Below the pieces are notes generated by a model. That model saw nothing but the letters and a program-made list of their open reading frames with translations, had not been told where the DNA came from and ran no database searches. The translations under genes were made by a program, and so were the position numbers. Shown here in pieces: positions 1 to 64,000 of a stretch of DNA of 64,000 nt; position 1 is the first letter of the stretch; the number at the start of each line of letters is the position of its first letter. The stretch lies in assembly GCA_049320885.1 (NCBI GenBank), contig JBMORA010000028.1, forward strand, positions 65,306 through 129,305. The letters run 5' to 3'. The DNA is from Thermodesulfobacteriota bacterium. GTDB lineage: Bacteria; Desulfobacterota; Desulfobacteria; Desulfobacterales; SURF-7.

Positions 1-854
1 CGCCGGGTGTCTTCAACCTGGTCTGCGGCAGCGGGAACGAAGTCGGCCAGGCCCTGGCGGCCCATGCCGGCGTCGACATGATCTCCCTCACCGGCTCCAC
101 CGCCTCCGGTGTCAAAGTGGCCCGGACGGCAGCCGGAACCGTCAAGCGGGTCACCCTGGAACTGGGCGGGAAATCGGCCAATATCCTCCTTCCGGACGCC
201 GACTTCGAAGTGGCGGTGCCCGAAGGCATCAACGCCTGCTTTCTGAATTCCGGCCAGACCTGTTCCGCCCTCACACGCATGCTGGTTCCCCGGGATCGCC
301 AGGCGGAGGCGATTGAAATGGCCGTGGCGGAAACCGAAACCCTGGTCATGGGGGACTCGTCCGACGAAGACGCCTTTCTCGGTCCCCTGGTGAGCCGGGA
401 TCAACGGGAATCCGTGCGGGAATACATCCGCAGGGGCATCGAGGAAGGCGCCAGGCTGGTCCTGGGCGGACCCGAGCCGCCCGCGGGATTCGTCACGGGC
501 TATTATGTCCGTCCAACCATCTTTGCGGACGTGAGGCCGGAAATGACCATCGCCCGGGAGGAAATATTCGGCCCCGTGCTGGCGATTATACCCTACGATA
601 CCGAAGAGCAAGCCGTCCGGATCGCCAATGACAGCATCTATGGGCTATCCGGAGCCGTCTGGTCCACGGATCTCGACAAGGCCAGAAGCGTCGCCGCGAA
701 ATTGCGAACCGGCCAGGTCTTTCTCAACGGCGCGGGTTTCGACGTATATGCCCCCTTCGGCGGATACAGGCAATCCGGCAACGGGCGGGAGAGAAGCCGG
801 TACGGCTTGGAGGAATTCCTGGAAATCAAGGCGATCATGGGATACAATCCCTAG
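1..854 (+). CDS. Aldehyde dehydrogenase family protein (5' end outside window)
   Basis: Motifs [13 protein letters not shown], catalytic Cys in [25 protein letters not shown]; the frame is open to the window edge. Confidence 0.95.
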
Positions 855-1108
855 CGCCGGTCCGCCATGAGGAAACGGCTGCCCGGCATTTCGCCGGTTT
901 CAGCCGTTTTCCCCATCATGCGCGACGCTGGTTTTTACCGGTGCTCGTTTTCGCCCTGACTTTCCGTTTTGGAATCAGGACTTTCCCTATGGACAAATAT
1001 TTTCCGATCGGATAGAAATACCGGCACACATTCACTCGATCCTTTCGCAATAGACGTTCGTTTGACGTGCGATGAGCGCACTTCCCCAAAACCGATGGAG
1101 GTGACCCT

Positions 1109-2998
1109 ATGGATGGGTTTGCCAAGGAGATCGTCGAGACGATTCAGAGCGCACTCCTGGTCCTGGACGCAGAGTTGCGGGTGCGCTATGCCAACCGCTC
1201 CTTCTACCGGACCTTCCGATCGGCGCCGGAAACCACGATCGGGCGACCGCTTCCCGATCTCGAAGGCCGGCAATGGGATATCCCTGAACTGCACCGCCGG
1301 TTGGCTGATCTTTTCGGCCATGGGGAAACCTTTTCCGGGTTCACCGTGGAGTGCGACCTTCCGGAAGCCGGAAAACGGCTCATGCGTCTGGACGCCCGAA
1401 GGCTGGAACCGTCCAGGGATGCCTCCCGGCTCGTTTTGCTCGTCATCGATGATATCGGCGCGCTGATTGGCCTGGAGGGGGCATCGGGAAGCTACCGCAA
1501 CCAGAAGGCGGAATCCATGGGCGCCCTCGCCAGCGGCATCGCCCATGATTTCAACAATATCCTCACCGGTATCATGGGATATACCGAACTGGCCATGTTA
1601 AACGCCGCCAACGAAGCCAAAGTGACGAAATACCTGAAAAACATCTACCAATCCAGCGAACGCGCAAAAAATTTGATCCGCCAGATCCTGACCTTCAGCC
1701 GCCATGGCGAAAAAGTCATTGAACCGGTAAGTATCGCGCCGCTGGTAAAGGAAGCGCTGAAACTGTTGCGGGCCTCCCTGCCGACCACCATCTCGCTTCA
1801 GCCCATGATCCGATCCCATTCCAGCGTCTTGGCGGATCTGGGTCAACTCCACCAGGTGATCATCAATCTGTGCACCAATGCGGTTCAGGCCATGCCGGAA
1901 GGTCGCGGCGTCCTGCGCGTGAGCGTGACGGATGTGGCCATCGGCGAGTCCGGAAACCATATTGCCGATCTGGCTCCGGGCAGCTATGTAAGGCTGTCCG
2001 TGGAAGACACCGGGCACGGGATTCCGGAAGAAATCCGGGACAGAATCTTCGAACCCTATTTCTCCACCAAACTGCGCCGGGAGGGAACCGGCCTGGGACT
2101 CTCCGTCGTGCACGGAATTGTGAAAAGTCACGGCGGCGCCATTTTCGTATCCAGCGAACCGGGCAAGGGCACCGTCTTCGATGTCTACCTGCCGACGGTT
2201 TCGGTTCAAGCCGCCGCCGAGGAACGCGCCCTGCCCTTTGAGGGGATTCCCAGGGGAACGGAGAATATTCTGTTTGTGGATGATGAGCCCCAGATCGTCC
2301 AGATGGTGAAAACCCTATTGAAACGGATGGGTTACCATGTGACGGCCCATACCGGCAGCATCGGGGCCTTGGAGGCGTTTCAAGCCAGCCCCGACAAATT
2401 CGATCTGGTGATCACCGACATGACCATGCCCGGGCTCACCGGAGATCAACTCGCCAAGAAGATCCGGGAGCTCCGGCCCGACATCCCCATCGTCCTCTGC
2501 ACCGGGTATAGTTCCCAAGCACTGGAAGACAATCTGGCGGAACTGGGCATTCGCGGGCTGATTCTGAAACCCATCACCATGCGGGCCCTGTCCAGAACCA
2601 TCCGGCAGGTGCTGGATGAAAACCTGGAGGAACGCAGGCGCATCCGGCGATACAAAATCACCGAAGATGTGGTCGCCGTTTCCGCGGAGGACCCGTCGCT
2701 GCCCTACAAGGTTGTCGATATCAGCTGGGAGGGCCTCGGCCTGGTTTACAATGCCTCCCGGAAAAAACATCCGCGGGAACCCATTCATGAGTTCTCCCGG
2801 ATCGCCATCAGCGCCGCCGGTGAGCAGCGACCCATGGAACCTTTTCCGTGCACCATTCTGTCCGATATGGAATGGATCGACGCTTCCTGTGCCTGGCCGG
2901 AAAAACGGAACCGCCGCAGCATCCGATTCGGGGACCTGACGGAAAGCCAGGCCGCTCGGCTGGAATATCTCATTCAACATTGCGCAACGCCCCTGTAG
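1109..2998 (+). CDS. Hybrid sensor histidine kinase: PAS-HisKA-HATPase-REC plus C-terminal PilZ-like domain
   Basis: AHDFNNIL H-box, NLCTNA N-box, GTGLGL G2 box, FVDDE...DMTMP receiver; tail has RRIRR and DISWEG; RBS GGAGG. Confidence 0.92.
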   Translation: MDGFAKEIVETIQSALLVLDAELRVRYANRSFYRTFRSAPETTIGRPLPDLEGRQWDIPELHRRLADLFGHGETFSGFTVECDLPEAGKRLMRLDARRLEPSRDASRLVLLVIDDIGALIGLEGASGSYRNQKAESMGALASGIAHDFNNILTGIMGYTELAMLNAANEAKVTKYLKNIYQSSERAKNLIRQILTFSRHGEKVIEPVSIAPLVKEALKLLRASLPTTISLQPMIRSHSSVLADLGQLHQVIINLCTNAVQAMPEGRGVLRVSVTDVAIGESGNHIADLAPGSYVRLSVEDTGHGIPEEIRDRIFEPYFSTKLRREGTGLGLSVVHGIVKSHGGAIFVSSEPGKGTVFDVYLPTVSVQAAAEERALPFEGIPRGTENILFVDDEPQIVQMVKTLLKRMGYHVTAHTGSIGALEAFQASPDKFDLVITDMTMPGLTGDQLAKKIRELRPDIPIVLCTGYSSQALEDNLAELGIRGLILKPITMRALSRTIRQVLDENLEERRRIRRYKITEDVVAVSAEDPSLPYKVVDISWEGLGLVYNASRKKHPREPIHEFSRIAISAAGEQRPMEPFPCTILSDMEWIDASCAWPEKRNRRSIRFGDLTESQAARLEYLIQHCATPL

Positions 2999-3191
2999 CC
3001 CTTCGGCTGGAATAACCTTGCCCGCCGGGCATATCGGAGGCCCCCTTGTTCCCGCCGCCCTGTTTCCTCGCCCCATTCTGCTTTCAGCCGCCGCCGGCGC
3101 CTTGATTCCGACCCGCAATCGTGGTATTCATATCCCGTTCTGTGGTTTTGTATCTTTTCCCCTCCACAACCGGTATATCAGAAAGCTGGCA

Positions 3192-5108
3192 ATGCCCCTG
3201 CGCCGAAAAATCGTCTTGATTGTCGTCTGCATCTTCCTCATGATGATGGGGGCGATTTACACCATTACCCGGATGATTCTGATCAGCGGTTATACGGAAT
3301 TGGAAGAACGGGACATCATCCACGGGCTGCGACAGCTCAGCCATATCATCGAAAATGAAATGGACCAGATCAAAAGTGTCGCCCTCGATTGGGGACCCTG
3401 GGACGACACCTATGAATTCGTCGTGAATCCGCATCAGGCTTACATCGACAACAACCTGATCGCTGAAACTTTCCGCAATTACCGTTTATCGTATAGCATT
3501 TATTTCGATGCCGAAGGACGATTCGTTTACGGCAAGGCCTATGACCTGGAGAAACAGCGCCCCCTGCCCCTCCCGGAAAACCTGATTCACCGGCTCCGGG
3601 ATCATCCGAACCTGATCCGTCATCAGCGAACCCGGGATGTGACCAAGGGCATTCTGATGCTGCCGGATCAAACAGTACTGGTGGCTTCCGCGCCGATCCT
3701 GAACAGCCGGTTCGAAGGGCCGATCCGCGGCGCCCTGATCATGGGACGGATCCTGAACCAAACGGAAATCCGCCAAATCGGTGAAAAAGCCCAACTGAAG
3801 GTGGCAGTGCGGCGGTGGGACGATCCACACCTGCCGGTTGACTTCAGTTCCGCCAAATCCGCCCTGCTCGGGAAAAACTCGGCTTTTATCCGGCGAAACG
3901 GGCCCAACCGGATTTCCGCCTACGTCATGCTGCGGGATGTCCAGGGCCGGCCGGGGCTCATCGCCGGGATCGAAAAAGAACGGGACATTTTCCTTCAGGG
4001 ACGCGAAAGCCTCCACTATTTCATCCTGTCCCTGCTGGCCATCAGCCTGCTGTTCACGCTGGCTGCCTTCGTTTTTCTGGAAAAAAGCGTTCTGTCCAAA
4101 CTCGCCTATCTCAGCCAAACGGTGCGGAAGATCGGCCTGTCCAGATCGTTTACCTCCCGGATCCACCTGAAGGGCCGGGATGAGCTCGCGGATCTCGCCC
4201 GGGACATCAATGAAATGCTGGAAGCGTTGCGTCAAAGCGAGGAACGGGACAAGGCCCTGCTGGACAATATCGAAGACGGGTATTTTGAAGTGGATTTGAT
4301 GGGAGATTTCACCTTTTTCAACGATTCCCTCTGCCGGATCACCGGCTACGACCGCGAGGCAACCGTGGGCATGAATTTCTCCCGTTTCACCAGCCCCGAC
4401 ACCGTGGACCGCCTGACCACCGAATTCCGGCTGGCGTTTCGGAGCGGCAAATCCATTCAGGCCGTGGAAGGAGAACTGATCCGCAAGGATGGCGAGCACC
4501 GTTACCTGGAGACCTCGGTATCCCTGATCCGGGATATAGGGGGAAAACCCATCGGATTCAGGGGGATTGTCAGGGATATCACCGAACGCCGACGCCTGGA
4601 GGAACAATTGAAGACCCAGGCCGCCACGGACCCGCTCACCGGTGTGGAAAACCGTCGTCGCTTTCTGGAGCGCTCCGCTGTTGAGTTCCAGCGTTTTCAA
4701 CGGTACGGTGGATCTTTTTGTGCGGCAATCCTGGATATCGATCACTTCAAGCGCATCAACGACTCATACGGCCATGCGGCCGGCGACGACGTGTTGAGGA
4801 ACCTGGCGGAAAAATGCAAAGAAATTCTGCGCCAGACCGACTTTTTCGGACGACTGGGCGGCGAGGAGTTCGCCTTTGTTTTCGTCGGCGCGGACATGGC
4901 TGTGGCGGAGGCCATCGCCGAAAGATTGCGGCTGGCCATGGAGAGCTGCTTCCTCACCATCGACGACCGGGAAATCCGCTGTACGGTGAGCATCGGTATA
5001 ACGGAAATCAGACCGGCGGACGAGTCCTTTGAAACGGTCCTGAAACGGGCGGATGCCGCTCTGTACGAAGCCAAACGCCAGGGTCGCAACCGCACCGTGA
5101 AGGATTGA
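3192..5108 (+). CDS. Diguanylate cyclase (CHASE4-HAMP-PAS-GGDEF)
   Basis: Two TM helices around DWGPWDDTYEF (CHASE4); HAMP DELADLA; PAS; DIDHFKRIND...GGEEF with RQTD I-site; start reassigned to ATG 3192. Confidence 0.92.
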   Translation: MPLRRKIVLIVVCIFLMMMGAIYTITRMILISGYTELEERDIIHGLRQLSHIIENEMDQIKSVALDWGPWDDTYEFVVNPHQAYIDNNLIAETFRNYRLSYSIYFDAEGRFVYGKAYDLEKQRPLPLPENLIHRLRDHPNLIRHQRTRDVTKGILMLPDQTVLVASAPILNSRFEGPIRGALIMGRILNQTEIRQIGEKAQLKVAVRRWDDPHLPVDFSSAKSALLGKNSAFIRRNGPNRISAYVMLRDVQGRPGLIAGIEKERDIFLQGRESLHYFILSLLAISLLFTLAAFVFLEKSVLSKLAYLSQTVRKIGLSRSFTSRIHLKGRDELADLARDINEMLEALRQSEERDKALLDNIEDGYFEVDLMGDFTFFNDSLCRITGYDREATVGMNFSRFTSPDTVDRLTTEFRLAFRSGKSIQAVEGELIRKDGEHRYLETSVSLIRDIGGKPIGFRGIVRDITERRRLEEQLKTQAATDPLTGVENRRRFLERSAVEFQRFQRYGGSFCAAILDIDHFKRINDSYGHAAGDDVLRNLAEKCKEILRQTDFFGRLGGEEFAFVFVGADMAVAEAIAERLRLAMESCFLTIDDREIRCTVSIGITEIRPADESFETVLKRADAALYEAKRQGRNRTVKD

Positions 5109-5248
5109 TCGCCACCCCGGGCTGCGATTTCTGCCCTTCGCTTCCGCCCGGGGACTGGGTTGTTTTCGCCTCGACGGGAGAGGCATTTCCCGGCTTTTTG
5201 CTTATTTCCCTTGACGCTGGCCGCCAAAAATCGTAGGTTTCAGAAAAC

Positions 5249-5261
5249 TGAATAGGATTCA
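5249..5261. promoter_or_regulatory. Palindromic operator TGAAT-N3-ATTCA upstream of the TetR gene
   Basis: Perfect TGAATAGGATTCA just downstream of TTGACG-N17-TAGGTT (5211-5239); near copies at 5948 and 6004. Confidence 0.55.
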
Positions 5262-5268
5262 TATTATT

Positions 5269-5913
5269 ATGGGTATTCAGGAAAGAAAAGGCCGGGAACG
5301 GGAAAGAAGGCGCCAGCAGATCATGGTGGCGGCCAAAACCGTCTTCCACCGGAACGGGTTCAACAAGGCCACCATGGAGGACATCGCCCGGGAAGCGGAG
5401 CTGAGCCCCGGAACCCTCTATCTGTATTTTAAAAACAAGAACGAGCTGTATGCCTCCCTGTCGCTCCGGATTCTGCAATACCTGCTCATCCGCCTGGAGG
5501 AAGTCAGATCCAAGGAAAAAGTGACGGCAAGGAAACGCTTCGGACTGTTGAAGGAAGCGATATATGATGTCTATGAATTCGATCCGCCCATGTTCATCAA
5601 GATGTTTCATTTTCAATCCAGCGAGATCTACGAAAGCCTGACAACCGAATTGAAAAACGATATCCGGGAGCTTTCAACACAAGCCCGCGACGCCATCGCC
5701 GCCCTGTTTCAGGAAGGAATCGACGCCCATGTCTTCATCAATGAAAAATCCAGCGTTCTCGCAGAAATGATCTGGGCTTTCTTTTCCGGCATCGTATTGC
5801 TGGAAGAAAATAAAAAAGCCCTTGACGGTCGCAACAACGATTTGAAAAGGAACTTGAAAAGCGCCTTCGAAATTTTTTTCCGCGGTATCTCCAAGGACAA
5901 TCAGTCCCCCTGA
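5269..5913 (+). CDS. TetR/AcrR family transcriptional regulator
   Basis: N-terminal HTH ATMEDIAREAELSPGTLYLYFKNKNEL. Confidence 0.93.
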   Translation: MGIQERKGRERERRRQQIMVAAKTVFHRNGFNKATMEDIAREAELSPGTLYLYFKNKNELYASLSLRILQYLLIRLEEVRSKEKVTARKRFGLLKEAIYDVYEFDPPMFIKMFHFQSSEIYESLTTELKNDIRELSTQARDAIAALFQEGIDAHVFINEKSSVLAEMIWAFFSGIVLLEENKKALDGRNNDLKRNLKSAFEIFFRGISKDNQSP

Positions 5914-5938
5914 CATCTTCCGCCGTCAATCATCGTCA

Positions 5939-6016
5939 GTCAATAGATGAATACAATTTATATTGACAAATTTTGCTAAAAATTTTTATTATGTTATAAA
6001 AAATGAATCCCAATCA
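5939..6016 (+). promoter_or_regulatory. Sigma70-like promoter of acs with flanking operator-like sites
   Basis: TTGACA at 5963 with TATTAT 18 nt later; TGAAT-N3-ATT(T)A at 5948 and TGAAT-N3-A(A)TCA at 6004; inverted repeat GTCAATA/TATTGAC 5939-5967. Confidence 0.5.
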
Positions 6017-6186
6017 TTATTTTGCGCCGGTCTGGATGCAGCGGCGGAAGCATGGTTTCCATGGAGAACGAAGGATGCCCCTTTTGAAATGGCTTCCGCA
6101 AGCGGGTCTTCCGCGGCACGCCGAGCAGTCATCTACTCGTTATCGCAAGTCCCTGACGAACCAAACAAGGAAACAAGGAGGCAGTC

Positions 6187-8220
6187 ATGTCGGAAAAAGA
6201 GCTTGTTGCAACCTCGGAAGCCCAGATCGCCGTTCACTGGCAGGAAGAAGCCTATTTCTACCCTTCCGCCCAGTTCATCGCCCAGGCCAATATGACGGAC
6301 GAAACGATTTACGAACGGTTCAGTCTGGATAATTTCCCCAATTGCTTCAAGGAATACGCGGATCTACTGACATGGGACGAATACTGGCACACCATCCTGG
6401 ACACCAGTGACGCCCCCTGCTGGAAATGGTTCGTCGGCGGCAGGCTGAATGCCAGCTATAACTGCATCGACCGGCATCTTGCCAAGAACAGAAACAAAAC
6501 CGCCATTCATTTCGTGCCTGAACTGGAGGAAGAAAAAGTCGATCACATCACATATCAGGAACTCTATGTGCGGGTGAATGAATTCGCGGCGCTCTTGCGC
6601 GATTTCGCGGGCTTGAAGGCCGGCGATCGGGTAACCCTGCACATGCCCATGTCGGTGGAGCTGCCCATCACCATGCTGGCCTGCGCCCGTCTGGGCGTCA
6701 TCCACTCCGAAGTGTTCGGCGGCTTCAGCGGCCGGGCCTGCGCGGACCGTATCGTGGATTCCAGAAGCAGCGTCCTGATCACCATGGACGCCTATTACCG
6801 GGGGGGCAAGCTGCTGGACCACAAGCAGAACGCGGATATCGCCGCGGATCTGGCCGGAAAGGACGGCCAGCCGGTGGAAAAAGTGCTGGTCTGGCAGCGG
6901 TATCCGGGCAAAAACTCCAGCCCCACTCCCATGGTGACAGGCCGGGATTATGTTATCAACGACCTGCTCAAACAATTCTACGGGAAACGGGTCAAACCCG
7001 TCTCCATGCCGGCGGAAGCCCCCCTGTTCCTGATGTACACCAGCGGCACCACCGGAAAACCAAAGGGCTGCCAGCACAGCACCGGCGGGTATCTGGCCTA
7101 TGTCGCCGGAACTTCCAAATATGTTCAGGACATCCATCCCGAGGACGTCTATTGGTGCATGGCCGATATCGGCTGGATCACGGGGCACTCCTACATTGTT
7201 TACGGTCCGTTGACCCTTTGCGCCTCGACGGTGATCTATGAAGGCATCCCCAATTATCCGGACGCGGGCCGACCATGGCGCATCGCCCAGGACCTGGGGG
7301 TCAACATCTTTCATACGGCGCCCACCACCATCCGTTCGCTGCGCAAGATCGGCCCGGACGAGCCCGCGAAATACTCCTATCAGTTCAAGCATATGACCAC
7401 CGTGGGCGAACCCATCGAACCCGAAGTATGGAAATGGTATCACAAGGAAGTGGGCAAGGGCAAAGCCATCATCGTGGATACCTGGTGGCAGACCGAAACC
7501 GGCGGCTTTCTGTGCAGCACCCTGCCGGCCATCACGCCCATGAAGCCCGGCAGCGCCGGACCGGCGATGCCCGGCATCCATCCCGTCATCTACGATGAAG
7601 AAGGCAATGTATTGGAGGCCGGATGCGGCAAAGCCGGCAACATCTGCATCCAAAACCCCTGGCCCGGGGCTTTTCAGACCATCTGGGGGGATCGGGACCG
7701 CTTTGTCAGCAATTACTACGCCCGCTATTGCAAAAACCCGAAAAGCAAGGACTGGCGGGACTGGCCCTATCTCACCGGCGACGCCGCAGTCCAGGCGCCG
7801 GACGGATATTATCGCATTCTGGGCCGGATCGATGATGTCATCAATGTTTCCGGTCATCGTCTGGGCACCAAGGAAATCGAATCCGCATCCCTGGTGGTTC
7901 CCGAGGTGGCGGAGGCGGCGGTGGTTCCCGTGGCGCATGATATCAAAGGCAAGGAACCGGATCTGTATATTTCCCTGAAACCGGGTTTTGACGGCGACGA
8001 GGAAATCGCCAGGCGCGTTTCCGACGCCATCTGCAACGAAATCGGGAAAATCGCCAAACCGCGGAAAGTCTGGATCGTCAAGGATATGCCCAAAACCCGT
8101 TCCGGTAAAATCATGCGGCGGGTGTTGGCCGCCATTTCCAATAACCGGGACGTGGGCGACGTCACCACCCTGGCCAATCCCAATATCGTCTCGGAAATTC
8201 AGGAAATGGTGCGGAAGTAA
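6187..8220 (+). CDS. acs: Acetyl-CoA synthetase (AMP-forming)
   Basis: YTSGTTGKPKG, DIGWITGHSY, DTWWQTETGG, PKTRSGKIMRR; RBS AAGGAGG. Confidence 0.93.
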   Translation: MSEKELVATSEAQIAVHWQEEAYFYPSAQFIAQANMTDETIYERFSLDNFPNCFKEYADLLTWDEYWHTILDTSDAPCWKWFVGGRLNASYNCIDRHLAKNRNKTAIHFVPELEEEKVDHITYQELYVRVNEFAALLRDFAGLKAGDRVTLHMPMSVELPITMLACARLGVIHSEVFGGFSGRACADRIVDSRSSVLITMDAYYRGGKLLDHKQNADIAADLAGKDGQPVEKVLVWQRYPGKNSSPTPMVTGRDYVINDLLKQFYGKRVKPVSMPAEAPLFLMYTSGTTGKPKGCQHSTGGYLAYVAGTSKYVQDIHPEDVYWCMADIGWITGHSYIVYGPLTLCASTVIYEGIPNYPDAGRPWRIAQDLGVNIFHTAPTTIRSLRKIGPDEPAKYSYQFKHMTTVGEPIEPEVWKWYHKEVGKGKAIIVDTWWQTETGGFLCSTLPAITPMKPGSAGPAMPGIHPVIYDEEGNVLEAGCGKAGNICIQNPWPGAFQTIWGDRDRFVSNYYARYCKNPKSKDWRDWPYLTGDAAVQAPDGYYRILGRIDDVINVSGHRLGTKEIESASLVVPEVAEAAVVPVAHDIKGKEPDLYISLKPGFDGDEEIARRVSDAICNEIGKIAKPRKVWIVKDMPKTRSGKIMRRVLAAISNNRDVGDVTTLANPNIVSEIQEMVRK

Positions 8221-8237
8221 CCGCAAGGAGGACGGCC

Positions 8238-10142
8238 ATGCAAAGCCAGTACGAACCATATTACCGGCAATCCATTGAAAACCCGGAGGGATTCTGGCGG
8301 ACGCCGGCGGAGGATTGCCGCTGGTACAAGAAATGGGACAAGGTCCTGGACGATGCGAACAGCCCCTTCTATCGATGGTTCACCGGCGGGGTGCTCAACA
8401 CCTGCTACAACGCCCTGGATTGGCATATCGAAAAGGGGCTCGGCGACCGGGCCGCCCTGATCTACGACAGCCCCGTCACCGGCGTCATCCGGACCTACAC
8501 CTATGCGCGTCTGCGGGAGGAAACCGCCCGATTCGCCGGCGTGCTGGCCGCAAAGAGGGTTCAAAAAGGCGACCGGGTCCTGATCTATATGCCCATGATT
8601 CCCGAGGCGGTGATCGCCATGCTCGCCTGCGCCAGAATCGGGGCCGTTCACTCCGTGGTTTTCGGCGGATTCGCCGCCAAGGAACTCGCCACCCGGATCA
8701 ACGACGCCACCCCCAGCATCATCGTTTCCGCCTCCTGCGGCATTGAAGCGGGAAAAATCATCCCCTATAAACCCCTTCTCGACCAGGCGGTGGAAATGGC
8801 CGTCGCCAAACCCGGCTGCCGCATCATTTATCAGCGACCGGAAAAAGCCGCCGACATGCTGCCGGGAGTCGATTGCGACTGGAATGCGGAGATGGCCATA
8901 GCCCGGCCCCATGACTGCGTCCCGGTGGCGGCCACGGATCCGCTTTACATTCTGTATACGTCCGGGACCACCGGTGTGCCCAAGGGTGTCGTCCGGGACA
9001 ACGGCGGTCACATGGTGGCCCTGAAATGGTCCATGAAAGCCATTTACAACATGGATCCGGGCGATGTTTTCTGGGCCGCCTCGGACGTCGGCTGGGTGGT
9101 GGGGCATTCCTACATCGTCTACGGCCCGCTGCTGAAAGGCTGCACCACCATCCTGTTCGAGGGAAAACCCGTGGGCACCCCGGATGCCGGCGTTTTCTGG
9201 CGGGTGATCTCCCAGCACAAGGTCAAAGCCCTGTTCACGGCGCCCACCGCCTTCCGCGCCATCAAGCGCGAGGACCCCACGGGCCGCCTGATCGGCGGTT
9301 ACGATCTTTCCGGCTTCAAGGCCTTGTTTCTCGCCGGCGAAAGGACCGACCCGGACACCCTGCACTGGGCCGAGGACAAACTGAAGGTGCCGGTGATCGA
9401 TCATTGGTGGCAGACCGAAACCGGCTGGGCCATCGCGGCCAACTGCCTCGGCATCGAGCATCTTCCGGTGAAGCAGGGCTCGCCCACCAAGGCGGCGCCG
9501 GGATGGAACGTCCAGGTGCTGGACAGCAACAACCATCCCGTCAAGGCCGGGGAAATCGGGGCCCTGGTGGTGAAACTGCCGCTGCCGCCCGGCACCCTTC
9601 CCACCCTTTGGAACAATGACGCCGGTTATTTGCAATCCTATTTGAAGGATTTTCCGGGATACTATAAAACGGCCGACGCCGGATACATCGACGAGGACGG
9701 TTACATTTTCGTCATGTCCCGCACCGACGACATCATCAACGTGGCCGGTCACCGCCTGTCCACGGGGGGCATGGAAGAAGTCCTTTCGGACCATCCGGAT
9801 GTGGCCGAATGCGCCGTGCTTGGTGTCCAGGACCAGCTGAAAGGTCAAGTCCCCATCGGCTTCATTGTGCTGAAATCCGGTGTCACCCGCGACGTAGCCG
9901 AAATCGAAACGGAAATCGTGCGAATGGTCCGGGACCGGATCGGTCCGGTGGCCTCCTTCAAACTGGTTACCACCGTGAAGCGTCTGCCCAAGACCCGGTC
10001 CGGAAAGATTCTGCGGGGCACCATCCGCAAAATCGCCGATAGCGAGGAGTACAAAATTCCGGCCACCATCGATGACCCGGCGATCCTGGAGGAAATGGAA
10101 GCGGCCCTGCAAAAAATGGGATATGCGGGCGGACGCAAATGA
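8238..10142 (+). CDS. prpE: Propionyl-CoA synthetase
   Basis: YTSGTTGVPKGVVRDNGGH, SDVGWVVGHSY, LAGER, DHWWQTETGW, PKTRSGKILR. Confidence 0.88.
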   Translation: MQSQYEPYYRQSIENPEGFWRTPAEDCRWYKKWDKVLDDANSPFYRWFTGGVLNTCYNALDWHIEKGLGDRAALIYDSPVTGVIRTYTYARLREETARFAGVLAAKRVQKGDRVLIYMPMIPEAVIAMLACARIGAVHSVVFGGFAAKELATRINDATPSIIVSASCGIEAGKIIPYKPLLDQAVEMAVAKPGCRIIYQRPEKAADMLPGVDCDWNAEMAIARPHDCVPVAATDPLYILYTSGTTGVPKGVVRDNGGHMVALKWSMKAIYNMDPGDVFWAASDVGWVVGHSYIVYGPLLKGCTTILFEGKPVGTPDAGVFWRVISQHKVKALFTAPTAFRAIKREDPTGRLIGGYDLSGFKALFLAGERTDPDTLHWAEDKLKVPVIDHWWQTETGWAIAANCLGIEHLPVKQGSPTKAAPGWNVQVLDSNNHPVKAGEIGALVVKLPLPPGTLPTLWNNDAGYLQSYLKDFPGYYKTADAGYIDEDGYIFVMSRTDDIINVAGHRLSTGGMEEVLSDHPDVAECAVLGVQDQLKGQVPIGFIVLKSGVTRDVAEIETEIVRMVRDRIGPVASFKLVTTVKRLPKTRSGKILRGTIRKIADSEEYKIPATIDDPAILEEMEAALQKMGYAGGRK

Positions 10143-10253
10143 ATCCCTGAATCGACGGATTCCTGTCAATGCATGGCCTGATGATGCGACTTCTTCGTGG
10201 CGCGGTTCCCAAACCATCGGATCGCACCAATCGGTTCACGCGAGGTGATTCTC

Positions 10254-10628
10254 ATGACCGGAAAAATACTGATTGTCGATGATGAGCCGGCCGTCGTATT
10301 GCCGCTTCAGTTCCTCATGGAACAGCACCAGTACCGGGTCGCCGTCGCTTCCAGCGGAGAGGAAGCCCTTGAAAAGATCATGCAATTCGAACCGGACCTG
10401 ATCCTGCTGGACATCATGCTTCCCGGCATCGACGGCTATGAGGTGTGCGAGATCGTGCGCCTGAACCCCAAATGGAAACAGACCAGGATCATCTTCCTGA
10501 CCGCCAGGGGGCGTGACGTGGATGTGGCCAAGGGCCTGGTGCTGGGAGCCGACGACTATATCCTCAAGCCCTTCACCGGCTCCGAGGTGGTGAATAAAGT
10601 CAAACAACTCCTGGATGTCGGTTCGTGA
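10254..10628 (+). CDS. Stand-alone response regulator receiver protein
   Basis: IVDDE, LLDIMLPGIDG, FLTA, KPF; no output domain; RBS GAGG. Confidence 0.9.
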   Translation: MTGKILIVDDEPAVVLPLQFLMEQHQYRVAVASSGEEALEKIMQFEPDLILLDIMLPGIDGYEVCEIVRLNPKWKQTRIIFLTARGRDVDVAKGLVLGADDYILKPFTGSEVVNKVKQLLDVGS

Positions 10629-10648
10629 AGCTTCGGATCCCTTCCTCA

Positions 10649-11026
10649 TCATGTTTTTTTCTTATTTTTCAGTAAGTCCGCCAGCCCCGCGAAAGGATTA
10701 TGGGTAAAGCTGTTATCCGGGGATTCATCACCGGCCCCGGGGGCATAGGCATCGGCAACCTGATCACGGCTATGCTCATTTTCGTGACAATAGATGCAGA
10801 GCAATTCCCAGTTGCTTCCATCCGGCGGATTGTTGTCATGATTGTGATCTTTGTGGTGGACCGTGAGTTCGCGCAATCGCTTTCCACTGAACTCTCTCCC
10901 GCAATGCCCGCAAATCTTGGGAAAAAGCTTGAGGGCGCGTTCCCGGTAGCTTTTTTCCCGCTCTTGCCGCATACGCAGCGCCTCCGCAACGCTCCCCTTG
11001 ATATCGCCGCTCTTGTTTGAAGCCAT
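10649..11026 (-). CDS. yajD: YajD-family HNH nuclease
   Basis: YRERALKLFP.ICGHCGREF...LTVHHKDHNHDNNPPDGSNWELLCIYCHENEH. Confidence 0.85.
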   Translation of the reverse strand: MASNKSGDIKGSVAEALRMRQEREKSYRERALKLFPKICGHCGREFSGKRLRELTVHHKDHNHDNNPPDGSNWELLCIYCHENEHSRDQVADAYAPGAGDESPDNSFTHNPFAGLADLLKNKKKT

Positions 11027-11085
11027 GTGGCACCCTTTCTTTTCGCGATTGTGGTTCCAACTGTATTGTATCACCGCATAAAAAA

Positions 11086-12153
11086 TCAACCTAACTGAAT
11101 GGCTTTTTCCGGACACATTTCCTGGCAGCAGAAACAGGTGATACAGGTTCCGGGATTCACTTCGGGGAAGTCGCCCGCCATTTCAAGGGCCGCTACCGGG
11201 CATTGGGCGACACAGGTGCCGCAGCCGGTGCACCGGCTTTGATCCACTTTGGGACGGAAGTTGTTCTTGCTGGCAAGCATCTCCTGTATGGATGGGTTGG
11301 ACAGGATGGCCTCCCCGCCGAGTGGCGGCAGTTTGAAATCCGGTATTGTTTGGAGTTTCCCGACTATTGTGACGGCATTCAGGTCATAATCCCCCAGTCC
11401 GTCTTCCTTGGCCTTTTGAAGCGCCCGGAGCCGCGCCGGGTCGCAGCCCATCATGGTGGCGATGACCGCATCCAGGGCAACGGCGTTGTCCGCTGCCAGA
11501 ATCAATCCGACTTCCCGCAAATCCGGGGATGCCGGTCCGTTTCCTTCCATTCCCACCACCGCGTCCACGATAAACAGGTCGGGTATTCGGATCTTGAACA
11601 CATCCACCAGCAGCTCGTGAAAGCGGACCGGGCTGCCGGCGGCTTTATGCAGTTTCGATTTCTGGGCGCCGGGAAGTATCCCGTAACTGTTTTTGATGGC
11701 GCCGGAGATCACGGTCAGGCCATGGGTTTTAAACCGCGGCAGGCTGATGAAGATGTCCGCGTCCATGACGGCCTTTGAAACGGTGACCGACGCCATGAAG
11801 TTGGGGTTGAAGTCGATTTTGACCGACTCGGTGCCGATATTCCGGTAGTATCCCCTGGCGGCGTTCATGAGGCCTGTTCTTTCGAAACATTCCTCATTGG
11901 CGCCGTAACTGACCACACCGGGGTTGTCGCCCACGATGATTTCCGCCGGATTCAGCCGTTCCACTTTTTCCACGACGGCCCGGAGCACGGCGGGATGGGT
12001 CACGATCGCCTCATCGGCCGAAGATGTCCTCAACGCATTGGGTTTTATCAGGACTTTCTTTCCGGCGACATTTCGGGGAAAAAGTTCAAAGGCCCGCTCC
12101 ACGGCGGGTTGAACGTTTTCATACGTTGCGGGATGAATCAATACCGTCGGCAT
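11086..12153 (-). CDS. DUF362 domain protein with C-terminal 2x[4Fe-4S] ferredoxin
   Basis: VLIKPN, KTH...SGAIKN, MEGNGP; CTGCGTCVAQCP and CITCFCCQEMCP. Confidence 0.88.
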   Translation of the reverse strand: MPTVLIHPATYENVQPAVERAFELFPRNVAGKKVLIKPNALRTSSADEAIVTHPAVLRAVVEKVERLNPAEIIVGDNPGVVSYGANEECFERTGLMNAARGYYRNIGTESVKIDFNPNFMASVTVSKAVMDADIFISLPRFKTHGLTVISGAIKNSYGILPGAQKSKLHKAAGSPVRFHELLVDVFKIRIPDLFIVDAVVGMEGNGPASPDLREVGLILAADNAVALDAVIATMMGCDPARLRALQKAKEDGLGDYDLNAVTIVGKLQTIPDFKLPPLGGEAILSNPSIQEMLASKNNFRPKVDQSRCTGCGTCVAQCPVAALEMAGDFPEVNPGTCITCFCCQEMCPEKAIQLG

Positions 12154-12171
12154 GTTGTATCCTTATGAATT

Positions 12172-13389
12172 TTATTCCTTACCTTGGTCAATGACCATTG
12201 CCTCTCGATCAATCGCCAGTTGCACCTGCTTGTAAAAGGCGGACCGTTTCTTATCCTGATCGCCGCCCTGGAGATCAGTGGCATACGGCCAGTTACCGTT
12301 CATGGCGATGACCAGTTTCCGTCGGGGATCCATAAAAATGCCCTGCCCGAAAATTCCCCGCGCCATATAGGCGCCGTCATCCCAAATCCACCATTGATAG
12401 CCGTAACCGTAACCAGGCCTGGTCGAATCCACCTGCTTCCTGGTGGCCTCCGCGATCCAGCCGTCGGGCAGCACCGGCTTGCCATCGGCGATACCGCCGC
12501 CCAGCATGAACAGACCAAAACGCGCAAAGTCACGCGTCGACGCCTGCAAGCAGCAACCGCTGATTTCATGACCAGTGGAGCCCAGCAGCCAGCTCGCATC
12601 CTGCTCCATGCCAAAAGGCCGCCAGATCTTCTCCGCCAGATAGTCGGACAAGTACTTCCCGGTCGCCGAACTGATCAGCACCCCGATCAGATTGGTTTCA
12701 CCGGTCTTGTAAACCCACCGGGTGCCGGGCGGCGCCTCACGCTTCAATCGGCGCATATAGCTCACCGTCACATCAACGCCCGGTTCGGCCTTGTGCGCGT
12801 TAAACAAGGCCACGTCTGATGTGGGGTCAGCGTAATCCTCGTTCCATTTGACCCCCGATGTCATGGTCAGCAATTGCCGGATGGTGACTTCATCGTAGAC
12901 CGAACCCTTTAGGTCAGGAATGTAATCCGATACCTTGTCATCGATGCTCTTGATATGGCCGTCTTTAATAGCGGCCCCGACCAATGTCGATGTGATGGAT
13001 TTCGCAACCGAGAAACTGGTCCAACGCTTGCCAGGCTGGAAGTCGAGCCCGTATTTTTCAAAGCGGACCTTGCCGTCGTGAACGATCACCAGTGCGGCGG
13101 CACGCTGGTCCTTCATAAAGGCATCCATATCGGTACCGACATCGAGCGGCGCCCCCATCGGCAAGGGATGGATTTTCTTGCCGCAGGAGATGGTCCGGGA
13201 TTTGGAAATGATCGGCGCCCGGTCCATGGCGCGGAAGGCGGCATCACGCTGCGGAATTGACCAAAAAAGGACATCCTTGTTGGTCGGCATATGCTGGATC
13301 AGCCTGCGCATGTCCCTGTCCGCCGTGGCCCAGAATATGCCGACGGCGAGCACCGTCACGCCCAGTATTGCAATGATCGCTTTCCGCAT
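12172..13389 (-). CDS. Exported serine hydrolase, beta-lactamase class C/NylB-like family
   Basis: N-terminal signal/TM; SVAK catalytic motif; LLTMTSG; YGYQWW; GIFGQ. Confidence 0.88.
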   Translation of the reverse strand: MRKAIIAILGVTVLAVGIFWATADRDMRRLIQHMPTNKDVLFWSIPQRDAAFRAMDRAPIISKSRTISCGKKIHPLPMGAPLDVGTDMDAFMKDQRAAALVIVHDGKVRFEKYGLDFQPGKRWTSFSVAKSITSTLVGAAIKDGHIKSIDDKVSDYIPDLKGSVYDEVTIRQLLTMTSGVKWNEDYADPTSDVALFNAHKAEPGVDVTVSYMRRLKREAPPGTRWVYKTGETNLIGVLISSATGKYLSDYLAEKIWRPFGMEQDASWLLGSTGHEISGCCLQASTRDFARFGLFMLGGGIADGKPVLPDGWIAEATRKQVDSTRPGYGYGYQWWIWDDGAYMARGIFGQGIFMDPRRKLVIAMNGNWPYATDLQGGDQDKKRSAFYKQVQLAIDREAMVIDQGKE

Positions 13390-13423
13390 GGATACCCCCT
13401 TTAGTTTGGTAAATCGAAGCTGA

Positions 13424-14593
13424 TCACGGTCGGGCCTGCGTCAGTCCCCCGGTGAAGACCCCGCCGCGGCGACGGATCAGAGCCGCCAACTCGGGTCGCC
13501 GGGCGGCCACCGCCAGATCCCCTACGGTAAACGTCGTGCCGCCCTGCGTATAGAGGCGTTTGATATCGCATCCCGACTCGACAAGAACCCGGGCGATCTC
13601 GTCACGACCGTTCATGATGGCTTTAAATATGGGCGGAGACTCGTCATTATCCGCGTCAGGAAGCGCACCCTTCGCGAGCAGCAACCGGACCATCTCCAGA
13701 TCACCCGAGTAGGCCGCTATCTCTATCGGCGTTTTCAGGATCATTTTGTTTTTGCTGTTGAGATCGACACCGGCTTCAACGAGCAGACGCGCCAAATCCG
13801 TTCGTCCCTTCTCCAGCGCCAGATGAAGTGGGGTCCGATTGTATTCATCGGTTTTGTTGATCCCCTTTTTTTCGAGAATCAATTGCCGGGCTTCGTCAAA
13901 ACGTTCCTCCTGCAGGGCCTTCATCAAGCCCCAGCCAAAACCCAAATGCAGTTGTTCAACGAAGGGGTTCAACGCCTTAACCAGAGAAATAAAAAGCACG
14001 AGCGCCACGAAGATGCCGGTTCCCTTCAGAATGGTGCTGACACGGATGGGACCGACTTGCGAAGAAAAAATCTCCTTAACCTCTTCGGTCATCCGATCGG
14101 ATATCATTCTTCCCTGGGGCGTTGCCAAGGACGGAATAACGAACTTCCCGATCAGCAAGGGAATCAGTATGAAGCCTACTCCGAGAGCCAAAATGAGGAT
14201 ATCCAGCAGGTAGAGGGAATGGAATCCCGCGATACGGTGGTTACCGGAGGGAGATACAATGACCTCGATCTCCTGATCCGGCTTGAACCATTCGACAAAA
14301 TGATGTTTCGTCTCGGTCACCTGGTATCGTTTGCCGTCCTTCGAGGTAAATTCAAAATGAGGATAGCTCATGACAGACGTGTGGTAACCGGAATCCGTAT
14401 TCCCGAATACATCGGTCGTTGTGCTGTGCGACTGGACCTCTTCAGTGACATAATATCTGAAGAAACCCTTCGCACGTTCCGGGGTATTCCTGACAAACCG
14501 CAGCGTGCCGAGAATCTCCAAGCCGCCGTAAAGAGAGATGGCTATGCCGACAAGCACAAAGCCGGCCAGCATGTATTTCAGAAAGGTGACCAC
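13424..14593 (-). CDS. Membrane protein with C-terminal ankyrin repeats (N-terminal DUF3592-like region)
   Basis: Three hydrophobic segments; ankyrin repeats TPLHLA...LLVEAGVDLN, TPIEIAA...LLLAKGA; GTG start. Confidence 0.75.
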   Translation of the reverse strand: MVTFLKYMLAGFVLVGIAISLYGGLEILGTLRFVRNTPERAKGFFRYYVTEEVQSHSTTTDVFGNTDSGYHTSVMSYPHFEFTSKDGKRYQVTETKHHFVEWFKPDQEIEVIVSPSGNHRIAGFHSLYLLDILILALGVGFILIPLLIGKFVIPSLATPQGRMISDRMTEEVKEIFSSQVGPIRVSTILKGTGIFVALVLFISLVKALNPFVEQLHLGFGWGLMKALQEERFDEARQLILEKKGINKTDEYNRTPLHLALEKGRTDLARLLVEAGVDLNSKNKMILKTPIEIAAYSGDLEMVRLLLAKGALPDADNDESPPIFKAIMNGRDEIARVLVESGCDIKRLYTQGGTTFTVGDLAVAARRPELAALIRRRGGVFTGGLTQARP

Positions 14594-14860
14594 ATATCCC
14601 CTTTATTCCTGCATGATGGCTTTTGGATTGGTGAGACTTGCTGTTATCGCCTGCCGGGATTTGACTCCTTTTGATTTCTCTTAAAAGCCGTTTTTAGCCC
14701 AGAAAAACTAGTTCCAAAGGCTAAATTGACCATACATTAACCACCTTTTTTGCTGTTTTTCAAGTTTTTATCTCGACATACAGGGCATTTGACGGGAGTT
14801 AAAAAAATACGTACGAAAAGGAAAAGCTGATTTCATCGATCCCGCCTCCGCCCACTCTAT

Positions 14861-15040
14861 CAAAAGAGGAAACACTGGACATGGAATCCAGTTCAACTGC
14901 AGGCCTTGGAAGTAACCAACTCCAAAGGGCCGGGTAATATTCTGGCCCTTGAAATGGAAAGCGGAGACCTGAGCGAGGTGTTTACCGGCTTCGGTGAACG
15001 GGGCGTCAGTGCCGTAAAAGTAACCGAATTATTTGGTTAA
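14861..15040 (+). pseudogene. rtcA: Internal fragment of RNA 3'-terminal phosphate cyclase
   Basis: Translates to WNPVQLQALEVTNSKGPGNILALEMESGDLSEVFTGFGERGVSAVKVTE, matching the RtcA insert domain (GPGN...E.F...G..GVSAE.V); N- and C-terminal parts are absent. Confidence 0.7.
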
Positions 15041-15056
15041 AAGCTCCAGAAGGAAC

Positions 15057-15080
15057 CGGCGGAGCCAAACGGCTCCGCCG
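15057..15080. terminator. GC-rich hairpin, possible terminator for the acyl-CoA dehydrogenase operon
   Basis: CGGCGGAGCC-AAAC-GGCTCCGCCG, perfect 10-bp stem; weak U tract. Confidence 0.45.
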
Positions 15081-15182
15081 CGTAGGTGAAAAAGCGGAAG
15101 ACGAACCAGTTGCCGGATTCAGCGCAGAGGGAAAACAGGACGCCGAACACGGACGGAAAAACATTCGTAATTCGTAATTCTT

Positions 15183-17000
15183 TTACACTCCCCCAAATCC
15201 CTCATCATCAATATCAATGGCAGCCCCGCATTTCCCGTTGATGGCCTCCATTTTGCCCATGGTCACCGGAAGCACGGTGCTGATGAAGAATTCAGCGGTC
15301 TTGATCTGGCCTTTATAAAAAATTTCGTCTTTTTTCTTGGTCCCGTTTTGCAGCTGCCGGGAAGCGGTCACCGCCCGCCACAGAAGCATCCACGCCATGA
15401 TGACATCGCCCATGGCGTCCAGGAATGGCCAGGAATGGGCGAACGCTGTCTTGAATTCCAGCGACATGGCGGTTTTTCCCAGTTTCATGGCGGTCTCCCC
15501 CAGGCGGTTCACCGCGGCCTCGACCTTGCCGGCCAGTGGTTCCAGTTCCGGTTGTTGCTTGGCAAGGGTCGTGATCTTTTGAATTTCCCCCAGGAAGGAG
15601 ACAAACACCTGGCCTTTTTTCATGCCCAGTTTGCGGCCCAGCAGATCCATGGCCTGGACCCCGCTGGTGCCTTCGAAAATCGATGTGATTTTGCAGTCCC
15701 GGGCATACTGCTCCACCGGGTAGTCCCGGCAGTAACCGGCTCCGCCGAACACCTGGATGGCCTGGACGCAGACCTCGTGGCCGTGGACGGACAGATAATC
15801 CTTGATGAGGGGGGTCATGAGTTCGAACATGTCGTTATAGAGTCCGCGCTCCGCTTCCGATGCCGCCAGAATCGCCCGTGTCCGGCAGGAAGCCATATAA
15901 TAGAAGAAACTGCGCATACCGTCCACATGGGCTTTCATCCACAACAGATTCCGGCGCACATCCGGATGGTTGATGATGGCCACGGACGGGGCTTCCGGAT
16001 TCGCGAAATCCTTCAGGTCCCGGCCCTGGATTCGTTCCCGGGCATAGTTGACCGCCAGCATATAGGCGGCGGATGCATAGGCCAGGGCCTGGAGGCCGGT
16101 GGCCATGCGCGCGCCGTTCATCATGTTGAACATGATCTTCATCCCCTGGCGCTCCTCGCCCAGCAGATATCCGATACATCGCCCCCTGGTTCCCAGGGCC
16201 ATGGAGCAGGTGGCGCTGCCGTGAATGCCCATCTTTTCCTCTACTCCGGTGCAGACGATATCGTTGCGCTCCCCCGGGCTGCCGTCGGCATTCACCAGAA
16301 ACTTGGGCACGATAAAGATGGAGATACCTTTGGTGCCGGCCGGATCGCCTTCGATCCGGGCCAGCACCGGGTGAATGATGTTGTCGCACAGGTCGAACTC
16401 GCCGTCGGTGATGAAAATTTTATTGCCGGTGAGCGTGTACGTACCGTCCGCGTTTCGCTGCGCCGATGTGGTCAGGGCGCCCACATCGGTTCCGGCATTG
16501 GCCTCGGTGAGCAGCATGGTGCCGCCCCATTCGCCCGACACCAGGCGCTGGACATAGGTCTTTTTTTGCTCCTCGGTGCCGTATTTTTCAATCATGTCCG
16601 CGGTGCCGTTGCCCATGGAGGCATATACGTACAAGGGCCAGTTGGCGCCCATGAAATATTCGATGGCCGCGGTGGCAACCAGCCCCGGGGCGCCCTGACC
16701 GCCCATTTCGGTGGGCACCTGCAGGTTGCCCCAGTCGCCCTCCAGAAGCAATCGATGCACCCGGTGAAAGCTCTCCGGCACCTTCACCACGCCGTTGTCA
16801 AAACGGACCCCCACATGGTCGCCGTCCTGAAGGGTGGGCAACATTTCGGTAATGGCGAGCTTCCGCGCCTCGGTGATGATCATCTCGCATGTTTTTCTGT
16901 TGAAATCCTTATAAACATCGTATTGAAGCAGTTCTTCCCCCTGCATCTGTTCCCAGATGACAAAATCAATATCCCTTCTGTCGGCTATTTGCTGCGCCAT
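15183..17000 (-). CDS. Acyl-CoA dehydrogenase (long, about 600 aa family)
   Basis: GTMLLTEANAGTD, GNKIFIT, GTKGISIFIVPK, EEKMGIHGSATC, QVFGGAGY, IFEGTSGVQ. Confidence 0.95.
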   Translation of the reverse strand: MAQQIADRRDIDFVIWEQMQGEELLQYDVYKDFNRKTCEMIITEARKLAITEMLPTLQDGDHVGVRFDNGVVKVPESFHRVHRLLLEGDWGNLQVPTEMGGQGAPGLVATAAIEYFMGANWPLYVYASMGNGTADMIEKYGTEEQKKTYVQRLVSGEWGGTMLLTEANAGTDVGALTTSAQRNADGTYTLTGNKIFITDGEFDLCDNIIHPVLARIEGDPAGTKGISIFIVPKFLVNADGSPGERNDIVCTGVEEKMGIHGSATCSMALGTRGRCIGYLLGEERQGMKIMFNMMNGARMATGLQALAYASAAYMLAVNYARERIQGRDLKDFANPEAPSVAIINHPDVRRNLLWMKAHVDGMRSFFYYMASCRTRAILAASEAERGLYNDMFELMTPLIKDYLSVHGHEVCVQAIQVFGGAGYCRDYPVEQYARDCKITSIFEGTSGVQAMDLLGRKLGMKKGQVFVSFLGEIQKITTLAKQQPELEPLAGKVEAAVNRLGETAMKLGKTAMSLEFKTAFAHSWPFLDAMGDVIMAWMLLWRAVTASRQLQNGTKKKDEIFYKGQIKTAEFFISTVLPVTMGKMEAINGKCGAAIDIDDEGFGGV

Positions 17001-17031
17001 GATGCCTTACTCCTTTTGGATTGAAATTGGG

Positions 17032-18183
17032 TTAACGGTATTTGCCCTCTTTGATGATTCGGGTGGGCTTAAAAATTTCCTTGTGAAATTTGGATGCCAG
17101 GCCTTCCAGCCGCCGGGTCAGATCTTCCGGTGGAATTGCCTTGATCAGACGGATCAGCCCCATGGGATTGCCCGTGGCGTTGATGATGGCCGTATCCACA
17201 TCCTCAAAGGAGCAAACCCCCATTTCAACGATTTTCGTGGCTTCATTGGCATTCACCGCCACCAGGTCCATGGGATCGAATTTGTCCGTGGCTTTGGCGA
17301 GATCGATTGTCGGCCGGCCCCGGGACCAGTCAAACAGCCCTTTTCCGGTTTTCTTGCCCAGCTCGCCCGCCTTATACTTGGCTGACAGTGTTTCCCCCAT
17401 GCCGAAATCCGGATGAATCGCCTCGGCGAAGTAGCTGCTGGCATGATAATTGATGTCAATTCCGGTATAATCTATGGTTTCATATGGTCCCATGGGCATT
17501 CCCAGTTTGCGCATCACCGCGTCAACCTCTTCCGGTCCGGCGATTTTCTCATCCAGAATGCAATTGAGGAGCACTCCGGCAGGGGCCTGAACGCGATTGA
17601 CGATAAAACCGGGCGTGTCCTTGTTGACCCGCACCGGAATTTTGTTGGTTTTCACCACAAAGTCATAGGCAACCGTCATGGTTTCCTCGGATGTGTTGTC
17701 ACTGCGGATGACCTCCACCAGTTTCATCAGGATGGCGGGATTGAAATAGTGCAGGCCCACCACTTTTTCCGGCCGGGTTGTGGCGGCACCGAGTTGGGTG
17801 ATGCTCATGGTGGAGGTGTTGGATGCGAAAACAGTGTGGGCCGGAGCGGATTTGTCCATGATCCGGAAGGTCTCTTTTTTCAATTCCATGATTTCCGGGA
17901 TCGCTTCGATGACCAGATCCGCCTCCCGCACCGCCTCTTCGAGGCTGACCACCGGAACCAGGAGGGCGGTCTTGATGGATGCGAAATGAGACGCGGAAAC
18001 CTTCCCCTTGGCGGATAGCTTCTCCAGGCTTGCCATGATCCTTACCACCCCGCGGTCGACGAATTCCGGTTTGATATCCCGTAAAAACACGCGGTATCCG
18101 GCAATCAGCGCGACTTCCGCAATGCCGTGCCCCATGTCGCCGGCGCCGATCACCGCGACGGTCCTGATGTCGTCAGCTTTCAT
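17032..18183 (-). CDS. 3-hydroxyacyl-CoA dehydrogenase
   Basis: GAGDMGHGIA Rossmann motif, SNTSTMSI, GLHYFNP, PGFIVNR, PMGP, GKKTGKG; RBS GGAGG before ATG 18183. Confidence 0.93.
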   Translation of the reverse strand: MKADDIRTVAVIGAGDMGHGIAEVALIAGYRVFLRDIKPEFVDRGVVRIMASLEKLSAKGKVSASHFASIKTALLVPVVSLEEAVREADLVIEAIPEIMELKKETFRIMDKSAPAHTVFASNTSTMSITQLGAATTRPEKVVGLHYFNPAILMKLVEVIRSDNTSEETMTVAYDFVVKTNKIPVRVNKDTPGFIVNRVQAPAGVLLNCILDEKIAGPEEVDAVMRKLGMPMGPYETIDYTGIDINYHASSYFAEAIHPDFGMGETLSAKYKAGELGKKTGKGLFDWSRGRPTIDLAKATDKFDPMDLVAVNANEATKIVEMGVCSFEDVDTAIINATGNPMGLIRLIKAIPPEDLTRRLEGLASKFHKEIFKPTRIIKEGKYR

Positions 18184-18239
18184 AACCCCTCCTGTATATA
18201 AGTAAGTTAAACCGCAGAAGTAACAGAACGTGTTTCCCA

Positions 18240-18273
18240 TTGACTTAAATTATGTAGTGAACTATACACTACA
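18240..18273. promoter_or_regulatory. Promoter with palindromic operator between the beta-oxidation genes and the MerR-type regulator
   Basis: TTGACT at 18240; perfect inverted repeat TGTAGTG-N7-CACTACA (18253-18273) overlapping the -10 region. Confidence 0.55.
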
Positions 18274-18363
18274 CGTAAATCTGATTAATATCGCTGTGGA
18301 TATTTGTCAAGCCATTATTTACATGGGAGATCCCTCAACCCCCATCATGCGAGCTGGAATAAC

Positions 18364-19092
18364 ATGAAAATCAGTGAATTGATCCGGCAGACCGGCGTTT
18401 CCAAAGAAACCATCCATTATTACATCCGGGAAGGCGTCCTGCCCAAACCCCGCAAAACGGGTAAAAACACGGCGGAATACAACGAATCCCACGTGGAGCA
18501 GATCCGCACCGTCAAGGCCCTGCGGGAAAATTATTACCTGCCCATCCCGGTGATCAAAAAGCTCATTAAAAAACACAACAAACAAACCCATCCGGAAAAA
18601 TCCTCATTTCAATTTTTGATTGAAAAATTCAAACCCCTGGAACAGCTTCTTTCCAGCGAGGGAGTGACGGGACGGGAAGCATTCAAGGACATCACGGGTC
18701 TTTCCGAAAAATGGCTGCTGAAAATGGAGGAATGGAGAATTCTTACGCCCCTGGAGCAGGACGGGGAGGTTTTTTATTCCGCGGACAACGTCATCATCGG
18801 GAAACTGCTGGTGGAAATGGACCGCACCGGCATCGGACCAAGGGACGGGTTTGATCCGGCCGAGCTGACGAATTTTACCGATCTCTTCCGCGAATTGGTG
18901 TCGAAAAATTTAAACCGCTTCATGCAGGCCGGATGGAACCGAATGAATCCGGACCAGTTGCGGAAAAAAGGGAGCCAGTCCACGGAGCTCATGAGCCTGT
19001 TCTTTTATCACCTGTACCGCAAGCTGGTGAAGGAGGAATACAAACGCTACCTGGCCGCCCAGGAATCGCAAGATCATGGAAAGGACCAATGA
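18364..19092 (+). CDS. MerR family transcriptional regulator
   Basis: MKISELIRQTGVSKETIHYYIREGVLPKP HTH. Confidence 0.9.
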   Translation: MKISELIRQTGVSKETIHYYIREGVLPKPRKTGKNTAEYNESHVEQIRTVKALRENYYLPIPVIKKLIKKHNKQTHPEKSSFQFLIEKFKPLEQLLSSEGVTGREAFKDITGLSEKWLLKMEEWRILTPLEQDGEVFYSADNVIIGKLLVEMDRTGIGPRDGFDPAELTNFTDLFRELVSKNLNRFMQAGWNRMNPDQLRKKGSQSTELMSLFFYHLYRKLVKEEYKRYLAAQESQDHGKDQ

Positions 19093-19211
19093 CCTGGCAA
19101 ACGGAGTTCCCGTGTTGTTGTAACGAGGCAGTCGGCACCGGTCCAGGCTTGGATTTTTCCCCGACTGTCGGTGCTTTCCTTTTCCGGGTAGGGATGATCT
19201 GTGGTAATGGG

Positions 19212-19988
19212 TTACGGATTGTCAGCCAGCCGGAAAGATTCCATCCAGGCCAACAGGTTGGGCAGATGGGAGCCTTCCCAGTATATTTGGCCGCAATCCC
19301 GGCAACGGTAGAAAATCTCATAGTACATGCGGGTCTTGGGTTCCAGCAGGTATAGGACCGCGGCCTTGTCCACGGGCGCGATCATGCCGTTGCAGCGGCT
19401 GCAGCGGGTGAAGGGCCGGATTTGGCAGCGGAGGTCGAAACGGTCGAGTACTTCCCGCACCTGGGTGTCAGCGTGGGCGGAGCGGACCCAATAGCCGTGG
19501 GTCACGGATTTGGCGTGCAGCAGGCGCCGGTCCCGGGTCAGGATGATCCGGTTTTCGGCCGCGGCCAGGGCCACGATCTCGGGGTCCGCGTAATCGTTGC
19601 GGTAGAGGCAGTCGAACCCCAGCAGGCGCAGGCGGCGGACCAGCTTTCCCAGATGCACATCCAGCACGAAAGCCGGCCGGCGGAGCGGTTCGGGCCGCAA
19701 CCGGACCAGGGGCGTGATGTCCAGGCTCTCGAAGACCGGATACACGCTGACCCGGTCGCCGTCAACAAGCCGGTGATCAAAGGCGACGGATACCCCGTTG
19801 ACCAGGATCAGGTCCACTTCGGTATGGGGGACGCCCAGGGCCTCGATGGCGAATTTCACGCTGGGTTTGCCGTCAAAGCGAAACGGAATCGGCTGTTTCC
19901 GTTGAAACGGTTTCAGGAAATCGTTCAGTTCCTCGTAAAACCGCAATTCGGCCTGAAACTCATGGGGATTGGCTATTTCCGGCGCCAT
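19212..19988 (-). CDS. Mut7-C ubiquitin-like / PIN RNase domain protein
   Basis: LRFYEELNDFL...EALGVPHTEVDLILVNG; FVLDVHLGKL.R.LRLLGFD; ILTRDR; RCSRCNG...CRDCGQIYWEGSH. Confidence 0.9.
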   Translation of the reverse strand: MAPEIANPHEFQAELRFYEELNDFLKPFQRKQPIPFRFDGKPSVKFAIEALGVPHTEVDLILVNGVSVAFDHRLVDGDRVSVYPVFESLDITPLVRLRPEPLRRPAFVLDVHLGKLVRRLRLLGFDCLYRNDYADPEIVALAAAENRIILTRDRRLLHAKSVTHGYWVRSAHADTQVREVLDRFDLRCQIRPFTRCSRCNGMIAPVDKAAVLYLLEPKTRMYYEIFYRCRDCGQIYWEGSHLPNLLAWMESFRLADNP

Positions 19989-20007
19989 GGTGAATTCCAG
20001 GATAGTT

Positions 20008-20487
20008 TCACTCGTCCTGCTCCGGGGAGGTTTCCGGCAACCGCACGGCGATCATGCTGCCGGTGGCGCAGACCGTCCCGCCCGCCGCAACCGATAAGTC
20101 CACCGTGACCTTCCGGCCTTTGATTTCGCGGATCTCGCCGCGGATTTCCAATTCCTTGCCAAGGGGCGTGGGCCGCAGGTAATTGACGGTCAGGGAGGCG
20201 GTGACAAAGCGCATGGGCGGCCCGTTGCCCATCTCCCGGCCTTCGGCCCGGTAGGCTGCCGCGAACGCCGAACCGGCGCCATGGCAGTCCATGAGCGAGG
20301 CGATCAGGCCGCCGTAGACATTGCCCGGAAACCCGCCGGAATGATACGGCCGGGGCGTGAAATAGGCCACGGTGGTGTCACCGTCCCAATGACTTTTCAG
20401 ACCGTACCCGTCGGCATTGTGCTTGCCGCACCCGTAACAGTGACTGTACTGATCCGCATAGTAATCCTGAAAGGCTGTATCGTTCAT
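20008..20487 (-). CDS. PaaI/hotdog-fold thioesterase
   Basis: HCYGCG, YGGLIASLMDCH, VTASLTVNYLRPTP. Confidence 0.88.
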   Translation of the reverse strand: MNDTAFQDYYADQYSHCYGCGKHNADGYGLKSHWDGDTTVAYFTPRPYHSGGFPGNVYGGLIASLMDCHGAGSAFAAAYRAEGREMGNGPPMRFVTASLTVNYLRPTPLGKELEIRGEIREIKGRKVTVDLSVAAGGTVCATGSMIAVRLPETSPEQDE

Positions 20488-20662
20488 GTGATCGCCCTGA
20501 CGTATCCAAAGAAAAGTTCCGTGGTTCCGTTTCAACGATCTGATTACAACAAAACGGGAAAACAGGCAACCGAAGGCTAATGGATGATAAACGGAAACAA
20601 TCACCATGTTTGAAAATTCGGATTGATATTCCGGATTTTCAATGATAATTTTTCGCTTTGAT

Positions 20663-21424
20663 ATGCGCCCTAAAACCAGCAAACAGACGCCGCCCCACGA
20701 CCGCATCATCCGCGACCTGCTGAAAGCGCTCCGGCCCCTCGCCTTTCCGCTGCCGGTCACCCATGTGTACAACCCCCTGGAATACGCCGCGGCCCCCCAT
20801 CGTCTCTATCTGGAACGCTACGGCCGGCCGGTCAAAGAGGTGGTGCTGCTGGGCATGAATCCGGGCCCCTGGGGCATGGCCCAGACCGGCGTGCCCTTCG
20901 GCGAAGTCGGTCTGGTGACATCCTGGCTGGGAATACAGGCGCCCGTGAATCAGCCGTTGAAGGTTCATCCCAAACGCCCCGTCCATGGATTTTCCTGCCC
21001 CAGGAGCGAAGTCAGCGGGAAACGGCTGTGGGGCTGGGCCAAAAGCCGCTTCGGCTCGCCGGAACGGTTTTTTGACCGCTTTTTCGTGGCCAATTACTGC
21101 CCGCTGGTCTTCATGGAAGCCTCGGGAAAGAACCGGACCCCGGACAACCTGCCGCCGGAAGCACGCACCCCCCTGCTGGCCGCCTGCGACGAGGCCCTGC
21201 GCCAGACCATTGATCTGTTGCGACCCCGATTCGTGGTGGGGATCGGTCGCTTTGCCGCGGACCGGGCCCGCCAGGCCTTGACCGGTTTCACGGACGTCAT
21301 CGGCCAGGCCACCCACCCCAGTCCGGCCAATCCCAAAGCCAACCGGGGATGGGAGGCGCTCTTCGAACATGAACTGGAAGCCCTGGGCATCCGGCTGCCC
21401 GGATCCGGCGAAAACCGCACATAA
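20663..21424 (+). CDS. SMUG1-type single-strand selective uracil-DNA glycosylase (UDG family 3)
   Basis: VYNPLEYA, LGMNPGPWGMAQTGVPFG, SEVSGKRLWG, NYCPL, HPSPANP. Confidence 0.9.
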   Translation: MRPKTSKQTPPHDRIIRDLLKALRPLAFPLPVTHVYNPLEYAAAPHRLYLERYGRPVKEVVLLGMNPGPWGMAQTGVPFGEVGLVTSWLGIQAPVNQPLKVHPKRPVHGFSCPRSEVSGKRLWGWAKSRFGSPERFFDRFFVANYCPLVFMEASGKNRTPDNLPPEARTPLLAACDEALRQTIDLLRPRFVVGIGRFAADRARQALTGFTDVIGQATHPSPANPKANRGWEALFEHELEALGIRLPGSGENRT

Positions 21425-21474
21425 TACCCATTCGATATAATGTTAAAACGATATTTGTTCTTCGGCGCTTGTCC

Positions 21475-21557
21475 GGAAGCCGGAGTCCACTGCCATTCAA
21501 CCTACTGGATGCCGGACCGAGTCCGGCGCGAAAGAGACCGGGAACTCCGGCTTTTCC
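21475..21557. repeat. Degenerate REP/MITE-like palindromic element
   Basis: AAGCCGGAGT pairs with ACTCCGGCTT; internal CTGGATGCCGGACCGAGTCCGGC hairpin; single copy in the window. Confidence 0.35.
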
Positions 21558-21585
21558 ATGTATTTTTATTCCGATTCATGATATT

Positions 21586-21618
21586 CTAACCGCTTCCTAA
21601 CCAAATCCTAACAAAAAT
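21586..21618 (+). promoter_or_regulatory. Pho-box-like direct repeats upstream of pstC
   Basis: CTAAC at 21586, 21597 and 21608, exact 11-bp period, directly upstream of the pst-pho operon. Confidence 0.65.
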
Positions 21619-21678
21619 AAGTTTAGATGTCGGTGTGTTCGGATTGCGCCAGTACCTCATGGGGATGGGAGTTGTTGG

Positions 21679-22572
21679 ATGAAACACCGCCGCCAATTGA
21701 TGGAGAAAGGCATTCATTGGGCTTTTTTCCTGATCGCCTTCGCCTCCATATCGGTTTTGCTGATGATCGCCTTTTTTCTGTTCCTGGAAGGCCTGCCGAT
21801 ATTCCAGCGGGTGAGCGTCCGGGAATTCCTTTTCGGACAATACTGGTACCCCACCGCCGATCCCGCGGACTTCGGTATTTTCCCCCTGATAGTCGGTTCC
21901 CTGGCCGTAACCTTGGCCTCCTCCCTCATCGCCATCCCCCTGGGGGTCATGACCGCGGTATATCTGGCGGAAATCGCTTCCTTCCGGCTGCGGGAAATCG
22001 TCAAACCCCTGGTGGAAATCCTGGCGGCCCTGCCCTCGGTGGTAATCGGTTTTTTCGGCATGGTGGTGGTGGCGCCGTTCCTGCAGAGGCATTTCGACAT
22101 CGTGACGGGCCTCAACCTGGTCAATGCGGCGATCATGCTGGCGTTCATGTCCGTGCCGACCATCTGCAGCATATCGGAGGACGCCATTTACAGCGTGCCG
22201 AACAACCTGAGGGAGGGTTCCCTGGCCCTGGGCGCCACCCATTGGGAAACCATTGTCCGGGTGGTGATTCCGGCCTCCGTTTCCGGGATCAGCACGGCCG
22301 TCATCCTGGGTATGTCCCGCTCCATCGGGGAAACCATGGTGGTGCTGATGATCGCCGGCGGAGCCGCCATGGTTCCGGAATCGCTCTTTGATCCGGTGAG
22401 GCCCATGACGGCCAGCATCGCGGCGGAAATGGCCGAAGCGCCTTTCCGGGGCGATCACTACTACGCCCTCTTCGCCACCGGCATCGTTTTGTTTGTCTTC
22501 ACCCTTGTATTCAATATCATAGCCGATACCATCGCGCATAAATCCAGACAGGTAGGCGAGGCCACCCTGTAA
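21679..22572 (+). CDS. pstC: Phosphate ABC transporter permease PstC
   Basis: FGIFPLIVGS, ALPSVVIGFFG, REGSLALGATHWET, SRSIGETMVV. Confidence 0.93.
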   Translation: MKHRRQLMEKGIHWAFFLIAFASISVLLMIAFFLFLEGLPIFQRVSVREFLFGQYWYPTADPADFGIFPLIVGSLAVTLASSLIAIPLGVMTAVYLAEIASFRLREIVKPLVEILAALPSVVIGFFGMVVVAPFLQRHFDIVTGLNLVNAAIMLAFMSVPTICSISEDAIYSVPNNLREGSLALGATHWETIVRVVIPASVSGISTAVILGMSRSIGETMVVLMIAGGAAMVPESLFDPVRPMTASIAAEMAEAPFRGDHYYALFATGIVLFVFTLVFNIIADTIAHKSRQVGEATL

Positions 22573-22576
22573 TATC

Positions 22577-23557
22577 ATGACTTCACAGAGACGCGGACAT
22601 ATGAAACCATCTTCTGCAACCCCACGGGCGGTTTTGGAAGCCCCCCGGCCGGAAACAGTCCGGGCGGCTTCCGCAGCCGGCAGGCTGGCGGCTGATCCGG
22701 AGCTTTGGCGCAAACGCAACCGCCGCCAGAAAATCATTTTCAGCCTGTTCCAAGCAGCGGCGGTCATCAACGGATCGGCCCTGGTTCTGGTGGTGGGATT
22801 CATTTTTTTGCGGGGCTGGCGCGCCGTCACCTGGACATTCCTGATCCAGCCGCCCCTGGATTCCATGACCCGGGGGGGAATTCTTCCCTGTATTGTCGGC
22901 ACCCTGCTGCTGAGCCTGGGCGCCATCGCGGTGGCCATGCCCATCGGGGTGGCCTCGGCCATCTATCTGAACGAATACGCCGCCAGCGGCCGCCTGCTCC
23001 GGATCATCCGCCTGGGGATCAACAACCTTGCCGGCGTGCCATCCATCGTTTTCGGCTTGTTCGGTCTGTCCTTTTTCGTGATCTATCTGAAAATGGGCGT
23101 GAGCATCCTGGCCGGCGCATTGACCCTGGGGGTCATGACCCTTCCGGTGATGATCGGCGCCACCGAGGAAGCCCTGAAGGCCGTACCGAATACTTTCCGG
23201 GAAGCCTCGCTGGGGCTGGGCGCCACCAAGTTTCAGACCATCCTGCGGGTGGTCCTGCCCTCGGCCCTCCCCGGCATCCTCACCGGCGGCATTCTGGGAA
23301 TCAGCCGGGCCGCCGGGGAGACGGCGCCCATCATGTTCACCGCCGCCGTCTATTATACGCCGGATCTGCCGGAATCCATCTTTGATGAAATCATGGCCCT
23401 GCCCTATCACATCTATGTGCTGGCCACCGCCGGAACGGAAATCGAAAAAACGCGCCCCCTGCAATACGGAACCTCCCTGGTGCTGATCGTGCTGGTCCTG
23501 GGCATGACCCTGGCGGCGGTCCTGTATCGCTCCCGGTTGCGGCGCCGCATGCGTTGA
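22577..23557 (+). CDS. pstA: Phosphate ABC transporter permease PstA
   Basis: GGILPCIVGT, LAGVPSIVFGLFG, REASLGLGATK, RAAGETAP; start may be 22601. Confidence 0.92.
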   Translation: MTSQRRGHMKPSSATPRAVLEAPRPETVRAASAAGRLAADPELWRKRNRRQKIIFSLFQAAAVINGSALVLVVGFIFLRGWRAVTWTFLIQPPLDSMTRGGILPCIVGTLLLSLGAIAVAMPIGVASAIYLNEYAASGRLLRIIRLGINNLAGVPSIVFGLFGLSFFVIYLKMGVSILAGALTLGVMTLPVMIGATEEALKAVPNTFREASLGLGATKFQTILRVVLPSALPGILTGGILGISRAAGETAPIMFTAAVYYTPDLPESIFDEIMALPYHIYVLATAGTEIEKTRPLQYGTSLVLIVLVLGMTLAAVLYRSRLRRRMR

Positions 23558-23611
23558 GGCAGGAGACTTCTTCGTGCAAGGAACAGTGAAACACGGAACG
23601 GAACGATCGAC

Positions 23612-24388
23612 ATGACCCATCCCGAAACGGAACGACCGTACAAAATGCAGTCCAGGGGCCTGAACTTCTTTTATGGCGGCTCCCAGGCCCTTCATGATAT
23701 TCATCTGGATTTTCTTTCCCATCAGGTCACGGCCCTCATCGGACCCTCGGGATGCGGCAAAAGCACCTTCCTGAGATGTCTGAACCGGATGAACGACCTG
23801 ATTCCGAAAACCCGGGTCACCGGAGAGCTGCTGCTGGACGGTCGCAATATCTACGCCCCGGATATCGACGTGGTCGCCCTGCGCAGCCGCATCGGCATGG
23901 TATTCCAGAAACCGAACCCCTTTCCCAAAACCATTTTCGAAAACGTCGCCTATGGGTTGCGGGTAAAGGGAATCAAGGACAAGCGGTTCATCACCGAGCA
24001 GGTTGAAAAGACCCTCAAACAGGGTGCGCTCTGGGAAGAAGTGAAGGATCGGCTGCACGATTCGGCCCTGGGGCTGTCCGGGGGCCAGCAGCAGCGCCTC
24101 TGCATCGCCCGGGCCCTGGCCGTGGAACCGGAAATCCTGCTGATGGACGAGCCCTGCTCGGCCCTGGATCCCATCGCGACCCAGAAAATCGAGGACCTGA
24201 TCCACGAATTAAAGGAAAACTACACCATCATCGTGGTCACCCACAACATGCAGCAGGCGGCCAGGGTCTCGGACATAACCGCGTTCTTCTATCTGGGAAA
24301 ACTGATCGAGGTTGGCGAGACCGACACCCTGTTCACCAGACCGCGGCTGAAGCAGACCGAGGATTATATCACCGGGCGGTTTGGGTAG
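23612..24388 (+). CDS. pstB: Phosphate ABC transporter ATPase PstB
   Basis: [44 protein letters not shown]. Confidence 0.97.
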
Positions 24389-24432
24389 GAAGAAGATAGA
24401 ATTATCTCAATATGCGGAGAGGAAAACAGCCG

Positions 24433-25095
24433 ATGCCAAAACATCTGCAACGCGAGCTGGATAAAATCAAAAAAACCATCCTCACCCTGGGCGCCATGGT
24501 GGAAGAGCGGGTACGCATGGCGGTCCAGTCCATTGAAAGCCGGGATGAGGCCCTGGCCCAACGGGTGATTCAGGCGGATCACGATATTGACGAGATGGAA
24601 GTCGAAATTGAGGAGGAATGCCTCAAAATCCTGGCCCTGCATCAGCCGGTGGCCGTGGATCTGCGGTTTATCGTGGCGGTGATCAAAATCAACAACGAAC
24701 TGGAAAGCATCGCCGATCAGACCGTCAATATCGCCCAGCGCGTCATGACCATTGCCAGACGGCCGGCTTTCGAAACGGTTTTCGATTTTTCCCTGATGGC
24801 GGAAAAGGCCCAGGCCATGCTCAAGAAAAGCCTGGACGCCCTGGTCAATCTGGATGTAGATTTGGCTTTCAAGGTATTGTTGATGGATGATGAGGTGGAC
24901 CGCCTGCGCAACGAGGCCTATGATCAAATCAAGAAAGCCATGGCGGCCAACCCGGATCGCCTGGGGCTGTTGATCAACATGCTGCTGATTTCGCGGCATC
25001 TGGAACGACTGGCGGATTACACCACCAATATAGCGGAAGAAGTCATTTATCTCATTGAAGGTGAAATCATTCGTCACGGAAGATCGAACCTATGA
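24433..25095 (+). CDS. phoU: Phosphate signalling protein PhoU
   Basis: QPVAVDLR, D.EVD, LERLADYTTNIAEEVIY. Confidence 0.95.
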   Translation: MPKHLQRELDKIKKTILTLGAMVEERVRMAVQSIESRDEALAQRVIQADHDIDEMEVEIEEECLKILALHQPVAVDLRFIVAVIKINNELESIADQTVNIAQRVMTIARRPAFETVFDFSLMAEKAQAMLKKSLDALVNLDVDLAFKVLLMDDEVDRLRNEAYDQIKKAMAANPDRLGLLINMLLISRHLERLADYTTNIAEEVIYLIEGEIIRHGRSNL

Positions 25096-25784
25096 TATCC
25101 AAAACCATTCTCGTAGTGGACGATGAGGAAGACATCCTCGAACTGGTCCGGTACAACCTGACCCGGGAAGGATACCGGATCATCACCGCCGAGACCGGTG
25201 AAACCGCCGTTAGCCTGGTGGGGAAAGAGGACATCGACCTGATCGTGCTGGATTTGATGTTGCCGGGCATGGATGGGCTGGAGGTCACCCGGTACCTGAA
25301 AAACAACTCCCGGACCCGTTCCATCCCCATCATCATGCTCACCGCCAAGGGCGAGGAACCCGATATCGTGGCCGGCCTGGAACTCGGCGCCGACGATTAC
25401 ATCACCAAACCGTTTTCACCCCGGGTATTGATGGCCCGGGTGAAAGCGGTGGTCCGCCGCCGTGATCACCAGGAACCGAAAGCGGATGAACTGATCCGCA
25501 TGGGCGAATTGACCATTCATCCCGGACGCCACGAAGTCGCCATCGCGGGACAAGCCGTGGAGTTGACCCTCACGGAATTTCAAATCCTGCAGTATCTGTC
25601 CAAACGACCCGGCTGGGTGGCCACCCGCTCCCAGATCGTGGACGCCGTCCGGGGCGTTGGCTACGCCGTCACCGATCGCAGCGTCGATGTGCAAATCGTC
25701 GGCTTGAGGAAAAAAATGGGCCAATACAGTCATTGGATTCAAACCGTGCGCGGTGTCGGCTACAAATTCAGGGAAAAACCATGA
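25092..25784 (+). CDS. phoB: OmpR-family response regulator PhoB/PhoP
   Basis: Receiver plus winged helix (DRSVDVQIVGLRKK, IQTVRGVGY); ATGA overlap with phoU. Confidence 0.88.
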   Translation: MISKTILVVDDEEDILELVRYNLTREGYRIITAETGETAVSLVGKEDIDLIVLDLMLPGMDGLEVTRYLKNNSRTRSIPIIMLTAKGEEPDIVAGLELGADDYITKPFSPRVLMARVKAVVRRRDHQEPKADELIRMGELTIHPGRHEVAIAGQAVELTLTEFQILQYLSKRPGWVATRSQIVDAVRGVGYAVTDRSVDVQIVGLRKKMGQYSHWIQTVRGVGYKFREKP

Positions 25785-27568
25785 CAAAACGGCGGCGTCT
25801 CATCTGGCAGCTCTATCCTTCCTATCTGTTGATCACGCTTTTTTCCCTGCTTGCGGTCAGCTGGTACACCTCCGCCTCCATGAAGCGGTTTCTGCTGGAG
25901 CGCACGGCAGCCGAACTCACCACCCAGGGCAATCTGCTGAAGGAAATGTTTCAGCAACATGTCATGCCGCTGGAAGAAGAACGGATCGACCGGGCCTGCA
26001 AAAGGGCGGCCGCGTCGACGGTGACCCGCCTCACCGTGATTCTGCCCGACGGCAAGGTCGCGGGCGATTCGGAAGCGGAACCCGCATCCATGGAAAATCA
26101 CGGCGACCGTCCGGAGGTGCGCAAGGCGCTGGCCGGCAAGACATCTTCCGCCGTTCGCTACAGCACCACCCTGGAAAAAAACCTGATGTACGTTGCGATT
26201 CCGATTGTTGCGGAAGACAGCGTGGCGGCCATTCTGCGCGTCTCCAGTCCCATCGAAGCCATGGAGAAACAACTGAATTCCATCCGCCTGAGGATCGCCC
26301 TCGGCGGGCTGTTCATGGCCGGCCTGGCCGCCGGCATCTGCCTGCTGGTCTCCCGCCGGATCGTCCGCCCCATTGAATACATGAAACAGGGGGTGGAGCA
26401 GTTCGCCAGGGGGGATCTGAAGCGCCCCCTGCTGGTGCCCGACACCCTGGAACTGGCCGGCCTGGCGGAGTCCATGAACGCGGTGGCCGTGCAGCTGGAA
26501 AACCGCATCGAAACCGTCATCAATCAGAAAAACGAATACGAATCGGTTCTGGCCAGCATGATGGAGGGCGTCATCGCCCTGGACATGAACGAATGCATCA
26601 TCAGCATCAACCAGGCGGCCATGACGATTCTCGGGCAAACGACCGGGAATCTGAAAGGCCGGCGGATTCAGGAGTTGACCCGCAGCAGCGAACTCTATCA
26701 GTTCGTGTCCGACGCCATCTCCACGGGAAAACTGACGGAAGGCGACATCGTTTTCCATGCCGACGAGGAACGCATCGTTCATACCCAGAGCATCCCCCTG
26801 CGCAATGCCGTTGAAAAATGTATCGGCACCCTGCTGGTCCTGAACGACGTCACCCAGCTTCGCCAGTTGGAGACGATCCGGCGGGACTTTGTGGCCAACG
26901 TCTCCCACGAGATCAAAACTCCCCTCACCGCCATCAAGGGGTTCGTGGAGACCCTTCTCCAGGACAGGGTCGACAGCCAGGCGGAAGCCCATCGCTTCCT
27001 CACCATCATCGACAAGCACGTGGACCGGCTCAGCTCCATTGTCGAGGATCTGCTCTCCCTGGCCAGGATAGAGCAGAAAGGCGGCCCACAGGAAATCAAC
27101 CTGGAAAGCAAGCGGCTGAAGACGATCATGGAAACCGCCATCCAGGTGATTCAGCCCAAGGCGGAAGAAAAACACATCGCCATCCAGCTGGATTGCGACG
27201 ACAGCCTTTGCGCCCGACTCGATGCCACCCTCATGGACCAGGCCCTGGTGAACCTCATCGACAACGCCGTCAAATACAGCCCCGAAGGCGGCAGCATCCA
27301 TCTCCGGGCCGGCATCAGGGGCATGGACATCGCCATCATGGTGACGGACAATGGTCCGGGCATCCCCCAGAAGCACCTTCCCCGGCTCTTCGAGCGTTTC
27401 TACCGCGTGGACAAGGCCAGAAGCCGGAAACTCGGCGGCACCGGCCTGGGACTGGCCATCGTCAAACACGCGGTCCAGTCCCATGGCGGCCAGGTCAGCG
27501 TGGAAAGCGCAGTGGGCAAAGGCACCACCTTCGAGATCCGTCTGCCCCAGTCTCTTCTGGAGAAATGA
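25781..27568 (+). CDS. phoR: Sensor histidine kinase PhoR (dCache-HAMP-PAS-HisKA-HATPase)
   Basis: ENHGDRPEV, DFVANVSHEIKTPLT, FERFYRVDKARSR.LGGTGLGLAIVKH; ATGA overlap with phoB. Confidence 0.88.
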   Translation: MTKRRRLIWQLYPSYLLITLFSLLAVSWYTSASMKRFLLERTAAELTTQGNLLKEMFQQHVMPLEEERIDRACKRAAASTVTRLTVILPDGKVAGDSEAEPASMENHGDRPEVRKALAGKTSSAVRYSTTLEKNLMYVAIPIVAEDSVAAILRVSSPIEAMEKQLNSIRLRIALGGLFMAGLAAGICLLVSRRIVRPIEYMKQGVEQFARGDLKRPLLVPDTLELAGLAESMNAVAVQLENRIETVINQKNEYESVLASMMEGVIALDMNECIISINQAAMTILGQTTGNLKGRRIQELTRSSELYQFVSDAISTGKLTEGDIVFHADEERIVHTQSIPLRNAVEKCIGTLLVLNDVTQLRQLETIRRDFVANVSHEIKTPLTAIKGFVETLLQDRVDSQAEAHRFLTIIDKHVDRLSSIVEDLLSLARIEQKGGPQEINLESKRLKTIMETAIQVIQPKAEEKHIAIQLDCDDSLCARLDATLMDQALVNLIDNAVKYSPEGGSIHLRAGIRGMDIAIMVTDNGPGIPQKHLPRLFERFYRVDKARSRKLGGTGLGLAIVKHAVQSHGGQVSVESAVGKGTTFEIRLPQSLLEK

Positions 27569-27617
27569 ACCATTATGTATGCAGGCTGCGCTTCCCCATT
27601 AGGATTTCAACGGTTTT

Positions 27618-29528
27618 TCAGCGCGACTGCCCGGCCAGCCGGCGGTAGGCTTCCCGGCTCACGGACCGCTCCTCGTGAATCATCCGGTCCCAGATCCGCT
27701 GCTCCTTTTCCCAGGCGTCGCGGAAGGCGGCGCTCTCCTCGATTTCCTTCCACCGGCGATGGCAGCCGGCTGTTTTCCCGGCCTTGGGCTTGAGGCGGAT
27801 GCGGCGGAAGACATCCCTGCCGCCGTGTTCGTACCAGAGCAGGGTATGAGCCGTGGACAGGGAGCCGGCCCAGGGATAGGAATGCAGCCACCAGCCCGAG
27901 GAAAGTTTCTCTATGGCCGCATCCAGTTTTTCCTGGTCCCGGTGGCTCTTGGAAGCCCTGGCCTCCGTGTAAAACAAAGCGGTCTGGAACACATCGCCTT
28001 TCACCCCCCACACTTCCCGGACGCCGTATTCCTCCGGATGACGGGCGATATGGGAGCCATGGCTCAGATCGAAACGGCCGCAGATGAACAGGGCCACATC
28101 TTCTTGCAGGTCCTCGATCATCCGGAGCGTGGCGCGGGCCTCACCGTAAGTTTCCGTGGGAAATCCCAGGAAGCACATGGCTTCGGCGGCAATGCCGGCC
28201 GCCGACAGATTGCGGATGGCGGCCACGGCATTCTCCGTCGTGAGACCCTTGCGGATCAATTTCAGCACGCGTTCCGCCCCGCTCTCGATCCCCAGGGCGA
28301 CGCTCAAGGCTCCGCCCTTTGCCAGCTCCCGACAGAATCCGGCCGTCAGGGCCGGCTCCGGCCGCATGTCCGTTCCCCAGCGGCAGTCGATACCGGCCGC
28401 CTGTATGCCCCTGGCCAGGGCAAGGGCGGTTTTCGGCGCCAGGGCGTCCTGGGAAAAGTAGATCATCCGGCAATCGAAACCGTCGACAAGAAGACGGATA
28501 TCCTCGATCATCCGCTCCACCGGCCGTTCCCGGTACGGCGCCACGCCGGATTCGCACAAGCCGTAATGACAGAAGGCGCATTTGCCCCAATAACAACCGC
28601 GGGTGGGATCATAGGACAATACCGGCCGGGGACTGAAATAGGAAGCCAGGGGGAACCCACTGTAGTCTGGCACGGGAAGTTCCTCCATACTGCGAACCGG
28701 CCGGCCGTAAAGGATAGGTTCCGGCTTCCGGCCGTTCCGCAACGCGACGATCAATTCTTCCAAAGCCGTCTCGCCCTCGAAGAGCACCGCGGAATGAAAA
28801 GGCCCGAGCAAGTTCTTCCGTTGTTCCGGCGCCGCCCGGAGGAGCAGCTGGGTCATGGCCGGTCCTCCGGCGGTTACGTGCACATGGGGCAGCTGTCCGC
28901 GGACGGCATGGGCCAGGGAGTATGCTGGCTGAATCTGTCCGGGAAACGCCACCGAAATGCCCACAATCGGAATGGCCGCTTCCCGCAGTCTGGCCGTCAG
29001 TTCCCGGAAATATCCGCCAAACGGATCGTTGTCCGGACCGGCGTCCCGTTCGATCTCCGCGAGATTCAACAGGGAAAACGGCGTGCGGTAGGATTTGAAA
29101 TCCATTTGCAGCGGTGTATAGGCGGCGCTCACCAGCCGGAGCGACTTTTCTACGGTTTCAACCGCCTCCTGATAGCGCGCCGGATCAAAAAACAGGCGGC
29201 CGGAACGATCCCGCAACACCGTCAAACTAGCCTGGATCCTGCCCGGGACCTCCTGCGCGAAGCAGGCCCCCCGGACAAGTTCATAATGCGCCAATTGCTC
29301 TCCATGACTGCGCGCCGCCTTTTTTTCAAGGCGGCGGAGGCGTTTGTGGATCCGCTCCCCCAGTTTCCCAAGGTGCTCCGGCCGCAGCAGCCACTCAAAG
29401 GCTTCCACGTTGGCGTCGATGGCCAGCACCCGGATTCCCCGGGTTCTCAGGTATCCGGCCAGGGAAGGAACGGAAATATAGGGCGCCGTGGGATCGCAGG
29501 ACGGGGGAAAAATCAGGGCTATGCTCAT
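27618..29528 (-). CDS. Cobalamin-binding radical SAM protein (class B-like)
   Basis: LIFPP...PYIS...L.GYLR N-terminus, GG P loop, EGE, RGCYWGKCAFC CxxxCxxC, GIESG, GFPTET; start may be 29549. Confidence 0.85.
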   Translation of the reverse strand: MSIALIFPPSCDPTAPYISVPSLAGYLRTRGIRVLAIDANVEAFEWLLRPEHLGKLGERIHKRLRRLEKKAARSHGEQLAHYELVRGACFAQEVPGRIQASLTVLRDRSGRLFFDPARYQEAVETVEKSLRLVSAAYTPLQMDFKSYRTPFSLLNLAEIERDAGPDNDPFGGYFRELTARLREAAIPIVGISVAFPGQIQPAYSLAHAVRGQLPHVHVTAGGPAMTQLLLRAAPEQRKNLLGPFHSAVLFEGETALEELIVALRNGRKPEPILYGRPVRSMEELPVPDYSGFPLASYFSPRPVLSYDPTRGCYWGKCAFCHYGLCESGVAPYRERPVERMIEDIRLLVDGFDCRMIYFSQDALAPKTALALARGIQAAGIDCRWGTDMRPEPALTAGFCRELAKGGALSVALGIESGAERVLKLIRKGLTTENAVAAIRNLSAAGIAAEAMCFLGFPTETYGEARATLRMIEDLQEDVALFICGRFDLSHGSHIARHPEEYGVREVWGVKGDVFQTALFYTEARASKSHRDQEKLDAAIEKLSSGWWLHSYPWAGSLSTAHTLLWYEHGGRDVFRRIRLKPKAGKTAGCHRRWKEIEESAAFRDAWEKEQRIWDRMIHEERSVSREAYRRLAGQSR

Positions 29529-29773
29529 TAAAGACTCCAGGCTGTTCATGAACCGGTTTTTTCGCCGATCCATACCAGAAATTCCTCTTTTTTGAAAAAA
29601 GTCCATGCATTTCCGCATGGCCGATGGAAATCCGGCAGAAAAAACAGTTGCAATACGTTCCCGGTTCCGGTATGGAATGGCAGCTTACCGTTAATAAAAA
29701 TATAAACAATTTCATTTAGTTGCAATACAGACAGGCCGACGCGGCCATTACCGGACGGAAACGAGGAAGGGTT

Positions 29774-30805
29774 TTGAGAAAAATTCTGATCATCAAGCTG
29801 TCGTCGCTGGGAGATATTTTCATGGCGCTGCCCCATATCGAGGCGGTGGTCAACCATCATCCCGGCGACACCGTTTACCTGCTGACGACACCGCCCTTCG
29901 CGGATCTGTTCGCTCATCATCCCCGGTTGAAAACCGTCATTCTGGACCGCTCCAAATGGTTGGCTCCGGATAGCTCCCTGGGCAGGCGGAACTGGATCCG
30001 GCAGGGGCGCTTCGACGTTGTCTACGATCTTCAAGGCAACCGTATCAGCCGCATGCTGGTGCGCGCCTCGAAAGCGCCCGTGCGGGTCGGGAAAAAAGGC
30101 GGTTCGGTGTATACCTGCCACCCGCCGTCCGACGACGAAGACCGGCATGTGTTCGAGCGCCTGACATCCTTTGTCGCCGCCGCCGGCGTGCCGGAGGTCC
30201 CTTCCCGGAGTACCCTGTATCCGTCTCTGGCCGACACGGAGCGGGTGGCCAGATGGAAGACGGATCATGGTATCCTGGACGGCCGGTATGTGATTTTTCA
30301 CGCCGGTTCCAGTCCCGAATGGCCGTCCAAAAGATGGCCGGCCGATTACTACGAAAAGCTGGCCCTCCTGCTGGAGCAGGCGGGATTTCAGTGCATCTGG
30401 GTGGGCGGCAGGGCGGACGAGGGACTGAACCACCGGCTGGCGTCCCGGGCGGGAGTCGACGCCACCGGCAAATTCAACACCATGCAACTGTATCTGCTGG
30501 GTGAAAACGCCGCCATGGCCGTCACCAATGATTCCGGCCCCATGCATATTCTGGCGGCGGCGGGCATTCCGGTGTTCACTTTTTTCGGCCCCACCAACTG
30601 GTTCAAGCACCATGCGGTGGGACAGAAGCAGCGGGTGATGTACCACCCCGTGGATTGCGGTCCCTGCTACCGCAAAAAATGCCCGCCCCGGTTCGGCCAT
30701 ATCTGCATGCATTCCATTCAGCCGAAAACCGCGTTTTCAAAAATTCAGCAGGAACTGGGAGACGTTCGACCCGGTTCCTCCTCCGAAGAGGATGAGCATG
30801 ACTGA
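29774..30805 (+). CDS. Glycosyltransferase family 9 (heptosyltransferase-like)
   Basis: KILIIKLSSLGD, KRWP, NDSGPMH, FGPT, C.PC...CP...CM; TTG start after GAGGAAGG. Confidence 0.9.
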   Translation: MRKILIIKLSSLGDIFMALPHIEAVVNHHPGDTVYLLTTPPFADLFAHHPRLKTVILDRSKWLAPDSSLGRRNWIRQGRFDVVYDLQGNRISRMLVRASKAPVRVGKKGGSVYTCHPPSDDEDRHVFERLTSFVAAAGVPEVPSRSTLYPSLADTERVARWKTDHGILDGRYVIFHAGSSPEWPSKRWPADYYEKLALLLEQAGFQCIWVGGRADEGLNHRLASRAGVDATGKFNTMQLYLLGENAAMAVTNDSGPMHILAAAGIPVFTFFGPTNWFKHHAVGQKQRVMYHPVDCGPCYRKKCPPRFGHICMHSIQPKTAFSKIQQELGDVRPGSSSEEDEHD

Positions 30806-32072
30806 CACAAACCGCGCCATCTGGGCAGACCGTCTGGACAAGGCCGTCATCTTTTCCGGCGCCTTCGTGCCCGCGGGGATCGTGGTCGGCAATGCCGGTT
30901 TCGAAGCCGCCGTGGCCCTGGCCGGACTCTGCTGGATTGTCCGTTCCGTTCTGGCCGGGGAAAACCCCCTGCCCCGTCTGCTCCGTCATCCCGTCCTGCT
31001 GCCCTGGCTGGCCTGGTATGGAAGCATCCTGATCAGCCTCTTGTGGAACGGCCCGGGCGACAAAGGCTGGGCCCATGATGTCGTGCTCATCCGGCACCTG
31101 CTCTTTTGCGCGGCCCTGATCGACACCTCCCGCCGCCGCGAGGTGGCCCGTCCCCTCCTGATGGGCCTGGCCGCAGGACTGCTGTGGGCGGCCCTGAATA
31201 CGGCCCTGGCCCATGTCTTCGGCCACGATCTCATGGGAAAAGACCTGGAACGGTATGCCAACAAACTCAAGGAGGCGGAACGCATCGCCAGTTTTGCCGC
31301 CTATGCCGCGCCCTTTTACCTGGCCTGGGGCCTGCTGGACAAAACCCTGACCAGTCGAAACCGCGGCCTGATTTTCGGTCTCGCCCTGCTTGCCGCAGGA
31401 TTGATGGTGCTTTTCCGGATCCGCACGGCGATGCTGGGCGCCGGCGCCGGCCTGCTGCTGGCCCTGGCCTATCTGACGACCCGCTATATTTCCACCAAAA
31501 CCGCCGTCATCCTGTTCCTGATGCTGGGGTTCGCCGGCGGCCTGGGAGTGAAATATCTGCCCCGCCCGGGCGGCAATCTGGACAGCGTCTATGACCGCAT
31601 CAATATCTGGAAAGTGGCCTGGCACATGTTTCAGGAAAACCCCGTCGTCGGTGTCTCGGTTTCCGCCTGGCGGCAGGTGTATGCCACAACCGCGGCTTCC
31701 GGAGCCGTAGCTCCCTATGTATCGCCGGATGGCCGCGTGGTGCGCTCGCCGGACGCCACCCATTGCCACAGCCTGTTCTTCCAGGTGCTGTCCAGCACCG
31801 GAATTCTGGGCTCGCTGGTGTTCGTCTGGCTGTTTTTCAGTATCGTGCGGAGGGTTTCCGGGGGACTTTCGGGGTGGCGTTATGGCCTGTTGACCTGGCC
31901 GGCGGTTTTTATCATGATCGGACTCACGGGCTGGAATATTTTCGGCGCCCAGTATCTTCCGATTTTCGCCTTTTGGGTGGCCCTGGCGGCATTGCCCGTG
32001 GAAGGGGTCAATCCGGCAGGCGGCGGTTCCCTGCAACCGCACAGCGGATTGGATTCCGCCACCCGGGCATAA
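30798..32072 (+). CDS. O-antigen ligase (WaaL/Wzy_C) family membrane protein
   Basis: About 10-12 TM segments; R..IW..A..MF.ENP..G.; HCHS equivalent of the H-x-H-N motif. Confidence 0.78.
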   Translation: MTDTNRAIWADRLDKAVIFSGAFVPAGIVVGNAGFEAAVALAGLCWIVRSVLAGENPLPRLLRHPVLLPWLAWYGSILISLLWNGPGDKGWAHDVVLIRHLLFCAALIDTSRRREVARPLLMGLAAGLLWAALNTALAHVFGHDLMGKDLERYANKLKEAERIASFAAYAAPFYLAWGLLDKTLTSRNRGLIFGLALLAAGLMVLFRIRTAMLGAGAGLLLALAYLTTRYISTKTAVILFLMLGFAGGLGVKYLPRPGGNLDSVYDRINIWKVAWHMFQENPVVGVSVSAWRQVYATTAASGAVAPYVSPDGRVVRSPDATHCHSLFFQVLSSTGILGSLVFVWLFFSIVRRVSGGLSGWRYGLLTWPAVFIMIGLTGWNIFGAQYLPIFAFWVALAALPVEGVNPAGGGSLQPHSGLDSATRA

Positions 32073-32104
32073 CCCGCGGTTGCATCAACGGAACAGAAAT
32101 CGCA

Positions 32105-32275
32105 TCAGACATAAACCGATCGATCGAACAGTCTGGAGCTGATGGTGTCGATCAGATCCTCCCTGTCCTGCCAGTCATTTTCACAGACCGGACAGCTCAA
32201 CCGCGAAGAAATCCGTCGATCCCCATCATACCGAACCACTTCGATAAGCATTGCATGGCATTTATTGCAGTTCAT
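32105..32275 (-). CDS. Small 56-aa zinc-ribbon-like protein (two CxxC)
   Basis: MNCNKC...CPVC; strong RBS GGGGAGGGG; AT-rich upstream promoter region. Confidence 0.6.
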   Translation of the reverse strand: MNCNKCHAMLIEVVRYDGDRRISSRLSCPVCENDWQDREDLIDTISSRLFDRSVYV

Positions 32276-32449
32276 CGGCAGCCCCTCCCCTTTTGAAATC
32301 TGCCATTCCATAAAGCAATAAAAATACCAGGGCAACATATTTTTTTATATAATATAATTTCATATAGTTATAAAAACATGGAGAGAGCAAAAACCGGAAT
32401 TGTGAAAATCAGTATCCAATCGCGCTGAAACATTGTTCACAAATAGGAA

Positions 32450-33409
32450 CTATTTTTCCGCATTTTCCGCCCGGAGATCCGGAAATTTGGCCATCTTTCC
32501 GGTATCGCTCGATTTATTCGCGTCCTTGTCCCCTTCCGGAACCGATACCGCTGGGTCCCCCTGCGGGCACCGGGCGCTTGCGAATGCATGCGCCAGCTCC
32601 CGGTACCAGGCAGCTTCCCGGTCCCGTCCCCGGCGCAAACATCCGCCTGCGTAAATAGCGCATTTTTCCTGCAATTTATCAACCGCGGCGCGGAACTGAT
32701 CCCGGGTAAGCGGCTCGGTCTCCAGGATTTTGACAAGGGATTGGATGCGAAACCGGTCCAGGCCATCCCGGGCAGACAACTGGTCCTCGTGCCCCCCCTG
32801 CTTGACGATCAAGGGTTCGTCCAAAAGATAAATCGGATAACGGCAGCCGATCCGCAACCACAGGTCATAATCCTCGCAGGCCGGAAGGGTTTCGTCAAAC
32901 CCACCCATTTCCTCGAAAAGCTCCCGTTTCAGCATGACCGCCGACGGACTGACCAGGCACAGGGAAAGGGAGGGGAAAAAAATCATCCCCGACGGTTTCC
33001 GGTGACGGTTTTTGGGATTCACCCGTTTTCCCCTGCGAATCCAGACTTCCTCGGTCTGACAGATCATTGCCTCCGGGTGGTCCTCGAAAAACGCCACCTG
33101 CCGGAACAGTTTTTCCGGCAACCACAGATCGTCGGAATCCAGAAAGGCCAGAAACCTGCCGGTGGATAGCGCCACCCCCCGGTTTCTGGCGGCGCTGACC
33201 CCCTGATTTTCCTGGTAATGCACCCGGAACCCCGGCTGCATCCGGGACAGCGCCAGCCGGGTTTCGTCGGTGGAGCCGTCATCCACCACAATGAGTTCCA
33301 TATCCCGGAATGTCTGGGCTAAAACCGATTCCACGGCCCGGACCACCATCCCGGCCCGGTTGAAAGTCGGGACAATGACGCTGACGAGCGGCTTTGTTGC
33401 GGAATTCAT
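32450..33409 (-). CDS. Glycosyltransferase family 2
   Basis: VSVIVPTFNR, VVDDGSTD, GVSAARNRG, FLDSDD, EDYDLWLR. Confidence 0.92.
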   Translation of the reverse strand: MNSATKPLVSVIVPTFNRAGMVVRAVESVLAQTFRDMELIVVDDGSTDETRLALSRMQPGFRVHYQENQGVSAARNRGVALSTGRFLAFLDSDDLWLPEKLFRQVAFFEDHPEAMICQTEEVWIRRGKRVNPKNRHRKPSGMIFFPSLSLCLVSPSAVMLKRELFEEMGGFDETLPACEDYDLWLRIGCRYPIYLLDEPLIVKQGGHEDQLSARDGLDRFRIQSLVKILETEPLTRDQFRAAVDKLQEKCAIYAGGCLRRGRDREAAWYRELAHAFASARCPQGDPAVSVPEGDKDANKSSDTGKMAKFPDLRAENAEK

Positions 33410-33612
33410 GATCCAGTCACCCCTGTATTCCCGATGGACATCCATTTGGAATGGTACCACATACCGAAAGACGGCCGGAGATCAAGCAAAAAATGATTGC
33501 CCGTGGAAATCCGGCCTGATAAAAAAGGACGACCCATGGTCCCAACCCTGATGCGACCCGGCCGCCTGCCGGCATCGGCCGGTCCCGAACCATTGGAAGG
33601 AAAGGAAACAAC

Positions 33613-34083
33613 ATGATCCAGGTCACCATTCCAGGGCACGGAGACATTCAGTTGCACCATCTGGTGCTGGATTACAATGGAACCCTGGCGGTGGACGGGA
33701 GACTGGTGCCGGGGGTAAAGCAAATCTTGATGGAATTGTCTCAAGTAGTTGAAATCCATGTAGTCACAGCCGATACATTCGGACAGGCAGCAGCAAACCT
33801 GGAGGGCCTACCCTGCCGGTTGACCATTCTGCCGGAGGGCCGTCAGGATGAAGGCAAACGGGACTTTGTCCGAAGCCTGGGCGCCCACCGGACCTGCAGC
33901 ATGGGAAACGGCCGGAATGACTGCCTGATGCTGGCGGAATCCGCCCTGGGTGTCGCCGTCATCCTCGAGGAAGGCGCCTCCGCCAGGGCAGTGACGGCCG
34001 CGAATGTCGTCTGCACGGATATCGTCGCAGCTCTGCGCCTGCTCCAAAATCCCCTGCGACTGAAAGCGACCCTGCGGTTTTAG
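33613..34083 (+). CDS. HAD-family hydrolase (soluble P-type ATPase-like)
   Basis: LDYNGTLAVDG, TADTFG, GNGRND. Confidence 0.85.
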   Translation: MIQVTIPGHGDIQLHHLVLDYNGTLAVDGRLVPGVKQILMELSQVVEIHVVTADTFGQAAANLEGLPCRLTILPEGRQDEGKRDFVRSLGAHRTCSMGNGRNDCLMLAESALGVAVILEEGASARAVTAANVVCTDIVAALRLLQNPLRLKATLRF

Positions 34084-34132
34084 GAAGCGTCCATCAGGAA
34101 ATACCATCCCGGCTTCATGAGGCTCATCCCGG

Positions 34133-34855
34133 TCACCGCCCCTCCTCGATCACCGGGTTCTCCAGAACGCCGATGGGCTCGATATCCACGGCCACGGTGT
34201 CGCCATGGTGCAAAGGCCCCACGCCGGCAGGGGTTCCGGTGAGAATGATATCCCCGGGCATCAGGGTGAAATTCATGGATACAAAGGCAATGATTTCCGG
34301 AATGGGGAAAATCATATGGCGGGTATTGGAATCCTGAACAGTCTTGCCGTTCAGCCGGCAGCGGATGGGAAGATTCTGGGGGTCGCCGATATCCTGGGTA
34401 AGCACCAGCCGGGGTCCGATGGGACCGAAACCGTCCAGGGATTTTCCCCGGAACCAGCCGGATTTGTCGCCGGTCTGCAGATTCCGCTGGCTCACGTCGT
34501 TCATGCAGGTGAATCCCAGGACATGCCGCAACGCATCGCTGGCCGGCACCTGTTTGCAGGTGTCCTTGATGATCAGCGCCAGCTCGGCCTCATAGTCCAC
34601 CCGGGGCGACTCAAAACCGTATTTTTTCAGGAAAGCCGGAATGACGATGGGGTCATGATGCCCGATCAACACATTCGGGGTCTTCGGAAACAGGATGGGC
34701 TCCGCCGGAATGTCAGCGGTGAAACCCCGCACCTTCACCGAAACGCTTTCCGCGATATGATCACGGTAGTTCAGACCAAGGGCGATGATCTTCGACGGTG
34801 CCACGGTATAGCGCTCGGAACGGTTGCCGATGGGTAAGGATATCATAGTCGTCAT
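34133..34855 (-). CDS. Fumarylacetoacetate hydrolase family protein
   Basis: KIIALGLNYRDH, DYEAEL, NDVSQR, GKSLDGFGPIGP, PGDIILTGTPAGVG; start may be 34846. Confidence 0.93.
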   Translation of the reverse strand: MTTMISLPIGNRSERYTVAPSKIIALGLNYRDHIAESVSVKVRGFTADIPAEPILFPKTPNVLIGHHDPIVIPAFLKKYGFESPRVDYEAELALIIKDTCKQVPASDALRHVLGFTCMNDVSQRNLQTGDKSGWFRGKSLDGFGPIGPRLVLTQDIGDPQNLPIRCRLNGKTVQDSNTRHMIFPIPEIIAFVSMNFTLMPGDIILTGTPAGVGPLHHGDTVAVDIEPIGVLENPVIEEGR

Positions 34856-35182
34856 TCTGTCGTTATCCTGTCGTTATCCGGTTCGTTATTCCTTTGACGA
34901 AGGCGGAAGGCAATCCCCATGATCCCGCTGGTTCGCATTCATGATGCCATGCTTCAAATCGCCGGGATACCGGTCTCCTTACCCCGGACCCGCCGCGGCG
35001 TCAAGTATCCCAAACCAAACCGCGAGCCCCCCTCTCCACCAGGGACAAAAGCGCGTTGTCTCTTATGCCGGCCTGTGGTATGGGTGGACCTTACAACCCT
35101 CCGCCACTCTTGAGGGCGATGAACCCGTGGGGAACATCGGCCTTCCCGATGATCAACCGGATGGAAGGGAAAAGGAGCTGCC

Positions 35183-36109
35183 ATGCCTACAGGCGCATGT
35201 GGAATCAACTGCGATGTCTGCCGGCTCAACCTCGGCGGGGTCTGCTCCAGCTGTGGAGCGGGCACCAGCGAACAAGGCGCCATGAAAATGGCTGCCCAGG
35301 AAAGAATCCTGGGCCGTCCCTGTCCGATCCTGGCCTGCGCGGCCATGAACCGGGTGGCCTACTGCATGCAGGGCTGCAATCAGTTCCCCTGCGACAATTT
35401 CAGCGCCGGCCCCTATCCGTTTTCCAAGGGTTTCCTGGAAATGCAGCAACGCAGACGTCAGGAAAAACCGCCCGCCCGGTCCCCCGCCGGGCAGCTCGCG
35501 GGAATCCCGGAGGAATATTGGAACCGCCTGGCCGCGCTGGAAAGCGCCGACGTCTGCGAACGCACCCTGGCCGTCCCCCACGAGTCCGGCGGCTATCGGC
35601 TCGCGTTTCTGAACAAGGAGCTCTGGATCGACCTGGCGGAACGGAAGGTGAAAATCCAGCACGGTCCGAACTGGGAATCCCGGGAGGATCCGCTGCTGGA
35701 GCTGGTGGCCCTGCTCTACCTCAACAACGCCTCCTACGCCGCCCTGCGCAACGAAATGGTTACGGTCAACGAGCTGAAGGAGGGTCATTTTTTTGTGGGG
35801 ATTCACAGCCTGGACATCCAGGGGGTCCTGGACCGATTCGGCGGGGATCCCCATGGCTTCCGCCTGGCGGCCGAGGCGGCCGGCGGCCGGCCGGAACCCT
35901 TTGCCGATATCGCCTATGTGTTCCCGGCCCTTCCCAAGATTCCGGTGACCTATCTGTTGTGGCTGGGGGATGAGGAATTCAAGCCGCGACTCACGGTTTG
36001 TTTTGACCGCTCCATTGAAAAACATTTCGCCGCGGACGGTATCTGGGCCCTGGTGAAGAGACTCTCCTTCGAACTGTTGACGGGCATCGGTCCGTACAAC
36101 CGGTTCTGA
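35183..36109 (+). CDS. Cys-rich DUF3795-like N-terminus fused to DUF3786 domain
   Basis: ACGINCDVC...CSSC...CPILAC...YC..GC..FPC; C-terminal LPKIPV.Y.LW.GDEEF...FD; RBS AAGGAG. Confidence 0.75.
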   Translation: MPTGACGINCDVCRLNLGGVCSSCGAGTSEQGAMKMAAQERILGRPCPILACAAMNRVAYCMQGCNQFPCDNFSAGPYPFSKGFLEMQQRRRQEKPPARSPAGQLAGIPEEYWNRLAALESADVCERTLAVPHESGGYRLAFLNKELWIDLAERKVKIQHGPNWESREDPLLELVALLYLNNASYAALRNEMVTVNELKEGHFFVGIHSLDIQGVLDRFGGDPHGFRLAAEAAGGRPEPFADIAYVFPALPKIPVTYLLWLGDEEFKPRLTVCFDRSIEKHFAADGIWALVKRLSFELLTGIGPYNRF

Positions 36110-36129
36110 GCGCCCCCCTCTCAGCCCCC

Positions 36130-36975
36130 ATGCTGCAAAACTCCTTTCTGCATATTCCCGGTATCGGCTTGAAAACCGAAGAAAAACTCTGGCAGGCCGG
36201 CCTTACGGAGTGGCGTCAGGCCGTCGTGCCCGGAGGTTTCCCTATTCCTGTCAGGAAACGGCTGCTGTTCACCGACTGCCTCCATGAGTCCATGGACCAG
36301 CTCCGCAACCGCAATCTGCTCTTTTTTGAAAGACGGATGCCGTCTTTTGCCCACTGGCGTTTTTTTATGGAATTCCGGGAAGAGACCGCTTTCCTGGATA
36401 TTGAAACCGACGGTCTGGACAGCGAAAACGGGATGATCACCACCATTGCCCTGTACGACGGCCGCCGCCTGCGCCATTATGTCAACGGTCACAATCTGGA
36501 AGCTTTTCCGGGCGACCTTCGCGGATACAAACTTCTGGTGACCTACAACGGCAAATGCTTCGATATCCCCTTCATTGAACGGTATTTCCGAATCCGGATT
36601 CACCAGGCCCAGATCGACCTGCGCCATGTGCTGGCCGGCCTGGGCTTCAAAGGCGGGCTGAAACGTTGCGAGGCCGCCCTCGGCATCCATCGAGGCGTCC
36701 TGAAAGACGTGGACGGCTGGATCGCCCCCCTGCTCTTTCAGGAATACCGCCGCAACCGGAACGCCGCAGCCCTGGAAACCCTCTTGGCATATAACATGGC
36801 GGATGCAATCAATCTGGAGGCCCTGATGGTGATCGCCCACAACCGTCATATCGAAGGAACGCCCTTCGTTCTCACCCACCGGATTCCCGAACCCACCCGG
36901 CCGCAGAACCCATTCCAGGCGGACCGGCGCATCATCGAAACCATTCAATCAAGGAATGTCAGTGGATGGGCGTAA
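36130..36975 (+). CDS. RNase H-like (YprB/DnaQ-type) exonuclease domain protein
   Basis: FLHIPGIG HhH, FLDIETDGL, TYNGKCFDIPFI, GGLK..E, YN..D..NL. Confidence 0.85.
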   Translation: MLQNSFLHIPGIGLKTEEKLWQAGLTEWRQAVVPGGFPIPVRKRLLFTDCLHESMDQLRNRNLLFFERRMPSFAHWRFFMEFREETAFLDIETDGLDSENGMITTIALYDGRRLRHYVNGHNLEAFPGDLRGYKLLVTYNGKCFDIPFIERYFRIRIHQAQIDLRHVLAGLGFKGGLKRCEAALGIHRGVLKDVDGWIAPLLFQEYRRNRNAAALETLLAYNMADAINLEALMVIAHNRHIEGTPFVLTHRIPEPTRPQNPFQADRRIIETIQSRNVSGWA

Positions 36976-37988
36976 GCCAGATGCAGGCCGAAGTCGTTGC
37001 TGTTGTCATAGATGATGAAATTTTCGATCAGACCGAACTCCAGCACCCCCGCGTTTTCACATTGCCATTTCAGTCCCAGGGTGAATTCATGGGCCGGTTC
37101 ATGAAACCGGCCGTAGTTTTTGACCATGCCTTCATGGAAATTGTATTGGGCCACGATCCCCAGCCGGCGCCATTGCCGGCTGACGGCGAACATGCTGGAC
37201 CAGGCGTCGTTTTCCATGCGGAAAGCGAAATCCTCGAATTCCGTCTGGCCGAAATTGGTATAGCCCACATGGCCGTAAATGAACCAGCCATTCGCCAGCC
37301 GTTTGGCCATGCCCAGGCCGAATCCGATATCCAGCGGCAGGCTGGGGCTTTTGGGGCCGCGCAGACCATAGTGGACCAGTGCGGTGGCGCCCAGGGACGG
37401 CAGCCAGCGGCCGCCGTGGGTCAGGACATAATGCGACAGGAGGCCGATCCCGTTGTTGTCCAGCTGCTCCCCGAGATCGCCCTCCTCGGTCAATGGACGG
37501 CCCATTTCATCCCGGGTGATGTAGCGGGTTCGATAGCGGGGAAACTGGTCGCGGCCGCCCTGGTCGATTCCGCAGACGTCATGGAAGTTCTGAATAAAGC
37601 CGTCCAAAATGCCGCCGTAGTATTTTCGCTGGTCATAAAAAATCCCGAATCCCAGGCGCCGGGTCATCCCATAGGTCAGTCCCGCGTATCCGTCCAGGAT
37701 CTCATAGTCCATTGTATATTCCCGTTCGTTGATCCACAGGTTGGAGGTGGAACCCCCCAGACGGAGACTCCATCCGGGAGTAATGGAACCCGGAAGCACG
37801 CTGACCATGGCGAAACGCAGACTTTGACCCGGGGAGGACGACCGTAAATCCATGGGGCCGAGACCGATGTTGCCCCCATCTTCCCATTCGTCGGAATGCA
37901 CCGTTCCGTTGGTCAGCACGACCAGCAGCACCGCGCCCCGGAAGATCGAAGACAGCTTCCCACGGCGGTTATTCCCGCGCATCCGCAA
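36945..37988 (-). CDS. DUF3187-like exported/outer-membrane protein
   Basis: Signal peptide; GGILDGFIQNFHD..G...GGR; EN...DNS.DFG C-terminus; start uncertain. Confidence 0.65.
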   Translation of the reverse strand: MRMRGNNRRGKLSSIFRGAVLLVVLTNGTVHSDEWEDGGNIGLGPMDLRSSSPGQSLRFAMVSVLPGSITPGWSLRLGGSTSNLWINEREYTMDYEILDGYAGLTYGMTRRLGFGIFYDQRKYYGGILDGFIQNFHDVCGIDQGGRDQFPRYRTRYITRDEMGRPLTEEGDLGEQLDNNGIGLLSHYVLTHGGRWLPSLGATALVHYGLRGPKSPSLPLDIGFGLGMAKRLANGWFIYGHVGYTNFGQTEFEDFAFRMENDAWSSMFAVSRQWRRLGIVAQYNFHEGMVKNYGRFHEPAHEFTLGLKWQCENAGVLEFGLIENFIIYDNSNDFGLHLAYAHPLTFLD

Positions 37989-38164
37989 CTCCGTCCGAGA
38001 AAAGGTATTTTGGGGTGACTCAATCCGATATATTCATATCACATACATCCGGGCGCCTCAATCAGTCATATCAACGGAAAAACCCGGATGTTTTTTTTAT
38101 TGGACGAAATCGTCGACAATGCTATTGATGATTTGAAATGAATCAACACCAGGGTGGAGTACAC

Positions 38165-39046
38165 ATGTCGGAATGCATCGAAGTGAATGTCCTTTCAGAA
38201 TTGCTGAAATTGCTGAAACTGGAAAAAATCGAAGAAACCGTCTTCCGGGGGCAGAGTCAGGATCTGGGATTCGGCAATGTTTTCGGCGGCCAGGTGCTGG
38301 GCCAGGCGCTTTCGGCCGCATCCCAGACCGTGCCGGCAAACCGCAGCGCCCACAGCCTGCATGCCTATTTTCTCAGGCCCGGCGATGCGACCCGGCCCAT
38401 CGTCTACAATGTGGACTGCATCCGGGACGGAAACAGTTTCACGACCAGACGGGTGGTGGCGATCCAAAAAGGCCGCGCCGTTTTTTCCATGGCCGCCTCA
38501 TTCCAGCTGGATGAGACCGGTTTCGAACACGCGGAGCCCATGCCCCGGGAAATCCCCGAACCCGACACCCTGCTTTCCGAACTGCAACTGGCCCAACGGG
38601 TCAGCCATAAAATTCCGCTGGAAATCCGGGATAAAATTCTTTGCCGCAAACCCATCGAAATCCGGCCCGTAAATCCCATCAACCCCTTTGCCCCGGAAAA
38701 ACGCCTGCCGCGGCGACAAGTCTGGTTCAAATCCGCCGGCCGCATGCCGGACGATCTGGCGATTCATCAGTACATGCTGGCATATGCCTCTGATTTCGGG
38801 CTGGTGTCGACTTCCCTCTATCCCCACGGGCACAGTTTCTGGGAGCCGGCCATGCAGGTCGCCAGTCTCGATCATGCCATGTGGTTCCATCGGGATTTCC
38901 GTATGGACGATTGGCTGCTGTACGCCATGGAAAGCCCCTCCGCGGGAAAATCCAGGGGCATGAGCATCGGCAAGATCTTTACCCGGGAGGGAAAGCTGGT
39001 GGCTACCGTGGCCCAGGAAGGGCTGATCCGGTTTCACGCCGGCTGA
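38165..39046 (+). CDS. tesB: Acyl-CoA thioesterase II
   Basis: VFGGQVLGQAL, HSLHAYFLRPG, RDGNSFTTRRV, AYASD, ASLDHAMWFH, QEGLIR. Confidence 0.95.
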   Translation: MSECIEVNVLSELLKLLKLEKIEETVFRGQSQDLGFGNVFGGQVLGQALSAASQTVPANRSAHSLHAYFLRPGDATRPIVYNVDCIRDGNSFTTRRVVAIQKGRAVFSMAASFQLDETGFEHAEPMPREIPEPDTLLSELQLAQRVSHKIPLEIRDKILCRKPIEIRPVNPINPFAPEKRLPRRQVWFKSAGRMPDDLAIHQYMLAYASDFGLVSTSLYPHGHSFWEPAMQVASLDHAMWFHRDFRMDDWLLYAMESPSAGKSRGMSIGKIFTREGKLVATVAQEGLIRFHAG

Positions 39047-39111
39047 AGTTCTCGCCCATATGGATAAAACGTTATTGTCAAACAAACCATTTTTGCAACG
39101 AGGTTATCACG

Positions 39112-39375
39112 ATGAATTCCAAAGCTGAAAAACTGTGGCGGGTGAACGTCATATCGTTTATCATTCTGATGCTGCTGGTCGTAACAGGAATGGCCAACTG
39201 GCTGGTGTTTCCGGGCGGTTCCCACGGCGCGGGTTCCTCGATAAGGGGTTTTCTCTGCGCTGTTCACCGGTGGAGCGCCGTCGGTTTCATCCTGATGATC
39301 GGCGTCCATCTTTTTTTCCATCTGGATTATATCAACAAAAGTCTGGAAAAATACGGCCTCCTCCGGAAGAGATAA
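39112..39375 (+). CDS. Small two-TM protein, DUF4405 / cytochrome b-like
   Basis: TG...W, H.W.......HL..H pattern; RBS GAGG. Confidence 0.65.
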   Translation: MNSKAEKLWRVNVISFIILMLLVVTGMANWLVFPGGSHGAGSSIRGFLCAVHRWSAVGFILMIGVHLFFHLDYINKSLEKYGLLRKR

Positions 39376-39458
39376 GCAACGACACCGCAAGAACCGGCGG
39401 GATCAAGGCAATCACATTGCCGCGTGTAAACGATTCATGGTAAAGAAAAGGGTTTCCG

Positions 39459-39875
39459 GTGAAAACCTATCGAAAGGAACTGACCTTCCACATCCCCACG
39501 CGCCGGGCTTTCGTCAATATCACTCCCCAGGTGGAGGAATGCATCGCCCTGAGCGGCATCCGGGAAGGCCTGGTGCTGGTCAACGCCATGCACATCACCG
39601 CCTCGGTGTTCATCAATGACGACGAATCGGGTCTTCATCATGATTATGATGTCTGGCTGGAAAAGCTGGCACCCCATGAACCGGTTTCCCAATACCGCCA
39701 CAATGTGGGCGAGGACAATGCCGACGCCCACATGAAACGGCAGATCATGGGCCGCGAAGTAGTGGCGGCCATCACGGACGGACGCCTGGATTTCGGCACC
39801 TGGGAGCAAATCTTCTACGGCGAATTCGACGGCCGGAGGAAAAAACGGGTGCTGGTGAAGATCATCGGGGAATAA
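39459..39875 (+). CDS. yjbQ: YjbQ/UPF0047 secondary thiamine-phosphate synthase family
   Basis: [36 protein letters not shown]. Confidence 0.9.
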
Positions 39876-40029
39876 TGGCCGTCATGTCCTCTTTCCGGAA
39901 TTTTCCTTGACACTTTTACCGTGATTATGGCAATAGAGAAAGCTTGCTTTTGTGCGGCGGTTTCCCGGGTGCTGGAAACCGGATTACATACTAACTGTTT
40001 TGGTGAATATACAGGGATATTCCGGAAAA

Positions 40030-40458
40030 ATGCTTACCGACAAGAAAAAAGGTTTTTGGTATATCGCCCCGCTCGCCCTCGTTGCGCTGTTAGCCATGGC
40101 CCTGCCGATTTTGTCCGCCGATGAGGAAACCGACCCGTTTCCCGACCGGCAACGCCCGCCGGTGAATTTCCTGGAGGAATACCACGACGCGCATATGGAG
40201 AGCCAGGAATGTCTGGCCTGCCATCATAAATACGAAGACGGCGAGAATGTGCTGGATGAAAGCGACCTGGAAGAGGACAATCCGGACATCCGCTGCGCGT
40301 CCTGTCATAACGCGTCTTCCGATAACGATCCTACGGATCCCATGGAAGCGTATCACCGCCAGTGCATGGGTTGCCATGATGAGCTGAGCGCCAAGGGTGA
40401 GGAAACCGGTCCCAGCCTTTGCGGAGAATGCCATATCCGACAGAAAAATAAGGAATAA
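40030..40458 (+). CDS. Periplasmic acidic tetraheme cytochrome c3 (class III, TmcA-like)
   Basis: Signal peptide; four CxxCH (CLACHH, CASCH, CMGCH, CGECH); H..H distal ligands; very acidic. Confidence 0.9.
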   Translation: MLTDKKKGFWYIAPLALVALLAMALPILSADEETDPFPDRQRPPVNFLEEYHDAHMESQECLACHHKYEDGENVLDESDLEEDNPDIRCASCHNASSDNDPTDPMEAYHRQCMGCHDELSAKGEETGPSLCGECHIRQKNKE

Positions 40459-40478
40459 GCCGTTTCACGGAGGTAGAT

Positions 40479-41153
40479 GTGGTTAAAGGAAAAAGAAAGC
40501 CGTTGGAAGAAATCAGAGCCCTCCTGGCTCCCTACAACAAAGTGCTGCTCACCGGATGCGGTGGCTGCGTATCGGTCTGCCTGGCGGGCGGACAGAAGGA
40601 AGTCAACCTGCTGATCTCCGATTTGAAGATGCTGTTCAAACAGGAGAATACCCCGAAGGAACTGAAGGGGTATACGGTGGAAAGGCAATGCAATCAACAA
40701 TTCCTGGCCGAACTGGACGATATGGTGGGCGACCACGATTGTCTGGTGTCCATGGCCTGCGGCGCCGGCGTTCAATATCTTGCCGAGCGTTTTCCGGGCA
40801 AACCGGTTTTTCCGGCCATCAACACCCTGGCCATCGGCGTCGACCGCGAAATTGGCGTGTATGAGGAAAAATGCAGGGCCTGCGGTGAGTGCGTCCTGGC
40901 TTATACCGGCGGCATCTGTCCGGTCACCCGTTGCGCCAAGGGGCTGTTCAACGGTCCCTGCGGCGGAACCAACAAAGGGATGTGCGAAATCAGCAATCAG
41001 ATCCCCTGCGCCTGGTATGATATCTATAACCGGCTGAAAGAACAGAACCGACTGGCCGATATCCTGAAAATTCAGATGCCCATGGAATGGCGCAACCAGA
41101 CCCAGCGGACGATTGTTCAGGAAGCGTATGAGAGACGGTATGCCGGGAAGTAG
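40479..41153 (+). CDS. metV: Methylene-THF reductase small Zn/Fe-S subunit (MetV, MTHFR_C domain)
   Basis: GCGGCVSVC.AGG, RQC, ACGAGVQ, CRACGEC, GGICPVTRCAKGLFNGPCGG...CE...CAW; GTG start after GGAGG. Confidence 0.88.
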   Translation: MVKGKRKPLEEIRALLAPYNKVLLTGCGGCVSVCLAGGQKEVNLLISDLKMLFKQENTPKELKGYTVERQCNQQFLAELDDMVGDHDCLVSMACGAGVQYLAERFPGKPVFPAINTLAIGVDREIGVYEEKCRACGECVLAYTGGICPVTRCAKGLFNGPCGGTNKGMCEISNQIPCAWYDIYNRLKEQNRLADILKIQMPMEWRNQTQRTIVQEAYERRYAGK

Positions 41154-41268
41154 CAGTCGGACATCATTTCGGCCCGTCACCCCATGAATTGAATTTCAAC
41201 CGGTGCGCCGGCCGGCGGTGGACATCGACCGCCGCCGTGAGGGCGAAACCAAAAAAGTTGTTGCACAA

Positions 41269-41976
41269 ATGGACATATCAAACATACTCACCGCCGACTA
41301 TATTTACAATCTTGCACGGGGCCCGCTGGTCTGGATTTCCCTCCTGATCTGCATCATCGGTTCCGTGGCGAGAACGCTGCAACTCCTTTCCTATACCCGC
41401 ACCAAGAAAATCGACGAGAAAGCGGATCTCAGCTCCATCGGCAAGAAGCCGCCGGCCAAGAAATTCAGCCTCAAGGATCTGCCGGATCTGGTCGCCTCCC
41501 TGAAGCACACCATTCTGGCCGTCAGCCCGGTCACCATACTGGTCAGTTTATGCTTCCACATCTGCCTGATCATCGTGCCCGTTTTTTTACTGGCGCATAA
41601 CATCCTCATCGAGGATGCCGTCGGATTCAGCCTGTTTTCCTTTTCGGAAGCCTTCAGCGATGGCCTGACCTTCGTGTTTCTGCTCTGCGGCCTCTTCTTT
41701 TTGTCCCGCAGGATTTTTCTGCCGCGGGTGCGGGCCATCACGACGCTTTACGACTATGTGGTGCTGCTGATCACCGTCGCCCCCTTCCTGACCGGATTTC
41801 TGGCCTACTACCAGGTGTTCGATTACAAGACCATGATCATCCTGCACATGCTGGCGGGCGAATTGATGCTGGTGTCCATACCGTTCACCAAGATTTTTCA
41901 TATGTTTTTCTTCTTTGTCGGCCGGTTCCTGCTCGTGAACCAGCACACCATCGGAAAGGGAAGCAGAACCTGGTGA
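41269..41976 (+). CDS. NarI/TmcC-like diheme cytochrome b membrane subunit
   Basis: Five TM; RGPL.W; His pairs FHIC...LAHN and LHML...PFTKIFHM. Confidence 0.85.
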   Translation: MDISNILTADYIYNLARGPLVWISLLICIIGSVARTLQLLSYTRTKKIDEKADLSSIGKKPPAKKFSLKDLPDLVASLKHTILAVSPVTILVSLCFHICLIIVPVFLLAHNILIEDAVGFSLFSFSEAFSDGLTFVFLLCGLFFLSRRIFLPRVRAITTLYDYVVLLITVAPFLTGFLAYYQVFDYKTMIILHMLAGELMLVSIPFTKIFHMFFFFVGRFLLVNQHTIGKGSRTW

Positions 41977-42028
41977 TCCGGCATATCGCAAGGGATCGAT
42001 ACAACAATATGTTCTTCTGGAGATACCA

Positions 42029-42406
42029 ATGACCGAACAAAAAGCAGCCGTTGACGTTGGGGAAGTCAAACGAATGCTGGATAAACATAAGGCAAAGATG
42101 AAGCTGTCCCTCAGCCTATGCGCGCATTGCTCCTTGTGCGCAGAGAGTTGCTTCCTGTTCAACGCCCGCAACAACGACCCGAAATACATGCCTTCCTACA
42201 AGTTCATCAATTCCATCGGGAAGATCTATAAAAAAAAGGGGAAGGTGGACCAGGCCATGCTCGAGGAAATCGCCGTGAACGCATGGAAACGCTGTGTGCT
42301 CTGCACCCGCTGTTATTGCCCGTTCGGCATCGATATCCCCAGCATGATCGCCCTGGCCAGAAGCATCTGCCGTTCCCAGGGGGTCTATCCCCAGTACGAT
42401 GAATGA
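42029..42406 (+). CDS. 125-aa 2x[4Fe-4S] protein (N-terminal domain of TmcB/HmcF/DsrK family, no CCG domains)
   Basis: CAHCSLCAESC...P.Y.PSYK and CVLCTRCYCPFGIDI; RBS GGAG. Confidence 0.85.
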   Translation: MTEQKAAVDVGEVKRMLDKHKAKMKLSLSLCAHCSLCAESCFLFNARNNDPKYMPSYKFINSIGKIYKKKGKVDQAMLEEIAVNAWKRCVLCTRCYCPFGIDIPSMIALARSICRSQGVYPQYDE

Positions 42407-42500
42407 GCCGTGACGGGGGGTAACCAGGGACGGAAGCGTATCACCGAAGAGAATCGCCAAATCAAGGTTGGCTTTAACCAAACGAGAAGGATGTGTGGAA

Positions 42501-43448
42501 ATGAGTACGGAAAACACTCATGATTTCAAAGCAGGCAGCAATCTGGAAAAAATTCTGAAAGCCGGACATTTCGCCTTCACCGGAGAGCTGGGGCCTCCCC
42601 GGGGTTCCAACGTGGAGCATGTCATTGAAAAAGCCAAGCCCTTGAAGGGCATGGTCGACATGGTCAATATCACCGACAACCAGACCGCCATGGTGCGTAT
42701 GTCCAGCTGGGCCGCCGCCCTCATCGCCCTGCGCGAAGGCCTGGAGCCCAATTATCAGATGGTCTGCCGCGACCGAAACCGTCTGGCCATGCAGGCCGAC
42801 ATTCTCGGCGCTTATGCCCACGGCATCCGCAATATCCTCTGCCTGTCCGGAGACCACCAGCAGTTCGGCGATCACCCCAACGCCAAAGGCGTTTTCGACA
42901 TCGACTCCATCCAGCTGGTGGGCATGATCAAAAAAATGCGCGACGAAGGCAAATTCCTGAGCGGCGCCGAAATCGACCATCCGCCGAAACTGTTCATCGG
43001 CGCGGCCGCCAACCCCTTCGGCGACCCCTTTGAGTGGCGGGTCTACCGTCTGGCCAAAAAAGTTCAGGCCGGCGCGGATTTCATTCAGACCCAATGCGTG
43101 TTCAACATGAAAAAAATGCGCGAATTCATCAAGCAGGCCAATGACATGGGTCTGACCGAGAGGACCAGCATCCTGGCCGGCGTGACCCCCATGAAGAGTC
43201 TCGGTATGGCCAAATACATGGCCACCAAGGTGCCGGGCATGGATGTCCCGGAAGACGTCATCAAACGGATCCAGGGGGTGGACAAGAAAAAACAGGCGGA
43301 TGAAGGCATTACCATCGCCTGTGAACAAATCCAGGAATTCAAGGAGATGAAAGGCGTCGCCGGTGTCCACCTGATGGCCATCGAATGGGAGCACAAGGTT
43401 CCGGAGATCGCCGAGCGCGCCGGCATGCTGCCGCGGCCGAAAGTGTAA
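42501..43448 (+). CDS. metF: Methylenetetrahydrofolate reductase, flavoprotein subunit
   Basis: ELGPPRG, NITDNQTA.VRMSS, QMVCRDRNR.A.Q, LCLSGDH, KKVQAGADFIQTQ, GVHLM. Confidence 0.93.
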   Translation: MSTENTHDFKAGSNLEKILKAGHFAFTGELGPPRGSNVEHVIEKAKPLKGMVDMVNITDNQTAMVRMSSWAAALIALREGLEPNYQMVCRDRNRLAMQADILGAYAHGIRNILCLSGDHQQFGDHPNAKGVFDIDSIQLVGMIKKMRDEGKFLSGAEIDHPPKLFIGAAANPFGDPFEWRVYRLAKKVQAGADFIQTQCVFNMKKMREFIKQANDMGLTERTSILAGVTPMKSLGMAKYMATKVPGMDVPEDVIKRIQGVDKKKQADEGITIACEQIQEFKEMKGVAGVHLMAIEWEHKVPEIAERAGMLPRPKV

Positions 43449-43480
43449 CGCCGAGAATCGATCTTCCTGAAAATCCCCAT

Positions 43481-43511
43481 AAAAAACCCGGCCGACCGCC
43501 GGGTTTTTTTT
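43481..43511 (+). terminator. Intrinsic (bidirectional-type) terminator after metF
   Basis: AAAAAACCCGGC-CGACC-GCCGGGTTTTTTTT. Confidence 0.85.
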
Positions 43512-43551
43512 ATGCTTGTTTTCCGTCGGACAAGCGATTACATTGAAAAAC

Positions 43552-44784
43552 ATGCAATTGGGTTTCGAATCTTTCGCCGCCTGGCGCTACCTGAAGGCCG
43601 GAAAAAAAAAGGGCTTCATATCCCTGATCACCCTGCTTTCCATGACCGGAATCACCGTGGGAGTCATGACCCTGATCGTGGTCATCGCGGTCATGACCGG
43701 CGCGGAGCACGATTTCAGGGAGCGCGTCCTCGGGGCCCAGCCGCATATCCTGCTGATGCGCGGCGGCAATCTTTTTTATGACTACCGGCTGGCGATGGAG
43801 ACGATCCAGTCCGTGGACGGCGTGATCGCGGCCAAACCCTTCGTACATACCCAGGTGGTTTTGCGGTCTTCCAAGGGCCTCGCCGGCGCCATGCTGAAGG
43901 GAATCGATTCCGAATCGTTCGCCCGGATGGGGGGGCAAATCCATCCGGCCGCGCCCCTCTCGGAAAATGCGGGTCAGGATCCCGCCACCTATCCCCGGAT
44001 CATGATCGGCAAGGCCCTGGCGGAGGAACTGGGTGTCGGTCCAGGTGACCAGTTGCTGTACATGGTGTTCTCCCAGGGCAGCAAATTCGACATCGGCCGC
44101 ATGCCGGCCATGCGACGTTTCCGGATCGACGGACTTTTCAGCACCGGCCTGGACGAATATGACAAGGCCGTGGCGTTTATCCCCCTGGCCGAGGCCCAGG
44201 CCATCATCGGCTCGGGGGACGCCGTTACCGGAATCGAAGTTCAACTGCGGGACGTGGAAAACGTAAAAGCCATCAGCCGAAAGATTCAATCCCTGCTGAA
44301 GCCGGCCTATTGGGCCATGGACTGGATGCAGATGAACCGCAACATTTTTTCCGCCCTCCGGCTCCAAAAAACGGTGATGTTCATCATCCTGATCCTCATC
44401 GTGCTGGTAGCGGCTTTCAATATCGCCGGTTCGCTTTTCATGATGGTCATGGAGCGGACCCGGGACATCGCCATCCTGAAGGCCATGGGAACCAACAACG
44501 CCGGTATCCGCCGGATTTTCATCTTCAAGGGAATGGTGATCGGTCTGATCGGATCGCTCCTGGGGGTCGGCGGCGGGGTCATCATCTGCGCCATCCTGAG
44601 CCGGTATCACTTCATCGATCTGCCGGGGGATGTATATTATTTCACCACCCTGCCGGTCCGGCTGGAAATCCCGGACGTGCTCGTCATCACGTCCTCCGCC
44701 CTCCTGATCTGTTTCCTGGCCAGCCTCTACCCCTCGTTTCTGGCCTCCCGGATGACGCCGGTGGAGGGTCTGCGCATCGGATAG
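43552..44784 (+). CDS. Lipoprotein-releasing ABC transporter permease LolC/E
   Basis: AWRYL...FISLI..LS..GI.VGV..LIVVIAVM.G; VAAFNI; DIAILKAMG; YPS..ASR..P.E.LR. Confidence 0.9.
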   Translation: MQLGFESFAAWRYLKAGKKKGFISLITLLSMTGITVGVMTLIVVIAVMTGAEHDFRERVLGAQPHILLMRGGNLFYDYRLAMETIQSVDGVIAAKPFVHTQVVLRSSKGLAGAMLKGIDSESFARMGGQIHPAAPLSENAGQDPATYPRIMIGKALAEELGVGPGDQLLYMVFSQGSKFDIGRMPAMRRFRIDGLFSTGLDEYDKAVAFIPLAEAQAIIGSGDAVTGIEVQLRDVENVKAISRKIQSLLKPAYWAMDWMQMNRNIFSALRLQKTVMFIILILIVLVAAFNIAGSLFMMVMERTRDIAILKAMGTNNAGIRRIFIFKGMVIGLIGSLLGVGGGVIICAILSRYHFIDLPGDVYYFTTLPVRLEIPDVLVITSSALLICFLASLYPSFLASRMTPVEGLRIG

Positions 44785-44809
44785 CTCACCGCTGCAAAAG
44801 CCTTTCAAC

Positions 44810-46369
44810 TCATCGACGCAGACGACGGTTCCGCTTTCCGGAACGTCCAGACCGGAAGGAGTGCGCCAACCACCCCGCCGTCAAAACGCAGGCCGTCCAC
44901 CCGAACCAGTTTCCGGCGCGGCTGTAAAAGGTTCCACCCTCCATCATGGGAACATCGCCGCGCAGAATTTCCCGGGTCCACTGCCCCGTCCGGTTATTTA
45001 GACGCCCCACCGGATCCACGATGGCGCTGATCCCCGTGTTGGTGGCCCGGACCAGGCTGCGGCGGTGCTCGATGGCGCGGAAACTCGCCAGGACCAGGTG
45101 CTGCATGGGCTCCGCGGTGTCGCCGTACCAGGAATCGTTGGTCAAATTGATGATGGCATGGGGCAGCAGACCGTCTTCCCTTTCCGCCCTCATCCCCTGC
45201 CGGACAAATCGCGGAAAAAGGTCTTCGTAGCAGATGTTGACGGAAAACCGGTAGTTCCGAAAACGCAAGGGGGTCGAATCCTCGCCCGGGCTGAACCGGC
45301 TCGTGTAGGGCAAATGCCGGTACAGAAACGGGAACCGGTCGCCGAAGGGGATATATTCACCGAAGGGCACCAGGATGCGCTTGTGATAGGTTCCGCGCAC
45401 CCGGCAACCGCCGTCGATCAGCATGGCGCCGGTATATTTTTTCCGTTCCCCTGCCTTTCGTTCCATGGTCAGGGCGCCGAACAGCACCGGCTTTCCGGTG
45501 GCACCCGTCAACCGGCAGGGCACCGCGGCAGCACGGTGGTGAAGGGGGCTGGTGATCACCGATTCCGGCCAGACGACCAGATCGACATCCCGGTCCAAAG
45601 AGCCCGAAACGGCGGTCCGGGACATTTCCTGGTGAATCCGGACAAACTCGTCAGGCCGGTGGTGCTTGAAGGCTTCGCCCTTGCCGGCCTGAATGACGGC
45701 CACCCGTATCTTGGGCGCTTTGGCTGCGGCCGCGTCGATGGCGGATATGCGCCAGACCCCGTAAACCGCCGCCGCCGTCACCGCCAGCAGAAATAAACCG
45801 ACTTCCCGCAGCGGGGGTGCAGCGCCGGCGACCCGCTGCGCCATCACCCGGTAGATGGTGGCGTTGCCCCATATCAGCACCGCGGAGACGCCGATGATGC
45901 CGGTGATATCGGCCAACTGGGTCAGGGGCGGCAGCGGGTGCTGACTGGCGCCGATGTAATTGGGGAAAACGAATGGAAACACTTGTTCCATGGCGGCCCA
46001 GGCCAGGGGCGCCGTCCACCACGGCGACCAGCCGCTCCGCTGCTGCAGCCGGCGGACGCACCAGGCCACCAGAGCGAAACTCACTCCATTATAGGCAGCG
46101 TAGGCCAGCAGCGCAATGACGGCGGGAATCACGCTCAGGCCGGCGAAGACCGTCAGCATGTGCACGAGCCAGTAAAAACCGCCGGCGTGCCCCACCGTGC
46201 CGGCTAGCCAGCCCAACAGAAAAGCCCGTCCCGGAGATTCCGCCCGCATGGCCCACAGCAGTGGCACCAGGAAGACCCATTCCAGAAAGAACAGTCCGTA
46301 CCCCACATACCCCAGGAATCCGAGCAGCCCTGAAAGCACGGCAAAGAACCATGGTATCATTATTTTCAT
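44810..46369 (-). CDS. lnt: Apolipoprotein N-acyltransferase
   Basis: Multi-TM; WPES, YHKRILVPFGEYIP, ICYEDLF, NLTNDSWYG, RAIE, RATNTGISA.VDP.G. Confidence 0.93.
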   Translation of the reverse strand: MKIMIPWFFAVLSGLLGFLGYVGYGLFFLEWVFLVPLLWAMRAESPGRAFLLGWLAGTVGHAGGFYWLVHMLTVFAGLSVIPAVIALLAYAAYNGVSFALVAWCVRRLQQRSGWSPWWTAPLAWAAMEQVFPFVFPNYIGASQHPLPPLTQLADITGIIGVSAVLIWGNATIYRVMAQRVAGAAPPLREVGLFLLAVTAAAVYGVWRISAIDAAAAKAPKIRVAVIQAGKGEAFKHHRPDEFVRIHQEMSRTAVSGSLDRDVDLVVWPESVITSPLHHRAAAVPCRLTGATGKPVLFGALTMERKAGERKKYTGAMLIDGGCRVRGTYHKRILVPFGEYIPFGDRFPFLYRHLPYTSRFSPGEDSTPLRFRNYRFSVNICYEDLFPRFVRQGMRAEREDGLLPHAIINLTNDSWYGDTAEPMQHLVLASFRAIEHRRSLVRATNTGISAIVDPVGRLNNRTGQWTREILRGDVPMMEGGTFYSRAGNWFGWTACVLTAGWLAHSFRSGRSGKRNRRLRR

Positions 46370-46549
46370 CGCCGCATCTCCCGTCACTGATTCCGGACAA
46401 ACCGGTTTGTTCGAAATCGGCAGTCTCATTCAAAAGGACGATTGTCCTCCCAGACGGTACAAAACCGGAATCCACCCCGATCCCGGCTGTCGATCAGCGC
46501 AAACCAGCTGAAATTTCAGCCCATACTTTTCCCGTAATTCGCTATTTTT

Positions 46550-46566
46550 TAGGCACCATATTTGCA
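46550..46566 (+). promoter_or_regulatory. Sigma54 (-24/-12) promoter of the chemoreceptor gene
   Basis: TAGGCACCATATTTGCA, GG-N10-GC spacing, about 80 nt upstream of the ATG. Confidence 0.65.
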
Positions 46567-46646
46567 GATACAACAAAAACGCCAAGAATGGCAGGTTGTA
46601 TCAGCTGTACTTCCGGTATCCATCCCATTCATTTTACGGAGATTCC

Positions 46647-48662
46647 ATGAACACCATCCGCGCACGACTCGGAATACCCCTGATATCCGGTCTGGTTATC
46701 GTAGTTTCGGCGGTGCTGATGTGGCAATACCAGATGACATCACAACAAATCAACCGGCTGAACCGGACGAGCAATCATTATCTTGAGACTCTGTCCCAAA
46801 ACAGCGGGGAAAACCTGGAAGAACTGTCCTCCAACAACCGGCGGCTGCTGGAGGAGGTTGAAACCGAGGCGGCCGGCGACCTGTTTCAGTTGATCAATGC
46901 CAACCTTTCCAAAGATATCCGCATGGGCAACAAAAGGGGCCTGCTGGTCCGCCTGAAAGCCCAGAAAGTCGGGAATGTCGATGAAATATCGGTGTTCAAC
47001 CATCAGGGCCAGGTCAAATACTCTTCCAATCCGGAAGCTGTGGGGCGCGGCATGGCAACCGAGACCCTGGGCCAGCTGCTGGAGGAGAAGAAAAAAGTCC
47101 TGAAGTCCAACAATCAGGGAACGGTTGAAATTTACGAGCCCCAGATCATCACCCGGAAATGCACCATGTGTCATATCCATCGTGACTGGCGGGGTCAGGA
47201 GGGCACTGTCGGCGGCATTACCTTCGCCAAAATATCCACCGCCAAGATCAAGCAGTTCATGAAGAAAAACGAGTCGATCACCGCCGGCCTGAACGGTCAC
47301 AATCAGCAACAGATCATCCAATTCAGGGAAGAAAACCAATCGAATATCGAAACCATAAAACAGACGGTCATCAAGGGGGCCGGCGTTTCGGTGATCCTGA
47401 TCATCGTCTTGTCCACGGTGCTCATGTGGTTTTTGATCGGAAAATTCGTGGTCAAACCGATTGTGGCGGTTTTGGGTTTCGCGGACAGGCTGAAAAAAGG
47501 CGATCTGAGCTGCCGGCTGGAATCCGGCAAGGGAGAAATCGGTCGAATGTCCCAGGCATTGAACGCCGTGGTTGAAGAGTTGCACCTGCGGGCCCAAAAC
47601 GCCTCGGGGATCGCCGGCGGGGAGCTGGATCTGGAAATTCATCTGTCATCGGAACAGGATCTTCTCGGGAATTCGTTGCAGGAGATGGTCAACAGCCTGA
47701 ACCGGATCATTGGGCGGATCAAATCGATTTCGCATCTGGTGAACGACAGCGCCGGCCATGTCGCGGTTTCCAGTCAATCCCTGTCCCAGGGCGCCAATCA
47801 ACAGGCGGCCTCCATCCGCCAGATTGCGGATGCCATGACCGAAATCGAGCAGCAGATCCGAAGGAACACCGAAAACGCGGAGACGGCCAACCGTCTGGCC
47901 ACCGATGTGCGCCATCAAGGGGAAAAAGGGTCGCACCGGATGGAACAGATGCTGAACGCCATCCAGGACATCCATCGGTCCAGTGAAGATATCCGTAAAA
48001 TCATCAAGACGATTGACGATATCGCCTTTCAGACCAACCTGCTGGCCCTGAACGCCTCGGTGGAAGCCGCCAGGGCCGGAAAACACGGCAAGGGGTTCGC
48101 GGTGGTGGCCCAGGAAGTCAGGGCTCTGGCCATGCGCTGCGCCACGTCCGCCCAGGACACATCCGGGATGATCGATCGTTCCATGCAGAAGATCGATCTC
48201 GGTCTTGAAATAGCCGCCAACACTTCCCGGGCATTTTCGGATATCATCACCGGAATCCAAAAAGTTTCCGGTTTGATGGCCGACATCACCCATGCGGCGG
48301 GCAAGCAGTCCGAGGGAATCGCCGGGGTGAATCAGGAGCTTCGACAAATCGACAGGATCACCAGCCGAAACGCTTCGGCTGCGACCGAGACGGCCAAATC
48401 CGCGGAGGAGCTGTCCGGACAGGCCGGCGATCTGACGCAGGTTCTGAAGCATTTCAAGCAAAACCAGCCGGCAATGGAAACCGGACGGCCGCTTTCATTT
48501 GGAGCGCAGCCCCTGCGCCTGGTCGAACGCCATCATCACCCGGATGGACTGTCGCTGGCCGAGGATTCGTCCGAATCGGGAGACGGCGCAGGAACCGAAA
48601 TGCAACATACAGCTTATGCCGGCAGCGGTAGGGCTGACAGACGATTCGCCGTCCTGCTTTGA
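46647..48662 (+). CDS. Methyl-accepting chemotaxis protein with periplasmic heme-c site
   Basis: Two TM; CTMCH between them; [35 protein letters not shown] signalling hairpin. Confidence 0.92.
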
Positions 48663-48708
48663 ACCGGAAAAACGGGGAAATGGTATTGTCCGCGCCACTC
48701 CTCCGGTT

Positions 48709-49431
48709 TTACGTTTCCGGGCAATTCGTAAGCGTCACACCTTTGACTCTGCGTTCGAAGTCGGTATAGACCGATCCCCGCCTGGATGGTGGTTTCCCTT
48801 CGATTCTTTCCAAGGCCGGCAGCAGGAAAACCGCGGATTCCGCATAGGCGTCGGCCCCCATTTGCTCCGCCAGCCCGGCATCCAGCGGGGCGCCGCCCAC
48901 CATGATGCGGACATGGGGCATCTCTCGGCGACACCGTGCGATGGTGTCCCGCATGTAAACAAGCGGTGTGGACATCATGGCGGAAAGGGCCAGAATCTCC
49001 GCGCCGGTGCGGGCCAGGGCCGCCATGAAATCGTCGCAGGCCACATCAAATCCCAGGTCGATGACCTCATATCCGGCGGCCGCCAGGACCCCGGCTACAA
49101 TGTTCTTCCCCAGATCGTGAACATCCCCCTGGACCACGCCGATCACCACCCGTCCCTTGGATGCCGGCGGCAGCACGCCCTTGACTTTTTCAAGCCCCTG
49201 ATTCAGCAGATCCACGGAAAGCAGCAATTCCACAATGGGACCGGCGACGGCCGCCAAGCGCTCCCGCGCCGTACGCAGCCCGCCGGTCAGGGCCTCCAAC
49301 GCGGCTTCCAGGGATATTTCGCCGCGGGCAAGCGCCTCCAGTCCCGCATGCAGCAAATCGCTGTCGTGATCCGCAATGGCGGTTTCCAAAGCCCTCAATG
49401 GATCCACGGAATCGACGGAATCGGTCGTCAT
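48709..49431 (-). CDS. Corrinoid (cobalamin-binding) protein, MtaC/MttC-like
   Basis: Helical cap plus GDVHDLGKNIV (DxHxxG), LSAMMS, MVGGAP, GADAY. Confidence 0.88.
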   Translation of the reverse strand: MTTDSVDSVDPLRALETAIADHDSDLLHAGLEALARGEISLEAALEALTGGLRTARERLAAVAGPIVELLLSVDLLNQGLEKVKGVLPPASKGRVVIGVVQGDVHDLGKNIVAGVLAAAGYEVIDLGFDVACDDFMAALARTGAEILALSAMMSTPLVYMRDTIARCRREMPHVRIMVGGAPLDAGLAEQMGADAYAESAVFLLPALERIEGKPPSRRGSVYTDFERRVKGVTLTNCPET

Positions 49432-49493
49432 GACGATTTTCCTCAGTCCTATTGTAACGACGGAATCGGTTCGCGGCACCAGGTTATCCCCTG

Positions 49494-50651
49494 TCAGCGA
49501 CCGGACAATTCAGCCGCCTTGACCAGCGCAAAAGCGCTGTCGAAGGAAATGTTCGGCGGGTATTCGCACCCCGGCGCGAGAATAAAGCCCCCGTCCCTTG
49601 CCAGAACGTCGATCTGCCGCCGGCATTCATCCATGACCTGCCGGGGCGTGCCCTGCACCAGCAGCGGCGTCGGCACATATCCCACCAGGGTGACTGCATC
49701 GCCATAGCGGCGTTTCATCTCCTCCGGGGTGGCGCAATCGTCCGGCAGGTGGGCGAAGCTGATCACCTGGGGTTCCATCCATTTGATCTGGGCGTCGAAA
49801 TATATCCCATGGCCGCAGTTGTGGATCCCCACCAGCCTTCCTTTTTTCCTGATGCAACGGCTGATTTCCCGGGCGAACGGTCCCTCCAGCGACTCCCAGA
49901 CCTTTTTGGGCAAGGCGCTGTGGGAGGCATACAGGGTGTCGATGGTGACCGCCGGAACTCCGGCATCGCACTGGGCCTCGGCAAAAGCCACCAGGGTTTC
50001 GGTGACAGCCTCGCAGGCCTTTTTCACCTGATCCGGATAGTGCATGCAATCCAGAAAAAAAGCCTGGGCCCCCCGCATCATGGACAAGACTCCCAGAGGG
50101 CCGTAGACAAATCCCGAAACCAGGGTCTTCAGCCCCATGCGGCCGGCCATAATCTCGCAAAGCCGGATCAGGTTGTTCATGCGCCGGGTTTCGGAAAGCG
50201 GAATCGGACGCACGCGGGCATAGTCGTCCACACGGCGGATCGACGGCCGGCTGTAGTCGGGATGGGCCGTGGATTCCTCCGGATACATCACCCGCTGACC
50301 GAAATCGGCGGCTTCCACGGAAAGATCCAGCATAAGCACGATAAGATCCCCGCCGATGAAATCCACGGAGGCCGTAAACACATCCGCCGCCTTTTCGGGG
50401 AGCCGGGAATAATCGGGAAACGAAACCCCCAGGATCCGCCGGGCGCCGGCATTAACCAGGGGTGCCACCGGAACCCGGTCCGGTTCCTTGTGGCGGATGG
50501 CGGTCAGCACCCGCTCGAGGGATGACAGCCGGCTGATCCTTCCCCGATAAGAACAGAACCGCGCGGCAGCATCCTGGATCGGCTCAGGTACGAAGCCGAT
50601 GGGCGGGACCAGGCCGCTTGCAAGAGATCGCCAGATGTTTCCAATCCGCAT
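49494..50651 (-). CDS. UroD-family methyltransferase (MtaA/CmuA-like MT2)
   Basis: PDRVPV, VEAADFG, GPL, Zn-ligand pattern IHNCG and APGCE. Confidence 0.85.
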   Translation of the reverse strand: MRIGNIWRSLASGLVPPIGFVPEPIQDAAARFCSYRGRISRLSSLERVLTAIRHKEPDRVPVAPLVNAGARRILGVSFPDYSRLPEKAADVFTASVDFIGGDLIVLMLDLSVEAADFGQRVMYPEESTAHPDYSRPSIRRVDDYARVRPIPLSETRRMNNLIRLCEIMAGRMGLKTLVSGFVYGPLGVLSMMRGAQAFFLDCMHYPDQVKKACEAVTETLVAFAEAQCDAGVPAVTIDTLYASHSALPKKVWESLEGPFAREISRCIRKKGRLVGIHNCGHGIYFDAQIKWMEPQVISFAHLPDDCATPEEMKRRYGDAVTLVGYVPTPLLVQGTPRQVMDECRRQIDVLARDGGFILAPGCEYPPNISFDSAFALVKAAELSGR

Positions 50652-50911
50652 GCGCCACCATTTTCGCGTTTCCTGCCACCGGCAGGGTTTTCATATCTCC
50701 GCGCCTATCAAATCAATAATCAACGATATCAGTTCATTGTAAAGCAGAAACTACTTTATGGAAAGATCGGTGTCAAGTTATTCTTTACAACAAGCCGATA
50801 TCCAGATGTCTTCATGCAATAAACAGATAATGAGATGGTGACTGCGGGACAATCCGAAATCCCCTGCCCTTCAATATCGGATTGACTTTCCAACCCAATC
50901 TTTACCATAGT

Positions 50912-51034
50912 AGAAAGGAATGGGAAACCATCGACCTGGTCATCCTGGATCTGACCATGCCCCGTCTCGACGGCCGGGAGACCTTCAATGCCTTGCGGCG
51001 GCAGAAGCACGGGAAACGCCCCTATTCCGAATGA
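50912..51034 (+). pseudogene. Fragment of a response-regulator receiver domain
   Basis: Translates to ETIDLVILDLTMPRLDGRETFNALRR then stops; N-terminal acidic pocket and C-terminal KP are absent. Confidence 0.65.
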
Positions 51035-51053
51035 CATGTCCCCGCGGCCGGAC

Positions 51054-51437
51054 TCATCCGGCCGTTTTCGCGGAAAAGATGTTGCGGATCATTTGGATTA
51101 CGGCGGATGCCGGGTTGATGAATTCGCAGCCGAGGCAGGCGTGCTGCATTTCCGGATTATGCAGCAGCCATCGCACTTCCATCCGGATTCCGATCAAAAA
51201 CGACAGATCCGTCCCGCCTTCAATCGTCACCAGCCGGATCTCTTCCCTCTCGGCTACTGTTTGAAGTGCGTTTCTGGCCATGGCCAACCCCAGGCCGCCT
51301 TCGCTCAGGTTCAGTATCGTCACCGGAATGGGGTCGGCATCGGGATGCTCGCATTTCATGATCCGAGCGGTGACCGCCTCCTTGGTGGAAAACAACAACC
51401 GCTGGGACTGTCTGCTTTCCGAATGAGTCTCCTGCAT
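51054..51437 (-). CDS. Stand-alone PilZ domain protein
   Basis: RQSQR (RxxxR) and NLSEGG (D/NxSxxG); EVRW; GCEF; RBS GGAGGAG. Confidence 0.8.
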   Translation of the reverse strand: MQETHSESRQSQRLLFSTKEAVTARIMKCEHPDADPIPVTILNLSEGGLGLAMARNALQTVAEREEIRLVTIEGGTDLSFLIGIRMEVRWLLHNPEMQHACLGCEFINPASAVIQMIRNIFSAKTAG

Positions 51438-51877
51438 CGCTCCTCCGTGGCGCCGCGTTTTCCGTTTCCAGGGGATACCCGACCGTTTTCATGGGGATCG
51501 CCGATGCGGCGCCTCATCAACCGTCGCCGAGGGGTTGAATCCAGGGCCGCGCGGCTACCGGATACACCCTGAAACAACATTGTGACAAACAGGCCCACCA
51601 TACCATGTCCGGTAAACGAGAGGCAAGTATCCGGATTGAGTAGAAGAGAAAATTTTTCCCCTCGGCGCGCCTCGGAAAAACCGGCTCCTGCCTTCACCAG
51701 CTGTCGTGATGGCCGGCCCGGCGGAAGTCTCCTGCTCAAAACAATAGCGAACGCTCGTTTTATGTTGACAGCCGTACCGGTTTCGCCATATGAAGACGGT
51801 ATGGGGAAAAATCAACGGGCACGAGTACCCGGTGCCCGGCAGGCAATCACTTGAACCACCGAAGAAAAGGGGAAAGC

Positions 51878-52948
51878 ATGCCGGATATATATCAGAAACT
51901 GCGGGAACGCCTGGACGGGATGTCCACCGGATTCCCTGCCACCCAGGCCGGAACCGAAATCGAACTATTAAAACAGTTGTTCACGGAAACCGAGGCGGAA
52001 ACCTACCTGGCTCTGACGCCCTTCCAGGAAACCCCGGCGGAGGCGGCGCGCCGGCTGAACCGGAACGAAGACGAGCTGGCCGCCCGGATGGAGGAAATGG
52101 CCGCAAAGGGACAACTGTTCCGGTTTCGCAAAAAGGATGCCGTGAAATACGCCATCGTGCCCTTCCTGGTGGGTATCATGGAATTCAGCATCAAACGGTT
52201 CGCCGGCAACCGCGAGCTGGCCAAAACCATGATCCGGTACGGCAAACAGGGATTTCTTCAATCCCTCCAGTCCACGAAGACACCCCATCAGCGGCCCATC
52301 CCGGTCAATCGCAGTTTGGCCGCCAAATGGCCGGTGGCACCTTACGAAGATGTGGTGGAAATCCTGAAACATCAGAAACGAATCGCCCTGGCCGATTGCG
52401 TCTGCCGTACCCTGGCCCGCACCGTCACCGACCGGAGTTGCACCAAGCCCATTCAAAATTGCATGATGTTCGGCGCGTCCGCCGACTATTATATCGAAAA
52501 CAGGCTGGGCAGGGAGATATCCGTGGACGAGGCCATTGAAATCACCCGCCAGAGTGACGAGGCCGGCCTGGTGCTTCAGCCGCTCAACGCCCAAAAGGCC
52601 GGCGCGCTGTGCAGCTGCTGCGGGGATTGCTGCGGCATGCTGCAATCGTTGAAAATGCAGCCCAACCCGGCCCGGGCGGTCCAGAGTAACTACTACGCCC
52701 GGGTGGATGCGGAAACCTGCATCGGCTGCGAACTTTGTATCGAGCGCTGCCAGATGGACGCCGTCAAACTGGTGTCGGAAAAGGCCGTCATCGATCCGGA
52801 GCGCTGCATCGGCTGCGGCCTCTGCGCCTCCAAATGTCCCTCCGGGGCCATGCAGTTGATGAAAAAAACCGAGGAAGAACTCTATCTTCCTCCGGAAACC
52901 CATATGGACATGTATATCCGCATGGGCAGGGAACGGGGAAAACTATGA
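51878..52948 (+). CDS. Multi-Cys Fe-S protein with C-terminal 2x[4Fe-4S] ferredoxin
   Basis: CVCR...C...C, CSCCGDCCG, CIGCELCIERC and CIGCGLCASKCP. Confidence 0.88.
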   Translation: MPDIYQKLRERLDGMSTGFPATQAGTEIELLKQLFTETEAETYLALTPFQETPAEAARRLNRNEDELAARMEEMAAKGQLFRFRKKDAVKYAIVPFLVGIMEFSIKRFAGNRELAKTMIRYGKQGFLQSLQSTKTPHQRPIPVNRSLAAKWPVAPYEDVVEILKHQKRIALADCVCRTLARTVTDRSCTKPIQNCMMFGASADYYIENRLGREISVDEAIEITRQSDEAGLVLQPLNAQKAGALCSCCGDCCGMLQSLKMQPNPARAVQSNYYARVDAETCIGCELCIERCQMDAVKLVSEKAVIDPERCIGCGLCASKCPSGAMQLMKKTEEELYLPPETHMDMYIRMGRERGKL

Positions 52949-54114
52949 CAACGGATGCGACCGGTTCGGCCATCCCATGGGAAAGGATTTCGGCCATGAT
53001 AACGAAACAAGATATCATCGCGGCGGCTCACCAAAACGGTTTCGCGGATGTGGGTTTCACCACGGCGGAGCCTTTCGGATCCCACCGGGAATTCCTGGAA
53101 GCCCGCCGGGAGGAATACGGCTGGGCGGAAGCTGCGGGCCTGGCCTTGTTGTCGGGCACGGATCCAAGGACCATCCTTCCCCAGGCCCGGACCATCATCG
53201 TGCTCATGGAAGTCTATTTCCGTAATGCCTATCCCCGGGTCATGGAAGGCCATTTCGGCCGGTGCTATCTGGACGACGACCGGGTCACCAGGGACGGTCT
53301 GAGCAGGCGGATCAAGGCCTTTCGCGATTTCCTCCGGAACAACGGCATTGAGTCCAAAGTGCCCTTCAACCTGCCCCATCGCATGGCCGCGGCCCGGGCC
53401 GGCATGGGGACCTTCGGCAAGAATTGCCTGTTCTATTCCGGCAGGGTCGCCCGCCAAAGCTCCTGGGTGCTGCCCATCGCCGTGGTCATCGACCGGGAAT
53501 TCGAAGCGGACGAATCCACCGTCCAAATGGGCTGCCCCGACTGGTGCCGCAATGCCTGTATCGCCGCCTGTCCAACGAAAGCCCTGAAAGGCAACGGCAC
53601 CATTGATCCGCGGAAATGCATTTCCTACCTTTCCTACTTCGGCGACGGGCTGACCCCGAGGGAACTGCGGGAACCCATGGGTACCTATGTGTATGGCTGC
53701 GACCGCTGCCAGAATGTCTGCCCGCGAAACGCCGGATGGCTGGCCGCGGATCTGCCCATGAATACGAAGGTGTTGGAAAAGCAGGCGGATTTCGATCTCG
53801 TGAAACTGCTGCACATGGACAAGGCCTATTTCGAGACGCGCATCTGGCCCCATATGTTCTACATGTCTGCGGAAGATCTCTGGCGCTGGAAAATGAATGC
53901 CGCCAGGGCCATGGGGAATACCCGGGATCCGATGTTCGTGTCACCGCTGAAGCAGGTTTTCGAAACCGAAGCGGACGAACGTGTGCTGGCCATGGCGGCC
54001 TGGGCCCTGGGACGCATCGGCGGTCGGGAAGCCCGCTACGCCCTCCTGGCCCTGGGGGCCGGCCGGACGGGTCCGGTGCAGGAGGAAATCACCGTCGCAA
54101 TTGACCAAGCATAA
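52945..54114 (+). CDS. Epoxyqueuosine reductase (QueG)/reductive-dehalogenase superfamily protein with HEAT-like tail
   Basis: AARAGMGTFGKN, CPDWCRNACIAACPT.AL, KCISY, YGCDRCQNVCP.N, WALGRIG; ATGA overlap with the upstream gene; start may be 52997. Confidence 0.8.
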   Translation: MTTDATGSAIPWERISAMITKQDIIAAAHQNGFADVGFTTAEPFGSHREFLEARREEYGWAEAAGLALLSGTDPRTILPQARTIIVLMEVYFRNAYPRVMEGHFGRCYLDDDRVTRDGLSRRIKAFRDFLRNNGIESKVPFNLPHRMAAARAGMGTFGKNCLFYSGRVARQSSWVLPIAVVIDREFEADESTVQMGCPDWCRNACIAACPTKALKGNGTIDPRKCISYLSYFGDGLTPRELREPMGTYVYGCDRCQNVCPRNAGWLAADLPMNTKVLEKQADFDLVKLLHMDKAYFETRIWPHMFYMSAEDLWRWKMNAARAMGNTRDPMFVSPLKQVFETEADERVLAMAAWALGRIGGREARYALLALGAGRTGPVQEEITVAIDQA

Positions 54115-54178
54115 TAAACGGGAACCAGCGAATAGCAGGCACGAATCTGGTATTTCCGTAAACAAAAGGAGTCCGCAC

Positions 54179-54586
54179 ATGGGAGCCGTTCATCCCACAA
54201 AGGAACAAATCAAAGCGCTTTCCGCCGCCGCTGCCGATGAACCCGTGGTCATGATCAACCTGCTGCGCTTTAAGAAAGAAGGGCCCGGCGCAGAGAAAAA
54301 CGGTAGCGATCTCTATGACCGCTACGCCGAAAACATCCTGCCGATTCTGAAAAGCATCGGCGCCCGGGTCCTGTGGGTGGGCGACGTATCCCAGGTTTTC
54401 ATCGGCGGGGATGAGGACCGTTGGGATCGCGTGCTTCTGGTGGAATATCCTTCCCGACGGAAATTCCTGGAAATGATCGCCTTGCCGGAGTACCAGCGGA
54501 TTCATCAAGACCGTGAAGCGGCACTGGAAAGCTCGGCCCTGCTGGCCGCCGCTTCCCTGTACCCTCCACCGACCCGCCTGCGGTGA
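54179..54586 (+). CDS. DUF1330 domain protein
   Basis: PVVMINLLRF, Y.RY, WD.V.LVEYPSR..F..M...EYQ....R..AL; RBS AAGGAG. Confidence 0.82.
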   Translation: MGAVHPTKEQIKALSAAAADEPVVMINLLRFKKEGPGAEKNGSDLYDRYAENILPILKSIGARVLWVGDVSQVFIGGDEDRWDRVLLVEYPSRRKFLEMIALPEYQRIHQDREAALESSALLAAASLYPPPTRLR

Positions 54587-54708
54587 CATGATTCCTTTCG
54601 TTTCAAGCTGTCTCGCCGTTTTCCATATCCGAGCATCCGGCAACGATTTCGGAATCCATACAGATCCCAGGCGAAAAATTCTAGACCAAGCCTAGCTTTT
54701 CTTCATTT

Positions 54709-55146
54709 TCAGAGTTGCATTTTCAGGCAGTTCTTGCAAATCCCGTCCACGCGCACTTCGATCTTGTCGATCCGGCCGGGAAAGGTCTTCCAAAGCGAAT
54801 CGGCATGGATGCCCAGGCTTTCCGGATTCAGACAGTTCATCTGGCCGCAGCTCTTGCAGTAGAAATGGGGATGCGGGCGGTGATGGTCGTTGGGGGCCAG
54901 GCCGTAGTAAAAGGATCTGCCGCCGGTGCTGATGCGTTCGATCACGCCGTGAAGCACCATCAGGTCCAGAATGCGGTAAACCGTCACTTTATTGATGGTG
55001 CTGCTGCGCGCCAAGGTGTTGAAAATATCCTCCGCCGACAAGGGGAAGCCGTTGTTCCCCACGACTTCCAGAACCCGCCGCCGGTTGTCCGTGACTTCCA
55101 CCTTCGCCGCCTTCAACAAGGCATCGTAATCACATTGATGACACAT
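54709..55146 (-). CDS. zur: Fur family regulator, probably Zur
   Basis: TVYRIL, HPHFYCKSCG, GICKNC; last gene of the znuACB operon. Confidence 0.8.
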   Translation of the reverse strand: MCHQCDYDALLKAAKVEVTDNRRRVLEVVGNNGFPLSAEDIFNTLARSSTINKVTVYRILDLMVLHGVIERISTGGRSFYYGLAPNDHHRPHPHFYCKSCGQMNCLNPESLGIHADSLWKTFPGRIDKIEVRVDGICKNCLKMQL

Positions 55147-55161
55147 ACCCGTCCCCGGTTG

Positions 55162-56013
55162 TCAGTTGGTTTCGCGAATCCCGGTCCCCTTGAAAGGCTT
55201 CGCTGGCCGCATGGTTGAAAAAAGGATCGACGTCAGCCGTGAAACAAAGAAAGCGACGCCCGAAACCAAGGTAATGGCGGCTCCGGAGGTGAGGTCATAT
55301 CGATACGAGAGCCAGAGACCCATGACGGTGAAGAGCGCCCCGAGCAGGCTGGAACCCGCCATCATTTGCAGCAGGGATTTGGCGTGCTGCTCGACGATGA
55401 ACGGCGGAATGGTCAAAAGAGCGATGACCAGAATCAGCCCGACGACCTGGATGACCATGACGATGGTGACCGCCAGCATGCCGATCATGGCAAAATAGAG
55501 CCGTCGGACGGGTACGCCTCGGATCCGGGCGAACTCATCATCATAGGAAAGGGCCAGGAGGTCCTTGTAATAATAACCCGCCGCCCCGGTAATGAAAAGG
55601 CCCATGACCGCCATGATCCGGAGATCCGCCTCCGGAACCGTCAGGATGCTGCCGAAGAGGTAGCTCATGAGATCCACGTTGTACCCGGGGGTCAGATCGA
55701 TCAGAATGATCCCGAAGGCCATCCCCAGAGCCCAGATGACACCGATGATGGTGTCGGCGCGATGCCTGGCTTTCAGGCTGACGGCGGCCATCACCGTGGC
55801 GGCGGCCAGGGAAAAGCCCACCGTTACGGGGAGATACGGCCAGCCGCCGTAAAAGGCAAGGCCGATGCCGCCATAGGCGGCGTGGGCAATGCCGCCGGAA
55901 AGGAACACGATCCGGTTCACCACCACCAGGGTTCCCATGATCCCGCAGATGACGCTGGCCAGCAATCCGGCCATCAGGGCATTGCGCATGAATTCAAATT
56001 GAAGGGCTTCCAT
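55162..56013 (-). CDS. znuB: Zinc ABC transporter permease
   Basis: GIAHAAYGGIG, SYLFGSIL, D.EFA.IRG, VGLILVIALLTIP. Confidence 0.88.
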   Translation of the reverse strand: MEALQFEFMRNALMAGLLASVICGIMGTLVVVNRIVFLSGGIAHAAYGGIGLAFYGGWPYLPVTVGFSLAAATVMAAVSLKARHRADTIIGVIWALGMAFGIILIDLTPGYNVDLMSYLFGSILTVPEADLRIMAVMGLFITGAAGYYYKDLLALSYDDEFARIRGVPVRRLYFAMIGMLAVTIVMVIQVVGLILVIALLTIPPFIVEQHAKSLLQMMAGSSLLGALFTVMGLWLSYRYDLTSGAAITLVSGVAFFVSRLTSILFSTMRPAKPFKGTGIRETN

Positions 56014-56020
56014 AGTCGTT

Positions 56021-56791
56021 TCACTCCCGGTGATCCCTCAGCACGCGGTGGGGCAGCCCGTGGGCCACCAATTCCACGGGACAAACCTCCGCAACCGTGC
56101 AGGGATACATGATGTCCATCATATCCCCGGTGATCTCCGCCTGATCGTGATAGTGCAGCCGCTTGTTCACGCAGGCCACCGATTTGACGTATCGCGAGAC
56201 CACCAACAGATCATGGCTGACCACCAGTATGGTGATGCTCTTGTTCAATTCCCTGAGAAGGCTGAAAAAATCAGCCTGTCCCTTTGTGTCCACGCCGGCC
56301 GTGGGTTCATCCAGCAGCAACAGCTTGGGTGACGTCACCAGTGCCCTGGCGATGAATACCCGCTGGCGCTGGCCGCCGGAAAGCTCCCCGATTTTCTTTT
56401 CCGCATGTTCCGCCATTTCCATCTGCTCGAGAGCCGCCATGGCTTCCCGGTGGTCGGAGGCCGATTTCCACGGCCGTTTGCGCCCGGGTTTCATTTTGCC
56501 CATGAGAACCACATCCATGGCCGTTATGGGGAAATCGCGGTTGCGGTGGGCGTCCTGGGGGACATATCCGATGCAGGCGGAAGCCTTCCGGGCGGATTCG
56601 CCGTTGACGCGGATCTCGCCGCTCCCGGGTTTCAGCAGCCCCAATATCAGCTTCAGCAAGGTGGTCTTGCCGCCGCCGTTGGGACCGATGACGGCGATAA
56701 AATCCCCCTGCCCTACCATCAGGGTCACGTCCTGAAGCACGGGTTCCTTGTTGTAGGCGAAGGTGACGTTCCGTAGTTCGACCAGCGACAT
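56021..56791 (-). CDS. znuC: Zinc ABC transporter ATPase
   Basis: GPNGGGKTT, IGYVPQ, LSGGQRQR, LDEP, VSHD, His/Cys tail. Confidence 0.88.
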   Translation of the reverse strand: MSLVELRNVTFAYNKEPVLQDVTLMVGQGDFIAVIGPNGGGKTTLLKLILGLLKPGSGEIRVNGESARKASACIGYVPQDAHRNRDFPITAMDVVLMGKMKPGRKRPWKSASDHREAMAALEQMEMAEHAEKKIGELSGGQRQRVFIARALVTSPKLLLLDEPTAGVDTKGQADFFSLLRELNKSITILVVSHDLLVVSRYVKSVACVNKRLHYHDQAEITGDMMDIMYPCTVAEVCPVELVAHGLPHRVLRDHRE

Positions 56792-56819
56792 GCGTGTATC
56801 CGTTTCTTCTGTTCACACC

Positions 56820-57722
56820 CTATTTCAGGGCTGTCTTGAATTGATCCGCGACCTGCCGGAGATTGGCCGCCCAATCCTCGGCCAGGGGATCGGCAAAGGC
56901 CACCTGGCCTCCGATTTCCCTGGCCACCAGAGCCGCGCTCTTGCCGGAGAATTGCGGCTGGACAAAAATGACCTTGACGCCCTTTTCCCGGGCGTGTTCG
57001 ATCAATTTTCGTAACCGGGCCGGTTTCGGGTCCTTGCCCTCCAGTTCGATGGGCATCTGCTCGAGACCGTATGCATCAGCAAAATATCCCCAGGCCGGAT
57101 GAAACACGATGAACCGCAGACCTTTTTTGCCGGCAAAAATCTGCTTCAACTCATTGTCCAGGCGGTCGATTTCGGCGACAAAGCGATCATGGTTGGCCCG
57201 ATATTCCGCTCCATGAACCGGGTCCATTTCCTCCAGGGCTTTCAGAATCGCACCGGCCTGAATCCGCACCAGCGGGGGGGAAAGCCAGATATGGGGATCC
57301 AGGCCGCCGGGTTCCGGCTCCAGGGGCTCAACCCCATGCCCGTTTCGATCTTGGTGGTCATGATCGTGGGCCGTCATGGGGAGCTTGCCGATTCCCTGAT
57401 CCGTATGGATGATTTTCATGCCCGGATTGGCGGCGGCGATTTTTTTCAGCCAGACCGTTTCAAAGGGGACGCCGACGGCGAAATAGAGTCTGGCCTTGGC
57501 AAGACCGCGCATCTGCCTTGGTTTGGGTTCATAGGCATGGGGATTCGAGCCGGGCGCCACCATGACCTGGACATCCACCAGATTTTTGCCAATTTGTTGC
57601 ACAAAATATTTTTGAGGAGCAATACTGACGAAAACAGCGACCCGCTCCCCGGCGGCTCCCGATGACCAGAAAATCATAATAGCCATTGAAAAAAAAGATA
57701 TTTTTCCAATAACCCATCCCAT
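56820..57722 (-). CDS. znuA: Zinc ABC transporter substrate-binding protein
   Basis: PHAYEP, His-rich loop HDHDHQD, DPHIWLSP, FHPAWGYFA, DPL. Confidence 0.88.
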   Translation of the reverse strand: MGWVIGKISFFSMAIMIFWSSGAAGERVAVFVSIAPQKYFVQQIGKNLVDVQVMVAPGSNPHAYEPKPRQMRGLAKARLYFAVGVPFETVWLKKIAAANPGMKIIHTDQGIGKLPMTAHDHDHQDRNGHGVEPLEPEPGGLDPHIWLSPPLVRIQAGAILKALEEMDPVHGAEYRANHDRFVAEIDRLDNELKQIFAGKKGLRFIVFHPAWGYFADAYGLEQMPIELEGKDPKPARLRKLIEHAREKGVKVIFVQPQFSGKSAALVAREIGGQVAFADPLAEDWAANLRQVADQFKTALK

Positions 57723-57872
57723 GCGAACCCTCCTCGCTTTTTTCAGCTTCGATTGTCCACGGCTTTATAGCACAACTGAATATCCAGTGCCAGCCGTAAT
57801 TGAAAAATATATTTTTATATTATAATTACAGAATATTTTATGATCATGGCCGCAATATATTCCATATTGTGA

Positions 57873-57894
57873 TAATGCAACTCCGTTGCAATTA
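57873..57894. promoter_or_regulatory. Zur-binding box in the divergent znu/tro intergenic region
   Basis: TAATGCAAC-TCC-GTTGCAATTA; matches the ATGCAAC-N3-GTTGCAT Zur consensus of delta-proteobacteria as I recall it. Confidence 0.75.
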
Positions 57895-58016
57895 CCGGCT
57901 TGCCGATTGCTGAAATATCGTCTAATAAAGGTTCACCGTCATTGACGGATTTCGCATGGGTATGAGCCACCAGTCATCGCCCGCTGCACCGAATCAATCG
58001 AACAGGGAGGCCGGTC

Positions 58017-59015
58017 ATGCGGCACCATCCGCGTCGTTCCACCTACGGTATTCCGGTTTTCATCAAGCTCGTTGCTATACTACTGCTCTCGGCGTTGTCC
58101 GTCCGGCCGGCGGAATCCGCCTACAAGGGCGAATATCCTTACAGAGCGGCGGCCACTGTCGGTATGGTGGCGGATATTGTCAAGGCGGTGGCCGGTGAAA
58201 AGGCCGAGGTGACCCAGATCATCGGCGCCGGTGTCGATCCCCACGTGTATAACCCCACCCGCGGGGATCTCGCCGTATTGCTCAGGTCCGACGCGATCTT
58301 CTATGCCGGACTGCTCCTCGAGGGCCAGATGGTGGACATCCTGGCCAAAATATCCCGCAGAAGGCCGGTGTACGCTGTAACCGAGAAAATTCCGGCAACC
58401 TATCTGATCGGCGGCGCCGGATCCGGTCATCATGACCCCCATGTCTGGATGGATGTGGGCGGCTGGCGGCATGCCGTCACCGTGGTGGCGGACGCGCTAT
58501 CCGCCTTCGATCCCGCCAACACGGCCGATTACCGGAAAAATGCCGCCGCCTATCAGGAAGAACTGGACAAGCTGGACGAATACGCCCGCCGGGTGATTTC
58601 CTCCATTCCCGCAGGGCAGCGCATCCTGGTCACGGCCCACGATGCCTTCAATTATCTGGGCCGGGCCTATGGAATCGAAGTGCTGGGAATCCAGGGGCTT
58701 TCAACGGAATCGGAGGCCGGCCTGAAGGATATCAACCGCATCGTGGATGAACTGGTGCGCCGGAAAATCCCGGCGGTATTTGTGGAAACCAGCGTTTCCG
58801 ACAAAAACGTCAAGGCCCTCCTGGAAGGTACGGCCGCCCGGGGTCACCGGGTGATCATCGGCGGGGAGCTGTTTTCCGATGCCATGGGAGCCAGGGGAAC
58901 CTACGAGGGAACCTATATCGGCATGATCGACCACAATGTCACCATCATTGCCGAAGCCCTGGGCGGCCGGGCGCCGGAAAAGGGAATGCAGGGGCGACTG
59001 ACACGAAAGCCCTAA
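58017..59015 (+). CDS. troA: Mn/Zn/Fe ABC transporter substrate-binding protein (TroA/MntA-like)
   Basis: GVDPHVY, DPHVWMD, LVTAHDAFNY.GRAYG, QGLSTESEAG, FVETSV, LFSDAMG. Confidence 0.85.
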   Translation: MRHHPRRSTYGIPVFIKLVAILLLSALSVRPAESAYKGEYPYRAAATVGMVADIVKAVAGEKAEVTQIIGAGVDPHVYNPTRGDLAVLLRSDAIFYAGLLLEGQMVDILAKISRRRPVYAVTEKIPATYLIGGAGSGHHDPHVWMDVGGWRHAVTVVADALSAFDPANTADYRKNAAAYQEELDKLDEYARRVISSIPAGQRILVTAHDAFNYLGRAYGIEVLGIQGLSTESEAGLKDINRIVDELVRRKIPAVFVETSVSDKNVKALLEGTAARGHRVIIGGELFSDAMGARGTYEGTYIGMIDHNVTIIAEALGGRAPEKGMQGRLTRKP

Positions 59016-59039
59016 CCGACAAAAATCCGGAGGTTGCCG

Positions 59040-59876
59040 ATGTTTCGCTTGTTTGAATCCAACACCGCCGATATCGACGGCATCGACGTTCATCCGTTAT
59101 GGATCAATGATCTGACCGTGGCCTATCACCGCAAACCCGTGTTGTGGGACGTGGATCTGATATTGCCGGAGGGCCGACTCATCGCCGTGGTGGGACCCAA
59201 CGGCGCGGGCAAGAGCACCCTGATCAAAGCCGTCTTGAACCTGGTGCCCAGAGCCACCGGCGATGTGCGCATCTATGGACGGCCCTATGAAAAACAACGC
59301 CGGCTGGTGGGCTATGTTCCCCAGCGGGAAAGCGTGGATTGGGATTTTCCGGTGAGCGCGGCGGATGTCGTCGCCATGGGATTCTACGGGAAAATCGGCT
59401 GGATCAGGCCGGTGTCCCGCCGCCATCGCGATCAGGCCGTGGAAGAACTGCGCAAAGTCGGCATGCAGGACTACGCCCATCGGCAGATCAGCCGGCTCTC
59501 CGGCGGACAGCAGCAGCGGGTATTCCTGGCGCGGGCCCTGGCGCAGGACGCCCGGATCTATTTTATGGACGAACCCTTTGCCGGTGTGGACGTGGCCACG
59601 GAAAAGGCCATTGTCGCCCTCCTGAAGGAGCTGAAGGACGCCGGCAAGACCTGCGTCGTCGTTCACCATGATCTCCAGACCGTGCCGACGTATTTTGACG
59701 AGGTGGTGCTGATGAACATGCGGGTGGTGGCCGCGGGCCCCACGAAGGAAGTGTTTACCGAGGACAACCTGAGAAAAACCTACGGCGGTAAACTGACGCT
59801 GCTCAGCCAAGCCCTTCATGAATATTCGCAGCAGCCGGGTGTAGGGCCAGGCGGATCAAAAGGACTGCATCAATGA
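59040..59876 (+). CDS. troB: Mn/Zn/Fe ABC transporter ATPase (TroB-like)
   Basis: [47 protein letters not shown]. Confidence 0.88.
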   Translation: MFRLFESNTADIDGIDVHPLWINDLTVAYHRKPVLWDVDLILPEGRLIAVVGPNGAGKSTLIKAVLNLVPRATGDVRIYGRPYEKQRRLVGYVPQRESVDWDFPVSAADVVAMGFYGKIGWIRPVSRRHRDQAVEELRKVGMQDYAHRQISRLSGGQQQRVFLARALAQDARIYFMDEPFAGVDVATEKAIVALLKELKDAGKTCVVVHHDLQTVPTYFDEVVLMNMRVVAAGPTKEVFTEDNLRKTYGGKLTLLSQALHEYSQQPGVGPGGSKGLHQ

Positions 59877-61399
59877 AGGCGATTCCGCCCTTTTCCCCCT
59901 CCTCATCGCCTGCATGGGGCCGGGTTGCGGCTTTCGCCGCAACGGTGGTTTCCAACGCCCCGGCCCATGCCGCTGAAACCACAACTTCCGCTTTGCAGTG
60001 GCCGACATTTCCGGAACTGCTCCGGGTCATCACGCTCCATGATTACAACACCCGGGTCGTCATCGCCGGAACCGCCCTCTTAGGCCTTGCGGCCGGTCTG
60101 ACCGGAACCTTTCTGATACTGCGCAAGCGCGCCCTGCTCAGCGACACCTTGAGCCACGCCACCCTGCCCGGCATCGCCCTCGCCTTTATCCTGATGACGA
60201 CCCAGTTCGGCGACGGCAAGCACCTCGCGGGCCTGATCGCCGGCGCGGCGCTTTTTGCCGTTCTGGGCACTGGTTCCGTCCTGCTGATCCAACGCTATTC
60301 CCGCTTGAAAGACGACGCCGCCCTGGGGGTGGTACTGAGTGTCTACTTCGGATTGGGCATCGCCATCATGGGCATCGCCACCCGAATGGAAGCCGGCAAT
60401 GCCGCCGGACTGACTTCCTTTATCTACGGGAAAACCGCTTCCATGCTCTACACGGACGCCGTGCTGATCGCCGTCACCGCCATTTTGGCGGCGGCGCTCT
60501 GCCTCCTTTTTTTCAAGGAGTTTTCCCTGATCTGTTTTGATTCCGATTTTGCCGCCGCCCAGGGCTGGCCCGTGGCCCGCCTTGATTTTTTCATGATGAC
60601 CCTGGTGGTGGTGGTCACAGTGGTCGGATTGCAGGCCGTGGGATTGATTCTGGTGGTCGCTCTCCTGATCATCCCTCCCTCGGCGGCCCGGTTCTGGAGC
60701 CGCCGCTTGTCCGTCATGCTCTGGATAGCGGGGGGCTTCGGCGCCGTGAGCGGTTTTCTGGGGGCCGCCGTCAGCGCCCTGATGGCCAATCTGCCGGCCG
60801 GAGCCGTGATCGTACTGACCGCCGCGACCCTGTTCTTCATCAGCCTGGTGTTCGGAACCAACGGCGGACTGCTGCGCATGGTCCGGGAAAGAATCCGGCT
60901 GAACAGGAAAGTCATGCGGGAAAACCTGTTGCGGGAACTGTATGAATGGCGGGAAAGCGCCTTGGACTTCAACGACGGCAAGGCGCTGGAAGCGGATTCC
61001 GGTCCCTTGCTGAAAGACCTGCTGCCGCGACGCTCGTGGTCGGAGCGCGTCCTGCGAAAAAGCCTCGGCCGTCTGCTCCGTGATGGATGGATCCGCCGGT
61101 CGGCCGCCGGAAGCCACCCCTTCACCGAGGAAGGGCTGCGGCAGGCCCGCGGGGTGGTCCGCAAGCACCGGCTGTGGGAGGCCTACCTGATCACCCATGC
61201 GGATACGGCGCCCGGCCAGGTGGACTGGGGGGCGGACGCCATCGAACATGTGCTGGACGGACGGATCATCGCCGAGTTGGAATCCAGGTTGCCCGATATG
61301 GCCCGGAAAAAGATCCTGGAAAGTCCCCATGAACTCAGCGACGGAAAGAAAATGAAAACGTCGGAATTGCATACGAAAGAATTTCAGACAACGGGTTAA
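59873..61399 (+). CDS. TroC-like permease fused to a C-terminal DtxR/MntR-like domain
   Basis: ABC-3 permease (D.LSHATLPG) followed by TEEG...RKHRLWEAYL...AD.IEH. Confidence 0.85.
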   Translation: MKAIPPFSPSSSPAWGRVAAFAATVVSNAPAHAAETTTSALQWPTFPELLRVITLHDYNTRVVIAGTALLGLAAGLTGTFLILRKRALLSDTLSHATLPGIALAFILMTTQFGDGKHLAGLIAGAALFAVLGTGSVLLIQRYSRLKDDAALGVVLSVYFGLGIAIMGIATRMEAGNAAGLTSFIYGKTASMLYTDAVLIAVTAILAAALCLLFFKEFSLICFDSDFAAAQGWPVARLDFFMMTLVVVVTVVGLQAVGLILVVALLIIPPSAARFWSRRLSVMLWIAGGFGAVSGFLGAAVSALMANLPAGAVIVLTAATLFFISLVFGTNGGLLRMVRERIRLNRKVMRENLLRELYEWRESALDFNDGKALEADSGPLLKDLLPRRSWSERVLRKSLGRLLRDGWIRRSAAGSHPFTEEGLRQARGVVRKHRLWEAYLITHADTAPGQVDWGADAIEHVLDGRIIAELESRLPDMARKKILESPHELSDGKKMKTSELHTKEFQTTG

Positions 61400-61403
61400 C
61401 CCA

Positions 61404-62702
61404 ATGGAATGGTCATTCATCGACACCTGGATCGTGGTGACGGGCATGCTGAGCGCCATGGCCTGCGCCCTGCTGGGCAATTACCTGGTGCTGCGCCGCA
61501 TGAGCATGATGGGAGACGCCATCAGTCACGCTGTTTTGCCGGGCTTGGCCATCGCTTTCCTGATCAGCGGCAGCCGTGACAGCCTGCCCATGCTCCTGGG
61601 CGCTGTAGGCATAGGCGTTGCAACAGCCATGCTGATCCAGGGCGTCAACCGGCTGAGCGGTCTGGATCAGGGCGCCTCCATGGGGGTGATCTTCACCAGC
61701 CTGTTCGCCCTGGGTCTGATCCTTATCCGGCAGGCCGCCGATCACGTCGACCTCGACCCGGGCTGCGTGCTGTACGGCGCCATCGAGTTGACTCCCCTGG
61801 ACGTCCAGACCTTCCTGGGATGGGAGGTGCCGCGGGCCGCCCTGACCAACGGCGCCATGCTGCTGATCAATATCCTTTTCGTTGTGGTCTTTTTCAAGGA
61901 ATTGCGCATCACCTCCTTTGATCCCGCCCTGGCCGACACCATGGGGTTCAATGCCGGCGCCATGCATTACATCCTCATGGGGCTGGTGGCCGCCACCACC
62001 ATCGCCGCATTTGAAAGCGTCGGCAGCATTCTGGTCATCGCCATGCTCATTGTGCCGGGAGCCACGGCCCACCTGCTTACCGACCGGCTTTTATCGATGC
62101 TGTCCGTCAGTATCGCCGTCGCCGCTCTTTCCGCGGTATTGGGCCACTTGGGCGCCATCACCATACCGCTGTGGTTCGGTTTTCGCGATACCAGCACCGC
62201 CGGCATGATGGCGGTGGCAGCGGGGGCCCTGTTTCTGTCGGCCTTTCTTTTTTCCCCCCGGCACGGCATCATCGGCAAGCTAATCGCCCGGGGCCTTCTC
62301 ACCCTGCGGATCATCCGGGACGACATCCTCGGCATGCTCTACCGGGTCCAGGAACTCTCTGGCCGGCGGCAATCGGCGGTGAAAGCCGTTGATCTCTCCA
62401 ATGCCTTGAAATCAGGAGCCTGGGTGCCCACGGCGTTGCTGGATCTCCTGCGACGGGGCCTGGTCCAGCGCACCGGGGAGGGAATCGTCCTGACGGAAAG
62501 CGGCCTCCAAGCAGCCGCCAACCTGATTCGCTCCCACCGTCTTTGGGAAACCTATCTCTGCGAAAAAATGGGTTTCTGCGAAGCGGAGGCCCATTACAGC
62601 GCCCACCGCCTGGAACATGTCACGGACAAGGACATGCAGGAAAAGCTGCAAAGCGCCTCGAACTACCCGACCCGGGATCCCCATCAAAAGGTGATTCCCT
62701 GA
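61404..62702 (+). CDS. TroD-like permease fused to a C-terminal DtxR/MntR-like domain
   Basis: DAISHAVLPG, VDLD..CVLYG; tail LTESG...RSHRLWETYL...AH..AHRLEH...PTRDPHQKVIP. Confidence 0.87.
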   Translation: MEWSFIDTWIVVTGMLSAMACALLGNYLVLRRMSMMGDAISHAVLPGLAIAFLISGSRDSLPMLLGAVGIGVATAMLIQGVNRLSGLDQGASMGVIFTSLFALGLILIRQAADHVDLDPGCVLYGAIELTPLDVQTFLGWEVPRAALTNGAMLLINILFVVVFFKELRITSFDPALADTMGFNAGAMHYILMGLVAATTIAAFESVGSILVIAMLIVPGATAHLLTDRLLSMLSVSIAVAALSAVLGHLGAITIPLWFGFRDTSTAGMMAVAAGALFLSAFLFSPRHGIIGKLIARGLLTLRIIRDDILGMLYRVQELSGRRQSAVKAVDLSNALKSGAWVPTALLDLLRRGLVQRTGEGIVLTESGLQAAANLIRSHRLWETYLCEKMGFCEAEAHYSAHRLEHVTDKDMQEKLQSASNYPTRDPHQKVIP

Positions 62703-62714
62703 TCCGTCCCTTGC

Positions 62715-62888
62715 TCAGTTCAGAAGCCCCAGCAGGCAATCGCCCTGGGAAAAACCCTCGGCCAGTGTCAGACCGGCCAGGTTTTTCCGCACCCATTCCC
62801 GCAGGGAGCGGATGAGGGCGGGATCATGGAAATATATGACTTCCCCCAGGCATCCCAGATCCTGCTGCACGCGCCAGTAAAAATACAT
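62715..62888 (-). CDS. 57-aa hypothetical protein downstream of the cobalamin riboswitch
   Basis: GGAGG RBS 5 nt before ATG; MYFYWRVQQDLGCLGEVIYFHDPALIRSLREWVRKNLAGLTLAEGFSQGDCLLGLLN; no family recognised. Confidence 0.55.
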   Translation of the reverse strand: MYFYWRVQQDLGCLGEVIYFHDPALIRSLREWVRKNLAGLTLAEGFSQGDCLLGLLN

Positions 62889-63010
62889 TTTCGCCTCCAT
62901 CTGTCATGGTTGGTTGTTTTCCGGGTTTTTTTCCGGGAAATTCCCAAACGCCCCGCCCGTCCCCCAGCGACAGGACCTCCGGACAAAAGGCATGGTGACT
63001 TCTTCCCGAT

Positions 63011-63043
63011 AAAAAAAACCCGGACCGAAAAAATCGATCCGGG
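63011..63043 (-). terminator. Intrinsic terminator, probable expression platform of the riboswitch
   Basis: Minus strand CCCGGATCGA-TTTTT-TCGGTCCGGG followed by T8. Confidence 0.8.
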
Positions 63044-63110
63044 ATTTCCCTGTTTTATCCACAGATGTGACGAAGGGCCACGGCGCCTCCGCGGAACCGT
63101 TCCCCGATTT

Positions 63111-63269
63111 GCCCAGGCAGGTCTTCTGACTTTCGGATCATCCGACCGGCAGCGCCTTCCCGACGTCGCCGTCAGTGGCATCCGGCTGCTTTCGTCCCCG
63201 AATACAGCGGCGGGCCCGTCCCCGATTCCCACGGGGTTCCCTTTTCAGCTCGCATATGAGCACCTGAAC
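63111..63269 (-). ncRNA. Cobalamin (AdoCbl) riboswitch
   Basis: Minus strand: AGGTGC...AAAAGGGAACCCCGTGGGAATCGGGGACGGGCCCGCCGCTGT...GCCACTG...GGGAAGGCG...AAGTCAGAAGACCTGCC (B12 box); P1 GTTCAGG/CCTGGGC. Confidence 0.93.
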
Positions 63270-63498
63270 AGAGCGATAACAACCGGAAAGGCAGATAAAA
63301 GTCAAGAAAAAACCGGCCGCGTCAGGAACCGACGAAGTTATTCATCCATGAAGCTGGGGGGGGAAACCTGGCCATCCACAATCGGATTCCGGTTTCCGGG
63401 GATTCATGCTATATGCATCCGAGTGATGCCGACTGCCATGCCGGCAATGATGCACCAATAGCGGGTCGGATCGCCACACGCGGAAATCGGGGCACCCT

Positions 63499-64000
63499 AT
63501 GATTCCACATCCAGCCAGTACGCCGGTCCACTCACCAATGACCGCCAGACAATATGGATTCGCTTTTTCATCCCTGCTCATCGCCCTGGCCCTGATATAT
63601 CACAACAGCTGGCACGGGGGCTGGCAGTATGACGACAACGTCAATATCGTAGAAAACCCGAACGTCCACCTGCATTCCCTGACCTGGGCCGGAATCCGTC
63701 GCGCGTTTTCCGGTATCGACCCCGGCAACCGTCTGGACAACCGGCCTCTTTCCTATCTGACCTTCGCCCTGAACCACGCTGCCGGCAAGTTGCGTGTCGA
63801 GGGATATCACCTGGTCAATTTCAGTATTCACGTCAGCGCGGCGGCAATCCTGTTCCTGTTCATCCTGGAAACCCTTCGGCTGCCTGTTCATCGCGGCCGG
63901 TATCACGAAAATGCCTATTCCATGGCATTGCTGTCGGTTTTTCTCTGGGCCCTGCATCCCATTCAGGTCACTGCCGTGACCTACATCGTGCAGCGCATGG
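63499..64000 (+). CDS. GT-C fold TMTC-like membrane glycosyltransferase / TPR protein, N-terminal part (runs off window)
   Basis: Not in the ORF track; frame gives WQYDDNVNIVENP, RPLSYLTFALN, GYHLVNFSIH, LWALHPIQVTAVTYIVQRM; start may be 63538. Confidence 0.8.
   Translation, partial: MIPHPASTPVHSPMTARQYGFAFSSLLIALALIYHNSWHGGWQYDDNVNIVENPNVHLHSLTWAGIRRAFSGIDPGNRLDNRPLSYLTFALNHAAGKLRVEGYHLVNFSIHVSAAAILFLFILETLRLPVHRGRYHENAYSMALLSVFLWALHPIQVTAVTYIVQRM

Follow-up and report, generated by a model that had tools for sequence, protein, structure and literature searches.

The membrane coupling of the methylene-/methyl-THF step (-200 mV) is an old question in acetogens, syntrophic acetate oxidisers and complete-oxidising sulfate reducers (PMC9430772, PMC6895022), and PMC9430772 dates to 1977 a proposal that methylene-THF reduction is a coupling site. 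Methylene-THF reductase (MTHFR) activity is membrane-associated and NAD-independent in Sporomusa ovata and T. phaeum (PMC9430772, PMC6895022). In S. ovata, membrane-associated, H2-dependent methylene-THF reduction has been shown, and a membrane-integral partner of the enzyme was not identified (PMC9430772). The operon described here directly names a candidate for such a partner. Methylene-THF reductase is a folate enzyme central to the Wood-Ljungdahl pathway, and this conserved five-gene module may supply the connection to the membrane that has long been sought for it. In the reading that we favour, at a probability of about 0.6, a Tmc/Hmc-type wire whose CCG head has been replaced by MetVF would link methyl-/methylene-THF to periplasmic cytochromes.

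Organisation of the operon and its subunits

Five ORFs, all on the forward strand, occupy positions 40030..43511 of the window (the whole 64,000-nucleotide stretch analysed) in the order cytochrome c3, metV, cytochrome b, Fe-S protein and metF, with intergenic gaps of 20, 115, 52 and 94 bp from 5' to 3'. The unit is closed by an intrinsic-terminator-like hairpin on the same strand (43481..43509; 12 pairs and a T-tract), with a folding energy of -18.3 kcal/mol (z -4.5) that was equalled by 0 of 200 shuffles. A G+C-rich hairpin in the metV/cytochrome b gap has no T-tract and a z of -2.3 in the RNA fold. Upstream, a consensus promoter scan made no call on the forward strand, and a perfect TTGACA at 39907-39912 is not accompanied by a consensus -10. 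Based on this layout, the five genes are probably co-transcribed.

The first gene (40030..40458, forward strand) encodes an acidic, TmcA-like tetrahaem class III cytochrome c3 (PF02085), a putative periplasmic entry or exit point for electrons. Its four CxxCH motifs are intact, and all 8 His and 8 Cys are kept in 69/69 aligned homologues. Hydrophobic residues 12-30 form an N-terminal signal or anchor, and the pI counted from residue 31 is 4.4. The nearest NCBIfam is TmcA (NF045722), yet the score of 89 bits lies below the cut-off of 114. The third gene (41269..41976, forward strand; alternative GTG start 41203) encodes a dihaem cytochrome b of the NarI/TmcC/HmcE family, a predicted membrane anchor, in which H97, H110, H193 and H211 are present in 79-80 of 80 rows. 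It is nearest to TmcC and HmcE (NF045723, NF045716) and falls under both cut-offs, with 179 bits against 240 for TmcC and HmcE nearly as close. The top Foldseek rows of its AlphaFold model (pLDDT 84.7) are all NarI, with probability 1.0 and E about 0.006. A weak EtfD row also appears in this search.

MetV, the Cys-rich Zn/Fe-S subunit of methylene-THF reductase, is encoded by the second gene (40479..41153, forward strand; PF12225, E 3.6e-36). Thirteen Cys are conserved in at least 76 of 78 rows, and the Cys pattern is identical to that of the three other MetV proteins of this genome. In a tree built from 51 of 89 module rows together with the full set of 19 other rows, a branch with support 81/91 (not starred) sets the module MetVs apart, so that the operon MetV appears to belong to a module-specific lineage. 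The catalytic flavoprotein MetF is encoded by the last gene (42501..43448, forward strand; PF02219, E 6.6e-40; alternative TTG start 42468) and has solved MTHFR structures among its relatives. Its E29, D118 and Q198, which we take to be the counterparts of the E. coli catalytic residues, are at least 90% conserved in 60 rows. The operon co-encodes a PF02219 MetF with a PF12225 MetV, the mark of a MetVF-type enzyme, which PMC9430772 defines by methylene-THF reduction without direct use of NADH.

The fourth gene (42029..42406, forward strand) encodes a stand-alone alpha-helical ferredoxin of 125 aa (PF13183/PF13534), a putative adaptor with the motifs CxxCxxCxxxC and CxxCxxCxCP. It corresponds to the N-terminal domain of TmcB/HmcF: its matches are confined to positions 36-154 in the HmcF model (457 positions) and 27-137 in the TmcB model (430 positions), and the catalytic CCG domain is absent. 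All 8 Cys are kept in 81/81 rows. The shortened second motif occurs in 79 of the best 80 of 340 loci, against the long form CxxCxxCxxxCP in 15/15 TmcB/HmcF rows, and may alter the cluster content. Relatives of the short form number 542 and range from 68 to 219 aa. A pseudogene was rejected as an explanation of the short gene, given a conserved family of 124-158 aa with invariant ligands among the 120 relatives listed. A split TmcB was likewise rejected: among the best 80 of 340 loci a CCG gene adjoins the Fe-S gene in none, and CCG matches in 7 loci all lie outside the gene chain.

The preliminary description had named five co-oriented genes with one closing terminator, a TmcA-like tetrahaem c3, a TmcC/NarI-like dihaem cytochrome b and a TmcB-like 2x[4Fe-4S] subunit. 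The ORFs and hairpin were found in place, and the two cytochromes score below the TmcA and TmcC cut-offs. The TmcB likeness is confined to the N-terminal Fe-S domain.

Structure searches with the Fe-S model returned no Foldseek row at E 0.001 or better and, in a wide fold search, weak FrdB/SdhB matches (Z 5-6, under the trust level of the tool). A PDB sequence search with the MetV and Fe-S alignments as queries gave zero matches. Prediction of the adaptor with MetV and three [4Fe-4S] clusters scored 0.11 and 0.06 against a mark of 0.32, the controls not having been folded.

Relation to Tmc, Hmc and other reductase complexes

With D. vulgaris TmcABCD the module shares an acidic tetrahaem c3, a TmcC/HmcE-family dihaem cytochrome b and the N-terminal Fe-S domain of TmcB, and the periplasm-to-cytoplasm architecture given for Tmc in sections of PMC5109826 and PMC10861901 may apply to it as well. 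However, TmcB is a protein of about 450 aa with Fe-S and CCG domains. The module is distinct from Tmc because its 125-aa Fe-S protein has no CCG domain and a shortened second Cys motif; moreover, no tmcD ORF occurs in the five-gene operon, metV and metF are interleaved, and the module is not tied to dsrA. In a combined cytochrome b and Fe-S tree, a 100/100 branch parts 21 of the 37 module rows from 15 Tmc/Hmc rows, of which only 5 are Tmc-like; on this tree, built without a DsrMK outgroup, the module forms a clade separate from Tmc/Hmc. HmcE-like and HmcF-N-like subunits are also common to Hmc (HmcABCDEF) and the module, but the operon has a tetrahaem c3 and no hmcA, hmcB or hmcC, and the CCG domain of HmcF is gone. 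HmcA-, HmcB- and HmcC-like genes are carried by variant loci such as L099, L110, L117, L118, L142 and L144.

HdrDE and EMO, the latter like EtfD an ETF:quinone oxidoreductase, are systems in which NarI-type anchors are joined to cytoplasmic Fe-S enzymes. In these, as in DsrMK and EtfD, a dihaem cytochrome b with an alpha-helical Fe-S domain joins a cytoplasmic reaction to the membrane; they possess CCG domains and have disulfides or ETF as substrates, whereas the module carries MetVF and a cytochrome c. The MetVF core and an alpha-helical Fe-S relay are shared with the Hdr-type MTHFR (HdrABC-MvhD-MetVF) of Moorella thermoacetica and S. ovata, whose HdrC is a distant homologue. Instead of the bifurcating HdrA, HdrB and MvhD, the operon co-encodes an integral cytochrome b. 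An RnfC2-type enzyme is not indicated, as rnfC2 is not beside metVF: each gene of the operon, and the flank on either side, has another assignment.

The same genome encodes a separate complete Tmc (contig C44, with a 420-aa gene labelled tmcD by position and size) and Hmc (contig C1). It also has dsrAB, ACS/CODH, Fhs, a TAT-exported NiFeSe hydrogenase, a periplasmic-type formate dehydrogenase (FDH) and Qrc-like genes, with acs and the five-gene operon on different contigs. Three further metVF pairs are present, one of them with HdrCBA-MvhD (contig C48), and 8 matches to MetF paralogues include stand-alone copies.

The preliminary description supposed that similar clusters might have been noted in Desulfobacteraceae studies, and this seems right. 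In D. multivorans, tmcC2-tmcB2-tmcA2 (Dmul_21220/21210/21200; 236, 127 and 137 aa) were annotated as Tmc2 (PMC5109826). Their order and sizes fit the cytochrome b, Fe-S and c3 genes, by which Tmc2 is probably the same module. There it is regarded as a paralogue of Tmc, the text puts TmcB2 at 50 kDa, and the terms metF, metV and methylene do not occur in the main text. As the paper words it, membrane fractions contained TmcA2 and TmcC2 across 17 conditions; Tmc subunits were constitutive and of low abundance, and TmcB2 was undetected by proteomics, which counts against the module if TmcB2 is the adaptor (PMC5109826). The operon suggests that the MetVF-linked module is what lies behind some "second Tmc" annotations. 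In the part of the open-licence PMC and bioRxiv literature covered, no description of a MetVF-membrane wire link was found, and one text supplement of PMC11887813 gave 0 matches to the cluster.

The Tmc2 annotation also fits a different explanation, namely a degenerate or split Tmc that serves sulfate respiration with its CCG half encoded elsewhere and is only co-regulated with metVF. The three redox genes are indeed all Tmc/Hmc homologues. We regard this as highly unlikely: in addition to the missing CCG neighbour, the separate clade and its own conserved motif, dsrA is unmatched in 11/15 carriers, and the interleaving with metV and metF outlasts several rearrangements.

Conservation of linkage and distribution

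The module recurs in multiple families and several gene orders, as a survey of GTDB loci showed. Among the best 80 of 340 loci, many of them kin, the order c3-V-b-FeS-F was found in 30, F-b-FeS-c3-V in 17, b-FeS-c3-V in 11 and F-b-FeS-V-16-haem in 5. Because several gene orders keep it across families, the grouping, judged from gene order, is far beyond chance. Presence in the gene chain was counted in the 61 loci flanked on either side by 1.2 kb or more of DNA: MetV was present in 61/61, cytochrome b in 60/61, cytochrome c in 59/61 and cognate MetF in 46/61, with all five genes in 45/61. The constant partner of the module is MetV, not MetF. Membrane genes separate metV from metF here, while the two lie side by side in the other metVF loci seen.

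This asymmetry bears on a reading in which the cytochrome c, cytochrome b, Fe-S and MetV wire serves another catalyst, be it some other MetF paralogue, a fusion of MetF and MetV or a complex of the Hdr type, and not necessarily Wood-Ljungdahl methylene-THF reduction. In several loci the gene next to the module encodes a distant MetF paralogue or a MetF-MetV fusion, and carriers have many MetF paralogues. However, cognate MetF, where present, is 65-95% identical across families. It is out of the chain in 15/61 loci; a MetF of 73-81% identity occurs elsewhere in four of the five metF-less genomes searched, the fifth having none that exceeds 62%. The position of the module after acsE also speaks against another catalyst, which we consider distinctly unlikely. 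In the reading that we favour, MetV would be the partner-selecting adaptor of the MetVF wire, and MetF can probably be supplied from another locus.

Co-occurrence was taken as plain counts in a phylum sample of 220 genomes, in which 15 carriers from 6 families remained after one of 16 matches (G093) was left out because its frame of 481 aa is of the long TmcB type. Acetyl-CoA synthase (AcsB) was matched in 14/15 carriers against 129/205 non-carriers, and the module lies within about 20 kb of AcsB in 7/15. By comparison, dsrA was matched in 4/15, and in its distribution the module follows the Wood-Ljungdahl pathway and not sulfate reduction. The pathway does not require it, since 14 of the 143 AcsB-bearing genomes carry the module at the search threshold used. 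The association with AcsB seen in the phylum sample was not repeated among 40 close relatives (AcsB in 12/17 carriers and 18/23 non-carriers, no enrichment), where the five AcsB-less carriers are 66-91% complete genomes. Three genomes from a single family have the module in the acs operon, directly 3' of acsE, and in two of these HmcA/B/C-like genes come next.

A 96% complete carrier (G151) has no AcsB match, which would suit a purely anabolic role, in which membrane electrons make methyl-THF for methionine or corrinoid methylation with no energy conservation. The low, constitutive Tmc abundance in D. multivorans could be read in the same way. Linkage to acs operons argues against this role, as do the stand-alone MetF paralogues already in the genome and the absence of a methionine synthase gene among those recurrent neighbours for which this genome has a relative; we give it very little probability.

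Proposed electron path

The reading of MetVF on a Tmc/Hmc-type wire is supported because the linkage survives gene-order shuffling, the ligands are fully conserved, the CCG domain is replaced and the module lies in acs operons elsewhere. From the sequence data we infer complex formation, an electron path, its direction and energy coupling. The transmembrane arm would consist of a periplasmic cytochrome c, the dihaem cytochrome b and the 2x[4Fe-4S] domain, MetVF having taken the place of the lost CCG disulfide-reductase head of TmcB/HmcF. Electrons would pass in the cytoplasm from methyl-THF/methylene-THF to the MetF flavin, the MetV Fe-S centre and the small adaptor, then over the two b haems across the membrane to cytochrome c3, and from there to a periplasmic hydrogenase, formate dehydrogenase or Qrc. 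Such a path should be reversible. In the reductive direction, oxidation of H2 or formate outside and reduction of methylene-THF (-200 mV) inside would form a redox loop that transfers 2 charges for every 2 electrons. In the oxidative direction, during acetyl-CoA or methyl-group oxidation, the membrane potential would draw methyl-THF electrons to the periplasm, so that an uphill step to NAD+ would be avoided.

A link to either menaquinone or the c3 pool had originally been suggested. The MetVF and Tmc-like arm of that proposal is supported by linkage and ligands, but the retention of a cytochrome c gene in 59/61 loci favours the route through periplasmic cytochromes over one that leads directly to menaquinone. 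In the menaquinone route, the same complex would meet menaquinone at its NarI-type cytochrome b, with the cytochrome c as an accessory and methyl-THF oxidation running downhill. The NarI fold, the quinone-analogue-linked MTHFR activity in membranes of T. phaeum and S. ovata and the two loci lacking a cytochrome c gene are in keeping with this. So is the count of periplasmic enzymes: a group-1-type hydrogenase small subunit or periplasmic-type formate dehydrogenase was matched in 12/15 carriers (carriers only counted) and neither in 3/15 in the phylum-sample searches, and D. multivorans is reported to have neither a periplasmic hydrogenase nor a periplasmic FDH (PMC5109826). Against it stand the retained c3 or 16-haem cytochrome and, tentatively, the replacement of the NarI Q-site Lys86 by Phe/Ser, as placed by ungapped extension of a weak NarI alignment. 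We judge menaquinone an unlikely direct partner, although the two routes are compatible. An HmcC/QrcD-like subunit of the Hmc-type variants could reach quinone.

Taken further, and at somewhat less than even odds, the module may represent a fifth class of methylene-THF reductase, in the form of an integral respiratory complex that is coupled to cytochromes, conserves energy through a reversible redox loop from periplasmic H2/formate to methylene-THF and has exchangeable MetV paralogues. Through these adaptors, one MetF could be linked to the membrane wire, to an Hdr complex or to an NADH/formate module. In reverse, the complex would oxidise methyl-THF by reverse electron transport, both in sulfate reducers that are complete oxidisers and in Wood-Ljungdahl bacteria that do not reduce sulfate. 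Cultured carriers include Desulfobacula toluolica Tol2 (CCK82375.1), Desulfoluna spongiiphila, D. limicola, D. butyratoxydans and Desulfocicer vacuolatum, in the last of which metF is not adjacent; the proposal is thus testable now.

Operon layout and gene linkage

The module consists of five genes on the forward strand, assigned by family scan as a class III cytochrome c3 (40030-40458), MetV (40479-41153; PF12225), a TmcC/HmcE-like membrane protein, here termed cytochrome b (41269-41976), a 4Fe-4S dicluster protein (42029-42406) and MetF (42501-43448), with intergenic gaps of 20, 115, 52 and 94 bp. A terminator-like hairpin follows metF at 43481-43509, in agreement with the preliminary description of five co-oriented genes closed by a terminator. 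The same scan placed tesB-like and UPF0047 (yjbQ) genes 5' of the operon and an FtsX/MacB-family permease 3' of it. A G+C-rich hairpin that lacks a T-tract (about 41210-41240), situated in the metV-cytochrome b gap, is possibly a processing or stabilising element. About 120 bp 5' of the c3 start there is a perfect TTGACA (39907-39912), with no consensus -10. Between tesB and yjbQ lies an ORF (39111-39375) for a small membrane protein of about 87 aa with two His-containing hydrophobic segments.

Scanning GTDB species genomes confirmed 340 relatives, of which the best 80 loci, picked by likeness to the Fe-S protein of the window and many of them kin, were analysed; their record titles include Desulfobacterales, Syntrophaceae, Myxococcota and Thermodesulfovibrionia. 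Linkage was counted at the 61 of these 80 loci whose gene chain has 1.2 kb or more of flanking DNA on each side. MetV was present in 61/61, a stand-alone cytochrome b ORF in 60 (in the remaining locus cytochrome b shares one frame with MetV), cytochrome c in 59, cognate MetF in 46 and the complete five-gene set in 45, a conserved linkage that speaks for the earlier proposal. Among the best 80 of the 340, gene order is variable, but cytochrome b is always directly 5' of the Fe-S gene: c3-V-b-FeS-F occurs in 30 loci, F-b-FeS-c3-V in 17, b-FeS-c3-V in 11, c3-V-b-FeS in 7 and F-b-FeS-V-16-haem in 5, the rest having rarer or cut-off orders. The yjbQ gene (39459-39875 in the window) recurs close to the module in 10 of the 80, some with a different gene order.

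In a second form of the module, c3 is replaced by HmcA-, HmcB- and HmcC-like genes. Loci of this Hmc type (L142, L144, L098, L099, L110, L114, L117, L118) have HmcB/HmcC-like genes, mostly plus a 16-haem cytochrome, and in L142 and L144 they are part of an acs operon. In two families of carriers, MetF-MetV fusions (PF02219 + PF12225, 510-630 aa) lie directly 3' of the module, at L154:4976-6541, L154:2-1888 and L155:6429-7967.

MetV is the constant partner at the flanked loci and MetF the less frequent one; four of five genomes with metF-less modules have a MetF 73-81% identical elsewhere, paired with a different MetV and in several cases adjoining hdrA. From these sequences we infer that MetV is a partner-selecting adaptor.

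Redox proteins and their lineage

None of the three redox proteins of the operon reached the curated family-scan cut-offs of TmcA, TmcC, HmcE, TmcB or HmcF. In the cytochrome c, a hydrophobic stretch (residues 12-30), four CxxCH motifs and an acidic mature region were recognised; the 8 His and 8 Cys of the protein are kept in 69/69 aligned rows. In cytochrome b, H97, H110, H193 and H211 are kept in 79-80 of 80 rows; the best structural match of its predicted model (pLDDT 84.7) is NarI, only at E about 0.006.

Most informative is the Fe-S protein. Its 125 aa correspond to no more than the N-terminal domain of the source genome's 462-aa HmcF and 456-aa TmcB. The preliminary description of a TmcB-like subunit holds for this domain, but not for the length, the CCG domain, which is absent, or the second Cys motif, which is CxxCxxCxCP in 79/80 loci versus CxxCxxCxxxCP in 15/15 long relatives. 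PMC10861901 links the CCG domain of DsrK, HmcF and TmcB to the reduction of disulfides. A broken gene was ruled out because 542 relatives were found at 68-219 aa, the range of a search that longer forms lay outside, and because in a set of 41 genomes a clean gap separates the short form (present in 18 with the source genome counted; 62-96% identical) from long forms (54% or less).

That the genes are merely coregulated, or are a split Tmc, is very unlikely. A 100/100 branch of the concatenated cytochrome b and Fe-S domain tree splits 21 module rows from 15 Tmc/Hmc rows, and CCG-domain matches in the best 80 of the 340 loci were absent inside the chain and present outside it in 7. In the MetV tree, all 51 module rows fall on one side of a branch from 19 other MetVs (support 81/91; 83% of bootstrap trees). 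The module is real and conserved, lies outside Tmc and Hmc, and by gene content is a member of the MetVF-type methylene-THF reductases (MTHFR).

Proposed electron path and known systems

The module is most likely a membrane-coupled form of MetVF-type MTHFR, judged by its sequences. Our best reading (probability roughly 0.6) is a membrane-wired MetVF in which a Tmc/Hmc-type arm would carry electrons from the THF couple to periplasmic cytochromes or back; most simply, that arm would have undergone a domain swap, losing its CCG head and gaining MetVF. The path would link the THF couple (-200 mV), MetF, MetV, the Fe-S adaptor, two b haems and the periplasmic cytochromes, in either direction. With H2 or formate outside (-414 and -432 mV; PMC9430772 and PMC6895022), methylene-THF reduction would be downhill and form a redox loop. 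In reverse, membrane potential would help drive methyl-THF electrons outwards, in syntrophs to a hydrogenase or formate dehydrogenase. Qrc passes c3 electrons to menaquinone, and in sulfate reducers the outward route could run from c3 through Qrc to menaquinone. The role of Qrc in this route is drawn partly from PMC5109826.

PMC9430772 distinguishes four classes of MTHFR, of which none includes an integral cytochrome; the membrane partner in S. ovata could not be identified in that study. MTHFR activity of T. phaeum is reported to be membrane-located and linked to a quinone analogue (PMC6895022). Of the alternatives, a quinone-first variant of the same complex is unlikely, a wire ending in MetV that serves another enzyme is distinctly unlikely, and an anabolic role for the module is highly improbable.

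Similar clusters had been suspected to be on record, and the core of the module probably has an earlier annotation under a different name: tmcC2-tmcB2-tmcA2 (236, 127 and 137 aa), named a second Tmc in the accessible part of PMC5109826, fits cytochrome b, Fe-S protein and c3 in order and size, the only features matched, but the link to MetVF is not drawn there. The sections seen of PMC2702500 likewise note two TmcBCA clusters without that link, and those of PMC10553843, PMC6295475, PMC13416013, PMC11887813, PMC4046663, PMC5736913, PMC7325909 and PMC6085437 treat Hdr-linked MetF or Tmc separately. Within the available text of open-licence papers, we found no earlier description of MetVF linked to a Tmc-like wire; the component parts are known.

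Genome context and distribution

The source genome holds dsrAB, Fhs, complete Tmc and Hmc clusters, Qrc-like genes, a TAT-exported NiFeSe hydrogenase and a periplasmic-type formate dehydrogenase. Its acs cluster is on another contig than the module and has no metF beside it. The genome has three further metVF pairs. In total, 8 MetF matches and 4 MetV were found (contigs C16, C48, C63, C25 and C9; loci L002-L008), and the redox neighbour differs per pair: a 1401-aa HdrA-like gene on C16, hdrC-hdrB-hdrA-mvhD followed by glutamate-synthase-like genes on C48 (labels by inspection), and a NuoEF/Fdh-like cluster on C63.

In a phylum sample of 220 genomes, 15 carry the short Fe-S form. The anticipated correlation with CODH/ACS appeared across the phylum (AcsB in 14/15 carriers versus 129/205 non-carriers) but not among 40 close relatives (12/17 versus 18/23). 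This lack of enrichment, and the presence of the module in only 14/143 AcsB genomes of the phylum sample, argue against an AcsB-tied role for the membrane-wired MetVF. AcsB lies within about 20 kb of the module in 7 of the 15 carriers, three of which have the order acsE - cytochrome b - Fe-S - metV - metF, and occurs in 12/12 further carrier genomes reached through the loci. Only 4/15 carriers have dsrA. A group-1-type hydrogenase or periplasmic-type formate dehydrogenase was found in 12/15, one hydrogenase match being below cut-off and carriers alone being covered.

In 27-28 of the 80 loci (L044-L093) the module is flanked by a histidine kinase and hybrid regulator pair, possibly dedicated to the control of MetVF loci; the corresponding pair in the source genome is downstream of the C16 metVF (C16:7699-10663). 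In 9/80 loci (L050, L057, L062, L073, L076, L077, L079, L109, L112), a gene pair labelled formate-dehydrogenase-like by likeness to proteins of the source genome is convergent on the metV end of the module.
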